A DNA stretch of 64,000 bases from Patescibacteria group bacterium (GCA_040384565.1 JAZKJC010000023.1:1481-65480); one strand, 5' to 3'; shown: positions 1 through 64,000, counted from the stretch's first letter. The notes: generated from the letters alone by a model not told the origin. Numbers and translations: made by a program.

Positions 1-98
1 GATAGAAAGATAGGGTTAGCAAGGTCATCGCGGCAATACCTAAAGCCCAGAACAACATAACCCAGCGTTTTTCGTATAGAGTTTTCGTGAATATGTTC

Positions 99-995
99 TT
101 AAACATTATCTTTGCCCTCGTAATATTTCATGAATATCGCCTCCAGATCGGCTTCCTGAATAACCAAATGTTTCATGTGGTGCTTACTTAACACGTTAAG
201 TATTATATTTATGTCCCCACTGTACGTGCATACAATTTTATCGCCTGAACTTGGCGATAAGCTCACTCCTTTGAGTTTTTGCAGGGCCGGCAATAGGCTT
301 TTATCAGAAGTTGCTAGCTTTACCTGCTTGGGTGACTTGGCAGATAAGGCCGCCATATTCTCGACGGCTACAATTTTACTTTCACGTATAAAGGCAACTT
401 GGTCACAAATCTCCTCAACTTCACCGAGAGCGTGAGAAGAAATAAATACTGTTTTGCCAGCGGTCTTATACTCTCGCACAATTTTATTGAATTCACCTTG
501 AATCAATGGGTCCAAGCCGCTAGTAGGCTCATCAAACACTAACAGCTCTGGCTCATTCATGAGCGCGGATATGAGCCCGACCTTTTGGCGATTGCCACGT
601 GACAAAGTTTTGATAACCCGGCTTAGATCACAAGACAACCGTTCGGCTAATTGGTTGATCATAGGTATATTCGCTCCGCCCTGTAAATTACCCATATATG
701 TCAGCTGCTGTAACCCTGTAAGCCTTGCGTCAAGCGCGAAATCTCCAGCCAAAAAACCTAATCGGCGTCGAATCGCCACACCGTCCTTTTGGCAATCCAG
801 ACCAAATATACTGGCCTGTCCGCTAGTTGGCCGAATCAGATCTATCAATATACTAATAGTTGTGGTCTTGCCCGCCCCATTCGGGCCCAAGAAGCCAAAT
901 ACTGAGCCTTTCATCACCCGCAAGTTAACATCATCTACGCCTCGAACAGAGCCATATTGCTTGGTGACGTTAGTAAGTTCAATTACGGGCTTCAT
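99..995 (-). CDS. ABC transporter ATP-binding protein
   Basis: 298 aa; Walker A GPNGAGKTT, ABC signature LSRGNRQKV, Walker B LLVFDEPTSGLD; 4-nt overlap with upstream ORF. Confidence 0.9.
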   Translation of the reverse strand: MKPVIELTNVTKQYGSVRGVDDVNLRVMKGSVFGFLGPNGAGKTTTISILIDLIRPTSGQASIFGLDCQKDGVAIRRRLGFLAGDFALDARLTGLQQLTYMGNLQGGANIPMINQLAERLSCDLSRVIKTLSRGNRQKVGLISALMNEPELLVFDEPTSGLDPLIQGEFNKIVREYKTAGKTVFISSHALGEVEEICDQVAFIRESKIVAVENMAALSAKSPKQVKLATSDKSLLPALQKLKGVSLSPSSGDKIVCTYSGDINIILNVLSKHHMKHLVIQEADLEAIFMKYYEGKDNV

Positions 996-1444
996 GATAT
1001 ACGTTTCTTTAGTTCGCTCAGTCTAGGTATAAATGATTGGGCGGCAGCTTCTAATCCCAGAACCCTCAGCGCACCAATTAGTACATACAGGCTGTCGAGC
1101 TCACCATCCGTAAGTTGAGATTTTTGTTCGGCGGCCACAAAACTAAACTCAATTTTCTCTACCAGCCATTTTTCTTCGCTTGGTTTGACTTCGTTGGTTT
1201 GGAACTTAGAAGATTCATCAGACTGAACAACTTCTAGGGAGCGGGCTGAATTTTCACGCTTTCGGATATGTCCTCTTTTTATCAAATTATTAACATGCAG
1301 AGCCACAGTCGCAACTGACGTGTAGCTGCAGCCAGCCATGATTTCCCGGTAGCTCGGGCTATAACCATGCTCAGCAATAAAAGCTTCAATAAAGGTCAGT
1401 AGTTCCCGCTGTTTTTTAGTAGGCCGGATGGGATCATTTACCAT
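992..1444 (-). CDS. LexA-type winged-helix DNA-binding protein lacking the S24 peptidase domain
   Basis: N-terminus KKQRELLTFIEAFIAEHGYSPSYREIMAGCSYTSVATVALHVNNLIKRGHIRK matches the LexA DNA-binding domain pattern. The C-terminal 70 aa has no Ser/Lys autocleavage motifs. Confidence 0.6.
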   Translation of the reverse strand: MVNDPIRPTKKQRELLTFIEAFIAEHGYSPSYREIMAGCSYTSVATVALHVNNLIKRGHIRKRENSARSLEVVQSDESSKFQTNEVKPSEEKWLVEKIEFSFVAAEQKSQLTDGELDSLYVLIGALRVLGLEAAAQSFIPRLSELKKRIS

Positions 1445-1473
1445 TGTTCATTTACCATTTTCCAATTATTTGC

Positions 1474-1719
1474 CTATTTTTCATTTTCATAAACTTTGCA
1501 GATTATCAAACTTGGGTTAAGGAGCCGCCCTGCAATAACCTCATCATCTGACCAGCCCTTTACGTCTAAAACTACTTCTGACTCAGCCCGACGTACCGAA
1601 AGTACGCCTCCCTCCTCAGAAGCAATTTTAGCTCGCAAATCATCTGGCCATATTGAGGAGGTTATTGCAGGACGGCTCCTGATGGGTTCTTGTTGTAGTT
1701 GGTTCTGGTAAATGGTCAT
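1474..1719 (-). pseudogene. Degenerate four-helix-bundle cassette: 10 codons of the gene, then hairpin element A
   Basis: The ORF starts MTIYQNQLQQ, as the intact gene at 7742 starts MTIYQTKLQQ. The remaining 'protein' is the translation of an inverted-repeat element, so it is not a credible CDS. Confidence 0.6.
1521..1679 (-). repeat. ORF-less long hairpin element A
   Basis: GGAGCCGCCCTGCAATAACCTC (1521-1542) is the reverse complement of GAGGTTATTGCAGGACGGCTCC (1658-1679) with one mismatch. That mismatch is C.A on the plus strand and G.U on the minus-strand RNA. The interior is imperfectly self-complementary around a CGTAC-CGAAA-GTACG tip. Confidence 0.7.
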
Positions 1720-1757
1720 TGGTAAATAATTGTGAATTGAAAATTGATAAATGTAAA
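1702..1757 (-). repeat. Cassette 5' flank, copy c (about 55 bp repeat family)
   Basis: The reverse complement reads TTTACATTTATCAATTTTCAATTCACAATTATTTACCAATGACCATTTACCAGAAC, near-identical to 6731-6785 and 7704-7758. Confidence 0.85.
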
Positions 1758-2249
1758 CTATGTCCTATAAGCGCTATGGCCATGTGCTCGGTGAGCCACA
1801 ATGCGGGGCACAGTAACAGTTGCATATTTACGCTTAAATTTGTCTGGAAACACCCAAAACTTGTACCACAGGTAATTCCACACCGTGAAGAACCCACTTG
1901 AGATAAATTGGCCAATGTATGGAGTAATACCAATGTTTTTAAGCCAAAGTACCAGGAAGTAATCGATTATAAAGTCTACGATGGTAATTACAGCATAACG
2001 GCCCGTCACCTCAGTCTGATGTTTTTTAAGCTTGGGATTATTAAATACCCAGTAACGCTGTAGTATAAAGTTAACCGTCCAGCCGGCAAGTGTAGAAACT
2101 GATTTCGCCCAGAAAAAACTGCCTTGGAGCCCCTTGTCTATCAGGAAAAACGTTAGATAGCCGGTCCAAAAATACGCTCCGCCACTGATCATATACTCAG
2201 TCATACGTTTAGCTTCTCGTTGTTGTTTTTTTCGTAGATGAAATATCAT
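1758..2249 (-). CDS. GtrA-family membrane protein
   Basis: 163 aa, four hydrophobic segments, GtrA-like WVF motifs (QRYWVFNNP, YKFWVFPDK). Confidence 0.7.
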   Translation of the reverse strand: MIFHLRKKQQREAKRMTEYMISGGAYFWTGYLTFFLIDKGLQGSFFWAKSVSTLAGWTVNFILQRYWVFNNPKLKKHQTEVTGRYAVITIVDFIIDYFLVLWLKNIGITPYIGQFISSGFFTVWNYLWYKFWVFPDKFKRKYATVTVPRIVAHRAHGHSAYRT

Positions 2250-2283
2250 GACGCTATTGCTTTAGCCTAGTATAGCAGTTCTG

Positions 2284-3738
2284 ATGCCTGAGAAGTGTTA
2301 CAATAAATCTAATAATATGAAGAATAATGCCTCACTCGCCTACGCTTTCTTGCTCGTTGTTGGTGATTTTGTGGCTCTTTTAGCAGCTTTTACCGCCGCG
2401 TATATTCTGCGGGTCAAATATGACCCTCGTCCGCTCATAGATCAGATTGCTGCCATTCCATATTTTTACGCCGTTGCCACCGTTCTGCCACTATGGATTC
2501 TGGTCCATGGTTTTATTGGCCTGTATAGCCATAATACCTATGAAAAGCGCTTTTCGGAACTTGGACGCTTACTGGTTGGTTCCATTATTGGCATCCTGGT
2601 AGTTATTGGCTACGATTTTAGCACTGACGCCAAATTATTTCCGGCCCGTCTGGTGCCGGTTTACGGTTTTCTGCTCGGTTTTGGCTTTCTGGTGCTATTT
2701 AGGGCTTTCGCACGACTGGTCCGCCAGTCTCTCTATTCTTACGGAATAGGCGTCAATAATGTGCTGATACTCGGTGACACTGTGGTGAGCAGCGAGATTG
2801 CCAACAGCATTGCCAATACGGTCAAAACAGGCCACCGAGTGGTGGGAATGATTGGGCGGGAGGACAGGGATTTCCGGATATTTGCCAGCTTTGAAGAAGC
2901 CCTGCAGAAACTCAAAAAACCCTTTGACAGTATCATCCAGACAGAGCTGTACCGTGATCAGGAAAAAAACAACACCATACTTCTTTACGCCCAGCAGCAT
3001 CATGTATCATACCGGTTCGTGCCGGGCAACACTGATCTTTTTGTCGGTAATATTACGGTTGAGCTATTTGGCGGATTGCCTATGATAGCCGTTCATCAAA
3101 CTGCCCTAACTGGCTGGGGGCGCATAGCCAAGCGTCTGTTTGATTTTGCGGCCAGTTTAGTGCTAGTTGTTTTGCTTAGTCCGATAATGCTGATTATTGC
3201 CGCCTTAGAGAAGCTAACAGATCCGCGTGGCCCGGTTTTTCTGCGCCAAACTCGCCTAACCCGCTTTAATCGTGAGTTCACTGTTTTCAAGTTCCGTACA
3301 CATAAGTCAGCTATTAGTGGAATTAGTGATAAAGAGGCGTTTGCAAAGCTCGGTAAGCCTGAGCTATATGAAAAGTACAAAGCCAATGGTTACTCGCTCA
3401 AGAATGACCCTCGCATTACCAGACTAGGGCGCTTTCTTAGGGCTTCCAGCCTAGACGAGCTGGCTCAGCTATTTAATGTGCTAAGAGGAGATATCAGCCT
3501 GGTTGGGCCACGTGCTCTTATCCCAACCGAGCTAAACACTTACGAGAAAAAACACGCTATTTTAAGCGTCAAGTCCGGCATGACAGGGCTAGCTCAAATA
3601 TCTGGACGGGAGGATCTTAGCTTCGATGAACGCAGAAGATTAGACGTATATTACGTGCAGAATTGGAGCTTCTGGGGTGACATAGTAATTCTGTTAAAAA
3701 CTTTGCGGGCCGTTCTAAGCGGCGTGGGCGCTAGGTAA
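2284..3738 (+). CDS. Polyprenyl glycosylphosphotransferase (WbaP/EpsL-type initiating sugar transferase)
   Basis: 484 aa; N-terminal TM segments. C-terminal bacterial sugar-transferase domain (KRLFDFAASLVLVVLLSPIML, FKFRT, LDELAQLFNVLRGDISLVGPRA, GMTGLAQISGR). Confidence 0.85.
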   Translation: MPEKCYNKSNNMKNNASLAYAFLLVVGDFVALLAAFTAAYILRVKYDPRPLIDQIAAIPYFYAVATVLPLWILVHGFIGLYSHNTYEKRFSELGRLLVGSIIGILVVIGYDFSTDAKLFPARLVPVYGFLLGFGFLVLFRAFARLVRQSLYSYGIGVNNVLILGDTVVSSEIANSIANTVKTGHRVVGMIGREDRDFRIFASFEEALQKLKKPFDSIIQTELYRDQEKNNTILLYAQQHHVSYRFVPGNTDLFVGNITVELFGGLPMIAVHQTALTGWGRIAKRLFDFAASLVLVVLLSPIMLIIAALEKLTDPRGPVFLRQTRLTRFNREFTVFKFRTHKSAISGISDKEAFAKLGKPELYEKYKANGYSLKNDPRITRLGRFLRASSLDELAQLFNVLRGDISLVGPRALIPTELNTYEKKHAILSVKSGMTGLAQISGREDLSFDERRRLDVYYVQNWSFWGDIVILLKTLRAVLSGVGAR

Positions 3739-4144
3739 GATTGCGGTCTTCCTTAGAATTTTCTGAAAAAACAAACATCTTCAAAATCAGGTAATTCCAC
3801 CCAGCTATAAATATCATAGTTGTTAGCTTACTAAGCATGCCCTCAACACCTAATAACCGTAGATATCCTATTAAGGCGTTACTAAACATAAGGTTAATTG
3901 CTGCCAAGCCGCTATAGAACCCCATCTGGGCTCGCAAACGTAGTCTATATTCTGAGCCCTTATTAAATGCCCACCATCGGTTTAGGCTGAAGCTGACAAC
4001 AAACCCCGCCAAAAAGCTGATTGAGTTGGCAACAATTAATGGCAGGCCTAGCTCTTTATATAAAACGTAAAACAATAGATAATCGGTTGCAGCCGCAGCC
4101 AAGCCAACCCGTAAAAACCTGGATAGAGATTTCCCGTGTCTCAT
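3731..4144 (-). CDS. GtrA-family membrane protein
   Basis: 137 aa; LNRWWAFNK and GWNYLILKMFVF motifs; abuts the GT2 gene. Confidence 0.7.
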   Translation of the reverse strand: MRHGKSLSRFLRVGLAAAATDYLLFYVLYKELGLPLIVANSISFLAGFVVSFSLNRWWAFNKGSEYRLRLRAQMGFYSGLAAINLMFSNALIGYLRLLGVEGMLSKLTTMIFIAGWNYLILKMFVFSENSKEDRNLT

Positions 4145-4145
4145 G

Positions 4146-4838
4146 CTAACTTTCCCTCATGACCCTAAACCGATACACCATCAGTTCTCTCAGGATGTTA
4201 AAGGCGTTAAACACCGACTGGCCTTTAGCCTTAGAATAAGCTGTATAGATTATGGTCACTGGCCGTTCAGCGTACCTGAACTGGTTTTCGGCAATGCGGT
4301 AAATTATCTCGGAAGCGTGCGCCATGCCAGAGCAATACAAACGCATTTTTGCCGCCACATCTCTGTCAAAAACTCGCAGTCCATTATGCGTATCAGTCAT
4401 TTTAAGCCCAGTAGTTACGTTAGAGAACCATATAGCCGCCTTAAGCACTACCCGTTTAATTGCAGGCATATCAATGGCACTTCCCAAAAACCGGGAGCCC
4501 AGCACTATATCCACGTCATTCCTGCGCAAATATTTAAGCATTGATGCGGCATCACTTGCCCTATGTTGCCCATCCGCATCAAATGTTATAAAATACTTGT
4601 TTTTTGGATCGCTCAAAGCCTGCTGTATCCCTGTACGCAGTGCAGCCCCAGAACCTTTATTCTTGGCATGCTGAACCAGCTTTACGCCACTTTTCAGAAT
4701 CAAATCGGCTGATTCGTCATCACTACCGTCGTCCACACAAAGAATATTAGCAAATTCCTTTTTAACACTCCTAAGCACATCCTCAATAACCTCGGCTTCG
4801 TTGTAAACCGGAATAATAACACAGGTATCGTGGTTCAC
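4146..4838 (-). CDS. Family-2 glycosyltransferase (polyprenol-phosphate sugar synthase-like)
   Basis: 230 aa; VIIPVYNEAEVI, CVDDGSDDES, FDADGQH (DxD) motifs. Confidence 0.85.
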   Translation of the reverse strand: MNHDTCVIIPVYNEAEVIEDVLRSVKKEFANILCVDDGSDDESADLILKSGVKLVQHAKNKGSGAALRTGIQQALSDPKNKYFITFDADGQHRASDAASMLKYLRRNDVDIVLGSRFLGSAIDMPAIKRVVLKAAIWFSNVTTGLKMTDTHNGLRVFDRDVAAKMRLYCSGMAHASEIIYRIAENQFRYAERPVTIIYTAYSKAKGQSVFNAFNILRELMVYRFRVMRES

Positions 4839-5255
4839 CGGTATCCCTCCTCTTAACTTAAGAACTGAGAATAACTATACCTCTAATTGACCTCATCTGG
4901 CAGTAAGCTATCTAACATTCAATAGACTCGCCTTGATCTAAAAATTAGATGCCAAACTTGATGATTCTTCATTGATAAACCCAATATATTGCTGCCAACG
5001 GCGAAGCCGGTGATTTTTGTTCAAAACTGACAAGCCGTAACAAAGCGTATTTTTGTATGGAGCGAAGCGGGTTGATCGGTTTTGGGGCAAAAATGGCATG
5101 TTTGGGGCTAATTTCTTATATTAAAGTGAGTCTAATAAAAGTCACATTTTTCGGCACCTAACGAATAATGTGACTGCTCTTTACTGGCGTCAACTGTCCG
5201 CAGACTTGGTATACCCAACAGAAATTGGTCTTTGCATCGTGAATACTATCCGTTT

Positions 5256-6692
5256 TTACAGGCGGCTGAGCGCTAATACGGTACTGGCAAACCCTGCCAG
5301 CATAACTATTGCAATAAATCCTGCGCTATATGTACGTATAAACCGGGCTGCGGGCCCTGGTAGCTCCGGTCTCAGCGCAATCAGTAGTGGCGCTAGCGGT
5401 AACAAGTATCTACCCTGAAAGCCTTCAATAACCGGGTTTCCAACTTTGGTAAAGGCAATATACAACGCCAGGTTTGAAAGAATAAATGTCCCTATCAGCA
5501 CTCCTGCGCTGCACCACTCCAGCCGGTAACCCTCTTTAGCAAGCAGCTTGCTGCGCTTAAAGTTAAGCAAGGCCACTCCAAGCGCCACGTACAATAGCAC
5601 AATGACCGCAATCGGCAGATACAGCAGCTTATTGGTCAGCACCCCGACTAGCCCCGCGTAAACTCCTGCGTAAGCCACTGTCAACGGCGTTATTAAAATA
5701 GTCAGGAGCACCTCAAAGGGATTAGTTAAAATGTATGCAATCTGGTCCAGGCTATCGACATGCAGCCCAGGACGCTGGACAAAGTGCAGGATCGAGGCAA
5801 TTGGTCCCGTGACAGATATATACCACATAGTGATTAAAGCTAAGGCCAAGCTAAACCCTACTCTAACTTTGAGCGCTTTGCGGCCAGAATATGGATAAAA
5901 ACTCGCAGGGATGATCAGTGGAAACGCCGCAATCAGTAAGTAGCCCTGCTTGGTAGTAGCCAGGAAAAAGGCCAGAAATACCATCAGCCCAAAAAGTCCC
6001 TTTGTAAATTTAATCGTTCTAGCCAAAACGGCAATAGTTAGCGCGATAATGAGCCAGGAAACACCATTGACCACCCCATCCATGCCAATCGTAGAAGCCT
6101 GCACATAAGCGGGGGGCAGCAATGCTAGCGAAGCCATGAATAGCTTACCGGTAGGCAGTATCCTAAGCACTCCGTATGTTAGCATTAGCCAAAATATAAA
6201 ACAGCTGAGCCGCGACAAATAAACGTACCAAATAATTGGCAGATCAGCTATCCTGGCAATCAACATTCCAAATGCAGCCGGGAAGTATGACCAAGGCGAA
6301 TACGGCCCCGCAGACGTAAACGAAAGCCTGGTATCATCCGGTGTTTCCAGTTTTTGCTTAGAATATTGCTGTCTTAATTCTTTAAGGCGGTTCGGGTCAG
6401 GATTATTATTTTGGACTTGTTCTCTAAAACCATCATTAAACTCTTTCAATTCCCTTGGGACATATCCACCATAATCATGATCACTAAACTTCTGCGTCCA
6501 AAACGTTCCACGGCTTACTTGATAAGCCCTTGGAAAGTGTACAATCTCATCATTACCATATATCGGCGGTATCATAAAAATCGCCGTCAAGCCACAGATA
6601 AATACAGCCACAAGCCACACATTTAGCGCATTAGCCCTAATCCAATTACCTGCCAGTTTTAGCCAAGAACTGCTTTTGCTTTTCATATACAC
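5256..6692 (-). CDS. Polytopic membrane protein, DUF2142-like (putative glycan-modifying)
   Basis: 478 aa, more than 10 hydrophobic segments. N-terminal loop NDEIVHFPRAYQVSRGTF resembles the DUF2142 signature. Confidence 0.5.
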   Translation of the reverse strand: MYMKSKSSSWLKLAGNWIRANALNVWLVAVFICGLTAIFMIPPIYGNDEIVHFPRAYQVSRGTFWTQKFSDHDYGGYVPRELKEFNDGFREQVQNNNPDPNRLKELRQQYSKQKLETPDDTRLSFTSAGPYSPWSYFPAAFGMLIARIADLPIIWYVYLSRLSCFIFWLMLTYGVLRILPTGKLFMASLALLPPAYVQASTIGMDGVVNGVSWLIIALTIAVLARTIKFTKGLFGLMVFLAFFLATTKQGYLLIAAFPLIIPASFYPYSGRKALKVRVGFSLALALITMWYISVTGPIASILHFVQRPGLHVDSLDQIAYILTNPFEVLLTILITPLTVAYAGVYAGLVGVLTNKLLYLPIAVIVLLYVALGVALLNFKRSKLLAKEGYRLEWCSAGVLIGTFILSNLALYIAFTKVGNPVIEGFQGRYLLPLAPLLIALRPELPGPAARFIRTYSAGFIAIVMLAGFASTVLALSRL

Positions 6693-6730
6693 TCATAATA
6701 CCTTAACCAGAAGCTGGAAGCTGAAAATAT

Positions 6731-6785
6731 TTTACATTTACCATTTTTCAGTTCACAATTATTTACCAATGACCATTTACCAAAC
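6731..6785 (+). repeat. Cassette 5' flank, copy a
   Basis: 51/55 identical to 7704-7758. Contains ATG at 6771 opening a truncated ORF MTIYQTKKTS... that stops at 6855, inside the left arm of hairpin B. Confidence 0.85.
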
Positions 6786-6849
6786 TAAAAAAACTTCAAT
6801 AGCACAATTAACTACACTCAATTCACGGCTTTTACAAATGGTAATTATC

Positions 6850-7018
6850 CTATAGCAACCCCAAAACAAAACCTGTCTTTTTTGGGGTGATGGATCAGTG
6901 AGTCAAAAACTTTCATTTCCGACTAAAACATATCTGTTGATACGTTGCAGGAGGAATGGAAGTTTTTGGCCACTGAGGCGCAACCCAAAATGCAGGTTTT
7001 GTTTTGGGGTTACTATAG
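6850..7018. repeat. ORF-less long hairpin element B
   Basis: A 26-nt terminal inverted repeat: CTATAGCAACCCCAAAACAAAACCTG (6850-6875) pairs with CAGGTTTTGTTTTGGGGTTACTATAG (6993-7018). It has one mismatch, which is G.U on the minus-strand RNA. There is a second inner stem (GTGAGTCAAAAACTTTCATTTCC / GGAATGGAAGTTTTTGGCCACTGAG). The element ends 1 nt from the vapC stop codon. Confidence 0.75.
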
Positions 7019-7408
7019 CTACTGACGGGCATCGATCAGCTTAACCCCGGAGTATTTCAGAATATCACTGTCGCCTGTTATGAGCGTCAAATTCTCGCTC
7101 ATAGCCTGGGCAATCAGCATGCGGCCAAACGGATCCCTATGAATTAGTTCTAGTCCCCTCAACCCTTTGGCATGCTCAGCCTGAATAGGCAGCAGAGGTA
7201 ATTTTTGTGCTGTAACCTTTTGCTGAATATCCTCTGCCCCTTTTAGCTTACCAACTGCCAACTTTATCTCAATCTCTACAAAAGCGATAACGGATATAGC
7301 AACCTCTCCCTGTCCCGAATTTGTAAGCATACGTCGAGTGCTATGGCCCAGCTTTGAATCGTTTAGCATAAACCATATGAGTGTATGTGTATCTAATAGG
7401 TACTTCAT
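7019..7408 (-). CDS. vapC: PIN-domain toxin VapC
   Basis: 129 aa; MKYLLDTHTLIW start and C-terminal LITGDSDI are typical of PIN; 4-nt overlap with the antitoxin gene. Confidence 0.85.
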   Translation of the reverse strand: MKYLLDTHTLIWFMLNDSKLGHSTRRMLTNSGQGEVAISVIAFVEIEIKLAVGKLKGAEDIQQKVTAQKLPLLPIQAEHAKGLRGLELIHRDPFGRMLIAQAMSENLTLITGDSDILKYSGVKLIDARQ

Positions 7409-7659
7409 TCTTTAGGCTCAATTGGCCCATAAAAAAGCTCTTCAATTTCTTCATCAGTCCATTCAAAGTTATCAGGAACCTCAATTTCATCTTTCAATGC
7501 ACCAAGCAATGCACTCAGAGGTTTTGTATTATTCGATGGCTTTGTAAGCTCCGCTACCGGAGTGCCGCGGTTAGTTATAACCACACGCTCACCCTCGGCT
7601 ACTTTGGCAAGCAGCTTGGATAAGTTAGTTTTAGCATCGTGTACATTAGCTGTAATCAT
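7405..7659 (-). CDS. Phd/YefM-type antitoxin
   Basis: 84 aa; HDAKTNLSKLLAKVAEGERVVITNRGTPVAEL matches the Phd/YefM N-terminal pattern. Confidence 0.75.
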   Translation of the reverse strand: MITANVHDAKTNLSKLLAKVAEGERVVITNRGTPVAELTKPSNNTKPLSALLGALKDEIEVPDNFEWTDEEIEELFYGPIEPKE

Positions 7660-7703
7660 AATGTCATTATAGCTAACTTAGCTAAGTATGTCAATATAAA
7701 AAT

Positions 7704-7758
7704 TTTACATTTATCATTTTTCAATTCACAATTACTTATCAATGACCATTTACCAAAC
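7704..7758 (+). repeat. Cassette 5' flank, copy b
   Basis: TTTACATTTATCATTTTTCAATTCACAATTACTTATCAATGACCATTTACCAAAC; includes the start codon of the gene at 7742. Confidence 0.85.
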
Positions 7759-8104
7759 CAAACTACAGCAGCTTGAGCAGCGAACAATCAATTTTAGTGT
7801 CAATATCATAAAAACGTGTGGGAAATATTCGGGCGATGTTACTTTACGTTCACTCATTGATCAGTTAGTACGTGCTTCTACTAGTATTGGGGCTAATTAC
7901 GCGGAGGCAAACAATGCTAGCTCAAAGGCAGATTTCAAAAACAAAATATTCATCGCCAAGAAAGAAGCAGCCGAAACTCGCTACTGGCTAAGAGTATTAT
8001 CAGAACTGCTACCAAACGAGGATTTTAACGAATTATCCCAAGAAGCTCTAGAGCTTAACTTAATTCTACAAAAGATCGTAACTACAATGAACGCAGGCAA
8101 ATAA
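7742..8104 (+). CDS. Four-helix-bundle protein (23S rRNA intervening-sequence protein / Avd-like family)
   Basis: 120 aa; family hallmarks QLVRASTSIGANYAEANNASSKADFKNKIFIAKKEAAETRYWLRVL. Confidence 0.85.
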   Translation: MTIYQTKLQQLEQRTINFSVNIIKTCGKYSGDVTLRSLIDQLVRASTSIGANYAEANNASSKADFKNKIFIAKKEAAETRYWLRVLSELLPNEDFNELSQEALELNLILQKIVTTMNAGK

Positions 8105-8128
8105 TGTTCTCTATTTGGTAAATTTGAA

Positions 8129-9262
8129 ATGGCAAATAATTTGGTAAATCGGCTAATGGTAAATGGTAAATCTTTAAAGGTCGCTCTAGTCTGTGACTGG
8201 TTAACTGGCATTGGTGGCGCGGAGCGGGTTTTGCTGGAACTGCACAAAATGTTTCCAGAAGCCCCAATCTACACCTCCCAATACAACCCCAAAAAAATCG
8301 ATTGGTTCAACGAAGCCGATGTGCGTACTTCGTGGCTACAAAAGCTACCCGTAAGCCTCAAGAAATTTTTGCCCGTATTACGCTTTTGGTACTTCTGGCG
8401 GCTGGACTTGAGCGAGTACGACTTGGTCATATCGGAGACTGGAGCCGAAGCCAAGGCGATCAAATTTGGCTCCTCCACTACTCACATATGCGTCTGTAAC
8501 GCACCGACACATTATTACTGGAGCCGTTACGATGATTATATGAAGCACCCAGGCTTTGGCCCACTTGATCCCCTGGCTCGCCTGGGCCTGCGTTTACTAG
8601 CAGGCCCCTTACGTCGCTGGGACAAAAAAGCCGCTCAGCGCCCAACGCACCTGGTCGCTATTTCTACCCACATCCAAACCGAAATCCAGAAATACTATGG
8701 CCGGGAATCTGCCGTTATCCATCCTCCAGTAGACATAGAACGCTTCCAGCTAACAGCTACCAGCCATGAGCTACCAGCTAAGCGAGGCTTCGCAACCGCA
8801 GGCCGTCAAACCCCCTACAAACGCATAGATTTAGCCGTAGCTGCTTGCACGGAGCTAGAACTGCCACTCACAGTCATAGGGGACGGTCCGGAACACGCCA
8901 AACTTGTTAAAATGGCCGGCCCCACCATCACATTTGTCACTAGTGCTACGGACGAGCAAGTTGCCCAGCATTTCGCCTCCGCCAATGCTTTCATTTTCCC
9001 CGGCCTAGACGATTTTGGAATCGTTGCCGTAGAAGCTTTGGCCGCTGGCACTCCCGTAATAGCTTATCAAGCTGGTGGCGTATTGGATTACCTGGTTGAT
9101 GGAGAAACTGGCGCATTTTTCAGCAAACAAAGTTCGAGGAGCCTTATGCAAGCACTACATAACTTCAACCCAACAAAATATGATTCTGAAAAAATCAAAC
9201 AACATGCCCAAAAATTTTCAGCAGAACAGTTTAGGAATAATTTTGAAAAATTGATTAAGTAA
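8129..9262 (+). CDS. Family-4 (GT-B) glycosyltransferase
   Basis: 377 aa; C-terminal EDFGIVAVEALAAGTPVIA motif. The true start is probably ATG 8156 (MVNGKSLKV), because 8129-8155 is cassette flank low-complexity sequence. Confidence 0.8.
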   Translation: MANNLVNRLMVNGKSLKVALVCDWLTGIGGAERVLLELHKMFPEAPIYTSQYNPKKIDWFNEADVRTSWLQKLPVSLKKFLPVLRFWYFWRLDLSEYDLVISETGAEAKAIKFGSSTTHICVCNAPTHYYWSRYDDYMKHPGFGPLDPLARLGLRLLAGPLRRWDKKAAQRPTHLVAISTHIQTEIQKYYGRESAVIHPPVDIERFQLTATSHELPAKRGFATAGRQTPYKRIDLAVAACTELELPLTVIGDGPEHAKLVKMAGPTITFVTSATDEQVAQHFASANAFIFPGLDDFGIVAVEALAAGTPVIAYQAGGVLDYLVDGETGAFFSKQSSRSLMQALHNFNPTKYDSEKIKQHAQKFSAEQFRNNFEKLIK

Positions 9263-10028
9263 CTTTGGTAATGGTTTCAATAACCAGGGCAGTATCTTGC
9301 CATTTTTCAACGGCAATCGTCTCGGCACCCATTGCCTTAACGGGGTAGTCATTGCCACCCTCAGATAATCTATCTCCCACAAAAAGCAGCTCATCTAGAC
9401 CAAACTCCAACATTTCCAGAAGTTTTCTCATCCCATAGGCTTTATCAATATCCAGTTTAGTAACGTCAATGGAGGTAAGGCCACCTACCCGTACCTCGAA
9501 CCCAGGCATCATAGGGGCAATATAGTCCCGCAATTTATTCTTTTTAGAATTATTCGGATCCCATGCCTCTTTTATATCTACGCCTTTAGGGCCAAGTGCG
9601 GTCACAATATCTTGTCCCAGTGCCGAGAATGTAATTTGGCTGCCTCTATCTTCTAATATTTCACCGTATACTTTCTTTTCCCGGAAACCCAAATCATCCA
9701 AGCCCTTATTAAATGCCTTGATGATTTTTTCTTTTTCAGCGGGTGTAAAATCTTCTGCGTATTGCATTTCCCACTTGCCGCTAGCAATGTCAAACAGATA
9801 ATAGCGGGTGCCGCAGGTTGGCATAATGTGTAGCCGCTGCAGTTCAGTCGGGGATGCCTCTAGATTACCTAATAGCTGCATCTCGAACTGGCCAAACTTA
9901 CCACCTGATATAACACATACTTCGTAGAGTTGCAGAAGCCGTTTTATAAGTCCTGACATTTTACCGGGTAGTGGTGATTTGCTGGGCGCTAATGTTCCAT
10001 CTAAATCAAAGGCTATAACTTTCTTCAT
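9255..10028 (-). CDS. HAD-IIB hydrolase, eukaryotic-type phosphomannomutase-like
   Basis: 257 aa; motif I AFDLDGTL; GGLTSIDVTKLDIDKAY and FVGDRLSEGGNDYPV match the PMM pattern GGxISxDV...DK / GDxxxxGGNDY. Confidence 0.7.
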   Translation of the reverse strand: MKKVIAFDLDGTLAPSKSPLPGKMSGLIKRLLQLYEVCVISGGKFGQFEMQLLGNLEASPTELQRLHIMPTCGTRYYLFDIASGKWEMQYAEDFTPAEKEKIIKAFNKGLDDLGFREKKVYGEILEDRGSQITFSALGQDIVTALGPKGVDIKEAWDPNNSKKNKLRDYIAPMMPGFEVRVGGLTSIDVTKLDIDKAYGMRKLLEMLEFGLDELLFVGDRLSEGGNDYPVKAMGAETIAVEKWQDTALVIETITKVT

Positions 10029-10040
10029 TCTACTCCTCGT

Positions 10041-11252
10041 CTATTTTTTAAATCGTTTGCTACTCTCCGACTCGGCGCTGCCACCAACAAAAGCTAGAAA
10101 TCTCTCTGGAGTTATCAGTTCCCACTCAACTTGATCGCCATAATTTGCCAGCCATTCCTTTGGAGCCAAAACCGCTTTTTTGGTGTTCCATTTCATTTCA
10201 TAACCAAAATACTTTCCGTCACGCTCCTCCACCAGATCAATCTCGCTGCCTTTCCAGGTTCGCCAAAAGTACTGGTTGGCGTGCGGGCCATAATATGATC
10301 TTTTTTTAAGTCGCTCCACAACCGCGAAATTTTCCCATAACTGCCCAATATCATTTCTTATTTCTAGAGGGTTGAAGTTGCCAATTACCGCATTACGCAC
10401 ACCGAGATCATAGAAATAGTATTTAGGCTTTCGCGTGACCTCGCTACGCATATTACGGCTTAACCCTCCAAGCCTGAATATAATAAACGCTTTTTCCAAC
10501 AGATCCAGGTAACGCTCAACTGTTTTACGGTCTATCCTCAAATTGCCTCCAATCTCGGTAGCCGAAACTTCACCCCCAACCTGATATGCCAACAAATTTA
10601 GTAGCTGCAATAATATTCTAGAGCCTTTGACTTGTTGGAATTCCAAAATATCTTTTAGCAAATACGAATCTACCAATTCCTGCAAAAACTCCCGCTTTTG
10701 ATCATCGTTTTTGGCAGTAACTGATGAGGGGTACATTCCATAAACCAGTAGATTCGGTAGCGCTTTTGATAAGTCATGCTCGGGTGTACGGCTCTCTCCA
10801 ACTAGCTCACTAACGCTCATTGGCAAAATATAACTTGTCCGCTTACGGCCCGTCAATGGCTCACCTATCTGTCCGGATAGCTCAAAAGCAGATGAGCCCG
10901 TCACTACAACCGTGACCTCTGGCATAACATCTACAAGTAACTTCAGGCTACGCCCAATATTGGGTATCATCTGGGCTTCATCGATAATCAAAACCTGGTT
11001 ATCCCCAACCAGCTTGCGCAAATTATCGGTTTCAGTGTAGGCAAAGTCATTTTGCACACTCAGACTATCCCCAACGTAGTGGACGAATTTGGTCTTTGTG
11101 GTCGCCATAAAGCTTTTTAGTAGAGTAGTCTTGCCGCTACGCCTGGGTCCAAGCAGCACCAAGGCCTTGCCTGGCATTAGTTCTTTTTCGATATCAATAT
11201 ATCTTTGTAGCTGCATAGGCAACATCTTAGCACGAATGCCTCCAAATTGCAA
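10041..11252 (-). CDS. AAA ATPase with DUF4143-like C-terminal region
   Basis: 403 aa; Walker A GPRRSGKTTLL, Walker B VLIIDEAQ; the real start is probably an internal Met (MLPMQLQRY). Confidence 0.7.
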   Translation of the reverse strand: MQFGGIRAKMLPMQLQRYIDIEKELMPGKALVLLGPRRSGKTTLLKSFMATTKTKFVHYVGDSLSVQNDFAYTETDNLRKLVGDNQVLIIDEAQMIPNIGRSLKLLVDVMPEVTVVVTGSSAFELSGQIGEPLTGRKRTSYILPMSVSELVGESRTPEHDLSKALPNLLVYGMYPSSVTAKNDDQKREFLQELVDSYLLKDILEFQQVKGSRILLQLLNLLAYQVGGEVSATEIGGNLRIDRKTVERYLDLLEKAFIIFRLGGLSRNMRSEVTRKPKYYFYDLGVRNAVIGNFNPLEIRNDIGQLWENFAVVERLKKRSYYGPHANQYFWRTWKGSEIDLVEERDGKYFGYEMKWNTKKAVLAPKEWLANYGDQVEWELITPERFLAFVGGSAESESSKRFKK

Positions 11253-11334
11253 TACTTAGGGGACTACTACTCCCCCAAATATCAATATTTAGGTCATTAA
11301 TGCTGGCTCAAACCGATGTACACTACCGGTCTGA

Positions 11335-12372
11335 CTATTTTTTAAACCGCTTACTGACTTCACCCACCTGTTGGGCCAAATCTTTTCTGGTTACTAGCAA
11401 GCCATGTGGTGTGTTAATAACCGCCACGTTATTCAGGCCAATCACTGCCAATGGCTTGTCCTCATGATTTTGTATGAAAGAGTTTTCCACGCCCTCCAGC
11501 TCTACTTTTTCACCGTGCACATGATTGCGCTGCTCATCGCTTTCCACAGCTTTATGAATATCATTAAATGACCCTACGTCCATCCAGTCAAACGCCGCCG
11601 GAATCACAAGCAGGTCTTTTACCTTTTCCATTAACGCATAGTCAATAGAATTATTCTCTAGCGCCAGATAAACTTCTTCAAATGCTTCAGGAGTTTTGGT
11701 AGCCAGAAGCTCCTCATAACCTTTCGCCATATTTGGGGCGTACTCTTTTAAGCTGTGCAAGAACGTATCCAGTGAGCCAATAAAATAGCTGCAGTTCCAC
11801 AAATAGTTACCACTTTTTAGGTATTTCTGGGCAAGCTTATGGTCGGGCTTTTCCTTAAAGGAATGCACGTTATAAACAAATTTTTCATCGTCAAATATCG
11901 CATCCTTTTGTATATACCCAAAGCCCGTAGCCGGATAATCAGGTTCAACCCCGATAAGCACAATTCTTCCCTGTTGTGCGGAAACGTCTGCAGCAATACT
12001 AAACGTCGCTACAAAACCATCGCTATCACGGATATAGTGATCGGCAGAGATGAACGCAATAGGCTCTTTGCTATCATGCCTGGAAGCCACATACATCAAC
12101 GCTGCAATTACACAGCTCGCCGTACCGCGCCGAGCTGGTTCAACTATAAATGCCTCGTCAGGTAGCTCAGAAAGCTGCTCACGGACATGATGGGCATGCC
12201 CAATTTCTGGTACAACGTAGATCTTGTCAGTCAAAAGCTTAGCTCTATCATAAGTATTTTGTAACAAAGAGCGCTCATCGCCATTAATTTTTAACAGGTG
12301 TTTGGGGTAATCAGGCGTAGACAGCGGCCACAGGCGTGTCCCAGAACCCCCCGCAATAATGACAATAATCAT
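11335..12372 (-). CDS. manC: Mannose-1-phosphate guanylyltransferase
   Basis: 345 aa; N-terminal IIAGGSGTRLWPLS nucleotidyltransferase motif; no C-terminal isomerase/cupin part. Confidence 0.8.
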   Translation of the reverse strand: MIIVIIAGGSGTRLWPLSTPDYPKHLLKINGDERSLLQNTYDRAKLLTDKIYVVPEIGHAHHVREQLSELPDEAFIVEPARRGTASCVIAALMYVASRHDSKEPIAFISADHYIRDSDGFVATFSIAADVSAQQGRIVLIGVEPDYPATGFGYIQKDAIFDDEKFVYNVHSFKEKPDHKLAQKYLKSGNYLWNCSYFIGSLDTFLHSLKEYAPNMAKGYEELLATKTPEAFEEVYLALENNSIDYALMEKVKDLLVIPAAFDWMDVGSFNDIHKAVESDEQRNHVHGEKVELEGVENSFIQNHEDKPLAVIGLNNVAVINTPHGLLVTRKDLAQQVGEVSKRFKK

Positions 12373-12533
12373 ATAGCTCCTATATTACCAGAGACATGGA
12401 CTTACTCCGAGGACATTCCGAACATAAGTACCTATTGAAAGCCTTCATATAAAAGCGTACAATTGACAACCTATTATGTTTATATTTAGGTATTGCAATA
12501 AAATAAACATTGTGTTATCATAGTAAGTGAAAT

Positions 12534-13106
12534 ATGAAAAATAAAAACTCAAAAAACAATACAGTTTCAAGCCGCAACAAAAAGTTAATGCTAGTAGCCT
12601 TTGCTGCCGTTTTATTAATTAGCGCTGCTCTATTGTACACACGCAAACAGTCCCAAAACACCGCTGGTACAGCTGAAACGCCCCAGCCAACAGAAACAAT
12701 CAATCTAGAACCAGCAACCGAGGAAGACAAGTTGCGAGCAGAGCAAAACAAACAGGCCATTGTTGAGCGTGAACGGCAGCTAGAAGAACAGCCACCTACT
12801 TCAGGCAAAAAAGAAGTTAAGCCAGTTATTACTTATGCGGGGCAATATGGCCCACGCGTTGAAGTGGGCGGGTATATACCAGGCATCTTTGAGGACGGTG
12901 GTACATGTACTGCTACATTTAGCCAAGGTTCTGCAACATTCAGCAAGTCTGTGAACGCCATCAAGGGGGCTAGTTCGGTAGATTGCCCGGTTATAGAAGC
13001 AACTACTGGAGAGTTCTCAACAAAAGGCACCTGGACAGTCATACTGGCTTACAACTCAGCTTCTGCAGCCGGATCATCAGAGCCTAAACAGGTTGAAGTA
13101 AAGTAA
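12534..13106 (+). CDS. Membrane-anchored hypothetical protein
   Basis: 190 aa; basic N-terminus, one TM segment (LMLVAFAAVLLISAALL), low-complexity linker, Cys-containing C-terminal domain. Confidence 0.5.
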   Translation: MKNKNSKNNTVSSRNKKLMLVAFAAVLLISAALLYTRKQSQNTAGTAETPQPTETINLEPATEEDKLRAEQNKQAIVERERQLEEQPPTSGKKEVKPVITYAGQYGPRVEVGGYIPGIFEDGGTCTATFSQGSATFSKSVNAIKGASSVDCPVIEATTGEFSTKGTWTVILAYNSASAAGSSEPKQVEVK

Positions 13107-13108
13107 TT

Positions 13109-15229
13109 ATGAAACGCTTTATATTCGCACTAAGTTTACTGGCAGGACTGGGTGTTTTTGCTTCATCTGGGATCCAAGTATCAGCTGCGAATAGTTCTGA
13201 TTTCCAAGCTGGACGCATTATGGATGACAGCGTTTTTTTCAATCCAAATACTATTTTGCCTATAACAATCCAAAGTTTTCTAGATAGCAAAGTACCAATT
13301 TGCGATACCTGGCATGCCGGTAGTGGCAGCAACCAACCACCCTTTACCTGTCTCAAAGATTATCGCCAGGAAACTCCTAATAAATGGGCAGAGCCAGGTT
13401 TATGCGGCGACTTCCAGGGAGGCAATAAATCATCCGCAGAAATTATCTATTACGTAGCCCAAAGCTGTGGGATCAATCCAAAAGTTTTGATTGTTATGCT
13501 TGAGAAAGAACAGTCTTTGATAACAGACAGCTGGCCATGGAATATTCAGTATAGGAGTGCTATGGGCTTTGGATGCCCTGACACTGCCCCTTGTGACGCA
13601 GAATATTATGGCTTCTTTAATCAAGTTTACAACGCTGCTCGCCAGTTTAAGCGCTATGCCAGAGACTCTGCATCTTTTAGGTACCGTGCCTACCGCGATA
13701 ATTACGTTCAGTACAACCCCAACCCAGGCTGCGGCGGGACTAACCTCTACATACGAAACCAGGCAACTGCGGGTTTATATAATTACACCCCTTATCAGCC
13801 TAATGCCTCTGCCTTAAACAACTTATATGGCGGCGGCGATAGTTGTGGAGCCTATGGCAATCGTAACTTTTGGAGGCTTTACACTGATTGGTTTGGAGGT
13901 ACATTTGGAGATCCGTACTATGCTCAACATCAATCTCAAAGTGGCTATCCAACTTTATACACCGGACAAAATACAACCGCATTCATTCAGTACAGAAACA
14001 TGGGCAACGCCCGTTGGTATGACGATACTAACGTTCCTAGTGGCGGCAGTCCAACACACCTTGCGGCTACTACGCCAATTAATCGTTCCAGCGTTTTCTC
14101 TGCCACATGGCCATCACCAGGCAGACCCAATGTTACTTTTTCTAAGGTTTTTGAAGCCGATGGTACGACACTTGCGGTTAATCAACATGCGGTTGAGCCA
14201 GGTCAAATTGCACGTTTTGAGTTTACTATTAGCGCTTCTGCTAACTTGGCTCCTGGTGTTTACCGCGAACACTTCCAGCCTGTCCTGGAGGGTTCTTCCA
14301 GTTGGTCAATGGGCGGTATGTCATGGTTAGACGTTACCGTTCTTAACCCCTATAAAGCAACTTTCCACTCACAAAGTGGCTATCCAACCCTTGTTCAAAA
14401 TACGACTACGCAAAGCTATATACAATATAAAAACACTGGGGTGAAAGATTGGTATGATGATCTTACCTCACCTACTAATAACAATGCGCCGCCTATTCGT
14501 TTGGCTACCACCGCCCCCATTAACAGAGCGAGTGGTTTTGGCAGCACATGGCCAACTACTAATCGTCTAAGCACGCTGTTCAGTATGGTATACGAAGCTG
14601 ATGGCATAACTCCCAGCAACGTGCAACACCTAGTACAACCCGGCCAAATCGCTCGTTTTGAGTTTAAATTTACTGCAGGAGCAGATCTAGCTCCAGGGGT
14701 TTACAGAGAACAATTTCAACCTTTAGTTGAAGGTTCATCAAACTGGAATATTGGCGGAGTTGCTTGGTACGATGTAGGTGTAGCCCCACGTGCCGGTAAA
14801 GCACAATATTTCTTACAAAGTGCCTACCCCACCACTGCTCGTGGGCAGGCTAACCCAAGCTTCATAAGCTACAAGAATGCGACTAATTTTCCTTGGTATG
14901 ATAGTGCGAGCAAGCCTGTTGGTATTTTGCCAGTTCACTTAGCATCCACATTTAATATCAATAGGTTGAGCGTCTTTAGCTGGGGATGGATAACTCAGAA
15001 TCGGCCTAATATTACTTTTTCAAAAGTTTATGAAGCTGACGGCACAACTCTTGCTTCAAACCAGAATATTGTTCAACCTGGGCAGATTGGTAAATTTGAG
15101 TTCAAACTGACACCACCGTGGAATATAAATTCTGGTACACACCGTGAGTACTTTCAGCCTCTTGTTGAGGGCGCGCAAGTCTGGGGCATTAGCGGGCTTG
15201 CGTGGCTCGATGTGACAGTCACACCCTAA
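13109..15229 (+). CDS. Secreted protein: Cys-rich N-terminal domain plus 4 Ig-like (NBR1-like) repeats
   Basis: 706 aa; signal peptide. Four repeats of about 120-135 aa share GYPT...W(Y/F)D...L(A/S)(T/S)..PINR.S.F...W....RP...S.V(F/Y)EADG(T/I)(T/P)......V.PGQI.(R/K)FEF......PG..RE.FQP(L/V).EG. The N-terminal domain is not assigned. Confidence 0.6.
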   Translation: MKRFIFALSLLAGLGVFASSGIQVSAANSSDFQAGRIMDDSVFFNPNTILPITIQSFLDSKVPICDTWHAGSGSNQPPFTCLKDYRQETPNKWAEPGLCGDFQGGNKSSAEIIYYVAQSCGINPKVLIVMLEKEQSLITDSWPWNIQYRSAMGFGCPDTAPCDAEYYGFFNQVYNAARQFKRYARDSASFRYRAYRDNYVQYNPNPGCGGTNLYIRNQATAGLYNYTPYQPNASALNNLYGGGDSCGAYGNRNFWRLYTDWFGGTFGDPYYAQHQSQSGYPTLYTGQNTTAFIQYRNMGNARWYDDTNVPSGGSPTHLAATTPINRSSVFSATWPSPGRPNVTFSKVFEADGTTLAVNQHAVEPGQIARFEFTISASANLAPGVYREHFQPVLEGSSSWSMGGMSWLDVTVLNPYKATFHSQSGYPTLVQNTTTQSYIQYKNTGVKDWYDDLTSPTNNNAPPIRLATTAPINRASGFGSTWPTTNRLSTLFSMVYEADGITPSNVQHLVQPGQIARFEFKFTAGADLAPGVYREQFQPLVEGSSNWNIGGVAWYDVGVAPRAGKAQYFLQSAYPTTARGQANPSFISYKNATNFPWYDSASKPVGILPVHLASTFNINRLSVFSWGWITQNRPNITFSKVYEADGTTLASNQNIVQPGQIGKFEFKLTPPWNINSGTHREYFQPLVEGAQVWGISGLAWLDVTVTP

Positions 15230-15266
15230 GCCTGCTACAATCATTACTGAATTATCGAGGGAAATC

Positions 15267-16652
15267 ATGTTAAAAAGCCACGCTCTTGTTTTTAGTGACT
15301 TCGAATCAAGCTGGTACAAACATTGGACACGAAAATTAAAACAAACACCCGCAGGCAAGGGAAAATTCGCTTTAAAAGCTAATAAGTTTTGGCAAAATGC
15401 CGTTATCACGCAAGCGCTTTACGAGAGAGGTGCATTGTCAAAAGGTCGTACAGGCATTGGATTTGGCGTTGGTATGGAGAGATTGCCGGCGCTTTTTGCG
15501 AGCATGGGTGTCAATGTAACAGCAACCGACCAAGAGTTCACTAAAGATCAAGCAAAAGACTGGGACAATGATCAGCTTGCATATGGTGCACAGTCTCTTA
15601 ATACGGAAGGTATATGCCCAGCCAATCTCTTCAAAAACAACGTTAGTTATCGTGCCGTCGATATGAAAAAAATCCCGAAAGATCTTGCAGGATCTTATGA
15701 TTTTCTATGGTCAAACTGTGCGCTAGGTCATCTTGGTTCAATAGAAGCGAGTCTGGACTTTATACAAAAGAGTCTGGATTGCCTAAAACCTGGTGGTTGG
15801 GCAGTTAGCACCACGGAAGTAAATTTCTTGTCAAATACCGAAACTCTGGATCAGAGCAGTACGGTATTTTTTAGGCAAAAGGATTTCCTGAACCTCTTCA
15901 CTAAATTGAGCAGGCAGGGTTACATCGTCAATCCACTTACCTTTGGCTTGGGAGAAAGTCAGGAAGACAAGCGATTTACTCTGGAGCCTTTGTGGGGAAA
16001 TGATTATTCCAAAATCTTATTTAACGGTTATATGGCTACGCAGGTAGTACTTATAGTTCACAAGCCACGGCGGCAACTAAGCCATGCCTTACGTAGTTTC
16101 CAGGTCGCCAAGCACAAACAGCAATATGTCAGAAATCTGTTGAAAATGCGCAAACACATTCGAAAAAATAAAGCGCTAGCTCAGGCCATTGCGGCCAATC
16201 TAGCAGCAAAGTCTCTTACAGCTGCAGACACTGCTGTACGCAAGCAAAAACAGCAACTAAAAGTCCGCCTGAAACGTGGTGAAAGTAAAGCGGTGCAGCT
16301 TGGTTATACTAATGCTTCTCAAGCTGGGCTATTCAAAATCCACCATTGTTTTGAAGGCACTAATCCAGTCACCGTAGCCACAGCCCATCCAATAAATCGT
16401 GTTTCACAGTTTAGGGACATGAACTGGTATGAGCCAAACCGGCCAGGCCTGCGATACCTAGAGACAGCTTCCAATTTTACAAATCCTCTAGAGGTTGAGT
16501 ATGTTAGGCCTATGCGGTCATTTTTTGCGGAGATAAACGTATCAGCCAAAAACGTAAAGCCAGGGCATTACGAAGAATGGTTTTGTTTGGTCAAAGAGCG
16601 GGATGACATGATACCCGACACTGAAGTTAAGCTGCTGGTAGAAGTGGTGTGA
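15267..16652 (+). CDS. Class I SAM-dependent methyltransferase fused to a C-terminal Ig-like (NBR1-like) domain
   Basis: 461 aa; motif I GIGFGVGMERL, DFLWSNCALGHL, LKPGGWAV. A basic coiled linker precedes a C-terminal module (PINRVSQF..W..PNRP...VKPGHYEEWF) related to the repeats of 13109-15229. No signal peptide seen. Confidence 0.6.
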   Translation: MLKSHALVFSDFESSWYKHWTRKLKQTPAGKGKFALKANKFWQNAVITQALYERGALSKGRTGIGFGVGMERLPALFASMGVNVTATDQEFTKDQAKDWDNDQLAYGAQSLNTEGICPANLFKNNVSYRAVDMKKIPKDLAGSYDFLWSNCALGHLGSIEASLDFIQKSLDCLKPGGWAVSTTEVNFLSNTETLDQSSTVFFRQKDFLNLFTKLSRQGYIVNPLTFGLGESQEDKRFTLEPLWGNDYSKILFNGYMATQVVLIVHKPRRQLSHALRSFQVAKHKQQYVRNLLKMRKHIRKNKALAQAIAANLAAKSLTAADTAVRKQKQQLKVRLKRGESKAVQLGYTNASQAGLFKIHHCFEGTNPVTVATAHPINRVSQFRDMNWYEPNRPGLRYLETASNFTNPLEVEYVRPMRSFFAEINVSAKNVKPGHYEEWFCLVKERDDMIPDTEVKLLVEVV

Positions 16653-16662
16653 TAAGCCGAAT

Positions 16663-19032
16663 CTAGAGGCTGGCTAGAATTTTTTTGAGTGGGGCTCCGC
16701 TCTTAATTAATGCCGCTACCTCCCCATTCTTTGTGTTGCTGCTAGTATTGCCAATTATATCTTTGAGTGTCTGCGCGTAGAGTTCATGCGAGTACTTACG
16801 TCTTACCAAAGCCACGCCAGCAGAGCTCATAACACTGCGTTTAGCCGGATGGGTGATTAAATCTTCCAGAACCCTTACTACGTCATCGAGATTATCTACT
16901 CTTGCGAGAGCGCTCTCTGGCATTTCCCGGTACCATCCAACGTTTCTGACAATTGGTACGACTCCGTAGCGCATTGCTTCTAACACTGTCAGTGATGTCT
17001 CTCCCCTGTATTCCAGACGGAAATTAACCAGAATGTCCTGCTGCGACAAGAGCGTTTGGAATTCAAAATCAGATGGGTTTGTAATGAGATTAACCCGTGG
17101 CAACTTACTAAGCTGATTTATTGATTCCGGTTTGAGAAAATCATAACCAAAGAGGTTGATAGTACACTGCTCAAACCGGACATCATGCGCAATATGGTTG
17201 ATAATTTCCAAGCCTTTGACGTCAGCAAGTATGCCAGCAAAACCGATTTTGATACCTTCTTTTGAGCGATCAACAAAACTTTTGAACGGCGCGGCAAGTG
17301 GAAGGTCAATAGTTTTAACTATAGTTTCCGGATTAGCTAGGACTTGCTTAGCGGCCTTTTCGGCATATTCTGAATGGCACAATACACCCAAGGAAGCATT
17401 GAGGAGGGTTGTCAGGAAGCTACTGGTTGGTGGATCTATCCTGTCACTCAGTTGCCTTTCCAGCTCAACCCGCTTTTCAGTCATATAGCCATCTACCTGA
17501 GTACGTGAATAAGCGCCGTGCAAGAATGTATCATGCAAAATCAGAAAACCCGGCAAGTGCAAAGCATTCTTAATTGTCTCAAGATGGTAATCACTGTTGC
17601 CAATATGGTAAACAACTGCATCATAATCAGCATAGCGCTTGGCATTGAACTCAATTGCATCGTAACAGCGCGCCACGGCCGACAAATATTCCGGCCGGAC
17701 TTCTTTATGGTACAGGCCGTAGTCAAAATAGTACTCCACCTCAAACTCTTCTGTCATAGCAGCGTGGCTTTCTGCAACAACTTTGCCGATGGCAGAATAT
17801 CCAGCGGGGTGTGGAGTAAAAATTGCTATTTTGGGCTTTTGTTTTTCTTCTAACTGGGGCGATAAGGTATCGACAGCATCGAGAAACAAACTGGCTGTGC
17901 GTGGCCATGTGTACTTTTTGAGGATACGTTTGTATGTTTCTTTTCTTTTTTGGCTAAGACTGTCACCAACGGCAATAGTCATAACCTCTGCGATATTTTC
18001 AGGTTCAAGATGGTTGAAGTAGTAGAAAGCACTTGTAGAAATTTCCCTGAAAACTGGGATGTCGGAACAGGCAATTTTTTTACCCACCGTCATAGCTTCG
18101 AGTACCGGCAAACCCAAGCCTTCGTATTCAGTAGCAAATAGGACAAGTTCGGCATATTTGTAGAGCCAAAGTAGTTCAGCCTCTGAAACATTTCCTGTAA
18201 AAACCAAGTTATCTGAATAGTGGTTTAACTCTTCAATGGTCTTCGGACTGAAAAAAGATGTCAAAACAAGCTTATACTCACCTTTATTGGCAGCACTGAA
18301 TCTATCAAATGATTTAACTGCTCGGAGATTATTTTTACGTAGCTCATCACCAGAGGGCATCAATATAAACTTGGTGCCAACGTCTATGTCAGGTTTGACA
18401 GCTTTTAAGTTTTTCCGATTAATTGGCGCGCCATCAATGCTGACAAGTTTGCGTTCCGGAATACCCAAGTAAACCGCCATGTCATTAGCAACAGTCTGTG
18501 AAATAGTCAGAATAAGGTCGGCCTCAAAGATTGCTTCAAAATTTGCCAAATAGTCTTCATAGACAATGCGCGGAATATAGCGTTCGCTATAAAGCAGAGG
18601 GATAAGGTCATAGAATAATAGAATATTACGGGTATTTTTTGGAAACACAACACACGTGGCTTCGCCCAAAAATAAAGATAGTACAAGGTAGTCAATATTA
18701 GTGTTGTTATTGAATGTTTTTTCAAGATACTGACTTATTAGATCTTTATTGTGCTGTAAGTAGCGTGTAATTCGTTTGTTGTGAACGTCAGCCAGTGGCA
18801 AATAAGAGAACTCCCCAGTTTTGCAAATCTCTTTTAGGGCTGCTTTGCAATCATCAGGCATTGCCAAATTTTTGTTAAAGACAAACACGACTCGCTGGTA
18901 TTTTTCAATCTTCTGATTGCGAAACACAGCAGTCAAAAAACTCAGCGAGTATTTGCCCATGCCGCGATGCCAGGCATCAGTCTGAAATAACTGACAATCT
19001 ATTATTAATACATGCTCAGATGACTTAGCCAC
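16663..19032 (-). CDS. Dual-domain GT-B glycosyltransferase (two GT4-like modules)
   Basis: 789 aa; two separate E(G/T)..L..LEAM motifs (EYEGLGLPVLEAM, GETSLTVLEAMRYG). Confidence 0.7.
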   Translation of the reverse strand: MAKSSEHVLIIDCQLFQTDAWHRGMGKYSLSFLTAVFRNQKIEKYQRVVFVFNKNLAMPDDCKAALKEICKTGEFSYLPLADVHNKRITRYLQHNKDLISQYLEKTFNNNTNIDYLVLSLFLGEATCVVFPKNTRNILLFYDLIPLLYSERYIPRIVYEDYLANFEAIFEADLILTISQTVANDMAVYLGIPERKLVSIDGAPINRKNLKAVKPDIDVGTKFILMPSGDELRKNNLRAVKSFDRFSAANKGEYKLVLTSFFSPKTIEELNHYSDNLVFTGNVSEAELLWLYKYAELVLFATEYEGLGLPVLEAMTVGKKIACSDIPVFREISTSAFYYFNHLEPENIAEVMTIAVGDSLSQKRKETYKRILKKYTWPRTASLFLDAVDTLSPQLEEKQKPKIAIFTPHPAGYSAIGKVVAESHAAMTEEFEVEYYFDYGLYHKEVRPEYLSAVARCYDAIEFNAKRYADYDAVVYHIGNSDYHLETIKNALHLPGFLILHDTFLHGAYSRTQVDGYMTEKRVELERQLSDRIDPPTSSFLTTLLNASLGVLCHSEYAEKAAKQVLANPETIVKTIDLPLAAPFKSFVDRSKEGIKIGFAGILADVKGLEIINHIAHDVRFEQCTINLFGYDFLKPESINQLSKLPRVNLITNPSDFEFQTLLSQQDILVNFRLEYRGETSLTVLEAMRYGVVPIVRNVGWYREMPESALARVDNLDDVVRVLEDLITHPAKRSVMSSAGVALVRRKYSHELYAQTLKDIIGNTSSNTKNGEVAALIKSGAPLKKILASL

Positions 19033-20188
19033 GTTTTCTCCCCATCCGTCTTAATGTTTGTAAAGTCCGAAAGCCAAATTTGAGTGGTAGTTTGATGGCC
19101 TTTTTGGCAAGCTTGTAGCTAAACAGCACGGTATTGTACGCATACTGACCCTTGAACGAACCGCTGGCTTTACCGAAAGTATAATAATTTTGTAGGTCAA
19201 CTTTCCGAGCGGTTATGAGCAATTCTTCGTCGGAAAGTTTTGCTATATCTGTGTCAATTTCTATGTTTCGGCTAGCGTGTTTGCGTTTGGGATGACTAAA
19301 ACGACTAATCTGAATCATGAAAATTTTATCGACTGCCTGGGTTAAGTTTTTAAACGCAATACGGAACCGTTTGGTCTCCGCCAATAAAGCATCACGATGA
19401 ACAATTTCGCGCCTTAGTTCAAACTCTCGGGCTTCTTGTAAGCCGATATCCTGCTTCAGACTTCTGACAGTGTTTTTGTAGGTCATGATCTGTTCATGAT
19501 CTTTATAAAAGATAACGTTCTCGCCAAGAGCAAACTTGACATAAGAAAAGGCTGCAGTTCTGTGCTTGGATGATGAGTAATACTCGTTCAAACCATCAAA
19601 AAAAATTAGCTCATAGCCAGCTTTGGTAAGGATGGGCCGCCAGTCATGAACGACATGATTGGCTTCAATGCAAATCACCTCCGGGCGATATTTAACCCAG
19701 TCGTTTCCTCGTAATGCATTGTATTCGTAGCCTTCTATGTCAATTTTAAGAAAATGTATTATGTATGGCTTGTGTTTTTCAAAGAGCTCTTGAAGCGTAA
19801 TGACTTCAACTACGTCGTCATGGAATTTAGTGGTTACTGCATTACTCTTTGTACTATATTCTTTTTTCATTTCTTCAGAGAATGTCGACAAGCCGTCACC
19901 CTCTTCATATACCCGAAGTTTTAATGTTCCTTGTTTGTCGGCAATACCAACATTGACATTCGTGTCGTCAAGCCTTTCCTCAGAAAGCAAACGGTACATT
20001 TCTTTGTTGGGCTCAACATTGATACCACGCCATCCGCGATTATAAAAGTATTTTGTAACAGAATCCTCAGTTGGGTGATGGGCGCCAATATCCACATAAA
20101 AACCATGCTCAATATCCGGGAAAAAGGCTGCGAGAATCACATCTTCCCTGTTTTGTGCAAACGATATTATTTTGTGCTCTGCGTTCAT
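19025..20188 (-). CDS. FkbM-family methyltransferase with C-terminal extension
   Basis: 387 aa; FYVDIGAHHPTEDSVTKYF and LKIDIEGYEYNAL motifs. Confidence 0.7.
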   Translation of the reverse strand: MNAEHKIISFAQNREDVILAAFFPDIEHGFYVDIGAHHPTEDSVTKYFYNRGWRGINVEPNKEMYRLLSEERLDDTNVNVGIADKQGTLKLRVYEEGDGLSTFSEEMKKEYSTKSNAVTTKFHDDVVEVITLQELFEKHKPYIIHFLKIDIEGYEYNALRGNDWVKYRPEVICIEANHVVHDWRPILTKAGYELIFFDGLNEYYSSSKHRTAAFSYVKFALGENVIFYKDHEQIMTYKNTVRSLKQDIGLQEAREFELRREIVHRDALLAETKRFRIAFKNLTQAVDKIFMIQISRFSHPKRKHASRNIEIDTDIAKLSDEELLITARKVDLQNYYTFGKASGSFKGQYAYNTVLFSYKLAKKAIKLPLKFGFRTLQTLRRMGRKRG

Positions 20189-21366
20189 TATTTTATACCC
20201 AGTTCATCAACAAGCAGTTGGGCAGATGCATCCCATGTATATTTCCGCGCCTGCTGCTTTCCTTTATCGGATAACTCTTTGCGAAGCCAAAAATCTTCGA
20301 GAAGTTTTCTTATTTTATCAGAAATGTCCTGTTCACTGTCTGCATCCACCAAGAGCGCAGCATCACCCACAACCTCTGGTAAAGCAGAGTTGTTAGCGAC
20401 GATTACCGGTGTCCCACATGCCATAGCCTGGAGTGGGGATAAACCAAAACCTTCATATAATGCCGGATGTACGAGTAGCGTAGCTCCACTATGTAAAGCG
20501 GGCAGGTCCTTGTCTGCGACATATTTATCAGGTTTGATAATGTCATAGCCCTCAGCTTGCGCGGCAGCTATTTCCTCTAATATAGGCTCGTTCAGCCAAC
20601 CACCGCCGCCCACTAACAGCAGGCTGTATTGACTGCGCAGATTCTCGGGCAACAGTTTGTAAGCAGCAATAAGCCGGGAAATATTTTTACGGGGTTCTAT
20701 ATTACCAAGATACAAAATATATTTTTTGCTTATGCCTAGGCTTTTTTTAAGTTGGGCAACTTTGTCCTCGGCACGCTTGTAAAAGATACTTGTGTCAACG
20801 CCACACGGCACTAATAAGGTTTTTGCCGGATCAACCACCAAGTTCTCAATTATCTCTGTTTGAGAGTTCTTGGAAATAGCCAGGACTTTATCAGTTCTTT
20901 TTACCCATTTATTGATGTTTTTTGCCAGGAATTTTTGGTTTTTTGGGCTAACAAATTGTGGATATAGCAGATAACTAATATCACAAACAAACGTCATGGA
21001 TTTGGAAAACATCAACCGCCAGTTTTTATAATTAGGGAAGATGTATATCCCCTTGCCAACCCAAATGTCCACTGGGGGCAAAAGATCAAACTTCCATATG
21101 ATATTAAAAAGCCGCATAGGGATTGGGATGGATTTGTAGCGGACTGCCTGAAACCCCCAACGCTTAAGACTTTTTTTTCTGTCCCACGCTACGGTTAGAA
21201 TAATTTCAAATTTTTTTTGGTTATCAGGGTGTTTTTCGAGCGCCCTGATGAGCTCCAAAGTCATATGCCCAATGCCACTAATGTGCGCTTCTGTGAGACA
21301 TGACACTTCGATGAAAACTTTACGAACTTCCATTGGCTTTTTCCCGCAACTCTTCGTAAGCGGCAA
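20188..21366 (-). CDS. Family-4 glycosyltransferase
   Basis: 392 aa; LYEGFGLSPLQAMACGTPVIV motif; the start is probably the internal MEVRKVF. Confidence 0.8.
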   Translation of the reverse strand: MPLTKSCGKKPMEVRKVFIEVSCLTEAHISGIGHMTLELIRALEKHPDNQKKFEIILTVAWDRKKSLKRWGFQAVRYKSIPIPMRLFNIIWKFDLLPPVDIWVGKGIYIFPNYKNWRLMFSKSMTFVCDISYLLYPQFVSPKNQKFLAKNINKWVKRTDKVLAISKNSQTEIIENLVVDPAKTLLVPCGVDTSIFYKRAEDKVAQLKKSLGISKKYILYLGNIEPRKNISRLIAAYKLLPENLRSQYSLLLVGGGGWLNEPILEEIAAAQAEGYDIIKPDKYVADKDLPALHSGATLLVHPALYEGFGLSPLQAMACGTPVIVANNSALPEVVGDAALLVDADSEQDISDKIRKLLEDFWLRKELSDKGKQQARKYTWDASAQLLVDELGIK

Positions 21367-22363
21367 TCAAGATTGACATATCCTTGTTGTAAGACCTAAA
21401 TAAGCTGTCTTGCATCCGGTTTTCGCTGACGTCTAGATGAAAGCCTTTGTCTTCTTCAAAGAAAGATGCTACAACCAAGCCATCACCACTAAAAGACTCA
21501 TGAATCGCATGCTCAACAATGATGTGCCCGCCTAATTCTTTGATTTTTTCTATACATTTTTCGTGCGTCAAAACATCGTTAGAAATAAGGTAGTGGTGTG
21601 TTGAGACTATGAGGAACCGAACCTTACCTTGTTTAATAGACTGTTCAGCGCCTTCTATGGTATCTAGCTCGACACCCTGGATATCCATGTGGATTATATC
21701 GAGCCTTGGGATTTTGTATTCAGCAACAATACCGTCAACAGACCTGATTGCCACGTCAACGGGTTCAAAATCACCCTCTTGAGGCTTAAAGCTTATAATT
21801 TTGCCGTCTTCCTTACCCGCAGCGGCGTTAATGAAAGTAATATTTTCCAATTTATTTATCTTTACGTTCCTTTGCCCGAGGGCAAGGTTCTTAGGGTCTG
21901 GTTCGCAGCAGTAGTTTGTGCTCCTTTTTATTTCTTTGTTAAACCACATGGAATAGTAAGCCCAGTAAGACCCCAGCTCTATCATGGTGGCTTTTGCTGG
22001 TAGAAGTTTTAGAAGTTCGTAAAATACCTTTTCTTCTTGAGGTTCGTGGTGGCCTTTCAGCGTAGTGATTGTTTCGGACATCCAGTCACCAAAGTACCCA
22101 CCATGTTCTACCAATAGCCCGTTATGCATAATCTGGTATTCATTTCCATCTACGGTGATTATTTTGCCGGCATTTTTTACTTTAGGTATGTGGTCACTAT
22201 CACGGCACGAAGTTGTCATGTGTATTCGAAATGCTGAATCTTTCCCAATCCCGCTTGGGTGGTTAACCAAAAGGCTTACCCATGGTTCATAGTGTTTCTC
22301 CTCCGTAACATTTTTTCTCCTGGAAACTAGCGGAGTTATGAGTTTTTTAATACGCTTTTTCAA
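21320..22363 (-). CDS. FkbM-family methyltransferase (second copy)
   Basis: 347 aa; MIELGSYWAYYSMWF and IIHMDIQGVELD motifs. Confidence 0.6.
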   Translation of the reverse strand: MKKRIKKLITPLVSRRKNVTEEKHYEPWVSLLVNHPSGIGKDSAFRIHMTTSCRDSDHIPKVKNAGKIITVDGNEYQIMHNGLLVEHGGYFGDWMSETITTLKGHHEPQEEKVFYELLKLLPAKATMIELGSYWAYYSMWFNKEIKRSTNYCCEPDPKNLALGQRNVKINKLENITFINAAAGKEDGKIISFKPQEGDFEPVDVAIRSVDGIVAEYKIPRLDIIHMDIQGVELDTIEGAEQSIKQGKVRFLIVSTHHYLISNDVLTHEKCIEKIKELGGHIIVEHAIHESFSGDGLVVASFFEEDKGFHLDVSENRMQDSLFRSYNKDMSILIAAYEELREKANGSS

Positions 22364-23574
22364 CTATGAACCTCCCAGCTAAACTCAACAGGCAGGTCGA
22401 TCACATAAGGAATATGTTGAGCTTTTTTTATGGTTAACTCCGCCGCATCAACCCACCAATCAGCAATTACTGACCCATTGTTTCTGAGCGCCGCTATGGT
22501 GACCTTGTAGTCACCGTCGTTAAAAACATTAATCATGTCGAATGTTATTTTATACTCCTTTCCTTTCACGTAAGGCCCTATGAAACTGCCCAGTATCTGA
22601 GTATTAGTCCCGCATATTTGTTTATCCAAGCTATCAGTAAAATAGTATCCGACTATTGGATCTTGGATATCTTGTTTTGCTTTTAGTATGAACTCCAGGC
22701 GAAGTTTATCTTTATCCGTTTTGATAATCTTTGGGGATAAAATCTCTGCTGAAGCATCTCCCCAGCGCTCCAGCTTTTTCTTTCCATTTTCTGATAGTTT
22801 TTGTTTGCCCTCGTCATCTTTAGCCAAAAAAAGCTTGGAGTACTCACCGGCAACTTTTGCTGCTGTGCCAATGGTTACAAGATGGCTTTTTTCGATTAAG
22901 GCTGCCCCATCACAGTATTCCCTGACGGCGTTCATATCATGGGTCACAAATATAACCGTTGTCTCACTGCCTTTCAATTTTTTGAAATAATCAAAACACT
23001 TTCGTTGGAAGTCTGCATCACCAACTGCAAGAACTTCATCAATCAATAGTATGTCGGCCTTGGCCGTGGTTGCTACAGAAAAAGCCAGGCGGACTTGCAT
23101 ACCAGAGGAATAGTTCTTGAGCTTTTGGTCCATAAAATCTTTCAGCTCTGCAAAGGCAACAATATGATCATATTGCCCGTCTATTTGCTTTTTTGTAAAA
23201 CCCATTAATGCGCCGTTCAGATAGACATTTTCCCGCCCGGTCAGTTCCGGATTAAAGCCAACACCTAGCTCAATGAATGGCACCAGTTTCCCGACTGTCG
23301 TAATCCTACCTGAGTTTGGTTGGTAGACGCCTGCAAGCATTTTGAGGAGCGTGCTTTTGCCACTGCCATTGCGCCCAACAATGCCAAAGAATTCACCTTT
23401 TTTTACTTCAAATGAAATGTCTTGTAGGGCGTGTTGAACCTTATAGCCATGTCGGTTTTTCCGAAATAGTTTATTGGTAAATAGCCCTTTCACCGTAGAA
23501 ATATTTTCGTGGGGTAATTTGAAGTCTTTGGAAACGTGGTTGACCCTAACGGCAAACTCATCTGCTTGTTTCAT
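22360..23574 (-). CDS. wzt: Polysaccharide ABC exporter ATP-binding protein with C-terminal glycan-binding-type domain (Wzt/TagH-like)
   Basis: 404 aa; Walker A GRNGSGKST, signature YSSGMQVRL, Walker B ILLIDEVLAVGD; about 150-aa C-terminal beta-rich extension. Confidence 0.8.
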   Translation of the reverse strand: MKQADEFAVRVNHVSKDFKLPHENISTVKGLFTNKLFRKNRHGYKVQHALQDISFEVKKGEFFGIVGRNGSGKSTLLKMLAGVYQPNSGRITTVGKLVPFIELGVGFNPELTGRENVYLNGALMGFTKKQIDGQYDHIVAFAELKDFMDQKLKNYSSGMQVRLAFSVATTAKADILLIDEVLAVGDADFQRKCFDYFKKLKGSETTVIFVTHDMNAVREYCDGAALIEKSHLVTIGTAAKVAGEYSKLFLAKDDEGKQKLSENGKKKLERWGDASAEILSPKIIKTDKDKLRLEFILKAKQDIQDPIVGYYFTDSLDKQICGTNTQILGSFIGPYVKGKEYKITFDMINVFNDGDYKVTIAALRNNGSVIADWWVDAAELTIKKAQHIPYVIDLPVEFSWEVHS

Positions 23575-24378
23575 CTAGAGCTCCTCCGCAAAATACTTTG
23601 AACGGCGTCTAAAAAACGAAGTGGACAATACAAGAATTATGATAATTATTCCTACCGGCATCACTCGTATAAAATGCGTGCCATACAAATCATCTATGGT
23701 TGTTGTCTGCTGCGTCACGACTAGATAACGCATGTCCTGGATAATTTGCGCCATGGGATTAAGCATTAATATTTTGGCTGCTTTTGGTGGCACCAGTGAA
23801 AGCGGGTATAAAATAGGCGTCGCATAAAAAGCTCCTTGTATCACTACTTCCCAAATATGGGCAATATCGCGAAATCGAACGTACAAGGCGCTCAAGAAAA
23901 ATGCCAAGGCAAGTGCAAGCACAAAAAGTTCTATAAGTAGTAGGGGGACTAATATGGCGAGCGGGGAAACCTCCACCTTGCTTATAACCATAAAAAACCC
24001 TATAACCAGTGTGTTGATACCAAGGTTGATAAGGGCAGAAAAAGAGCCTGACAAGACAATGACATATTTGGGGAAGTTAAGCTTCCTCAGCAGGTCGCCG
24101 CGCCCTACGATAGAGCCAACACTACTGCTGGTAACTTCTGTGAAATAACTCCACAACACAATACCCAGGAGCAAATAAACTGGGTAGTCGGGTATGGCCT
24201 CACCGATTTTCAGAAATTTGGCAAAAACTATATACAAAATGAGAAAAAGTGCTAGCGGCCTGAGCAATGACCACAAATAGCCAAGTACTGAGCCTTGATA
24301 GCGTAATTTGAAATCAGTTTTGACAAGTTCTTTCAGCAGGATTACTGCGTAGGAATACCTCTGTTTTAGTTGCTCCAT
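23575..24378 (-). CDS. wzm: ABC-2 type polysaccharide exporter permease (Wzm/TagG-like)
   Basis: 267 aa, six hydrophobic segments, directly upstream of and abutting the ATPase gene. Confidence 0.8.
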   Translation of the reverse strand: MEQLKQRYSYAVILLKELVKTDFKLRYQGSVLGYLWSLLRPLALFLILYIVFAKFLKIGEAIPDYPVYLLLGIVLWSYFTEVTSSSVGSIVGRGDLLRKLNFPKYVIVLSGSFSALINLGINTLVIGFFMVISKVEVSPLAILVPLLLIELFVLALALAFFLSALYVRFRDIAHIWEVVIQGAFYATPILYPLSLVPPKAAKILMLNPMAQIIQDMRYLVVTQQTTTIDDLYGTHFIRVMPVGIIIIILVLSTSFFRRRSKYFAEEL

Positions 24379-24445
24379 ATTTGTACTATTTTAACTCTTT
24401 TGAACAGATAGAGCAAAGGTGATTTAGGGCTAAGACTGTACGGCG

Positions 24446-25051
24446 CTATTTATTTGATTGCAAGCTATCAAAGGATGTATTAAATACGTTGAAGGTAGCA
24501 TTGTCTTTGTCGTCGTCACAAGGCATCCCGTTGCCATGCCTGAACAAGTAGCCATAACCATCAATAACCTTGAATTCTTGCGGGTTACTTTTGGCTGCCT
24601 CCTCGAAGCTAACTAGGGTGTAGCCACCGTTGACAGGTATCTGTTCATCAGCAGTGAAACGTTGAATGTTCTGAAAAGAAAGAGTGCTGGGACCATAGTA
24701 TTTTTGGCAAGCTAACGAACTATCGAGCCTGCTTGTGGACAGGAAAGCGTTTGAGCCCCCATATATGCTGTTAGTGGTAATTTTATACGTAGGTTTTCCT
24801 GATAAACCAATGACATCCATTTTTACGCCCCATTCAGTAATTTCCAGTTGTTGAATTTGAGCAGTTTGGTTGGGTTGTTGTGCTATTGTCTCTGAATTTG
24901 CTACTCCCTGCGAAGTGTTGGGTATAGCCTGCCTGCTTTGGTACCGGCTTCGCCAGACCATCCAACCCGTTCCAGCAACAGCAATTATTAAAACTAGAGC
25001 AAGGATGACTGCTAATACCCCAAAGCCTTGTTGATATGTTTTAGTTTTCAT
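24446..25051 (-). CDS. Membrane-anchored protein with degenerate pilin-like N-terminus
   Basis: 201 aa. QQGFGVLAVILALVLIIAVAGTGWMVWRS resembles the N-terminus of 33335-34027 but lacks Glu at +5. Confidence 0.4.
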   Translation of the reverse strand: MKTKTYQQGFGVLAVILALVLIIAVAGTGWMVWRSRYQSRQAIPNTSQGVANSETIAQQPNQTAQIQQLEITEWGVKMDVIGLSGKPTYKITTNSIYGGSNAFLSTSRLDSSLACQKYYGPSTLSFQNIQRFTADEQIPVNGGYTLVSFEEAAKSNPQEFKVIDGYGYLFRHGNGMPCDDDKDNATFNVFNTSFDSLQSNK

Positions 25052-25075
25052 AATTTATAGTATACAAAAAATAAT

Positions 25076-27367
25076 TTAATTGCCGCCAACGGCTGCAATG
25101 CCGACAATTGGCTGGAATAGAGGTAAGCCACCTAATGAACCGTAGTTAATAGCTCCGTAGCTGAAGCTACCGCCATCGGCTGCAGCCATGGTGTAACCGC
25201 CGGTTGGGAATCTGGCCATGCCTTTAATGGGCTGAACGAGTGGTAAGTTCCCAGCCGAGCCATATCCTACTGCGTCACCAAAGGGGAATATGCCTCCATC
25301 AGCGGCAACTAACCAGTAACCGTTGCCACTGGCGGTACGCTCCATGCCTACAATAGGTTTAGCAAGATTAATATTACCCGTAGAACCGTAGCCAACTGCG
25401 TCACCAAAGGGGAATATGCCTCCATCAGCGGCAACTAACCAGTAACCGTTGCCTGACGCAGTACGTGCCATACCAACTACCGGTTGCCTAAGATTAATAT
25501 TACCTGTTGAGCCTCTTCCGACTGCGTCACCAAATGGGAAGATACCGCCATCGGCTGCGACTAGCCAGTAACCGTTGCCACTAGGAGATGCTTCCATGCC
25601 TACAATAGGTTTAAAGAGTCTCACATTCCCGGTTGAGCCTAAGCCGCCTTTTGCATTTCCAAATGGGAAGATGCCACCGTCTGCTGCGACAAGCCAATAC
25701 CCTCCACCGTTAGGAGTACTGGCCATTCCTACCATAGGCTGGTTCAAGCGGATATTGCCGGTTGAACCGTAACCCCTGGCTTCTCCGAATGGGAAGATAC
25801 CACCGTCACTTGCTACCATCCAATATCCTTTACCCGCTTCACCTGTTGGACCATCCAGCAGGTCTGTCGCTGCCCATGATCCTGTCTGTCTGGGGTCCTT
25901 GCGGTTCATATGCCAGCCTTTTGCTCCCAGAACGGCATTGTCCGCAGCCTCAAACTCGTAACGACGCAAAACCCCTATATGCCCTGAAGGCTTTTCACCC
26001 GCAACCACAATATCAATCAGGCCATCGCTATCCAGATCTGTAACCAGAGGAGAATTTCTAAATACTACTCCGTCACCTCCATAACTCAGGGTGTATAGCT
26101 CGTTGCCATTTTTGCCATCAAAAATATGAATGCCATTAGCCGTGGGGACTAGGGCATCTTGGCCGCCATCGTTATTTACATCCGCGGTTACAATCTGACC
26201 AATAACTAATGATCCTCCTGAAGCCCGAGGATAACCAGGCAGAGGTTCTCCTGTTACTCCATCCAAAATCCATACTCGTCCGTCATTGGTGTCTGCGGGA
26301 GGATTACAAGGCCGTTGCCAACCACCTATTGCCACATCAAGCCGGCCATCACCATTAAAGTCCGCCATAGTTGGCGACGCCATGGTTTGCGCGCCAATGT
26401 CCTTAGACCATATTAAAGTTCCATTCCGCCTAACCGCAAAGATTTTTGAGCAATCCGTAGCACCACCGGGTTGTCTTGCCCAGTAATTTCCGGTACCAAA
26501 CACAATTTCTATATCACCATCTCCAGTAATATCTCCGATACTGGGCGATGAACGCACAATCTCGTTGGTGTGGAATGCCCATAGCTGTTGGTTTTTGCCG
26601 GTAAGTGCCCGCACCATACCACCACGGTGATCAACAGGGGGCCCTGGTGATGAATCCCCTGGCATAATTATTTCTGTCTGGCCATCACCAGTAATATCAG
26701 CCAGTGCCGGAGAACCATATATTGTGTCATCCCAATAAAGCGGCCAGTTATAGTTCGTCCCGCCATTGCTGGCATTAAGTGACCACGCCCTTAGCCCAAG
26801 CACGCCAAAACTGGCATCGGCAACACCGTCTTTGTTCACATCTCCAAGTGCGGGTGAAGCAAACACTGAGGGTCGGCCACACTGACTACCCTCAAAAGGA
26901 GCATCGTCTGGGAGAATCCTTGGGCTAAAACGCCACGGGCCCCAGGCTGCAAATGAGTACAAACCGCCGTCCCCTTGGCATTCTACTTCTGAGCCACCAG
27001 CCCCAAGGAAAATATCATCATTACCATCCTGGTCAACATCACCAACAGACACGCTATTGGTTGGCGCACTAAGCGTCTCCAGTGTCCAGCCATCATCACC
27101 ATTAAATATACGCGCATCACTTGGTGTCAAACTATTGCCATAAGGTACTGCGGAGCCCAGCACAATATCCAACGAGCCACCGTTTGATTGCATGGGGATT
27201 GGAGAAGAATAGGTAAACGGATTATTGGGAAATTCTTTGGTCCACACAAGTTGTGGCGTAGCAAAGGCTTTAGCGGGACTATTAATGAATAGAAACGTAT
27301 AGCTAGGAGCCATCAAAATAACCAAAAACAGAATTTTTCTCAAAGTTTGTCTAAAAAGCATAGACAT
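25076..27367 (-). CDS. Secreted FG-GAP/VCBS-repeat protein with six C-terminal 42-aa GYWLVAADGGIFPFGDA repeats
   Basis: 763 aa; signal peptide; D.DGDG/ADVNNDG calcium-loop-like FG-GAP motifs. The C-terminal 250 aa is a 42-aa tandem repeat (126-bp DNA period). Confidence 0.7.
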   Translation of the reverse strand: MSMLFRQTLRKILFLVILMAPSYTFLFINSPAKAFATPQLVWTKEFPNNPFTYSSPIPMQSNGGSLDIVLGSAVPYGNSLTPSDARIFNGDDGWTLETLSAPTNSVSVGDVDQDGNDDIFLGAGGSEVECQGDGGLYSFAAWGPWRFSPRILPDDAPFEGSQCGRPSVFASPALGDVNKDGVADASFGVLGLRAWSLNASNGGTNYNWPLYWDDTIYGSPALADITGDGQTEIIMPGDSSPGPPVDHRGGMVRALTGKNQQLWAFHTNEIVRSSPSIGDITGDGDIEIVFGTGNYWARQPGGATDCSKIFAVRRNGTLIWSKDIGAQTMASPTMADFNGDGRLDVAIGGWQRPCNPPADTNDGRVWILDGVTGEPLPGYPRASGGSLVIGQIVTADVNNDGGQDALVPTANGIHIFDGKNGNELYTLSYGGDGVVFRNSPLVTDLDSDGLIDIVVAGEKPSGHIGVLRRYEFEAADNAVLGAKGWHMNRKDPRQTGSWAATDLLDGPTGEAGKGYWMVASDGGIFPFGEARGYGSTGNIRLNQPMVGMASTPNGGGYWLVAADGGIFPFGNAKGGLGSTGNVRLFKPIVGMEASPSGNGYWLVAADGGIFPFGDAVGRGSTGNINLRQPVVGMARTASGNGYWLVAADGGIFPFGDAVGYGSTGNINLAKPIVGMERTASGNGYWLVAADGGIFPFGDAVGYGSAGNLPLVQPIKGMARFPTGGYTMAAADGGSFSYGAINYGSLGGLPLFQPIVGIAAVGGN

Positions 27368-27427
27368 TATTATATAGGATAGCTACATTTCTGCAGTTAT
27401 TAACCCAAGTTGAGTATTAAAGTTGCA

Positions 27428-29632
27428 TCAGTTTGCGATACCGACCATTGGCTGGCTTAACTGTAAATCTCCAGTCGAACCATAATACCTAGCGTCACCA
27501 TAGGTGAAAATCCCCCCATCGGCACCAACTAACCAATAGCCGTTGCCTAAGGCGGTCTTGGCCATGCCAACAATAGGACGTGCCAATGATAAATTACCTG
27601 CCGAACCGTAGCCAACTGCGTCACCGAACGGGAAGATTCCGCCATCGGCTGCTACTAACCAGTAACCGTTACCTGAGGCTGTCCGCGCCATTCCAACAAC
27701 TGGCGAACGTAACTTAATATTGCCCGTGGAGCCATAGCCTACGGCGTCACCGAACGGGAAGATTCCGCCATCGGCTGCTACTAACCAGTAACCGTTACCT
27801 GAAACTGTTCGCTCCATCCCAACTACCGGCTGAGCTAGACGAATGTTGCCAGTAGATCCATACCCTCCGGCATTACCGAATGGGAAGATGCCCCCATCAG
27901 CGGCAACCAGCCAATAGCCTTGGCCATTAAGTGTGCTTGCCATTCCAACCATGGGTTTGGCCAAATTAATATTTCCAGTTGAGCCCTTGCCTGGGGCGTC
28001 CCCGAATGGGAAGATTCCGCCATCGGCTGCTACGAGCCAATAACCCTCCCGAGTTGGAGTCGCTGAAACCCCCACCATGGGCTTGGTAAGCTTAATGTTT
28101 CCGGTTGAACCGTATCCCCCGGCATCACCAAATGGAAAGATGCCTCCATCCGCGGCTGCTAAAACATAGCCTCCATCCGCTTGGGAAAGAGGAGCACCAT
28201 TGAAGTTAAAAGTTTGCTGAGGGGTAGTCCCCGGCATGGGGTATATATCTAGCTGAATAGTCTCATCTAAGCTAACCCCGCCATCTGTGAGCCGATAAAG
28301 TTCGGTCACAAAATTATCCACAAGGTTACTGCCTTGGTAAGCAAGCACCATTTCGCCGTCAGCAAACCATATGCCGGCATACTCGCATGATTCGCCGGAG
28401 TTTATGGTCCATAGCTCTTGGTGATCAGACCCACGGTAAGCTTTGAGACCTTTAGAAGTAGGTACCAAAATATCATTGCTTGTATGAGAACCAGACAACT
28501 TTACGCTTATCATGCTCGAACGTATAACAGTATTGCTTATTATAAAAGGATATCCCGCTAAGACTGTGCCGTTACTACCATTAACAATGCCTATAGTTGC
28601 ATCCGAAGGGTTAACACTGTTGGTGTGATAAATAATTTCGAGTTCAGGGTCTGCATCCATATTACTTACAATCAAAGAGTAACATGGTGTATTGCTTTGC
28701 CATTTTATGGTGCCATTATAATTAAAAACTCGTAGTTTTTGATTTGTACAGACGACCAACTCATCAGTACCATCACCATCAACATCAGCAGCCAAAGGTT
28801 GTGCAGGTGTTTCCGTACCAAGAGAAGCTTGCCATAATATGGATCCGTTATAGTTAAGGGTGACTACATAGTATTGATCACTACTACCACTCGTTACTCT
28901 GAACTGGCCAATTGTCATTACGTCAGAAAAACCATCACCACTGTAATCGGCAATAACGGAATTATGCAAAAAATGACTATCGCTATAAGGTACGATTGAG
29001 TAGGCTGAGATAGTTTGTGCTAATGCTCCGCTTTTATTCATTCGGTATAAGTTACAGCCTGCTCCTCCAAGCACATCCGGTTGACCATCATGGTCAATAT
29101 CGGCTATTGCTGGTGAGCGCATCTTTGACGCCCCAGAATTTCCGGGGTTACAGTATTCACTGTCACCATACGGTGTTAAGTATTTATCGCCAGAAGAGTA
29201 TTCTATTGCTGTTTTGTAGCTTCTTGGATCGTCACCTGCTTTATGAAAAAGAGATAGACCCAAATCCTCTGTTCCGTCACCATTTAAATCAGCTGCCGAA
29301 TATCCAGACTCATTAACAGCACTTGATGGGTTAGCTACATAGTCTCCTGTTAAGGCTGGTTCTCCAAAGCTATAACCACCAGCTCCATCAGGGTATATGA
29401 TATTCCAGTAAGACCTTAATGAATTTGGAGAGTAGGTGCTGAATAAAACATTATTGTTATAAAATTGGGGGTAGCTTAAAGGCGTAAGACCATTCGTACC
29501 ACTCTGCGGACGATTCGAAGCTAAGAGCTGAACTGCAGAAAGTGCACTAACCTTGGGAAGATATATAGTATTGAGCCCTGTAATGAAAAGGGCACTGATT
29601 ATTAAAAACTTTATTGTTCTATAGAGTGACAT
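27428..29632 (-). CDS. Secreted FG-GAP-repeat protein, tandem paralogue with the same six 42-aa repeats
   Basis: 734 aa; same architecture as 25076-27367. The C-terminal repeat region is nearly identical at protein level, while the N-terminal halves are diverged. Confidence 0.7.
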   Translation of the reverse strand: MSLYRTIKFLIISALFITGLNTIYLPKVSALSAVQLLASNRPQSGTNGLTPLSYPQFYNNNVLFSTYSPNSLRSYWNIIYPDGAGGYSFGEPALTGDYVANPSSAVNESGYSAADLNGDGTEDLGLSLFHKAGDDPRSYKTAIEYSSGDKYLTPYGDSEYCNPGNSGASKMRSPAIADIDHDGQPDVLGGAGCNLYRMNKSGALAQTISAYSIVPYSDSHFLHNSVIADYSGDGFSDVMTIGQFRVTSGSSDQYYVVTLNYNGSILWQASLGTETPAQPLAADVDGDGTDELVVCTNQKLRVFNYNGTIKWQSNTPCYSLIVSNMDADPELEIIYHTNSVNPSDATIGIVNGSNGTVLAGYPFIISNTVIRSSMISVKLSGSHTSNDILVPTSKGLKAYRGSDHQELWTINSGESCEYAGIWFADGEMVLAYQGSNLVDNFVTELYRLTDGGVSLDETIQLDIYPMPGTTPQQTFNFNGAPLSQADGGYVLAAADGGIFPFGDAGGYGSTGNIKLTKPMVGVSATPTREGYWLVAADGGIFPFGDAPGKGSTGNINLAKPMVGMASTLNGQGYWLVAADGGIFPFGNAGGYGSTGNIRLAQPVVGMERTVSGNGYWLVAADGGIFPFGDAVGYGSTGNIKLRSPVVGMARTASGNGYWLVAADGGIFPFGDAVGYGSAGNLSLARPIVGMAKTALGNGYWLVGADGGIFTYGDARYYGSTGDLQLSQPMVGIAN

Positions 29633-29839
29633 TGTTTAGGCTTTTACTCCGACTATTGTAAGCCTATGTATTCTCTAATTACAATGTTTCGAGCGATAAT
29701 ATCTTGGCTACTGCACATATTGCTCGAGCGGCTTCGCCAATTAGTGGCATATGTCACACTTCGCAAAGGGAATGTAATGGTTCCGAATCTAGTAAAGTTT
29801 ACACTTCGGCTTTATGTCCCTGTGGTGTAATCTAAAAAG

Positions 29840-30781
29840 ATGGCTAAAATTCTAGTGACCGGAGTTAATGGATTTGTTGGACACCACTTGGTGCGTGAAT
29901 TAAAATCTCAGGGCTTTTCTGTTGTGGGAGCGGGGCGCGAGCCTGAAGTATCAGTTGAGATAAAAGAGTTACTGGAACAGTATTTTGTATGTGAACTAAC
30001 CGAAAAGGCTGATGTTCAGAAGCTACCTTTAGGTGAAATTGCGGGCATAATAAATCTAGCCGGTCTGGCGGCAGTAGGCCCGTCTTTTGATAACCCTGAC
30101 TTATATATGAGGATTAATACTGCGGTTCTTTCTGTTATATGCGAGGAAATTCTAGCACGTGGTCTGGAAAGTAATATTCGTATTGTGGCAGTAAGTAGTG
30201 GCGCCGTATATGACTCCAACCAACAAATGCCTTTAACGGAAATCTCAAAAGTCAATCCTAGCTCCTCGCCTTATACCGCCAGCAAACTGGCTATGGAAGA
30301 CGTTGCAAAAGATTACCGTTCTAAAGGGCTTGATTGCATCGTCGCACGGCCACTTAATCATATTGGCCCCGGACAAGGTGAAGGATTTTTGCTACCAGAT
30401 CTGTACGCCAAAATTAGCTCATCAATAGCTTCCGGGCAACCTTTGCGTGTGGGCAAACTTACCACTAAACGTGACTATACAGATGTGCGCGATGTTACCA
30501 AAGCTTATGTAGCCCTAATGATGGCAGATAATTTGGTTAGCACTACCTACAATATTTGCAGCGGTGTCGCCCGTTCAGGAGAAGAAGTACTGGGAGCACT
30601 AAAGTCAGCCCTAGAACAGCCTAATGTGGAAACAATAGTAGACGAAAGCCTGTTCCGCCCCTCTGACGCCCCAGAGCTTTATGGCAGCAATGAACGTATC
30701 AACAAAGAAACAGGCTGGAAACCTATGATTCCTTTTGGAAAAACAGTTCAGGATTTTGTAGCCTGGAAAAAACTTAGCTAA
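29840..30781 (+). CDS. NAD(P)-dependent SDR epimerase/reductase (GDP-4-keto-6-deoxymannose reductase-like)
   Basis: 313 aa; Rossmann VTGVNGFVGHHL, catalytic YTASK. The specific substrate is inferred only from the neighbouring gmd/manC genes. Confidence 0.7.
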   Translation: MAKILVTGVNGFVGHHLVRELKSQGFSVVGAGREPEVSVEIKELLEQYFVCELTEKADVQKLPLGEIAGIINLAGLAAVGPSFDNPDLYMRINTAVLSVICEEILARGLESNIRIVAVSSGAVYDSNQQMPLTEISKVNPSSSPYTASKLAMEDVAKDYRSKGLDCIVARPLNHIGPGQGEGFLLPDLYAKISSSIASGQPLRVGKLTTKRDYTDVRDVTKAYVALMMADNLVSTTYNICSGVARSGEEVLGALKSALEQPNVETIVDESLFRPSDAPELYGSNERINKETGWKPMIPFGKTVQDFVAWKKLS

Positions 30782-30939
30782 CGCCAAACATAATGTATGT
30801 CAGATATGTCATTTGCAATACTTACTTAAGCATTATAATGTAAGAACCCTTAGGGTTTTTATCATGGTTGTAGTTAGGAGTACTACTTCTGTTTAGAGTA
30901 AAGAAATTATACCTAGTCCTTTTTTTAGCACTCTGCATC

Positions 30940-32979
30940 GTGCTCTTTGGTATGTTTGCTGGCAATAATAAACCCAAGCCAGTTCCTGTTGAAATTAAAA
31001 CAAGCACGCTAAATAACGTTTCAGACAACGGGCGTATTGCTGAAGGCGAGAACATTAGGCCTGAACCCAAAACTATACAAACTGAGTCTAAGCTTGTATT
31101 TGAATCCAAAGAAATCGTGACTCAATCTGAAACAGCAAACTCGGCTGTTCTTAAATGGGATCAGATTACACCCCCTGCTCAAACAGATTCAGAAAGTCAC
31201 TCTACTTCTTATGCCTTAGTCCAGTTCAGAACTTTCAATGGCAAAGAATGGTCAGATTGGGTGGACGCGCCAAGCCCAGAAGATCGTAAAGATGGCACAG
31301 AGGCACCGCATAATGCGTTGGTGCTAGCAGACGTTATTAAGGGTATACAGTACCGTTTTGTTTTAGAAGGAAAGGCCCAGCAACCGTCGCCTGAGATCAA
31401 TCTAGATAGCACCTCGATTGAGCTTATAGACACTACCCAAGGACCATCACTAAACGAACAAAATAAACAAAGTCTACTGCAAAAAGTTCATAAATATTTA
31501 GGTTCGGGCAGTACTCAAGCTAAATCCGACAGTCCGTATATATATAACCGGGCACAGTGGGGTAGCCCAGAGCCATATAACTCTCCAGCCTGGGACCCAG
31601 AATATGAACCACTCCACAGAGTAACAATTCACCACACCGCCACAACATTTACTCCTGATTCATTTGCTGCCATGCGTTCTATTTGGCAGTTTCACACATA
31701 CACTAACGGCTGGGGTGACATTGGCTATAACTACGTGGTTGATTCCAGGGGCAATATGTTCCAAGGACGTTTTTACGATTACGCAGAAGCGGCGCGTCTA
31801 AAGGGGGAGGTAGTAGGTGCGCACGCTTACGAGCACAATCGTGGAACTAGTGGTATCGCCGTAATAGGTAACTTCACTTCATCGGACCCATCAAATGATG
31901 TTTTTTACTCTGTTGCCCGTCTAGCCGCATTCAAGGCTGCTCCTTATGATTTTAATCCGGCGGGCAGCAGCTGGTTTGGGCAACATTTAATTGGCCATAG
32001 AGACGTCAACAGCACGTCTTGCCCTGGGCAGAAACTTTATGACCGCTTGCAAGAAGTACGAAATTTGGCAAGCACGTACTATCCTACCTATAACAGCATG
32101 GAACATCTGGACACTGTCTATAAGGGCCAAGGGTTCAATGATATCCAGAGATCGCAAGTACTTATATGGCCTGGTACCACTGGAACCGCCTTTATAGATA
32201 TACAAAATAATGGCACTGAGACATGGAATAATAATGGTTTTGGAGCAATTATGCTGGGTACCGATGCGCCACGTGATCGGGCAAGCCTGTTTTGCGACAG
32301 TTCATGGCTAGGTTCGAATTGTGACCGTCCATCCACATTTAAGAATAAGGTTCTGACTGATGCGAATGGCGTACGGACATTACAGCCTACGAACACTATT
32401 GCACCCGGAGAAATAGCTCGCTTTCAATTCCAAGTACGGGCTCCCATGCAAAGCCAAACATATAGAGAGCAGTTCCATTTATTATCCGCTAACCGCACAT
32501 GGTTCTTGCGCAATAGAGGCATCTACTTCGACTTTATAGTCCCGCCGCCGTTTTACGCCTGGGAATGGCAAACTCAGGGCATCTATACAGACCAAACCAC
32601 TAGTGTGCCGGTAGATATAAATAATGTCCGGGCAGGCCAACGAGTATATTTCCAGCTTAAGGGAGAAAATACTGGTAACCAACCATGGCTACGGGATGGT
32701 CCGAATCCTACACGGCTGGCAACAAATAGACCTCAGGATAAATATAGTTGGTTATGCGATCCTACATGGGTAAATAGTACTCACTGTAATCGAGCCGCTG
32801 CGCTTACGGAAACTCGCGTGGAGCCTGGCCAAATTGGTACTTTTGGCTTCTGGGGAAGAATTCCTTATGGCGGTCCTGGTGATGCAGTATTGCGAGAATA
32901 CTTTAATCTGACACTTGAGAGCAAAGCGTGGTTAAATGATGTGGGCCAATACTGGGAATTCACCGTTCGAAACCCATAG
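30940..32979 (+). CDS. N-acetylmuramoyl-L-alanine amidase (Amidase_2/PGRP type) with two C-terminal Ig-like repeats
   Basis: 679 aa; VTIHHTAT, WGDIGYNYVVD, GAHA..HNRGTSGIAVIGNF, IGHRDVNSTSCPG. The in-frame upstream sequence encodes a hydrophobic anchor but has no ATG/GTG/TTG (see findings). Confidence 0.8.
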   Translation: MLFGMFAGNNKPKPVPVEIKTSTLNNVSDNGRIAEGENIRPEPKTIQTESKLVFESKEIVTQSETANSAVLKWDQITPPAQTDSESHSTSYALVQFRTFNGKEWSDWVDAPSPEDRKDGTEAPHNALVLADVIKGIQYRFVLEGKAQQPSPEINLDSTSIELIDTTQGPSLNEQNKQSLLQKVHKYLGSGSTQAKSDSPYIYNRAQWGSPEPYNSPAWDPEYEPLHRVTIHHTATTFTPDSFAAMRSIWQFHTYTNGWGDIGYNYVVDSRGNMFQGRFYDYAEAARLKGEVVGAHAYEHNRGTSGIAVIGNFTSSDPSNDVFYSVARLAAFKAAPYDFNPAGSSWFGQHLIGHRDVNSTSCPGQKLYDRLQEVRNLASTYYPTYNSMEHLDTVYKGQGFNDIQRSQVLIWPGTTGTAFIDIQNNGTETWNNNGFGAIMLGTDAPRDRASLFCDSSWLGSNCDRPSTFKNKVLTDANGVRTLQPTNTIAPGEIARFQFQVRAPMQSQTYREQFHLLSANRTWFLRNRGIYFDFIVPPPFYAWEWQTQGIYTDQTTSVPVDINNVRAGQRVYFQLKGENTGNQPWLRDGPNPTRLATNRPQDKYSWLCDPTWVNSTHCNRAAALTETRVEPGQIGTFGFWGRIPYGGPGDAVLREYFNLTLESKAWLNDVGQYWEFTVRNP

Positions 32980-33003
32980 CTAACTTCAGCTCGCTAGTTT
33001 ATC

Positions 33004-33201
33004 TTAAGCTTCGAGTTTAAGGTCGTTTTCTACCATCATTTTGACTAAGCCTGGGAAGTCGACTTGGCGCTTCCAGCCTAGTTTTTGTTCGGCTTTGGTT
33101 GGATCGCCTAGAAGTAGATCTACTTCTGCGGGGCGCATGAACTCGGGGTCTTGGCGGACGTATGGCTTCCAATCATCTATGCCCTCTCCTGATCTGGCCA
33201 A
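33004..33201 (-). pseudogene. Duplicated 3' fragment of gmd
   Basis: 33020-33183 is 159/164 identical (counted by eye) to 34066-34229. It encodes WKPYVRQDPEFMRPAEVDLLLGDPTKAEQKLGW, the same as the gmd C-terminus. Confidence 0.85.
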
Positions 33202-33334
33202 GTAACCCCAAGGATTTATACGGCAGCAGCCAGCGCTTGCATAACCAAACCGGCTAGCAGCCCACTATATCAATTAAGCAAACAATTAGTGATTTCGTAA
33301 TCCAAACTATATAATCGATAATCAGGAGTCTAAG

Positions 33335-34027
33335 ATGCATAAAAAAGAGTCTGGCTTTAGTGCTATAGAGGGTTTGCTAATAATAATTATTCTTGGGATG
33401 TTAGGACTAGTCAGCTGGTATGTATATAGGTCTACACACGCCACAAAGTCTACTTCTAATACTTCTGTTACAGATGCCCCCAGTCAAACCAATTTGCCAA
33501 GCGCTCCAAAATATGAAACTAAAACTTTCACTGACAGCAGCGGTAACTACAGTGTAGCTTACCCGGCCACTTGGGCAATTGCAGAATTACCAGAGCAGAG
33601 TGCCGGCTTTGCCCCACCTGTGGATGAAATTAAAGGCATCAGAATTGTGCCGCCTGACGCATCAACTCTTAATATCAATAGCCCCTTAGGTTTAATGAAT
33701 AAGAATGGCGTGAGTGTGTCTGCATTAAAGGGGTCTCTACAGGACCTTAAACAGCGCCTCACAAATGCAGAGCTGGGCGTCAGCCCTGACACTGAACCGT
33801 ATCCAAGCCAAGACTTAACTATTAACGGCTACAGCGCATCATTCTACCAAATCGAGAAAGCTGGCTACGCTGACCAATTCTATTTAATTAATCATGGCGG
33901 CATAACAGTTAAGGTGGACTTTAGATTAAAGCAAGCAGCAGGTCTGGCAGGAGTAACTGAATTCGATGAATCTAAAAATATCCCTTACTTTCAAGAGATC
34001 GCTAAATCAATAAAGTTTCTAAAATAA
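33335..34027 (+). CDS. Type IV pilin-like protein (prepilin-type N-terminal motif)
   Basis: 230 aa; KKESGFSAIEGLLIIIILGML has G/F at the cleavage site, Glu at +5 and a hydrophobic helix. Confidence 0.65.
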   Translation: MHKKESGFSAIEGLLIIIILGMLGLVSWYVYRSTHATKSTSNTSVTDAPSQTNLPSAPKYETKTFTDSSGNYSVAYPATWAIAELPEQSAGFAPPVDEIKGIRIVPPDASTLNINSPLGLMNKNGVSVSALKGSLQDLKQRLTNAELGVSPDTEPYPSQDLTINGYSASFYQIEKAGYADQFYLINHGGITVKVDFRLKQAAGLAGVTEFDESKNIPYFQEIAKSIKFLK

Positions 34028-34037
34028 TTAAGCCTTT

Positions 34038-35030
34038 TTAGTCTTTGCTGGGAGCTTCTAGGCCGAGGTCGTTTTCTACCATCATTTTGACTAGGCCTGG
34101 GAAGTCAACTTGGCGCTCCCAGCCTAGTTTTTGTTCGGCTTTGGTTGGATCGCCTAGAAGTAGATCTACTTCTGCGGGGCGCATGAACTCGGGGTCTTGG
34201 CGGACGTACGGCTTCCAATTATCTATGCCGATTTCTTTGAAAGCAAGATTCAGAAATTCCTGTATAGAATGCGTTTCGCCAGTTGCCAAGACATAATCCT
34301 CCGGCTTGTCCTGCTGCAGCATCCGCCACATACCCTCTACATAGTCTCCGGCGTAGCCCCAGTCCCGCTTGGGATCTAGGCTGCCTAGGACAATTTCTTT
34401 CTGCTTACCCAGCTTGATTCGGGCAACAGAGTTGCTGATTTTACGTGTCACAAATTCCAAGCCGCGGCGCGGACCCTCGTGGTTAAACAATATGCCGCTG
34501 CAGGCAAACATGTCATAGCTTTCACGGTAGTTAACGGTAATCCAGTGTCCGTATAGTTTGGCAACACCGTAGGGGCTGCGCGGGTGAAAGGCAGACTCTT
34601 CGTTGTAGCCTTTTTCTGGCCGGTTATAATCGAGCCCGCCAAACATTTCTGAAGTGGATGCTTGGTAAAACCTGATTGTTTTTTCACCACCGCTCAACCG
34701 GACCGCTTCCAGCATATTTAGCACGCCCTTGCCGGTGATTTCTGCCGTCAGAATTGGGTCTTTAAAAGAGTAGCCAACATGGCTAACAGCACCTAAGTTA
34801 TACACTTCATCCGGCTTAGACACTTCTATGGCTCTGATGAGTGAGGACAAATCTGTAAGGTCGGCTTCAATAAGTTTGACAAAGGGCAGCAGTTCTTCTG
34901 TCAGCCGCCGGCGCGGATTTTGTTGCCCCCGCATGATTCCGTATACTTCGTAACCTTTTTGGTGCAGTAATTCTGCTAGGTGTGAACCATCCTGACCTGT
35001 AATACCTGTGACTAGAGCGCTTTTAGCCAT
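34038..35030 (-). CDS. gmd: GDP-mannose 4,6-dehydratase
   Basis: The track ORF runs to 35063, but the likely start is MAKSALVTGITGQDGSHLAELL at 35030. The protein is a strong Gmd pattern throughout (YGVAKLYGHW, LFNHEGPRRG). Confidence 0.9.
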   Translation of the reverse strand: MAKSALVTGITGQDGSHLAELLHQKGYEVYGIMRGQQNPRRRLTEELLPFVKLIEADLTDLSSLIRAIEVSKPDEVYNLGAVSHVGYSFKDPILTAEITGKGVLNMLEAVRLSGGEKTIRFYQASTSEMFGGLDYNRPEKGYNEESAFHPRSPYGVAKLYGHWITVNYRESYDMFACSGILFNHEGPRRGLEFVTRKISNSVARIKLGKQKEIVLGSLDPKRDWGYAGDYVEGMWRMLQQDKPEDYVLATGETHSIQEFLNLAFKEIGIDNWKPYVRQDPEFMRPAEVDLLLGDPTKAEQKLGWERQVDFPGLVKMMVENDLGLEAPSKD

Positions 35031-36390
35031 TAAATCCCCTTTTAGTTTGCTTTCGTTCTGCAATTATACCGGGTTGCATGGCTTTTTGCACCTTGCCGGA
35101 TCTTGTTATTGTAGATGCGCCTAGGCAAAAACCTGCCAGTAACCACCATTGTGCCGCTACGGCCTCGTTAGTCCAAAGATGCATGAGCAATGCCATCAAA
35201 GCATAAGCTATCGACGTAGCCAGTAGGGCAACTTCCAATATGCCAGGTTCTTTGCGGTAAAGCGTCCATAGCACTATAGCCAACAAAGCCATAAACAAAA
35301 CTAGGCCTGCTATCCCAACTTCATGGGCAATCTGAACGTAATAATTCTCGGTCAAATAACTCCCGTTTTTGTTTTGGATAGAAACAATACCGGCGGTACC
35401 TGGCCCATGCCCTAATGGTTTGTTCTGGATGCCTCCTACACCTTTTTTTATGAACTCTACATGCAGATCGTTTGAATCCAGTTGAGCGGTAGTTGTTTCG
35501 TCACTATGAAAAATCACATTCTGAATAAAGTACTGGTCTCTGAGCAAGAAAGCCCCCGCAATAATAGTTACTAGGCCAAGCGCCAGGAATGGCCAAAAAC
35601 GACGCGTTGTTTTAATGATTTGGGACTTAAACTTTAACCCCAGAGCAAGGCTAAGGGCAATAATTGCGCCTGCCCAAGCCGCTCTGGAAAAGGTCAGCAG
35701 TAACGTCAAAATGTGCAAACCAAACAGACCCAACAATAACGTCCTGGCATTTTTGTTTTGCCATTTCTGCAATAGAAAAAGGGTAATAATAGTTAGCGGC
35801 ACTAACAAAAACGCGCCAAGAGAATTGGGATCACGAAGCGTTGACATGACACGCGGCAAATCAGGCTTATCATCAATAAAGAAGATCGGCTTAACCCCAC
35901 GTTCCACCGAATACCCAAAATGCGTCAGCAAATCTTTGGGCAATAAATACTGGGCAACCCCAAACACGCACACGATAGTACTAACAACCAATACTATTTT
36001 CATTAGTTTTGTCTGGTCAATTTGTTTTGGCATCAGATACGCCACAGCCATGCCAATCAACAAAAACCAAAACAGCCGGGTATTATATACGGTCGCCAAC
36101 CCCGCAACCTGCCAAGTAGTATCGCGGTTAAGGGAATAAACCAGCAGATGCAATAAGCCGTAAGTTATTGCCAGTAAAAGCAGCTTTACGTAAAGGGGCG
36201 GCTTTTGGCGGCGTGACATCAGCCCAAGGGAGATTATTAGCACCAAAAAAGCAAAGATGTCTTTGGCTATTTTCCACCCGCTTAAGCCCCCGGTTGCCAG
36301 GCTCAGCCACTGCGACCAAAAAATATGGAAAGGCATGTAGGCAAGTAAAGCTATCATGCCGTAGTACGGAATTCTGCGTAAAGTTATCAT
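35023..36390 (-). CDS. O-antigen ligase/polymerase-family (Wzy_C-like) membrane protein
   Basis: 455 aa, more than 10 TM segments; LLTFSRAAWAGAIIAL loop motif typical of the family. Confidence 0.6.
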   Translation of the reverse strand: MITLRRIPYYGMIALLAYMPFHIFWSQWLSLATGGLSGWKIAKDIFAFLVLIISLGLMSRRQKPPLYVKLLLLAITYGLLHLLVYSLNRDTTWQVAGLATVYNTRLFWFLLIGMAVAYLMPKQIDQTKLMKIVLVVSTIVCVFGVAQYLLPKDLLTHFGYSVERGVKPIFFIDDKPDLPRVMSTLRDPNSLGAFLLVPLTIITLFLLQKWQNKNARTLLLGLFGLHILTLLLTFSRAAWAGAIIALSLALGLKFKSQIIKTTRRFWPFLALGLVTIIAGAFLLRDQYFIQNVIFHSDETTTAQLDSNDLHVEFIKKGVGGIQNKPLGHGPGTAGIVSIQNKNGSYLTENYYVQIAHEVGIAGLVLFMALLAIVLWTLYRKEPGILEVALLATSIAYALMALLMHLWTNEAVAAQWWLLAGFCLGASTITRSGKVQKAMQPGIIAERKQTKRGFNG

Positions 36391-36401
36391 TGTCTATATA
36401 A

Positions 36402-37532
36402 TTGTACGGTATGAGCAACCACATTGTTATTGATGCGCGCATCCGCCGTTCCAGCACTGGCCGGTACGTTGACCGTCTAGTGGAGCACTTGCAGGCAATT
36501 GATCACGAAAACCGTTATACCGTCCTTGCTCAACCTGACGACCCATGGCAGCCAGTTGCCAAAAACTTTGCCCGTGAGGACTGTGGGTTTGCCCAGTTTT
36601 CTTTTAATCCTATGGACCAAATTAAGTTTCCGCGTCAACTGCGCAAGTTACAGCCCGATCTGATACATTTTCCTATGAACCAACAACCAGTCTTTTATGC
36701 CGGCAAAGTAGTAACATCTACGCTAGATCTCACCATGCTGAGCTTCACCCGTGCAGGCAAAACACCACTGCCAATATTTTGGCTCAAGATGCTGGGTTAT
36801 CGTTTTTTGTTTGCCCGCAGCAATAAAAAATCAAAAGCAGTTATTACTATATCTAACTACGTCAAAGATGCCTTGGCCAAAAAATATCCGTTCACGATTG
36901 GCAAAACTTTTACGACATATTGCGCAAGCGAACCGCCGCTGCTTGTGAAAGCCGTCGAGCCCGCCATTGCTCAAAACTCATTGCTCAAAACTCAAGGGTT
37001 TTTGCTATATGTGGGCGCCGCTTTCCCGCACAAGAATCTGGAAACGCTTATCAAAGCCTTTGAAATCGCTAATGCGGCGCATCCTGAACTAAATTTGATT
37101 CTGGTAGGGAAGAGGGAATACTACTATGAAAAGCTGGAACAGTTCGCGGAAGACTCCCCCGCCCGGGCTTCAATTATATTTACCGGCTTTATTCCAGACG
37201 AAGAACTCAAATGGTTGTACGAAAACGCCGAGATGTATGTGTTCCCTTCCTTGAGCGAGGGTTTTGGATTACCTGGGCTGGAAGCTATGGTGCACGGCTG
37301 CCCTGTTATCAGCAGCAATGCCACTTGCCTGCCAGAGGTATATGAAGACGCTGCCCTATATTTCGACCCGCATAACACTGAAGATATGGCAGAAAAGATT
37401 CAGATCGTCTTGTCAGACAAAAATATCCGCCAAAACTTAATAGAAGCCGGCCACATCCAAGCTGCTAAATTCTCCTGGCGCCGCATGGCCGAACAAACCC
37501 TGGAAATCTACCAAAAAGTCCTCGCTGATTAG
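36402..37532 (+). CDS. Family-4 glycosyltransferase
   Basis: 376 aa; PSLSEGFGLPGLEAMVHGCPVISS motif. Confidence 0.8.
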   Translation: MYGMSNHIVIDARIRRSSTGRYVDRLVEHLQAIDHENRYTVLAQPDDPWQPVAKNFAREDCGFAQFSFNPMDQIKFPRQLRKLQPDLIHFPMNQQPVFYAGKVVTSTLDLTMLSFTRAGKTPLPIFWLKMLGYRFLFARSNKKSKAVITISNYVKDALAKKYPFTIGKTFTTYCASEPPLLVKAVEPAIAQNSLLKTQGFLLYVGAAFPHKNLETLIKAFEIANAAHPELNLILVGKREYYYEKLEQFAEDSPARASIIFTGFIPDEELKWLYENAEMYVFPSLSEGFGLPGLEAMVHGCPVISSNATCLPEVYEDAALYFDPHNTEDMAEKIQIVLSDKNIRQNLIEAGHIQAAKFSWRRMAEQTLEIYQKVLAD

Positions 37533-38542
37533 CGTTTTAGTTTTCGCCAGTATTGCATTATAAGGCGGCCAACTTCCGCACCGTCATGGCGGATGAATGT
37601 TCGCCGTACGGCCACGTCGTTGACTGGTGCCGGGAATACGTGGCCGGCAACCACATTACCCCCTATTGACCGGGCTTTAATCTCCTTGAACCTTTCATCA
37701 TCAAAAGCCACCGGGAACTCGCCAGCGGCAGCGTATTTTTTTAATAAATAAGTGCTGGGTGGACGGTTGTTATACAGCACCATGTCTATAGTGCCCTTGC
37801 CCAACTCCCGTTCAAACCTATGAATATAGTCCACCGCATGCCAACCATCAGTCTGGCCGGGTTTTGTCACCAGATTAGAAACTACAATTTTTGGGGCTTT
37901 GGCAGCGCGTATTGCTTCTGGCACACCATTGACTGCCAGTAGCGAAAGCAGCGATCCATACAAACTGCCTGGGGCCAGCACAATTAGATCGGCTGCTGCC
38001 AGTGCGGCGGCTGCGTCAGGATTCATCACAGCCGCTGGCTCTAGTTCAAGCTTGGGATCAGCCGTACGCAAGACGCTTTGGTCAATTTCAAATTGCCCCC
38101 GGATGGTACGCCTGCCGTCATGCAGCACAAGCGTGTGCTTGTCTGTGGTAATAGGTATAACCTGCCCGGTAATGTTTAGGACTGAGCTAGCGACTTTAAT
38201 GGCCTTTCTAAAATCATACTGCAGCTCCAACCCCGCCAATATGATGTTGCCAAGTGACTGCCCCGCCAACGAGCCCTCCCCAAAACGATAGCCAAAAATA
38301 TCCCGTATTTCCGGCGCATTACTTAGCGCCACCAGGCATTGCCGCACATCGCCGGCTGGCAATACGCCCAGCTCGTCCCTTAACCTGCCAGTTGAGCCCC
38401 CATCATCGCACATAGTAATCAGCGCAGTTATGTGCGGAGTAATGCGCTTTAAGTCCTGAAGCAAAGTAAAGCTGCCGGTTCCACCACCGCAGACAACAAT
38501 TTTAGGAGGCTCAAGGAGCCTTTTTTTACCGATTTTCAACAT
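37529..38542 (-). CDS. YvcK/CofD-family protein (UPF0052, gluconeogenesis factor-like)
   Basis: 337 aa; VVCGGGTGSFTLL, DDGGSTGRLR, LGNIILAG motifs. Confidence 0.8.
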   Translation of the reverse strand: MLKIGKKRLLEPPKIVVCGGGTGSFTLLQDLKRITPHITALITMCDDGGSTGRLRDELGVLPAGDVRQCLVALSNAPEIRDIFGYRFGEGSLAGQSLGNIILAGLELQYDFRKAIKVASSVLNITGQVIPITTDKHTLVLHDGRRTIRGQFEIDQSVLRTADPKLELEPAAVMNPDAAAALAAADLIVLAPGSLYGSLLSLLAVNGVPEAIRAAKAPKIVVSNLVTKPGQTDGWHAVDYIHRFERELGKGTIDMVLYNNRPPSTYLLKKYAAAGEFPVAFDDERFKEIKARSIGGNVVAGHVFPAPVNDVAVRRTFIRHDGAEVGRLIMQYWRKLKR

Positions 38543-38597
38543 GCAAGGTTTAATATAAGCTTCGAATTTTTTGTGTCAATGCCATTAGGCTAACTAT

Positions 38598-39353
38598 TCA
38601 ACGTGTTTGGGCCGCAGCTACAAACGCCGCAAATAACTTCTGCCATAATGGCTCAATCGTCGCTTCCAGGGCTTCAGGATGGCATTGCACACCGCACACA
38701 AACGCTTTGCCGGGCAGTTCCAACGCTTCTATCATGCCGTCTTCTGACCAGGCTGTCGCCCGGAGCTTGCTTGCCAGTGTTTTGACAGCTTGGTGGTGGT
38801 TAGCATTGGCTTTGATGGTTGCGGAACTTAACATGGCTGCCAGCTTAGATTCCGGCGCAATACGCAATACATGGGCGATATGCCCCAAGTCTTTAACTTC
38901 ATTAGCCCCCCGGTGGCCCTGCCCATGTGGCACATCCCGGGCAATATCCTGGTACAGCGTGCCGCCACAAGCTACATTTATAACCTGCATGCCCCGGCAA
39001 ATCCCCAAGACTGGTTTTTGGTCTTTTAGTGCCAGACTCAGCAGCAGCAATTCCACGTCATCGCGCATGTCAGAAATTTTCATATTCCCACGTCTGGGCT
39101 TTTCGCCGTAAAGCTTGGGGTTAATATCTGTCCCGCCAGCAAACATCAGCCCATCCAGCTTGGTGTATATATCTTTTATGGCTTGTTCATCAGTTGTAAG
39201 CGGAATTATGACGGGCAAACCGCCGGCACTGACAATAGCGTCTGTGTACGTATGTGGCTGGCCGTAAGCAATTGGGTACCAGGGTATGTGTTTGTTCTGT
39301 ATCTCGCCAGCAATTACGCCGATCAAAGGCTTCATCCTCTTAAATCTTACCAC
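38598..39353 (-). CDS. Class I glutamine amidotransferase-like hydrolase (peptidase C26 / PuuD-like)
   Basis: 251 aa; nucleophile elbow GICRGMQ, HHQAV, GVQCHPE. Confidence 0.8.
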   Translation of the reverse strand: MVRFKRMKPLIGVIAGEIQNKHIPWYPIAYGQPHTYTDAIVSAGGLPVIIPLTTDEQAIKDIYTKLDGLMFAGGTDINPKLYGEKPRRGNMKISDMRDDVELLLLSLALKDQKPVLGICRGMQVINVACGGTLYQDIARDVPHGQGHRGANEVKDLGHIAHVLRIAPESKLAAMLSSATIKANANHHQAVKTLASKLRATAWSEDGMIEALELPGKAFVCGVQCHPEALEATIEPLWQKLFAAFVAAAQTR

Positions 39354-39372
39354 ATGGGCTCAGCTACAATGC

Positions 39373-40092
39373 CTAAAACTTGGTGTAGGGTTGTGTGTGT
39401 ACAACTCCTACCGGATTTAATATTACGGCTGTTGATAGCAGGTCGGCAGTCAGTTGTCCAATAGGTACGTCGTGAATATCCCCCTCCCTAATACTTAAAT
39501 TGCACAGTATGGCACCAACTATAGGAACCGTGCCAGGTGTGAGAGTGGGCGCTATAGAGGTTTCACCGTTAGCTTCCCATATAGCCGCCCGTTCATCGAA
39601 CATTAAATAGCGCGGCCCACGGTCATCTGGTTTGGTGGGCGCCCGTACATCCGCAAAGTTTGCCCGCAAATTAAACGTCCCATCGCCCATTTTTTTCAGT
39701 TCCAGATATTTCAGGAATGTGGGCGGAGACGGTTCTTTGGACTCCTCGCCCAGTACGCCAGTATTGTACAACAATGCTAAAGCAGCCTTTAGCGAAGCTT
39801 CGCGATCTGATCCTCCTGATGGCCTATGCAAGAGCTTATACCCAGGCAATTTTTTGATACCAGAGGGTGGAGCATGTACCACTCCAGGATCTTTACGCAT
39901 TTGGGCCGTAACAGTTTCCGGCACATGCTCCCTAAATATTCTCATGAATTTTGTTTGCCACTCTATCCCAATGGTTCGGCCCAAAGCAATCATGCTTAAA
40001 GCCTTTGCCCCGCCATTAATTTTACCTTTCCGAGCGCTTTCAGCTTGCTGCATATCTGCAAGTTCCATTGCTAACCTATCAAATCGTGACAT
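39373..40092 (-). CDS. Hypothetical protein
   Basis: 239 aa, no TM segment or motif recognised; called on ORF length and spacing only. Confidence 0.4.
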   Translation of the reverse strand: MSRFDRLAMELADMQQAESARKGKINGGAKALSMIALGRTIGIEWQTKFMRIFREHVPETVTAQMRKDPGVVHAPPSGIKKLPGYKLLHRPSGGSDREASLKAALALLYNTGVLGEESKEPSPPTFLKYLELKKMGDGTFNLRANFADVRAPTKPDDRGPRYLMFDERAAIWEANGETSIAPTLTPGTVPIVGAILCNLSIREGDIHDVPIGQLTADLLSTAVILNPVGVVHTQPYTKF

Positions 40093-40153
40093 AGAAGTAT
40101 ATTATACCATATTCCTTAACAGATGTATGTGGCTCTACTGGTAAATACCTCCA

Positions 40154-40759
40154 TTGCTGGTTACAATAACCATTATGGCCCGAACAAAAAAACAGAAAAT
40201 ATTGCGCTATGTGATACTTCCATTAGTGACAATAAGCACGCTAGGCGTATTGTCATATGTTTTAATAGTCCGCCCTATGCAAATACGCAACCAAAAACAA
40301 CAGTTTGAAAAGGCAGAAGCCAGCCTAGACACTCTAGCCGCCCAAATAGAACAAACCATCGGCAAACCTGACGAAACCAAGAAAGAAAAAACCTGCGGTA
40401 GAGCAAACCTGAAATCTAGCCAGGGGCCACTTATTTGCAGCATTAGATCATACTTACTTTTTAGATCAAAAACCGCAGATTCAGCCTCTAGTCTTATGGC
40501 ACAACTATCAACACTGAGCAATAAAGAATTGAGAATTGGTTCTGGTGCAGCACGAGGAACATCATTTACATCATCGTCACCCCAAAAGGGTGAGCAAACT
40601 TTTTACCAAGATTTTAGTCTAGACTCAGAGCCAAGCTGCTCGTTCAGCTATAGCTATCCAGCAACCGATAGAGAATTTACGGTTGAAGGTGAAAACTTTG
40701 AATTAGGTCTTGTTTGCGGAGGCAAATCACTTTCCCAACTTTACCCCATAAAAGACTAA
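40154..40759 (+). CDS. Membrane-anchored hypothetical protein
   Basis: 201 aa; basic N-terminus plus a single TM segment (YVILPLVTISTLGVLSYVLIV). Confidence 0.45.
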   Translation: MLVTITIMARTKKQKILRYVILPLVTISTLGVLSYVLIVRPMQIRNQKQQFEKAEASLDTLAAQIEQTIGKPDETKKEKTCGRANLKSSQGPLICSIRSYLLFRSKTADSASSLMAQLSTLSNKELRIGSGAARGTSFTSSSPQKGEQTFYQDFSLDSEPSCSFSYSYPATDREFTVEGENFELGLVCGGKSLSQLYPIKD

Positions 40760-40842
40760 TCACAGTATAGTAAGCTGAGTTAAATTTGCTTTTTAAGGCT
40801 TTCGACCATAAAGTGTAGCTTAACAGTTACCAAAGGTGGCAT

Positions 40843-43833
40843 ATGAGCCCTATACAGTTACGGCGGAGTTGGATTATAGAAGTTGCATGTCTGCTGACAG
40901 GCTTTATGTTGTTTTTTGCCTACTCCCAGTTGGTTAGAGCAGAAGCTACGATTTCCCCATGGTTAACAACAGCTGCTCCAACCCTGGATAAATTGGCAGA
41001 TGTTACAGAAGCTAATCTGCCCACCGCTATAGCTAATGGCAATCAGCCTTGCGAAAAGCGAGATGTAATAACACGCCCACAAAGATTTGTGCCGATACCG
41101 CAGACAAAGCAAAGCCACAGCAGCTGCGTAATCAATACTGCCTACGGTGCAGTTTCCAGCAGTGGCTTTTTGCAACGCCCAGGCAGCACAGTGTCTGGCG
41201 CAGTCAGGAGCAGTGTTGGTGGTTCGACTACACTCTTGCCCATACCTCGCTCCTCGACTGGTTTAGTGCTGAGTGGAGGTGGTTTTGATGGCTCAAATCT
41301 CTACTTCTTTGACAACTTGGATATGTACATTAGCAGTGTTGCCATCAACAATGGCGAGGTTACTCATAAGCTGCCACCGCTTTCCGCAGCAACAGTCTTG
41401 CGTGACAGAAGTGGCAACCTTATCACCGCTACCTATGAGTCTATGAGCTTCTCCGCCAACGGCGACTGGCTGGTAATATATGTTCCGTCGACTGGCATGA
41501 TTAGGGTAAATACTAAAACGCGTGAAATTTTACCGTTTGGGGCAGCCGTCAACACCGGTTCATTAGGGCCATCTTTCCGTACAGCAATTAGCCCTGATGG
41601 CAAATACGCAGTCGTGGCCTCCAAAGTATTTGACATACTAAAACTGTACGATCTGTCTACATGCGCCGCTGTGCCTAACTCGATTACCGCGCCAGTTGCG
41701 TGTAGCTCACGCGATCTACGCCAATTGATCAAAGGCAATATACCCGGCTTTGCCAGCATGATTACAGTGAGGTTCCGCAGCAATTACACATTGGATTTTT
41801 ATAACAGCACTCAACCTGGTTCCCCAACTCCATTTTCTCATCATGTATTAGTAGCCGCTGGGCAGCAAGCTAGTGGTTTCCAGTACTTGGCATTGGGCGA
41901 TTCCTTCGCGGCTGGCGAGGGTGCCTACGCTTACAAAGCCCTGACAGACACAAACGATAACAAATGCCACCTATCACAAGTCTCGTATCCCTACCTCATT
42001 TCAAGTGCTTTAGGATACGGGGAATACGAATCGGTGGCATGCTCCGGAGCTGTTATTGATGATATAGTTCGAAAGGACGATGAGTATGAGGGGCAGGTTA
42101 AAGATGGGAAAACAAGACTAGATAGGAATATTGATAATGTTTTGAAAAGTTTTAGCTCAGGATACTTGGGGCAAAAGGAGTTTCTTGAAAAACATAGTCC
42201 CAAGCTCATAACCATATCTACAATCGGCAATGATATAGGTTTCGCGGATAAAATAAAACGCTGCCTAGGCAGTGACACCTGCTATGAAACGTATGAAGAC
42301 CGGTTAGAAATCGTCCAAGAAATCAACCAACAGTTTGACCGGCTAACCGATATGTACAGTCAAATCAAAGGTGCTGGCGACCCCAGAGCAAAAATCTACA
42401 TCATTGGCTACCCGCAAATTGGTGACCCAAGCGGCAACTGCGCGCTAAACGTTCATCTCAATCAACAAGAGCTCCAATTTGCCAACGATTTGGTTAGCTA
42501 TCTAAACTCTGTCATTAAAATCGCGGCCACCAAAATCGGAGTTGCCTACGTTGATGTGGAAAATGCTTTTGCCGGCCACCGGCTATGCGAAACCGATAGC
42601 TGGAACGTAGCCGTCAACGGCCTAACCAATGGCAACGATATCGTGGATATCCCTTTTGTCCACGGCCCGATAGCTAACGAGAGCTACCACCCAACTGCCT
42701 TTGGCCAATATCTACTCAAGACTGCTATTCTGGACAAAACTGCCAACCTAAGCCTGCCCATGCCCTCTCCAAACTCCGCTATCATACTTCCTGACATCCA
42801 GAGCACACTCCCTATCCTGAATGCTCCCAAAAGCACGCCTACACGCCCTGTTCACATTATTCAAAGCTATACCGGCAATGAAGCGGACATTCTGGAATTT
42901 GGCAAAACCTGGGCATACGAGTACACAGGGTTATCGGACGTAGTCCAAGTAGGTAGCTCAGTTAAAGCAGTGCTCAACTCCGCACCTGTTAACCTTGGTG
43001 AATTCCCGGTAGATGCCTCGGGCAACGTGACAATAACCACAAATATCCCCAACTCTGTCCCTACTGGGTTTCACACCCTACATCTATACGGCAAAAACTC
43101 CAGCGGAGAAGAAGTAGACATCTACAAAACGGTATACGTAAGTAATGGTACCCCGGCCAACTCCTGCACAGTGGTTGAACCTAGCAATATCGACACGGAC
43201 AAAGACAACCAGGACGATGCCTGCGACCGTTTTATAGATCAGACCCCAATTGTAGCTCCACCCAGTCTTGAGCTATCTGATGATACCCCTAACGTTGAAG
43301 TCATCCCAATAACTCCCCCTACTTTGCCCCCCATAAACGAGGACTTACCATCGCTGATAGTAACTCCAACACCAATAGTTACCTTGCCACCAATCAACAC
43401 TCCCGTTAACCTGCCGGTTACTGACCCCCAGATCCCAACTGAAAACCCTCAAACAACTGCACCGCCAGACACAACCAATAACCCCCAAGACACAAAACCT
43501 CCAGAAAACAACCCAGAAACCGTAGCCGGCCACGAAGAGCTAGTTAACCCATCTAGCGAAACCGCATCAAGCACCCCTATTCAGCTAGTAGTGGCAACCC
43601 ACAGAAGCTTCCCGCCGCCGCTTACAGACACTTCTTCACCTGCCTCTCCGCAGGAGGTTGCGGCCGCGACCACCACGGCTGAAGAAAAGCCACTTTCATA
43701 TGACCAGGAAATTACTGAGCTGGCAACCCAAACGCCAAGAAAAGAATACAACAAATGGCTTTTAATACCTGTGGCACTACTAATCCTGGCAACCTTGTCA
43801 GTATTAATAATGGTCATACGCCGCCCCAAATAA
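40843..43833 (+). CDS. Large surface protein with SGNH/GDSL hydrolase domain, Pro-rich stalk and C-terminal TM anchor
   Basis: 996 aa; signal/anchor. SGNH blocks: LALGDSFAAGEG, ACSGA, TIGNDIGF, SYHPT. The Pro/Thr-rich region covers aa 800-900, with a terminal LLIPVALLILATLSVLIMVIRRPK. Confidence 0.7.
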   Translation: MSPIQLRRSWIIEVACLLTGFMLFFAYSQLVRAEATISPWLTTAAPTLDKLADVTEANLPTAIANGNQPCEKRDVITRPQRFVPIPQTKQSHSSCVINTAYGAVSSSGFLQRPGSTVSGAVRSSVGGSTTLLPIPRSSTGLVLSGGGFDGSNLYFFDNLDMYISSVAINNGEVTHKLPPLSAATVLRDRSGNLITATYESMSFSANGDWLVIYVPSTGMIRVNTKTREILPFGAAVNTGSLGPSFRTAISPDGKYAVVASKVFDILKLYDLSTCAAVPNSITAPVACSSRDLRQLIKGNIPGFASMITVRFRSNYTLDFYNSTQPGSPTPFSHHVLVAAGQQASGFQYLALGDSFAAGEGAYAYKALTDTNDNKCHLSQVSYPYLISSALGYGEYESVACSGAVIDDIVRKDDEYEGQVKDGKTRLDRNIDNVLKSFSSGYLGQKEFLEKHSPKLITISTIGNDIGFADKIKRCLGSDTCYETYEDRLEIVQEINQQFDRLTDMYSQIKGAGDPRAKIYIIGYPQIGDPSGNCALNVHLNQQELQFANDLVSYLNSVIKIAATKIGVAYVDVENAFAGHRLCETDSWNVAVNGLTNGNDIVDIPFVHGPIANESYHPTAFGQYLLKTAILDKTANLSLPMPSPNSAIILPDIQSTLPILNAPKSTPTRPVHIIQSYTGNEADILEFGKTWAYEYTGLSDVVQVGSSVKAVLNSAPVNLGEFPVDASGNVTITTNIPNSVPTGFHTLHLYGKNSSGEEVDIYKTVYVSNGTPANSCTVVEPSNIDTDKDNQDDACDRFIDQTPIVAPPSLELSDDTPNVEVIPITPPTLPPINEDLPSLIVTPTPIVTLPPINTPVNLPVTDPQIPTENPQTTAPPDTTNNPQDTKPPENNPETVAGHEELVNPSSETASSTPIQLVVATHRSFPPPLTDTSSPASPQEVAAATTTAEEKPLSYDQEITELATQTPRKEYNKWLLIPVALLILATLSVLIMVIRRPK

Positions 43834-43837
43834 CCCC

Positions 43838-44579
43838 TACTGTACAAGGTTGAACCTTGTACAGTATGATTAAGGCATGCCTAGCAGGAATGTAGTTAAG
43901 CAGTTTGAGGCTGATGCTATGTATCATGTCTATAACCGCGGAGTTGATAAGAGGATTATTTTTGCTGATGAACGTGATTACGCTGTTTTTCTGAGTTTTC
44001 TAAAATATGCGCTTTTATCTGATTCAGAAAAATCTAAGAAAGATGAATTTGACCCCTCCCTCCTCACTGAAGCCCAACGATTTAACCTAAGGCGAGAAGG
44101 TTTGGCAGAAAAAGTTGACCTGGTTAGTTTTTGTCTCATGCCCAACCACTTCCATCTTTTGTTGTTTCAGCATTCGCCTGATGGTATCACCAAGCTAATG
44201 CGCTCGATCATAACCGGTTACTCAATGTACTTTAATAAACGCCATAAGCGGGTTGGAAGTTTATTCCAAGGTGTTTATAAGGCTAGCCGTATTAATTCTG
44301 ATGCATATTGGTGGCACGTAAGCCGATACATACACCTTAACCCCATAGATTTGGGTACTGATTATAAGATGTATCCCTACTCTAGTTACCGGTTCTTTAC
44401 TAATAACGCCAAGGCAGAATGGGTAAAGCCAGATAGGGTATTGGGTATTTTCAAGAACATAGCCGAATATGAAAAATTTGTAACTGAATATATACCCCAC
44501 AGAAACGAACTTTTAGAAATCAAAGATGTTTTGGCCAACTCTAAAGAACTTACTGTACAAGGTTGAACCTTGTACAGTA
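43838..44579 (+). mobile_element. IS200/RAYT-like unit: Y1 transposase gene bracketed by two identical 29-nt palindromes
   Basis: TACTGTACAAGGTTGAACCTTGTACAGTA occurs at 43838-43866 and 44551-44579 (14-bp stem). Total length is 742 bp. Confidence 0.75.
43877..44566 (+). CDS. HUH Y1 transposase (IS200/IS605 TnpA / REP-associated RAYT-like)
   Basis: 229 aa; YHVYNRG, HUH motif MPNHFHLLL, Tyr motif SRYIHLNP. The stop codon TGA sits at the centre of the downstream palindrome. Confidence 0.75.
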   Translation: MPSRNVVKQFEADAMYHVYNRGVDKRIIFADERDYAVFLSFLKYALLSDSEKSKKDEFDPSLLTEAQRFNLRREGLAEKVDLVSFCLMPNHFHLLLFQHSPDGITKLMRSIITGYSMYFNKRHKRVGSLFQGVYKASRINSDAYWWHVSRYIHLNPIDLGTDYKMYPYSSYRFFTNNAKAEWVKPDRVLGIFKNIAEYEKFVTEYIPHRNELLEIKDVLANSKELTVQG

Positions 44580-44630
44580 GTAAGGCAGGTTTGTTTGTTG
44601 TAAGTTTAAGTTTGGTAGGGGCTGGGTTTG

Positions 44631-45158
44631 TTATTTTGAGGGTTTTAGGACTATGTGGCGGTCACGACCTTCGCCTACTGATTCTGTGGTTAGGCCGGCT
44701 TCTCCGGCTACTTTGTGGACTATGCGGCGATCGGCTGCATTCATGGGGTTTAGCTCCATGGGCTCCTTGGTATCCTGGACTTTTTTGATCCAATCTTCGG
44801 CGCGTTCGGCTAGTTGCCCAGCCCTGGCCTTTTTATAATCTGCCACATCCACGTTGACTCTAGTGTGGGCGTAACGGTTGCTTCTGAGGGCGCTAGATAC
44901 AAGGAACTGAAGCGCACGCATGGTATCGCCCTGTTGGCCGATTAAAAAGCCATTTAGATGCGTGCTGGGGACATTAAGCTCAATAACTTCGTTGTCTTCT
45001 GTTGTGGCGTACACATCGGTATTTAGACCAAAGAAAGACAGCAGGTCTTCTAGGTACTTTTTAGCATATTGGATGGCTTCTTCCACGTCTTCAATAACAT
45101 CACCGGCTGGGGATGAATCAGCTGCTAAGTCGGTGTTTTCGAGCTCGTTATCGCTCAT
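44631..45158 (-). CDS. jag: Jag/KhpB-type RNA-binding protein (KH + R3H)
   Basis: 175 aa; R3H-type MNAADRRIVHKVA...GLTTESVGEG..R.IVL; conserved position after yidC. Confidence 0.8.
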   Translation of the reverse strand: MSDNELENTDLAADSSPAGDVIEDVEEAIQYAKKYLEDLLSFFGLNTDVYATTEDNEVIELNVPSTHLNGFLIGQQGDTMRALQFLVSSALRSNRYAHTRVNVDVADYKKARAGQLAERAEDWIKKVQDTKEPMELNPMNAADRRIVHKVAGEAGLTTESVGEGRDRHIVLKPSK

Positions 45159-46078
45159 TTTTTCCTCCGTTTTTTGCCGTTGGAGGATTTCTTTTTGTCT
45201 GATTTTGGTTTTTTAGGCTTTTCAACGACTTCGCCCTCTATGATGGGTTTTTCGTCTGCTAGTTTTTCCATCTCTGTTTCATCCTGGCCCAAAATACGAG
45301 CTTGTTGAATATAGGCCACGATGCCAGTTGTGAGCCAGTATAGCGATAACGCGGAAGCTAGGTTGATAGTAAATATAATAATCACAAACGGCAACAAGTA
45401 TCTTGTGCTTTTGCCAACAGCCGCATTGACCTCGGCTTGTTCGGCTTTTTTGCCGGTACCGGCTTCCTTTAAGATTGACCGAAGCCCCCGCCCGTCTTTA
45501 GGATTAGGCATGAGCTGCTTGCTCTGATAATACTGCGCAACTGCACTGGCCAGCACCAGAAATAGGGCTGGATAATAAAAACCGCCGGCCTTATTTATTG
45601 CTGGTCGGGTCAGATCAATAAAACCCAGCAAAGTTGCATCGAAATCACCAATATTTCCAGCTATCGCCTTGAGCCCAGGCAGGCTGTGTAGGGCATTGTA
45701 CGAAAAGTCAAAAATGGTCTGCGGGTTAACTACCAGCCGGTTTAGGCCAGAATACAAGCCAATCAAGATTATAAGTTGCACGACTAGGATACCGATTGAG
45801 CCAAACGGGCTGATACCGCGCTCTTTGTATAGCTCCATTAGCATCATTGATTCTTGTTGGCGGTTACCCTTGGTGCTTTGCTTGATTTTTTTCAGCTCTG
45901 GTTGGAGCTCCCGCATGGCTTTGGCCTGGTGCAACTGTTTTTTGACAAGTGGCCACATCAGTAAACGTACAACAATAGTAAACAAGATTATGCTGACGCC
46001 AAAGTTGTACCCCGGGACAAGCCCGTAGATCAACACCAAAAGATTGAATATAGGCTTTACTATCAACACCTCAAACAT
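45155..46078 (-). CDS. yidC: Membrane protein insertase YidC (short form)
   Basis: 307 aa; PLVKKQ...MRELQPELKKI...YKERGISPF pattern; synteny rnpA-yidC-jag. Confidence 0.85.
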   Translation of the reverse strand: MFEVLIVKPIFNLLVLIYGLVPGYNFGVSIILFTIVVRLLMWPLVKKQLHQAKAMRELQPELKKIKQSTKGNRQQESMMLMELYKERGISPFGSIGILVVQLIILIGLYSGLNRLVVNPQTIFDFSYNALHSLPGLKAIAGNIGDFDATLLGFIDLTRPAINKAGGFYYPALFLVLASAVAQYYQSKQLMPNPKDGRGLRSILKEAGTGKKAEQAEVNAAVGKSTRYLLPFVIIIFTINLASALSLYWLTTGIVAYIQQARILGQDETEMEKLADEKPIIEGEVVEKPKKPKSDKKKSSNGKKRRKK

Positions 46079-46475
46079 CCGAGGCCTCCTTACTTGACTC
46101 TATCTTACCATGGGGCGGGTCAGATGTGGGCTTCAAAAGCCCGCCTTGACGGAGCTGGGCACGCATTAGGCGCTGCAATTGATCTGCCGGAATTGTGGCA
46201 AGACTATCGCTAAAAACGGTAATAACGATATCGTACGGACCACTCAGCAACGGTTCGTAGGCCCGGAAAGCCTCGTACAAGCGGCGACGGATTCGGTTAC
46301 GCTTGACAGCGGATTTGCTAATTTTTTTGCTTACCACAACCGCCAGCCGGTAGCTTGGACGTTTTTTATTAAGCGAGTACTTAAGGGCTGTCATGGGCCC
46401 GCGAACGGTTTGGCCGTGCTGGTACACAAAACGGAGTGAACCATGGCCATGAAAACGGTGGACTCGGCTAATCAT
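46071..46475 (-). CDS. rnpA: Ribonuclease P protein component
   Basis: 134 aa; RLAVVVSKKISKSAVKRNRIRRRLYEAF matches the RnpA basic motif. Confidence 0.8.
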   Translation of the reverse strand: MISRVHRFHGHGSLRFVYQHGQTVRGPMTALKYSLNKKRPSYRLAVVVSKKISKSAVKRNRIRRRLYEAFRAYEPLLSGPYDIVITVFSDSLATIPADQLQRLMRAQLRQGGLLKPTSDPPHGKIESSKEASDV

Positions 46476-46480
46476 ACTTC

Positions 46481-46599
46481 GTAGTCTAATAGTCGCTAGT
46501 CATATAGTCCAACTTCTTAGTCAAATAGCTGGCCAAGAACTATAGAGTCCTTGGCTTTAGACCAGACAATCAGACCATTAGACAATTTGACAATTCTGA
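46481..46599. repeat. Cargo-less cassette-flank remnant in the rpmH-rnpA spacer
   Basis: GTAGTCTAATAGTCGCTAGTCATATAGTCC resembles the left flank at 49907 (GTAGTCCAATAGTAGGATAGCC..TAGTCC). GACCATTAGACA lies on the other side as an imperfect inverted partner. Confidence 0.45.
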
Positions 46600-46737
46600 C
46601 TAAGCTGAAAGCTTGCTGCGGCCTTTGAGACGGCGACGCTTAAGTACAGCTTGGCCGGCTTTACTAGCCATTCGCTTCATGAATCCATGTTCACGAGCCC
46701 GGCGACGGGTTTTGGGTTGAAATGTTCGCTTTGGCAT
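46600..46737 (-). CDS. rpmH: 50S ribosomal protein L34
   Basis: Not in the ORF track (45 aa). My translation is [45 protein letters not shown]; canonical position upstream of rnpA. Confidence 0.9.
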
Positions 46738-47108
46738 AGAGCCCTATTCTACAGGTGTTACCCCAAGTGGTCAAACTATTATACAATAACCACTTTATTG
46801 ACAGGCTTAAAAAGTAGGTTCAATCAATAGTTTTTAGCCATATTGTTAATTATCAATTAGAACTGCTTGTTTGTGCTAAAAATTTTAATACGGCGTGATT
46901 TTGACAATGTTTACCCACGAAATCAATCAAGTTGTCCCCATATCATCAAGCTTTTTCCACAGATTAACAGATGAGGCTTGTGCTTGGGTATAACCCCTGC
47001 TCTGTTTGGGACAAATTGTTAATATATTGTTGTGAGTTATAGAAACTTGTGGAAAACCCCTCAGTGCAAGGGTATAGTTAGATAACAAATAAATATTAAG
47101 GGAGTAAG
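46738..47108. promoter_or_regulatory. rpmH-dnaA divergent spacer with DnaA-box-like 9-mers
   Basis: TTTTCCACA at 46953-46961 and its reverse complement TGTGGAAAA at 47048-47056 fit TT(A/T)TNCACA. A weaker TTACCCACG lies at 46911; there are AT-rich tracts. Confidence 0.6.
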
Positions 47109-48479
47109 GTGCAAGAGGACCTGTGGCAAGCGGTCTTGGGTGAAATAGAGCTCACAGTTTCTAGGGGCAGTTTTGTCACGTGGTTTAAGAACACTCACTT
47201 AGTTCGCCAAAAGGACAATGTGCTAGTTATTGGCGTTCCCAATGTTTTCATCAAACAACAGATGGAACGCAAGTATAACGACTTAGTCCTGGAAACACTT
47301 GCCAAGAATGGGGTTAAGCCAGAACGAGTTGAATATAAGATCCACGCGGGGATATCGCCACGGAAAACTGAGGAAGAACCAATGATTTTGGGCGCCCAAG
47401 CTAAAACTCAGTCCGATTATCAGGCGTCCAATCAGTTGACTGATGCTCTTGCCCACAGTTATCGCCAAGGACTAAACGAACGCTACACTTTTGACACGTT
47501 CATTGTAGGCTCTGGTAATGAGTTGGCTTATGCCGCCTGCCAAGCTATTGCCCAAAGTCCTGGTACCAAATATAACCCAATGTTCGTTTATGGTGGCGTA
47601 GGGATTGGCAAGACTCATCTAATACAAGCTGTTGGCAACGCGATTTTAGCCAAAAACCCAGCTGCCCGCATTGTCTACGCGTCGACTGAGCAGTTTGTCC
47701 AAGAGTTCGTGGATGCGCTCAGGTTTAAAAAAACGACTGATTTTGCCAAGCACTATCGCAGCGCCGATGTGCTCATTGTTGATGATATGCAGTTCATTGC
47801 TGGCAAAGAAAAAATGCAGGAAGAGTTCTTCCACACCTTTAATGCTTTGCATCAAGCCAACAAACAAATTATTATCAGCAGCGATAAGCAACCTAAAGAA
47901 ATTCCAACCCTGGAAGAGCGATTACGATCACGCTTTGCTTGGGGTATGACCATTGATATGCAGAACCCAGACTTTGAAACACGCTGCGCTATTATTCAAA
48001 CCAAGGCCCAAAATCATGACGTTGTCTTGCCTCAACCGGTGGTGGAGTACCTTTCTAACCTTGTACAATCCAACATCCGCGAGCTGGAGGGCGCACTTAA
48101 CCAGCTGCTAGCTTTCTGTGAAATGCGCTCACTCGCCCCTGATCTCCATTTAGCCATGAGCTTGCTTGGTAATAGTAAGGCTCGGCCTAAGCACATCAGC
48201 GCTAAACAGATAATTGAGCGAACAGCCAAGTATTTTCAGCTACCGATGGAAGATATATTAGGCCCTAAGCGAGACAAAGACATTGTGGTACCACGCCAAA
48301 TAGCTATGTACATATTACGTAGCGAGCTGCACCTTAGTTTCCCTAAAATCGCCAGAGAACTGGGCCGCAAAGACCATACCACAGCCATACACTCGGTTGA
48401 GAAAATCGAAAAAGAATCCGGATATGATATTGACATCAAAGCCGCAATAACCGAAATTAAAGAGCGACTTTATGCATAG
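47109..48479 (+). CDS. dnaA: Chromosomal replication initiator DnaA
   Basis: 456 aa, GTG start; Walker A GGVGIGKTHL, Walker B VLIVDDMQF, C-terminal DNA-binding HTTAIHSVEKI. Confidence 0.95.
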   Translation: MQEDLWQAVLGEIELTVSRGSFVTWFKNTHLVRQKDNVLVIGVPNVFIKQQMERKYNDLVLETLAKNGVKPERVEYKIHAGISPRKTEEEPMILGAQAKTQSDYQASNQLTDALAHSYRQGLNERYTFDTFIVGSGNELAYAACQAIAQSPGTKYNPMFVYGGVGIGKTHLIQAVGNAILAKNPAARIVYASTEQFVQEFVDALRFKKTTDFAKHYRSADVLIVDDMQFIAGKEKMQEEFFHTFNALHQANKQIIISSDKQPKEIPTLEERLRSRFAWGMTIDMQNPDFETRCAIIQTKAQNHDVVLPQPVVEYLSNLVQSNIRELEGALNQLLAFCEMRSLAPDLHLAMSLLGNSKARPKHISAKQIIERTAKYFQLPMEDILGPKRDKDIVVPRQIAMYILRSELHLSFPKIARELGRKDHTTAIHSVEKIEKESGYDIDIKAAITEIKERLYA

Positions 48480-48801
48480 AAAAGCAGCGAGCAATGAGCA
48501 GCGAGCAATGAGCAGCGAAAATACTTTAATGGCGCTTATTTTGGTTTTTGGTGTTTGTGCAGATCGTGTTCACATTGTTGGTAAAGCATTTGTACAAACT
48601 GTGTACATCTGCAGTGGTTATGCTCAGGTAGTTTTTGCAACAAAGGTATTGTGTACAAAGCCGGGCATTGTGCGCAGCTTGTCCGAGCGGCTAGCACAGG
48701 CTTTTACACACGTAAATTTGGCATTTAACAGGTTTGTGTTGGTAGTTATACACATTGTCCCCAGCCCTAATAATGATTACTACAAAGGAGTTTAATATAT
48801 T
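48480..48801. promoter_or_regulatory. dnaA-dnaN spacer, candidate oriC module
   Basis: TTATACACA at 48746-48754 and TTTTACACA at 48702-48710. TGTGTACAA at 48650-48658 is the reverse complement of TTGTACACA. An AT-rich tract precedes dnaN. Tandem AGCAGCGAGCAATG x2 lies at 48484-48511. Confidence 0.6.
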
Positions 48802-49893
48802 ATGAAATTACAGGTCACCCAGGAAAATCTCCACAAAGCACTTAGTAGTGTTGGCCGAGTTGCAAGTGGTAAGGGTACTTTACCGATTCTATCCAACCTT
48901 TTAATTAAAACTATCGGCAATCGACTAAGTGTCGCAGCCACAAATCTAGACATAGCAATTACTCATTTTATTGGTTCTAAGGTTAGTGATGAGGGGGCAA
49001 TCACAGTGCCAGCAAGGCTCATGGTTGATTTTGTTGCTAGCCTGCCCTCTGGGACAATTACGCTCGAACTTGATGAGACTAAATTAAAAATCACAACCGA
49101 CCAGTACGAATCAATTATTAACGGCACCAACGCGGAAGAATATCCGGTGATGCCAACAATTGCTGACGGCACCAACTGGACTGTACCGTCAAATGTGCTT
49201 AGAGCTGGGCTACAACAAGGCTTAATAGCAGCTTCGTCGGACGAGAGCCGACCAGTATTAACAGGCGTATACATGCACACACACGATAAAAAGCTTTTTC
49301 TTGTAGCTACTGACAGCTATCGATTAGCAGAAAAAACCCTTATGAAAGCCTCGGAAGATGTAAATTTATTGATTCCAGCCGGTGCATTACAGGATTTGCT
49401 AAGAATACTTACGGATGTTGAAGATGAGGTTCAGGTTACCCATAACGATCAACAAGTACTTTTTCGGGTTGGTGATGTTGAACTTGTAGCCAGGTTAATT
49501 GAGGGGAACTACCCTGATTATCGTAAGCTTATCCCAAAAACATTTGCCCATAACGCAATCCTAAAAAAGCAAGAATTTATGAACATCACAAAGGTTTCTA
49601 GCTTGTTTGCACGTGAGAGCGCTGGTAGCGTAACAATCCACTTAGACAAAGCAAAGCAGTTGGTTAGTATTAGATCAATTGCCTCGCAACTGGGCGAAAA
49701 CACCGCTTCCGCTAATGCCGTGATAGAGGGAGAGGGCGTAATTACGCTTAATTCACGCTACATCATGGATGCTTTACATGCGCTGAATGGTGACGAAGTA
49801 AAAATAGCCTTTAACGGTAAGCTAGAAGCTTGTCTACTTACCAGCCCCAAACACACAGACTACCTCCATGTAATCATGCCCCTCAAAAGCTAG
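48802..49893 (+). CDS. dnaN: DNA polymerase III beta sliding clamp
   Basis: 363 aa; three-domain clamp pattern (ATDSYRLA, EGNYPDYRKLIP), position after dnaA. Confidence 0.9.
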   Translation: MKLQVTQENLHKALSSVGRVASGKGTLPILSNLLIKTIGNRLSVAATNLDIAITHFIGSKVSDEGAITVPARLMVDFVASLPSGTITLELDETKLKITTDQYESIINGTNAEEYPVMPTIADGTNWTVPSNVLRAGLQQGLIAASSDESRPVLTGVYMHTHDKKLFLVATDSYRLAEKTLMKASEDVNLLIPAGALQDLLRILTDVEDEVQVTHNDQQVLFRVGDVELVARLIEGNYPDYRKLIPKTFAHNAILKKQEFMNITKVSSLFARESAGSVTIHLDKAKQLVSIRSIASQLGENTASANAVIEGEGVITLNSRYIMDALHALNGDEVKIAFNGKLEACLLTSPKHTDYLHVIMPLKS

Positions 49894-49936
49894 CTTTTGA
49901 ATCCGGGTAGTCCAATAGTAGGATAGCCTGATAGTC

Positions 49937-50109
49937 CTTAGAGCCTGACCCATTCCCCCTGTTCAAAGGGAAAACACCAGCAGGCAGGGAGTTTTTAGCG
50001 GTTTTTTGGCTAAAAGCATACCTAAACGGTATGGTTTTAGTTGAAAAAATGGTAAAAAGCCCTGGACCTGGTGTTTTAGCCGGACGGGGGGAATGGGTCA
50101 GGCTCTTAG
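49937..50109. repeat. ORF-less long hairpin element C
   Basis: A 23-nt terminal inverted repeat: CTTAGAGCCTGACCCATTCCCCC (49937-49959) pairs with GGGGGAATGGGTCAGGCTCTTAG (50087-50109), with one mismatch. An internal loop of about 10x9 nt follows. An imperfect inner stem of about 50 bp (AAACACCAG/CTGGTGTTT, GCATACC/GGTATGG) closes on loop TAAAC. Confidence 0.75.
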
Positions 50110-50124
50110 GGGGCGTGAGATAAT

Positions 50125-50475
50125 GTGCGTATGACGATAAAAAAGTTTGAGGATATAATTGCTTGGCAAAAAGTCAGAGAACTTAATAAAGAGTTAAATT
50201 ACTCATTTGTAGATTTGAGAAATTTTACTTTTAAGGATCAAATTCTGCGCGCCGGTCTATCAATTAACAATAATATCGCAGAAGGTTTTGAAAGAAGTGG
50301 GGATAAAGAACTTAAATATTTTCTGCATGTTGCCCGAGGTTCTGCCGCAGAGGTTCGGTCTATGCTTTATATGGCTTTGGATATGAAGTACATAGAAGAA
50401 GCCCGCTTCCAGGAACTTTACGGCCTTACAGTGGAGGTTGGTCGCTTGATTACGGGTTTTATAAAGAAGTTATGA
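50125..50475 (+). CDS. Four-helix-bundle protein (23S rRNA IVS protein / Avd-like family)
   Basis: 116 aa (likely ATG at 50131: MTIKKFEDIIAWQK). Shows the AWQKVRELNKEL, INNNIAEGFERSGDKE and ARGSAAEVRSMLY hallmarks. Confidence 0.85.
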   Translation: MRMTIKKFEDIIAWQKVRELNKELNYSFVDLRNFTFKDQILRAGLSINNNIAEGFERSGDKELKYFLHVARGSAAEVRSMLYMALDMKYIEEARFQELYGLTVEVGRLITGFIKKL

Positions 50476-50514
50476 CAATCCAACTATCCGACAATAAGAC
50501 TATTGGACTAAACC

Positions 50515-51579
50515 GTGATTTCTGATATAAGGTTACGGAACTTCCGTTCATATACGGACACGACCATTGAGTTCGGAATGGGCGTGAATATTATTGTCGG
50601 GCCTAACGCCAGCGGCAAAACAAATTTGCTGGAAGCCATCCTGGTGTTATGTCGAGGCAGTTCCTATCGGGCAAATGACCAAGAGCTTATAGCCCACAAA
50701 CAGGACTGGGGCCGATTAGATGGGCAAAACAATGGCCAACAACGTACCGTAAAATTACTAAAAAAAGGAGAATTAATACAGAAAGAATACCAAGTAGGAG
50801 GCACCACCCTTAAGCGCCTGCCCTTGCAACGTACGGTGCCAGCTGTTGTGTTTGAGCCAAATCATTTGCAGCTATTAACACAGTCACCAGACTTGCGACG
50901 TAATTTTTTAGATGATATTTTAGAACAAACAGTACCAACTTTTGGAGATATCAGGCGGCGCTACAAACGCACCTTGGCCCAACGCAACTCATTGCTAAAA
51001 CAGGAGTTTGCACCCGACCAATTGTTTGTATGGAACGTGCGGCTGAGCGAACTAGGTGACCAAATTGCCGAGCACAGGCTTAACTATATATCTCAACATA
51101 AAGCTGAGCTCACAAAACTCTACAACAAACTTGCCGGAAAAAGATACAAAATAGATATGGTTTATGAAACCAAGCATAATACCGATGCTTATGGCAGCTC
51201 CCTGTTAAAAGCCCTAGAAGCTAGAACTGCGGTCGACCGCGAACGCGGCTTTACAACCGTTGGGCCACACCGAGACGATATGGGCATCATATTAGGAGGC
51301 CACTCGCTGTCATCAGCCGCCTCGCGCGGCGAAACTCGCACAATGTTGTTGGCACTAAAGCTGCTAGAAGTCCGTAGTCTAGAAAAAGCCCGCGGCATTA
51401 AACCCATACTGTTGCTAGATGACGTTTTTAGCGAACTAGACGGCAAACGCCGCCAAGCCCTAACTGCCCATTTGCAAGGCCATCAAGCTTTCATAACCAC
51501 CACCGACGCCGACATAGTAATCCAACACTTCCTAGACAACTGCACCGTCATTCCCACAGTAAAAGAATATAAGACATAA
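50515..51579 (+). CDS. recF: DNA replication and repair protein RecF
   Basis: 354 aa, GTG start; Walker A GPNASGKTNLLEAI, signature SRGETRT, Walker B ILLLDDVFSELD. Confidence 0.9.
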   Translation: MISDIRLRNFRSYTDTTIEFGMGVNIIVGPNASGKTNLLEAILVLCRGSSYRANDQELIAHKQDWGRLDGQNNGQQRTVKLLKKGELIQKEYQVGGTTLKRLPLQRTVPAVVFEPNHLQLLTQSPDLRRNFLDDILEQTVPTFGDIRRRYKRTLAQRNSLLKQEFAPDQLFVWNVRLSELGDQIAEHRLNYISQHKAELTKLYNKLAGKRYKIDMVYETKHNTDAYGSSLLKALEARTAVDRERGFTTVGPHRDDMGIILGGHSLSSAASRGETRTMLLALKLLEVRSLEKARGIKPILLLDDVFSELDGKRRQALTAHLQGHQAFITTTDADIVIQHFLDNCTVIPTVKEYKT

Positions 51580-51629
51580 TCAAAATATTAATTCCGAACA
51601 AACCCAGCCACTATCATTAAACTAAATAT

Positions 51630-52925
51630 CTAGGTTGTCGGGTTAACTCGATCGTCACTATACCACTTGATAAAAAGCTGGTTTGGGTCAACGCCTTGGC
51701 TTTTAATGAAGTCCAATGCTTTTTGAGCGTTGGCTTTGTAGGGTTCCTGGGTAATATAGATATTATATTGGTTAAGGTTGGGGAAATAAGCAATATAAAA
51801 GCCCTGCCGATAAACAGTTTTCTCATTTGCTAAAAAGTTTATATTGGCTTTTGGTAATGAATCAAATTCTTTTTTATCCCCCGAAGCCAAATAAGCCAAA
51901 TTATTGTTATCAATAAGTAGAAAGCGGTTTTTCTTGGGGGCACCTATTTTAAAAACAAAGCTAGGAGTCGCTGAACTGTCTTTAATGGCAAATTTATGTT
52001 TTTTGTCTTTTATAGCATCAAAGCCGACTATTGCCAGGTTCTCTGCTTCTTGTAATGGTACGTAAAAAGTTGGCTGACTAGTTGACCATATTGGCTGGGC
52101 GATAATCCCTTTGCTTACCAATTTCTTTTTAGCCTTATTTAAATCAAAGTGATATAAATCCTTGCTAGCCCCATCTTCTCCGCCATTTTTAGCATCACTT
52201 TGGCTATATATTATATGTTGCCCATTCTCGGATGCCATAACGCGTTTTGGCATATCGTCTGTTATTTTTTCTGAACTTAGTGCCGGCAATTGTAACCGAT
52301 CCAAATCTAGAGTTTCGCCATTGGGCTTAGCAATAATGAGGGAGGACTGGTTGGCCCAAAGTATGGCAGAGGCAGGCTTTATGCTCCCAACCAGAGCTGG
52401 AGCCGAGCCCAAATCTGCACGGTAGAGGCCTTGTGCGTCATCATTTTCGAACTGTAAGTACATGTACTGTTTGCTGTTTTCCAGCCACACCACATCAGTA
52501 ATATTGTGTTCAATATCGGGGCTACCTACTAGCGATATAACACCAGTTTCAAAATTAGCAAGCCACCAATATTGTGAATCAGGGGCAAGGCCACGCTGAT
52601 TCAACTGAGGCTCCAGCTGGTCAACAGGGCTGTAGCCCGATGCCTTAAATAGTGCGCCTCCAGTTCCCCATTTCACATCGTATACATTAGGTAATGCATA
52701 ATTTGGGGTTAATGATTTTGTTTTATGACTAGAAAGGTCATATTCGGCGAATCCTGAACCTGTGAAATACTTAATGGAGCTCTCATTAACACGGGGGAAC
52801 TGGATATTGGCAGCAAATGCATCAGATATAAATAACTGACCATTTTGACTAGGCCACAACGCCACAACAATGAGTAATAATATAATAATTATTGCAGCCA
52901 AGATTAAAATTAAACGCTTATTCAT
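51630..52925 (-). CDS. Membrane-anchored extracytoplasmic hypothetical protein
   Basis: 431 aa; N-terminal anchor LILILAAIIIILLLIVVAL; no catalytic motif recognised. Confidence 0.45.
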   Translation of the reverse strand: MNKRLILILAAIIIILLLIVVALWPSQNGQLFISDAFAANIQFPRVNESSIKYFTGSGFAEYDLSSHKTKSLTPNYALPNVYDVKWGTGGALFKASGYSPVDQLEPQLNQRGLAPDSQYWWLANFETGVISLVGSPDIEHNITDVVWLENSKQYMYLQFENDDAQGLYRADLGSAPALVGSIKPASAILWANQSSLIIAKPNGETLDLDRLQLPALSSEKITDDMPKRVMASENGQHIIYSQSDAKNGGEDGASKDLYHFDLNKAKKKLVSKGIIAQPIWSTSQPTFYVPLQEAENLAIVGFDAIKDKKHKFAIKDSSATPSFVFKIGAPKKNRFLLIDNNNLAYLASGDKKEFDSLPKANINFLANEKTVYRQGFYIAYFPNLNQYNIYITQEPYKANAQKALDFIKSQGVDPNQLFIKWYSDDRVNPTT

Positions 52926-52958
52926 CCGGGTATCTCCTATTATAGTAGTCGAGTTTCA

Positions 52959-54245
52959 TTATTGGTTAACCGCTAGATGAATATGGTCTTCGTGACCGCC
53001 CAGACAGTTCCTTGCACCATCCTTACCATCTATAGTTATTTTGTCGAATGTAAAGGCTTTGCCGTTATCCAGAGTGGTAGTGCCGGCAGGTGGGTATGCG
53101 TAAATTAACTCGTTTACTTTCAAAACAGCGCGGTTTTCATACAAAAACTTAAAAAGCTTGTCTTGCTCAGGGCCTTTGCATGCACCAGCTACTAAGTCAG
53201 CCCCAAGGCCCTGTTCATGGAAAGTCCCCGGGTAATGATCACACTTAAGCGCCGTGGTAGTGACCTTTATTTTGGCTTGTTCTACAATTGCCACCAAAGC
53301 TAAAATGGTAGAGCTTTTGACAGCCCCGCTTTGTATTTCAATGCGTTGGCAAGCAGCCCCAAGTACCAATAAGGGATTGTTTAGAAGCCTTGTCCTGAGC
53401 TCTTGGTCAGTCCCTGTCGGTAGGGTTGCGTTGGTAGTAGTTCCCCCCCCTGGGCAGTTGGGTGTGCTTTCACTAACCGTGCCGGCAGCGTTGGTGGGGC
53501 CAGGCACTGCATTTTGGTCCGGAGCCCAGGAATATTGCAAGTCATCCCCACTGCCATCAGACATTCTTTGTGTAGCGCCAATGGCCTGGAATGCAACTGG
53601 TGGTAGTCCCGCAACCCTTCCGCGATAATTGGGTGGTGTTCCGTCTTGCGGGTTGGTCCAGCCTTGCTTTGGTGAATTATTAGAGCTTCTATCAACTCCG
53701 GTCCAAGGCGCAGGTCCTGATTCCATTACGACTGTAATAATACTTTTACCCGTGCGAGGGTTGGTTACAAGTACTCGCGGCGCTTTAGAATAAAAATCTG
53801 CACTTTCAGGCCCTTTTGCCGAAGTCCCATTCCAGTTCCAGACTGCATACCGCCAGCGCATCGTTATGTAAAAATCCCGAAATTCTTGGCCAAGCTTGGC
53901 GTTGTTAGCAAACGTTACCTTGCCTCCTGTGCTAAGTACCCGTCCTTCGGCATCAATAACTTCCTCTAGACCTACCCCTCCATTAGTTGCTGGTAGATTG
54001 TGGCCCTCGATTGAGCCTCCCCCAACTGTCGCCCCAGTTGCTGCAGCTTCCCCACAACCGGTACTTTCTTGGACATCAAAGTAACGAATATTAGATTCAA
54101 AAGCACGCCGCTGTTCGTCGGATAGTTGAGCTGATACAATAATTGGCTTAAATACCCCAATACCTAAAGACAAAATTATTAAAATCGGAAACAGCACCCT
54201 TATTTTTGATGATTCACTTCCTCTAAGCTGGAATAATTTCTTCAT
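52959..54245 (-). CDS. Secreted protein with C-terminal LAS/M15-like (VanY-type) metallopeptidase motifs
   Basis: 428 aa; signal anchor. The C-terminal TFHEQGLGADL and GGHEDHIHLAV fit SxHxxGxAxD ... HxH zinc ligands. Confidence 0.5.
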   Translation of the reverse strand: MKKLFQLRGSESSKIRVLFPILIILSLGIGVFKPIIVSAQLSDEQRRAFESNIRYFDVQESTGCGEAAATGATVGGGSIEGHNLPATNGGVGLEEVIDAEGRVLSTGGKVTFANNAKLGQEFRDFYITMRWRYAVWNWNGTSAKGPESADFYSKAPRVLVTNPRTGKSIITVVMESGPAPWTGVDRSSNNSPKQGWTNPQDGTPPNYRGRVAGLPPVAFQAIGATQRMSDGSGDDLQYSWAPDQNAVPGPTNAAGTVSESTPNCPGGGTTTNATLPTGTDQELRTRLLNNPLLVLGAACQRIEIQSGAVKSSTILALVAIVEQAKIKVTTTALKCDHYPGTFHEQGLGADLVAGACKGPEQDKLFKFLYENRAVLKVNELIYAYPPAGTTTLDNGKAFTFDKITIDGKDGARNCLGGHEDHIHLAVNQ

Positions 54246-54249
54246 ATGC

Positions 54250-57129
54250 TTATTGGCTTACCGTAAAGTCAAAGTGATGATGGTTAGTTTCAGAGTTTTT
54301 CTTGCCGCCATATTTAGTTGCAATTGGTATTATGATGCTTAATGGGCCGGATTGAAGATCAAGGTCTACAGCCATTCCTATGTAATGCTTGGAGCCATCG
54401 GTGTGGCACTTATCAGTAAGGGCATTTACCATGATGTTTGTTTGTTGTCCAGCATCGACCAAAAACTGCAGGATTTTGGGATTAACTTCAGTTGTTTTGT
54501 TGGTAGCGTTTGCGCATGTAGTATAGGCAGGCTTGCCTTCAGATAATGCCACTATCACATCGCGAGTATTGACACCCTTGTTGGTCCAGTAGGTCACCCT
54601 AGGGTTCGTTAATAATTGTTTGGCCAATTCTTGTACGTTTCCCGCAGGCTGCGTTGGTGGGATTGTGGGTGTGCTGGAGGTCTGGCCACCACCATTCGCG
54701 CCTACGCCAATTTCTTCACAGGCCTCATTATCGCCCTCATAACAGGCAGCTGTTATGTGTGTCATTAGATCACCCACATAAAAACGATAACGCACAAATG
54801 TTGGATCGGTGCTTCTGCATTCAGCGTAATCAGGGGCTTCTGCAATTTTCTTCATATTAACTAACTGGCTTAGTTGGAATTTTTCCTGATCATCAAATTT
54901 TAGACCAAAACACTTTTCGCTGTACTTATTGTGCAATTCAGGAATTTGGGCGTCAATAATGCTTGCGTTTACATAAGGATTGGAGAATGATTCGTCGGTA
55001 TCTGCCCTTTCAAGTTCGGAAGGCCGATAGGCAAATTTAGGTAGCCCATAGTCGTAATTTTGGGGTTGTTGAGCTAAAGCCCTGGCACCAAACAGTTTGG
55101 TAAGCGAGCCAAAGGCAGCCGGGATGTCGACCAATCTTGCCATTGTTTTTGTCGGGTTGGATATATTTATTCGCGCCAAACCGCTCATTAATGAGTCGGT
55201 ATTTGCTAGTGAAAAGTAACGTTCAGTCCAAGGAGCTTCATCGGCGTAATGTTTATGTTCAGCCTCGGTCTGGGACCGTAATACAGTTCTTTCACCCTCG
55301 GATAATGGGGTAGCTGCCATAGTTAAAAACTGTTGGTCTGCTAGGAAAAAAGCGCCTTGATTTGACACTGAGCCCAAGGTAGCACCAGCCAAGTCTTCAC
55401 TTATCTCCTCACCTGCTACGTATTTTGCCAAGTCGTTTAGCAGTGGCCCAGCCGCCATGCTAGCCCCAAAGCCGACTACGGCCGATGCAGGAGCCAAAAA
55501 TAAATCAATTCCGAAAGTAAAAGCCATTCCTATAGGGCTATTTACGACCCCGCAGCCTTTCGAAAGCAGCCATTGCCCCGTTTCTGGGGTATCCTCCTGG
55601 AGTTGGGTAAGTATGTTATTAGAGCCACCTAGCTTTGCGGAATTAGGTGTATCTGGCCCAATCGGGTTTTGACCGAGCTCTGTTTGTATGCTTCTAGCTT
55701 CAAAAAACGAACTGGGTTCAGTTGTTGGATCATTGTCGTTAGATTCATCATACATTTGGTCAGATTCAAAGCCTACTTGCACTGCCTGTAGCTCGCTTTT
55801 ATCAGTACTTTGCAGTTGGCCGCCAAGCCCAAGCTGGTACCCTCCAACCCTCTCAGAGGGTTGGACTACATTTTGATATTCGGCGTCGCTAGCAACTGTA
55901 GCGAGTGTGTAAACCATGCAAATTAAGCCCGTAACCATATTTACCGCACCTGCAGTCGCTAGTCCGCTCCTTACATTCGTTTTGACGCTTTCTACTCTGG
56001 GCCGGCCTGTTAAATCCGGGTCAACATTACCAGCGCCGTCTACCGTGCCCGCAGCATCAGCCCCAGGGTTGGGTTTCGGGTTGCCGTTTTCGTCTGTTGC
56101 ATTGGGGCTGCCCCGGATTCGTATTCGTTCATCACCGCTAATTATTGACCGTTTACGTTCTTTCCAGCGCGTATAGGCGTCACCTGTATTTCTTACAAGT
56201 TTTTCGTCAATTTTTTTTATAGGGTGGAACATAGAAGGACTAATACGGTTAGCAACAAGCCTAGTCTGAATAAACGAACCAAATCCTGTTAACCCCAATG
56301 ATCCACGCGTCCTATCAAATAAAGCCCTGGTTTGACGTGCATTAAAATTCTCTGGAACATCAATCTCTACCAACTTATTGGTGGCATCAACCGCACCGCG
56401 AACGTTGAAGTCCTGGCGTAATTTGGCTAGATCATCAGCCGGAAACTTGGTTGTATCAACGCGTATTTTCTTCATAAAACCCCTACCATCAAACTCCAAT
56501 TCCATACCAGCTTTGGCATATCTGGTTTCAATTTTATCGGCCAGATTATTGCCTATACGGCTCAAACGGCGATTTTGCGGTTTATCCTGCCATTTGTAGT
56601 AGCGGTATATCCTAGCGGTTCGACCTTCAATATATGATTCAACAGCCCCAAAATGGAACTTTTGTAACATCTGAGCCGCATGAATTAACTTCAGCGGTCC
56701 CATAACAATTAACGCTACAAAGAAAGCAACAGCAACAATAACGCTAGAAATACTACTCAGGATAAAAATTTTTTTGGCCCTACTAAGATCGCCATACTTG
56801 GCCCTTAGGCCCTTTTTAGCAAGTTGAGTTGCTAATGATAGGGCCAATGGGGATAATCCACCACCGGTATAGCCATTGCCTAGTTGATCTCCTTCTCGTT
56901 GAGCTGCGGCTGTCCCAGAATAGGAATCTGCCGATTGCTCGGCATTTTGCAATTGGCTGGCATCTAGCTCATTGTTCTGGCTATTTGGCCCGGGAGATGG
57001 TCGATTGTAGGCATTTTCTAGATTTGCAATTTCAGCTTGTCTATCCGCCGGGTTAACCCCTAGGTCATCGTGCTGGCCGTTATTTCCGGCTGATCTTTCT
57101 TTTTCGTCATAGTATACGGGTACAGGCAC
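54250..57129 (-). CDS. Large polytopic membrane protein of the T4SS-like cluster with C-terminal LAS/M15-like domain
   Basis: 959 aa; disordered Q/N-rich N-terminus and several TM segments. The C-terminal SKHYIGMAVDL ... ETNHHHFDF resembles the C-terminus of 52959-54245. A VirB6-like role is a guess. Confidence 0.45.
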   Translation of the reverse strand: MPVPVYYDEKERSAGNNGQHDDLGVNPADRQAEIANLENAYNRPSPGPNSQNNELDASQLQNAEQSADSYSGTAAAQREGDQLGNGYTGGGLSPLALSLATQLAKKGLRAKYGDLSRAKKIFILSSISSVIVAVAFFVALIVMGPLKLIHAAQMLQKFHFGAVESYIEGRTARIYRYYKWQDKPQNRRLSRIGNNLADKIETRYAKAGMELEFDGRGFMKKIRVDTTKFPADDLAKLRQDFNVRGAVDATNKLVEIDVPENFNARQTRALFDRTRGSLGLTGFGSFIQTRLVANRISPSMFHPIKKIDEKLVRNTGDAYTRWKERKRSIISGDERIRIRGSPNATDENGNPKPNPGADAAGTVDGAGNVDPDLTGRPRVESVKTNVRSGLATAGAVNMVTGLICMVYTLATVASDAEYQNVVQPSERVGGYQLGLGGQLQSTDKSELQAVQVGFESDQMYDESNDNDPTTEPSSFFEARSIQTELGQNPIGPDTPNSAKLGGSNNILTQLQEDTPETGQWLLSKGCGVVNSPIGMAFTFGIDLFLAPASAVVGFGASMAAGPLLNDLAKYVAGEEISEDLAGATLGSVSNQGAFFLADQQFLTMAATPLSEGERTVLRSQTEAEHKHYADEAPWTERYFSLANTDSLMSGLARINISNPTKTMARLVDIPAAFGSLTKLFGARALAQQPQNYDYGLPKFAYRPSELERADTDESFSNPYVNASIIDAQIPELHNKYSEKCFGLKFDDQEKFQLSQLVNMKKIAEAPDYAECRSTDPTFVRYRFYVGDLMTHITAACYEGDNEACEEIGVGANGGGQTSSTPTIPPTQPAGNVQELAKQLLTNPRVTYWTNKGVNTRDVIVALSEGKPAYTTCANATNKTTEVNPKILQFLVDAGQQTNIMVNALTDKCHTDGSKHYIGMAVDLDLQSGPLSIIIPIATKYGGKKNSETNHHHFDFTVSQ

Positions 57130-57147
57130 TTTATTTCCTCTTTGTGA

Positions 57148-59067
57148 TTATGCGCCGGGGTACAGACGATTCTGTAGGTCTATCGTTCCCTGCGGTTGGT
57201 TGAATTCACCAGATTGCTCCATGGCCTTAATTTGGTCCGGATTGGTGGTAATAAGTCCCGCCTCTGTTGGGCTGGCTGTTATCTGTATATGCACATGGTT
57301 TTGCCCGGCAAAGAACAGCCCCTGGCCTACCGGGAATTGGCTCAGCCGCTTCTTTTCCTCGCTAGTGAGCTTGAAAGTATCTGCCAAAACATCTACGGCT
57401 GAGGGAGATTGTTTAAGCAAAATTTGCATGCTTGCGTTAGCTACAATTGCCCGGCCCATGCGTGAACCCATAAAGTCTTCAACATCTTGTGTGATGGTGG
57501 TAATGCCAAGGTTATATTTACGAGCCCGCTTAGCCAAAGAAAATAAGAAATTAGCCGAATCCTCATATTTCATCAGCTGCCAGGCTTCGTCGACTATTAA
57601 GATGCGTTTTTTCTGGTCAGATTTAGTCTTATTCCAGATAAAATTCAACACTATATACATTGCTACGGGCCGCAGTTCATCCTCCAGGTCGCGAATATTA
57701 AACACCACCAACGGATTGTTGATGTCTATATTGCTTTGCTGGCTAAAGATGCCCGCGAATGTTCCAGTAGTGTATTTGCGCAGCCTTTGAGCCAACTGTG
57801 GGCCTGTGCCACCCATATGAAGCAGCGTATCGTACAAGTCCGCGATGGTAGGTGGCTGAGAATTGTGTGTTAGTGGGTCATTAGTAATGCCGGCTTTGGC
57901 GTAAGTTTCAATTAATGAAGCATCAAGGTCAGCCTCTTCTGTTGGTGTTAGGGCTGGCGCAATCATGCTGGCGCCGCCTGTTTGGCTAGCAGCCATTTGG
58001 GCTTGAGCACCACCCATCATTAGCCTAAGCAGCCCATGCAAAGTAATTAAGTTGCTTCTTAGCGCATTGTCAGCCTCCTCAGTATCAACTACCTTGGGTA
58101 GTTCAAAGGGGTTAATGCGCACCGTTGAGTTTAGGCTTAAGCGCACATAGGCGCCACCAACGGCTTCAGCCATACGTTCGTACTCATTCTCCGGATCAAT
58201 AATAAAAATTTCTGTGCCGTACATCATGCTGCGGATGGCCTCCAGCTTAACAGTAAAGCTCTTTCCCGCGCCAGACTTGGCAAACACTACTGAATTGCCG
58301 TTTTCCAGAGAAAACCGGTCAAATATAACTAGTCCGGAATTGTGCATATTGATTCCATAGAGAATACCGTTATCTTGTGTCAAATCGGCGCTGGTAAATG
58401 GAAATGTCGTGCTGAGAGCGCCGGTGCTAAAGTTACGCTTAATCTGCAACTGATCACTAAACTGTGGAATCGTGCTGTTGAAGCCCTGCTCCTGCTGGCT
58501 GGTTGCCGGCTTAGAGTAAACCAGTTGCTGGCCCAACACTGACTCCACTTTATGAGCCACAAATTCCAGCTCGTCCATTGAAGAAGCATAGATGGTAAAG
58601 TAAATGCTAAACCGGAAAAATCTTTCCTCACCCACTTGCAACTTGTCGCGCATTTCTTCGGCGTCAATAATAGCCGCTTGTTTGCCGGGGTCACGTACTC
58701 GGCCTTTCTCTGAATCTATCTGAATTCCGGCTTCTATTTGGCTCACTTTTTTGCGCAGATTTTCCAGAACAACCTGGCTTTCCACCGGGTAAACATACAT
58801 CGATAGATCAATAACTTCGTCCAGATTAACGATGCTGGATAGCCAACCCGTAAAGACCTGATGAGGAAAACCAAAAATATAGTACGTCCGGGCAATCCTG
58901 GTACCAATCTGGAAGTGGCTGGCAGAATATTCCAAGGAACTTGGCGCGATAAAATCACGCAGCGCTGTAATGCCCTTTTGGAAAGCAATCTGCACCTCCT
59001 GTTGCTCACGCATCTGCTGCTGCTGTGCCAAACTAACCGGATCCAAAGGTTGCTTACGCTTGCTCAT
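57148..59067 (-). CDS. VirB4/TrbE-family type IV secretion ATPase
   Basis: 639 aa; Walker A FAKSGAGKSFTVK, Walker B ILIVDEAWQLM. The N-terminal domain pattern is RTYYIFGFPHQVFTGWL. Confidence 0.75.
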   Translation of the reverse strand: MSKRKQPLDPVSLAQQQQMREQQEVQIAFQKGITALRDFIAPSSLEYSASHFQIGTRIARTYYIFGFPHQVFTGWLSSIVNLDEVIDLSMYVYPVESQVVLENLRKKVSQIEAGIQIDSEKGRVRDPGKQAAIIDAEEMRDKLQVGEERFFRFSIYFTIYASSMDELEFVAHKVESVLGQQLVYSKPATSQQEQGFNSTIPQFSDQLQIKRNFSTGALSTTFPFTSADLTQDNGILYGINMHNSGLVIFDRFSLENGNSVVFAKSGAGKSFTVKLEAIRSMMYGTEIFIIDPENEYERMAEAVGGAYVRLSLNSTVRINPFELPKVVDTEEADNALRSNLITLHGLLRLMMGGAQAQMAASQTGGASMIAPALTPTEEADLDASLIETYAKAGITNDPLTHNSQPPTIADLYDTLLHMGGTGPQLAQRLRKYTTGTFAGIFSQQSNIDINNPLVVFNIRDLEDELRPVAMYIVLNFIWNKTKSDQKKRILIVDEAWQLMKYEDSANFLFSLAKRARKYNLGITTITQDVEDFMGSRMGRAIVANASMQILLKQSPSAVDVLADTFKLTSEEKKRLSQFPVGQGLFFAGQNHVHIQITASPTEAGLITTNPDQIKAMEQSGEFNQPQGTIDLQNRLYPGA

Positions 59068-59086
59068 TGGTTAACCCCAATGAGTT

Positions 59087-59150
59087 CAAATCCGAAATCT
59101 GAAATCAGAAAACCGAAACAAATCCGAAATCTGAAATCAGAAAACCGAAA
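59087..59150. repeat. 2 x 32-bp tandem repeat (3' flank of cassette)
   Basis: CAAATCCGAAATCTGAAATCAGAAAACCGAAA occurs twice in perfect tandem. Confidence 0.9.
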
Positions 59151-59152
59151 CA

Positions 59153-59554
59153 TTACGCCGTGCTCCTAAGGATGGCGCCAAGAATTTTCATGATTTCAGT
59201 AGCTTCATTCAAGAGCTTCTGTTGAGCGGCTATGAACTCCGGTGGAGCAACCATAACTTCCAGCCACCAAATTGTTTCCCTAGCTTCTTTCTTTGCGATT
59301 TTTATACGCATAGCAAAGTCTTTCTTGCTAAGTGATTCATTAGCCTCAAGATAATTCGCGCCAACAGAACCCGAAGAACGAACCACTTGTTTCCCATCTT
59401 CTATGAATGCTGTTGTCTTAGGCAGCTTACTCACAAAAGAACGAACATCACGCGCAAATAATAACGCACGATCCTCCAGGTCAAACCGTTTCTGATTTCG
59501 TGCTTCGAGTTTCGTATTTGTTTCTGATTTCGTGCTTCGAGTTTCGTATTTCAT
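59153..59554 (-). CDS. Four-helix-bundle protein (23S rRNA IVS protein / Avd-like family)
   Basis: 133 aa; FDLEDRALLFARDV, SSGSVGANYLEANESLSKKDF, KKEARETIWWLEV. The first 22 aa are encoded by flank repeats. The start overlaps the upstream stop as TAATG. Confidence 0.85.
   Translation of the reverse strand: MKYETRSTKSETNTKLEARNQKRFDLEDRALLFARDVRSFVSKLPKTTAFIEDGKQVVRSSGSVGANYLEANESLSKKDFAMRIKIAKKEARETIWWLEVMVAPPEFIAAQQKLLNEATEIMKILGAILRSTA
59488..59551. repeat. 2 x 32-bp tandem repeat (5' flank of cassette, inside its N-terminal codons)
   Basis: GTTTCTGATTTCGTGCTTCGAGTTTCGTATTT occurs twice. It is an imperfect inverted counterpart of 59087-59150, sharing TTTCTGATTTC / GAAATCAGAAA. Confidence 0.9.
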
Positions 59555-60516
59555 TATTGTAGTTCTTTCTCAAGGTTTGGCTGGCGAGCCATACCTTGTC
59601 CCTTTTCTATGACAGGGGCTGATAAATCCGCGAAATTTTTGAGTGGTTGCCGTGTGGCTGTATCTGGGTTATAAGTATCATAATAAAGCTCAATCAACTC
59701 CTGGGTATCCAAGGGCAATCCCTGGATACTGCACTGTTGCAGCCCGCCCAATACGGCCTGTACTCGGTTACGTAATTCATCCTTGGCTTTATTCAAATCC
59801 GCCTCATGAATAGTGACATGTTGCTGCTTATTATTAAGCAAACCCTTAAGCCCGCTAAAAAAGTTTTTGCTTTGTGTCAGGGCTTTAGTGAGATCCGCTA
59901 TCGGGAAATACGGCACCACCACATAAAACTTCTTGTCCATGATGTTGGTTTGCTGTGACAAATCACTAATAAAGCCAATGTAATCCTCCATCAGCAACGA
60001 TAAAAGCATGTTGTCATGTTCTGAGCGGATTTTATCTAAACGGTCAATATAGGGGCGTAAATCTACTTTTTGCGAACGGACAAAAATTTGTACTGGGAAG
60101 TAAAGCGAGTTCAAAAAGCCCTGATAACTATACTCTACGGCTTCGCGTTCCTGTGGACTCATCAGATCAAAATTAATAGATTTAACCATAATCACAGATC
60201 TGAAACTGCCATCATTCATAATGACTATGCCGTCCCTTATCTCGGCGATTTGCAAGGTGTTCTGGGTACTGTTTGGGTTTGATTTGATTGGGGCTACAGC
60301 TGGAGCCAAGCCTTGCATGCCAACAGGCATAGCCGGTTGCATTGGCGTCCCTAGGCTATAACCCTGAGGTTGTTGATAGGCTGGTGGATAGGCTTGAGCT
60401 TGGCCAACTGGGCTTGGCGGTGGCGGTCCATAGGCAGCGTAAGGGTCTGTCGCGACAGGCTGGGGTGCCTGAGCTCCCATCTGCGGGTTATTCTGCGCTT
60501 GTGTATTTGGATCCAT
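59554..60516 (-). CDS. T4SS-cluster protein: Pro/Gln-rich N-terminus plus a domain resembling VirB4 N-terminal regions, no ATPase motifs
   Basis: 320 aa. RSVIMVKSINFDLMSPQEREAVEYSYQGFLNSLYFPVQIFVRSQKVDLRPYI is reminiscent of VirB4-type N-domains. This assignment is tentative. Confidence 0.4.
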   Translation of the reverse strand: MDPNTQAQNNPQMGAQAPQPVATDPYAAYGPPPPSPVGQAQAYPPAYQQPQGYSLGTPMQPAMPVGMQGLAPAVAPIKSNPNSTQNTLQIAEIRDGIVIMNDGSFRSVIMVKSINFDLMSPQEREAVEYSYQGFLNSLYFPVQIFVRSQKVDLRPYIDRLDKIRSEHDNMLLSLLMEDYIGFISDLSQQTNIMDKKFYVVVPYFPIADLTKALTQSKNFFSGLKGLLNNKQQHVTIHEADLNKAKDELRNRVQAVLGGLQQCSIQGLPLDTQELIELYYDTYNPDTATRQPLKNFADLSAPVIEKGQGMARQPNLEKELQ

Positions 60517-60838
60517 CTTTATTCTTTTCCCACCTAAGAAAGTTATAATTACATCTTATTATATCAAGACAGTGAGTTAAGTGCACAGAATAGCCCATTT
60601 ATTAATTTTCAATTTTCAATTTTTCAATTTTCAATCAAGGATCAATGACTCAAATAATCCAAAAATTCGACCTGGAGGAACGGACGGCTCGTTTCGGGGA
60701 AGACGTCATTAAACTTTGTCGAACCATTAAGCAAGATGCTATTACCCGTAGTTTGGTTGATCAAGTCATACGATCGGCGACAAGTATAGGAGCTAACTAT
60801 ATGGAAGCCAATGGCGCGAGTTCTAAAAAGGATTTTCG

Positions 60839-61932
60839 AGGTTATAGGAACTTTCGTGGAGGTTTTGGCTCCTCCGTTCGGCTGTAAAGATACCACTCAA
60901 CCAGCCGTCTTTGGTGTTCTTCGCTCATGCCCCGATGTAGCTTGAGCTTGGTTCTGAGCTGGGAGTTAATACCACCCTCTACATAGTTAGTAGTTCTGGG
61001 GATTGGTTCGGTAGTTAGCGCAGTATCCAGGTAAGTGAATAATTGGTTAGTTTGCACTAGTTTCTCCAGTTGTTTGTAGGCTGAGCGTAAGCCCCTATGG
61101 GTATACCACCAGCGTCTATGACCGCTGGTTGGACTGGCAAAGTAGGTTCGCTCCCGGATGAAGCTACCGTATTGTTCCTGCCATGCCTGGAGACGTTGTT
61201 GCCACTCCAGCGATTGTTGGCTGGTCTTGACCTGCCACAAATCTCTGGTGAGTTGGAGTAGCTCCTGTCCAGCAATGGTTTGCGGATGGAGCGTGAGCTT
61301 AACCCGGATGTTCTGCCAGACATGAAACACACAACGCTGAATCCTGGTCTTTGGCCAGCACCGAACAATAGCCAGCAGGACACCTTTCTGGCCATCACAA
61401 ACGATCACTAAGGGAGCTGGCAGCCTCCCAAGCAGCAGCGACCAGGTATTCCCAGATTCCCAACCGACCCACTGCCAGGCGATAACAGCAGTTGGGGTGC
61501 GGGCTATGAGGCAGACCATACTACCAACTCGGATACCGTCAATGAGGATGATGGGGTATAGCTCACCCGTAACCTCAGGCTTTGGAGCAATCTCCCAGCA
61601 CCAGGCTGTCTGAGACCGCCAGGCGCGGTCAGTTACGCCATGGCCGAGTTCGGTCTGCGATTGTTTACCTAGCAACCAGGATACGAAGCGTTCTAGTACA
61701 AATGCCTGGCTTAAGTCAGCTCGTGGCTTGGTAGCACTGCTGGTGCAGCGCGGGCAATACCATCGTTGAGTGCCAGCAGCCGTTAAGCCACGTTTTTGTA
61801 GTTTCTTGCTGCACGTGGGACAGGCATACTTATAGGCTCTTTTTTCATACCATTAATGTCTCACGACATTAATTAAACACAAATAACAGAGGGGAATTGG
61901 TTAAAAAACCTCCACGAAATTTCCGATTAGCC
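60839..61932 (-). mobile_element. IS element (IS256/Mutator-like transposase) with 8-bp target duplication
   Basis: 1094 bp. Direct repeat GATTTTCG lies at 60831-60838 and 61933-61940. The terminal inverted repeats of about 28 bp are imperfect (..GGAACTTTCGTGGAGGTTTT / AAAACCTCCACGAAATTTCC..). Confidence 0.8.
60842..61848 (-). CDS. DDE transposase (IS256/Mutator-like), N-terminal Zn-ribbon out of frame at an A6 run
   Basis: The main ORF carries VCDGQKGVLLAIVRCWPKTRIQRCVFHVWQN and TTNYVEGGINSQLR. Upstream, the same frame encodes YACPTCSKKL...WYCPRCT. The only ATG (61848) is one frame off, across AAAAAAG (61840-61845). Confidence 0.65.
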
Positions 61933-62167
61933 GATTTTCGTAACAAAGCACATATCTGCAAAAAAGAAGCTCAGGAAACCCAGCACTGGCTCCGTATGCT
62001 AAGTGCCGCTGTACCAGAACATAAAGACGCATTACGCGTCCTGTGGCAAGAGGACCATGAATTCGTACTAATCTTCCAGAAAATAATTTCGAGTTTGAAA
62101 CAATGAAAAATGGTATTTGAATGAAAATTGATAATTGTAAATTGGAAATTCCTTTGCGCTAACTCAC

Positions 62168-62191
62168 AAGCTAATAGCTGATGGCGTATAG
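62168..62191 (+). repeat. Cassette-flank word, copy 1 (AAGCTAATAGCTGATGGCGTATAG)
   Basis: Direct repeat of 62896-62926 (AAGCTAATAGCTTGTAGCTGATGGCTTATAG). The pair brackets the PIN/RHH module. Confidence 0.7.
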
Positions 62192-62197
62192 TTCTAA

Positions 62198-62611
62198 TTA
62201 GGCCTGGTTGGGGGCTACAGTTTGCAGTAGCGGGACATGATTGAAGTGCCTATCGTTGGTTGCCAAAGTGCAAGTGTATTGTAGGCTCAAGGTTGCGATC
62301 CAGAGGTCATTCGTAGGTATTGGAGTACCCTTAAGAGCCAATTCTGCCCAAAGTCGGGCGTATATTTCTAACGTTTCATGGTTTGGGAATAGAACGGTTA
62401 CTCTTTCTGAAGCTAGAAAAGCATCTAGTTTCGCATAATTTTTAGTCATACGATTGCCTTTTTGAAAGCCAGCCCTTAGCTCGGCTACCACAATAAAAGG
62501 CATCAATATCTCACAACCACCAACCACCATTTCTTTAAGTTTGGTTGCTTTGCCCTCTATGAATTTATCGTATGAGTTAGTGTCAATGCTAACTCTTAAA
62601 TCGTTGGCCAT
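62198..62611 (-). CDS. PIN-domain toxin (VapC-like)
   Basis: 137 aa; SIDTNSY, VVAELRAG, TNDLWIA, LATNDRHF acidic/PIN motifs; overlaps the antitoxin gene. Confidence 0.8.
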   Translation of the reverse strand: MANDLRVSIDTNSYDKFIEGKATKLKEMVVGGCEILMPFIVVAELRAGFQKGNRMTKNYAKLDAFLASERVTVLFPNHETLEIYARLWAELALKGTPIPTNDLWIATLSLQYTCTLATNDRHFNHVPLLQTVAPNQA

Positions 62612-62853
62612 AGCTCTTTGTCAATCTTGTGTTGGGCATCGAACGCCTTTCGTTCCTCGGTGCCAATACCGCCACTGCCATAAAACCAATCAAGGTCGTT
62701 ATAAGTCTTGTTTTTTTCTGCTTGGCCTGTGGCCTGCTGTAGCACTTCCACTATTGTCGCGTTAAAGCTTTGCCCCTGTTTCCGGGCACGCCGGCGCAAA
62801 ACCTTATCAACGGGCTCCGGAATATTACGAATGGTATATTGTATACTACTCAT
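62596..62853 (-). CDS. Ribbon-helix-helix antitoxin (VapB/FitA-like)
   Basis: The likely start is MSSIQYTIRNIPEPVDKVLRRRARKQGQSFNATIVEVL (the track ORF extends to 62892). The beta-strand plus two helices pattern fits RHH. Confidence 0.65.
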   Translation of the reverse strand: MSSIQYTIRNIPEPVDKVLRRRARKQGQSFNATIVEVLQQATGQAEKNKTYNDLDWFYGSGGIGTEERKAFDAQHKIDKELWPTI

Positions 62854-62895
62854 GTAGGCAGTATACATAATATGTATGCATAAGTCAAGCAAAAG

Positions 62896-62926
62896 AAGCT
62901 AATAGCTTGTAGCTGATGGCTTATAG
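62896..62926 (+). repeat. Cassette-flank word, copy 2
   Basis: See 62168-62191. It is followed by a 17-codon four-helix-bundle gene stub. Confidence 0.7.
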
Positions 62927-62943
62927 CAGTTAAAATAGAGGCA

Positions 62944-62997
62944 ATGGCGACAAACTCATTTAAAGACTTGTTTGTATGGCAAAAGTCCAGCCACTAA
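62944..62997 (+). pseudogene. N-terminal stub of a four-helix-bundle gene
   Basis: My translation is MATNSFKDLFVWQKSSH*. FKDL.VWQK is the family N-terminal signature. Confidence 0.6.
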
Positions 62998-63045
62998 GCA
63001 GTGCGTGTTGAGAGGTGAGCGGTGAGATAGGAAGAGAAAGGGCTA

Positions 63046-63423
63046 GTGCGGTACAATTGGCTTATGAAAGGACACTCATTTCGGGATATTATTGCGTGGC
63101 AAAAAGCGCATAGCCTTTGTGTCGATATTTATAAAATTTTAGCCAGTAATAAAGATTTTTCTTACAGGGATCAAATACAGCGTGCGGCTGTATCCATAAT
63201 GAATAATATTGCCGAAGGACATTCCAGAAGGAGCGACAAATCGTTCCGAAACCTTCTGCTCATAGCTAAGGGTTCGGCCGCAGAAGTTGAATCTATGCTT
63301 GAACTTGGGAAAAGCTTGGGGTACTTCACCTCAATTCAACACGAAGACCTCACCCAAAGAGTTGACGAAATTTCTCGTCTAATAACTGGCCTGGTTAAAT
63401 TCCTAGAAACCCGCCAGCCCTAG
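63046..63423 (+). CDS. Four-helix-bundle protein (23S rRNA IVS protein / Avd-like family)
   Basis: 125 aa; FRDIIAWQKAHSL, IMNNIAEGHSRRSDKSF, AKGSAAEVESML. Flanked by TGAGAGGTGAG (63009-63019) and CTCATCTCTCA (63442-63452). Confidence 0.85.
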   Translation: MRYNWLMKGHSFRDIIAWQKAHSLCVDIYKILASNKDFSYRDQIQRAAVSIMNNIAEGHSRRSDKSFRNLLLIAKGSAAEVESMLELGKSLGYFTSIQHEDLTQRVDEISRLITGLVKFLETRQP

Positions 63424-63457
63424 TTTTTTCATCTCTCACAACTCATCTCTCATGGCT

Positions 63458-63973
63458 CTATCGGAGCGATATAACTACTTCGTCATCCGGGGGTTTTTTG
63501 TTGTTTCGTTCCGCTTCTCTGGCTATCGTTGACACGTTCAGATCATCCCTGGCTGCTAGGCTCAGTAGAGCTGGGTCTACCGGTTTAGTGGCCTCAGCTG
63601 GTGGTTGGTGTTTGTCTGCTGAGCTTTTAGGCTTATGTTTTTTGTTTTGCCCGGTGTCTCGAGTCTTGCTGCCGTGTGGATCAACTACCCGCATGTGGCC
63701 GTAGGCAGGGTTCGGTCGCGCTTTGTCTTTATGTATTTGCTCCAAAAGTGCCTCTTCGGCTGCTCCTGTGTCTTGGGGGATGGTAGCAGGAGTTGTACCT
63801 GGCAGTACTGTCTGGGATTGCGAGAAAGTCGCATAACCTGGGGGGGTCAGTGCAGGGTCTGGTTGGTTCATGAACCAGTAATCGTCTTGAGGGGCTTGCG
63901 ATTGCTGCCCGCCGCTGCCCTGTGCCGCCGCGACAGCCGACTGGCGGTGCGCCTGCTCCGCCTGATTAATCAT
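63458..63973 (-). CDS. Low-complexity (Pro/Gln/Lys-rich) hypothetical protein
   Basis: 171 aa, predicted disordered; same strand as the T4SS-like genes; weak coding evidence. Confidence 0.35.
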   Translation of the reverse strand: MINQAEQAHRQSAVAAAQGSGGQQSQAPQDDYWFMNQPDPALTPPGYATFSQSQTVLPGTTPATIPQDTGAAEEALLEQIHKDKARPNPAYGHMRVVDPHGSKTRDTGQNKKHKPKSSADKHQPPAEATKPVDPALLSLAARDDLNVSTIAREAERNNKKPPDDEVVISLR

Positions 63974-64000
63974 TGTGTCTAGGTGTTGGGCAGTAGGGTT

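Follow-up and report, generated by a model that had tools for sequence, protein, structure and literature searches.

The window (the whole stretch of DNA analysed here, 64,000 nucleotides of a Patescibacteria group bacterium, GCA_040384565.1 JAZKJC010000023.1:1481-65480) contains an insertion sequence (IS) that disrupts a gene for a four-helix-bundle protein. The features identified at this locus are given below, with positions counted from the first nucleotide of the window.

60645..60838, plus strand: 5′ part of the disrupted four-helix-bundle gene (TIGR02436 / PF05635)
60831..60838, no strand: left copy of the target duplication, GATTTTCG
60839..61932, minus strand: IS element, 1094 bp, IS1249 group of the IS256 family as judged from the NF033544 score, with boundaries as in contig L039
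60839..60866, plus strand: inverted repeat at the 3′ end of the transposase gene, AGGTTATAGGAACTTTCGTGGAGGTTTT
60842..61848, minus strand: predicted transposase CDS with recoding (-1 shift in the A-run, giving 335 aa), stop codon 60842-60844
61745..61822, minus strand: zinc ribbon with four Cys (CPTC...CPRC), residues 10-35, in the -1 frame (NF048018, 34.2 vs 27)
61783..61848, minus strand: short zero-frame ORF read without the shift, MKKEPISMPVPRAARNYKNVA plus stop, probably a by-product
61840..61845, minus strand: A6 run, codons 2-3 (AAA AAA), putative -1 recoding site
61846..61848, minus strand: putative initiation codon ATG, directly 3′ of the conserved hairpin
61852..61873, minus strand: conserved stem-loop, AUUAAUGUC GUGA GACAUUAAU, approximately -9.3 kcal/mol
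61905..61932, minus strand: inverted repeat at the 5′ end of the transposase gene, GGCTAATCGGAAATTTCGTGGAGGTTTT, with the core CGTGGAGGTTTTT common to relatives
61933..61940, no strand: right copy of the target duplication, GATTTTCG
61941..62106, plus strand: 3′ part of the disrupted four-helix-bundle gene

The 8-bp target duplication GATTTTCG is perfect (60831-60838 and 61933-61940; start-to-start spacing 1102), and the IS enclosed by its two copies is 1094 bp long and lies on the minus strand. A public contig (L039, accession no. JAWVHG010252734.1) comprises these 1094 bp and nothing else, as commonly happens when an assembler collapses a repeat; the boundaries 60839-61932 are supported by this coincidence. 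The terminal inverted repeats are imperfect, with a 23-nt core matching at 91% (60844-60866 / 61905-61927) and 23/28 matching positions when the comparison is extended by eye. Removal in silico of the IS together with one copy of the duplication produced an intact ORF of 119 aa, which matches TIGR02436 (profile positions 3-109 of 109, 78 bits) as well as PF05635. An exact look-up of this uninterrupted (empty-site) host protein in the protein collection gave no entry. An earlier note on this DNA had described a 1094-bp element with an 8-bp target duplication and imperfect terminal inverted repeats of about 28 bp, splitting an otherwise intact four-helix-bundle gene whose reading frame is restored across the duplication, and the above results confirm this description. 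The same note considered the insertion to be recent, which agrees with the perfect duplication, the restored host ORF and the presence of a sibling copy of 99.6% identity. A recent gene disruption of this kind is ordinary in itself.

Family profiles were scored on the 335-aa protein obtained by adding one A in silico. The transposase matches NF033544 (IS1249 family transposase) over residues 9-334 with 381.5 bits (cut-off 300) and also passes PF10551 (MULE; 29.1 vs 27.6) and PF00872 (Transposase_mut; 26 vs 21), while its N-terminal 4-Cys zinc domain scores 34.2 bits against NF048018 (IS256-type; cut-off 27) over residues 9-36. The segment CDG...QRCxxH gave a weak PDB match to the transposase of ISCth4, a member of the IS256 family (6xg8). 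By resemblance of motifs, the catalytic residues may be D104, D152 and E291. IS256/Mutator-like motifs had already been noticed in this protein; the profile score (381.5 bits, above the NF033544 cut-off) now places the transposase, taken as the 335-aa fused product, in the IS1249 group. Homologs showing 60-77% identity are numerous (the named sources are Candidatus Saccharibacteria and Berkelbacteria), and more distant relatives, with approximately 40-45% identity, occur in Arthrobacter, Microbacterium and Leucobacter. From these homologs, the bacterium that carries the window IS is probably a member of the Saccharibacteria/CPR.

On every homology criterion examined, its sequence places the IS in the IS1249 group (IS256 family). 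Like IS1249 of Corynebacterium and other Actinobacteria, it has an NF033544 transposase, a 4-Cys zinc domain, a DDE core of the Mutator/MULE type, inverted repeats and an 8-bp duplication. The two elements differ in size (1094 bp for the window IS vs approximately 1.3 kb for IS1249 in ISfinder) and in their hosts, which are probably of the Saccharibacteria/CPR type for the window IS and are Actinobacteria for IS1249. A further trait of the IS1249 group, the single uninterrupted transposase ORF, is missing: unlike that of IS1249, the transposase ORF of the window IS is not contiguous, and is offset by -1 from its start codon. This is a feature of expression and not a criterion of homology. To our knowledge, ISfinder lists the IS1249 group as elements with a single ORF and no frameshift.

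On the minus strand, the 5′ part of the IS is composed, in this order, of the inverted repeat, approximately 35 nt, a hairpin, TGGT, ATG (61848-61846), AAAAAA (61845-61840) and G (61839). The ORF encoding the zinc ribbon and the DDE core is in the -1 frame relative to this ATG. As had been noted earlier, the Cys-rich zinc ribbon lies in the transposase frame and has no start codon there: the frame reads *WYEKRAYKYACPTC..., with no ATG/GTG/TTG before a TTG at position 61675, located past both CxxC pairs. One extra A, or a -1 slip in the run, gives a 335-aa protein starting MKKRAYKYACPTC..., as the note had proposed. Two of its statements were only partly correct. The ATG at 61848 is indeed in the neighbouring frame, but it adjoins the A-run instead of preceding it by three codons; the N-terminus does depend on the A-run, but not on the motif A AAA AAG. 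The codons read from the ATG are AUG_AAA_AAA_GAG, with G_AAA_AAA (tetramer A_AAA) in register, and the canonical A_AAA_AAG heptamer was rejected as the slippery site because it is out of register in this frame.

The product made without a shift is a peptide of 21 aa in the window IS and of 10-67 aa in other elements, the common length of 21 codons arising where the zero-frame stop falls inside the conserved KRGLT codons. This peptide is most simply regarded as a by-product with no evident function. No Shine-Dalgarno sequence is present between the hairpin and the ATG of the window IS. A scan of the 5′ end of the IS for sigma-70 promoters found none and, given this empty scan, the idea that a leaderless mRNA or reiterative transcription is involved at the 5′ end stays speculative.

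The length of the A-run was compared in other assemblies and copies of the element. An independent Logan assembly (L037, from SRR26324625) contains the identical insertion, with A6. A second copy of the IS, also with A6, was found in the Logan assembly of SRR26324626 (L038) and in the NCBI assembly (L039). This copy is 99.6% identical to the window IS, from which it differs by 4 nt (two beside the ATG, the others at element positions 404 and 548), and its ORF is identical from the first Cys onwards. The comparison of copies that the earlier note had suggested therefore yielded A6 in three independent assemblies and two copies of the IS. Homopolymers are prone to errors on some sequencing platforms, and a sequencing or assembly error, the true sequence being A7, was among the options put forward in that note. 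However, A6 was read in the window, in two Logan assemblies derived from different runs and in the NCBI assembly, in two distinct copies of the IS, and also in dozens of unrelated Illumina-type metagenome assemblies, and an error of this kind can be practically dismissed.

The distribution of this layout among relatives was examined by a start-neutral scan of metagenome contigs with a pattern based on the inverted repeat only (CGTGGAGGTTTTT N12-16 CTGTTA), from which 50 genuine unique 5′ ends were obtained. The transposase is in frame with the ATG in 26 of these ends, 19 need a -1 shift and the remaining five need +1. Thus, as predicted from the reading frames, approximately 40% of the sampled relatives would require a -1 shift to produce the full transposase, like the window IS. 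The distance from the ATG to the first Cys codon is 26 nt in all 19 of the -1 ends, and an in-frame ATG/GTG/TTG is missing in 16 of them. The run is A6 in 16 cases (17 with the separately found L040), and A7, A5-C and AGAAAA in one case each. The tetramer A_AAN is preserved in register in 19/19 of these -1 lineages, including those with short runs, L133 (ATG AGA AAA G) and L089 (ATG AAA AAC). A scan of viral contigs gave one match, which was unrelated.

Annotated proteins bear the mark of the same layout. Most of the homologous proteins begin MKQRGFRYCPTC, and 28 of the best 120 homolog clusters are odd, being mis-called or truncated in the way the -1 layout predicts. These are proteins of 317-320 aa starting from an internal MQKRGKT, proteins of 276-299 aa starting after the zinc ribbon, and proteins with the N-terminus M[YH]EKR.Y.Y.C. 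The DNA behind examples of each of these kinds was inspected and in all cases contains the hairpin, 4 nt, the ATG, A6 and a zinc-ribbon ORF in the -1 frame.

In the MYEKR proteins, what looks like a TTG start is produced by reading the spacer in frame. It could nevertheless be argued that a non-AUG codon located just upstream starts the zinc-ribbon frame, and that no frameshift is involved; an in-frame TTG does occur at this position in L040, L041, the L055 group and L085, and the starts chosen by gene callers include MYEKR/MHEKR. However, the spacer codon is TGG in the window IS and TTC in its sibling copy, and TTA, TTT, GTT, ATC or TGT elsewhere. Moreover, in L151 (approximately 90% identical to the window IS) and L153 this position is occupied by the stop codon TAG; the two consecutive stops TAA TAG, followed at once by TAT GAA AAA AGA, block the -1 frame. 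The next codon varies in its first base only, a pattern that preserves the ATG: the base before the ATG may be T, C, G or A (Y, H, D or N if read in frame), whereas AT is invariant. Since this base is variable and AT is fixed, it is the ATG that is conserved, and the position preceding it is noncoding. We consider in-frame initiation at a non-AUG codon very improbable.

The out-of-frame ATG is always kept in relatives with differing spacer codons. In three further elements (L152, L139 and L144), the first two A's of the run form part of a TAA. Because the stops in L151, L153 and L152 close the -1 frame up to, or into, the run, the shift must occur within the A-run. The fused N-terminus MKKRAYKYAC aligns with the MKQRGFRY-C of in-frame relatives. 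The insertion of a G into an ancestral ATG TAT GAA start (giving 'WYEKR') was also considered as the origin of the window sequence, and was rejected because relatives carry TTG, TTC, TTA, TTT, GTT, ATC or TAG at that place.

The hairpin preceding the ATG is a 10-pair structure common to the family, whose stem ends 4 nt before the ATG and, in the window IS, 7 nt before the A-run. Covariation analysis of 34 family 5′ ends revealed that 91.5% of the cells are paired, compared to 31-42% in slid controls, and that 4 pairs are changed on both sides. The in-frame ATG of the MKQRGF group follows the same hairpin, with a spacer of 6 nt in most members. Since the in-frame relatives possess this hairpin no less than the -1 elements do, it is not recoding-specific. 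An Rfam search matched no family. A search for a downstream frameshift stimulator found none that was convincing, the predicted fold of the region 61740-61900 being no more stable than those of shuffled sequences (z-score -0.02). An 18-nt inverted repeat (61697-61714 / 61783-61800) was rejected as a stimulator: it lies too far from the site, approximately 40 nt downstream, and, as inspected by eye, shows no covariation with L151.

In-frame variants with the start ATG GAA AAA AGA, which are one G away from the -1 state (L047 vs L090), exist and persist in the family, and the frame state can therefore toggle over evolutionary time. In a neighbor-joining (NJ) tree, the in-frame and -1 states are interspersed; this reflects frequent switching between the states or, alternatively, exchange of 5′ modules by recombination, and it weakens arguments about the ancestral state. 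Such variants also bear on the most serious rival explanation, DNA-level phase variation, according to which the A-run is a contingency tract, rare variants with A7 or an inserted G are active, and the A6 elements are reverting 'off' alleles. Besides the proximity of the single-G variants to the -1 state, the run length varies in sister elements (A6 and A7 in the MKKHGF module, A7, which is in frame, and A8 in the MSIKKHGF module), as expected of a contingency tract. However, no ATG-A7-GA was found among 17 A6 5′-end variants and approximately 35 contigs, although these are consensus assemblies, which hide minor variants. In addition, no protein starting MKKR.Y.Y.C is present among the best 120 clusters, the exact in-frame 335-aa protein is missing from the protein collection, and copies at at least four new sites all have A6. 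Phase variation of this type is thus unlikely. Five lineages require a +1 shift and three carry ATT in place of the ATG; these +1 and ATT lineages are not explained by one simple mechanism.

Intact ORFs of 313-336 aa are present in 19 distinct -1 elements. Pairwise dN/dS values between -1 elements range from 0.03 to 0.20, with dS from 0.9 to saturation (0.06 for L042/L045, 0.10 for L071/L104, 0.12 for L059/L114 and L093/L116, and 0.14 for window/L125). For the first 50 codons from Cys1, corresponding to the zinc ribbon, the values are 0.05-0.22, and the comparison of the window IS with L151 in this region gave 0.05 at a dS of 0.51. Because dN/dS is low throughout, the zinc ribbon included, the whole protein, including its N-terminus, is under purifying selection. 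In the assemblies JABXNS01, Ga0265338, Ga0182021 and Ga0136558, one -1 IS was found with at least four different flanks per assembly, always with A6. The occurrence of the same -1 IS with this number of flanks within single assemblies indicates that the elements multiply in the -1 state.

It may be envisaged that the -1 elements are non-autonomous or decaying copies, whose transposition depends, in trans, on in-frame relatives having similar ends. Indeed, the in-frame and -1 elements share the inverted repeat core CGTGGAGGTTTTT and co-occur in some samples (e.g. both on L110), and truly decayed copies, with randomly scattered lesions, exist in the same sample (L002, L057, L084 and L130). In the -1 elements, however, the lesion is always found in the same place, 19 lineages have kept their 1-kb bodies intact, and dN/dS is 0.03-0.2 at near-saturated dS, even in the zinc ribbon, which is untranslatable without the shift. 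Dependence on in-frame relatives is, on these grounds, quite improbable. Early decay, which the earlier note had listed as an option, was rejected, since the same layout is found in 19 diverged lineages with intact ORFs, a dN/dS of approximately 0.1 and insertions at many sites.

The option left from that note is programmed slippage, ribosomal or transcriptional, and it is the comparison of relatives that supports it and from which we infer the recoding, its mechanism and its efficiency. We regard it as probable that the transposase of this recently inserted IS1249-group element is attenuated by an obligatory start-proximal -1 recoding on the A-run. Translation would start at the ATG, 4 nt after the hairpin, and read AAA AAA; a move to the -1 frame on the A-run would lead to MKKR... 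and the 335-aa enzyme, while ribosomes failing to shift would make only the 21-aa peptide. Only a small fraction of initiations would then yield transposase, and the A-run would act as a built-in attenuator of transposition. The likely role of the shift is to hold transposase synthesis to this small fraction of initiations.

The shift may be achieved by either of two routes. By the first, tRNA-Lys would slip by -1 on the ribosome at A_AAA (G_AAA_AAA): with AAA codon 3 in the A site, its tRNA-Lys would re-pair perfectly one base back, and the P-site tRNA-Lys would re-pair to GAA. Bacterial -1 motifs chiefly follow the rule of cognate re-pairing in the A site, and G_AAA_AAA / A_AAA is among the known shifters in E. 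coli, although a weak one, whose activity is near background unless a stimulator is present (PMC4066793). The retention of A_AAN by L133 and L089 fits slippage in the A site (PMC4066793). By the second route, RNA polymerase would insert one extra A. According to PMC5009743, efficient slippage of RNA polymerase usually needs runs of at least 9 nt, or a short run plus an adjacent nascent hairpin; the A6 run (A4-A5 in L133 and L089) is shorter than the usual slippage run given there. Polymerase slippage on as few as four A's is implausible, which favours the ribosomal route. Conversely, the stable nascent hairpin located 7 nt before the run would favour polymerase slippage, and is reminiscent of, though not identical to, the arrangement in a Roseiflexus IS (PMC5009743). 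The +1 sister modules (some with A6, the in-frame length being A5, others with A8 instead of an in-frame A7) were also counted toward polymerase slippage.

Recoding-dependent synthesis of transposase is textbook knowledge for IS1 and IS3. IS1 and the window IS have in common a -1 shift on an A-run of low intrinsic efficiency (predicted in the latter) and an N-terminal zinc finger or ribbon. In IS1, the InsAB′ protein is produced via a weak A_AAA_AAC A-run with no known stimulator, which keeps the transposase scarce (PMC4066793). An IS1-like ATG A6 C occurs in one sub-lineage of the relatives examined here (the L042 group). The transposase families of the two elements are, however, unrelated. 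Furthermore, the shift in IS1 takes place mid-gene, fuses the regulator InsA to InsB and sets the regulator-to-transposase ratio, whereas that of the window IS would take place at codons 2-3. The upstream product is functional in IS1, in contrast to the peptide of 10-67 aa, with no evident function, in the family of the window IS.

In the IS3 family (IS911, IS150 and IS3), as proposed here for the window IS, the transposase requires -1 recoding on an A-run of lysine codons. The IS3-family elements have A_AAA_AAG in register, with an upstream SD-like sequence and/or a downstream stem-loop or pseudoknot 5-9 nt away; unlike these, the window IS has only A_AAA in register, and no downstream structure was found. 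A third comparison is provided by an IS630-family element of Roseiflexus, for which slippage stimulated by a nascent hairpin, with the loss of one nucleotide on T5C5, has been described (Penno et al. 2015, cited in PMC5009743). This element resembles the window IS in having a stable hairpin just upstream of a short run and in needing slippage for transposase production. It differs in that its hairpin abuts T5C5, whereas the hairpin of the window IS ends 7 nt before the run, where one A would be gained; moreover, the latter hairpin also occurs in in-frame relatives.

A literature search combining IS1249 and frameshift found no report, and none was found of recoding in the IS256/Mutator family in the searchable literature. 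The accessible part of a 2016 review on recoding makes no mention of IS256/Mutator, and the subject of an IS-focused slippage paper that does mention IS256 is the IS3-family element IS1447. We lean slightly toward a wider reading of the present results, in which a large IS1249-group clade of Saccharibacteria and other CPR bacteria depends on obligatory -1 recoding at codons 2-3, in a 5′ hairpin context and with no Shine-Dalgarno sequence. If true, the IS256 family would here have its first transposase dependent on recoding, and the signal would be of a new type, the frequency of slippage being set by the initiation context or the hairpin and not by a downstream pseudoknot. The shift would be purely an attenuator, with a throw-away unshifted product and no fusion of two proteins: the shifts in IS1 and IS3 join two functional ORFs, whereas the start-proximal shift seems only to make the transposase rare. 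These elements would also offer a simple natural system for the study of frameshifting, or of polymerase slippage, right after initiation. At the level of annotation, gene callers mis-annotate approximately 1/4 of these transposases as truncations of 276-281 aa or 317-320 aa or with spurious TTG starts, by which the zinc ribbon is hidden, and IS censuses in CPR genomes may score active elements as pseudogenes.

A predicted hairpin lies immediately upstream of the transposase start codon, at 61852–61873 (minus strand) in the window. As shown by the family as a whole, it consists of a 9–10-bp stem with a 4–6-nt loop, placed 2–6 nt 5′ of the ATG. A stem in the equivalent position was found in family members L001–L003, L017, L040–L047 and L049–L150, and is common to elements with a contiguous transposase ORF (in-frame) and those in which an A-run follows the ATG and the ORF continues in the −1 frame (−1-state). 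Compensatory changes were observed in the stem, one pair occurring as UA, GC or CG and another as UA or GC. No Shine-Dalgarno sequence was found between hairpin and ATG, either in the window or in the family members. Candidate roles of the hairpin are translation control, an aid to pausing or slippage, and a protein-binding palindrome.

The length of the A-run varies in the sister 5′ modules, whose products begin with MKKHGFRYC or MSIKKHGFRYC (L074, L118, L085, L080, L115, L142 and L092/L148). The majority of the sampled copies of these two types are +1 out of frame, carrying A6 or A8 where the in-frame lengths are A5 and A7, respectively, while the A7 run of L085 requires a −1 shift. This variation, mostly +1, suggests that the run is hypermutable or slippage-prone; a simple −1 ribosomal model fails to account for it.

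In three diverged elements (L139, L144 and L152), ATT replaces the ATG 5′ of an A6 run overlapped by a −1-frame TAA. Their ORFs are intact (dN/dS 0.13–0.15), and these copies could either use AUU initiation plus a shift or have been silenced recently. In the Arthrobacter IS1249-like copies (L004–L016, which include the 8 loci of strain Hiyo8, and L024), the interval from the preceding stop codon to the first CxxC offers only ATA and CTG in frame, and no ATG, GTG or TTG. Just 5′, as in window-type elements, is a hairpin rich in GC (CTAAGCTT-TGGA-AGCTTAG). Atypical initiation may extend more widely within the IS1249 group.

In a neighbor-joining tree, −1-state and in-frame transposase bodies are intermixed (pairs L037/L051, L125/L121, L144/L077 and L041/L138), whereas the two states differ in their 5′ modules, in hairpin type as well as in the N-terminal 10 aa. 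This pattern suggests recombination between co-resident IS copies. In L110 (Ga0265338_10001208, about 86–181), two family IS ends on opposite strands are arranged back to back: a −1-state element has inserted directly next to an in-frame element's inverted repeat, suggesting nested or adjacent insertions.

Three four-helix-bundle paralogues, PF05635-like by sequence resemblance, lie within a 4.3-kb segment inside the window, interleaved with other genes:

59153–59554, minus strand, four-helix-bundle paralogue
59554–60516, TraC-like gene
60645–62106, plus strand, four-helix-bundle paralogue disrupted by the IS
62198–62892, PIN/RHH toxin-antitoxin pair
63046–63423, plus strand, four-helix-bundle paralogue

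In L037, an assembly with the identical insertion, a PrgI-like gene is also among the interleaved neighbors. The region that received the IS is mobile or resembles a type-IV secretion locus. Directly 5′ of the disrupted gene are short, AT-rich direct repeats (ATTTTCA, 4–5 copies; 60600–60640), and a similar AAATTG/AATTG-rich tract (62107–62150) lies just 3′ of the gene's stop; both are candidate promoter or operator repeats.
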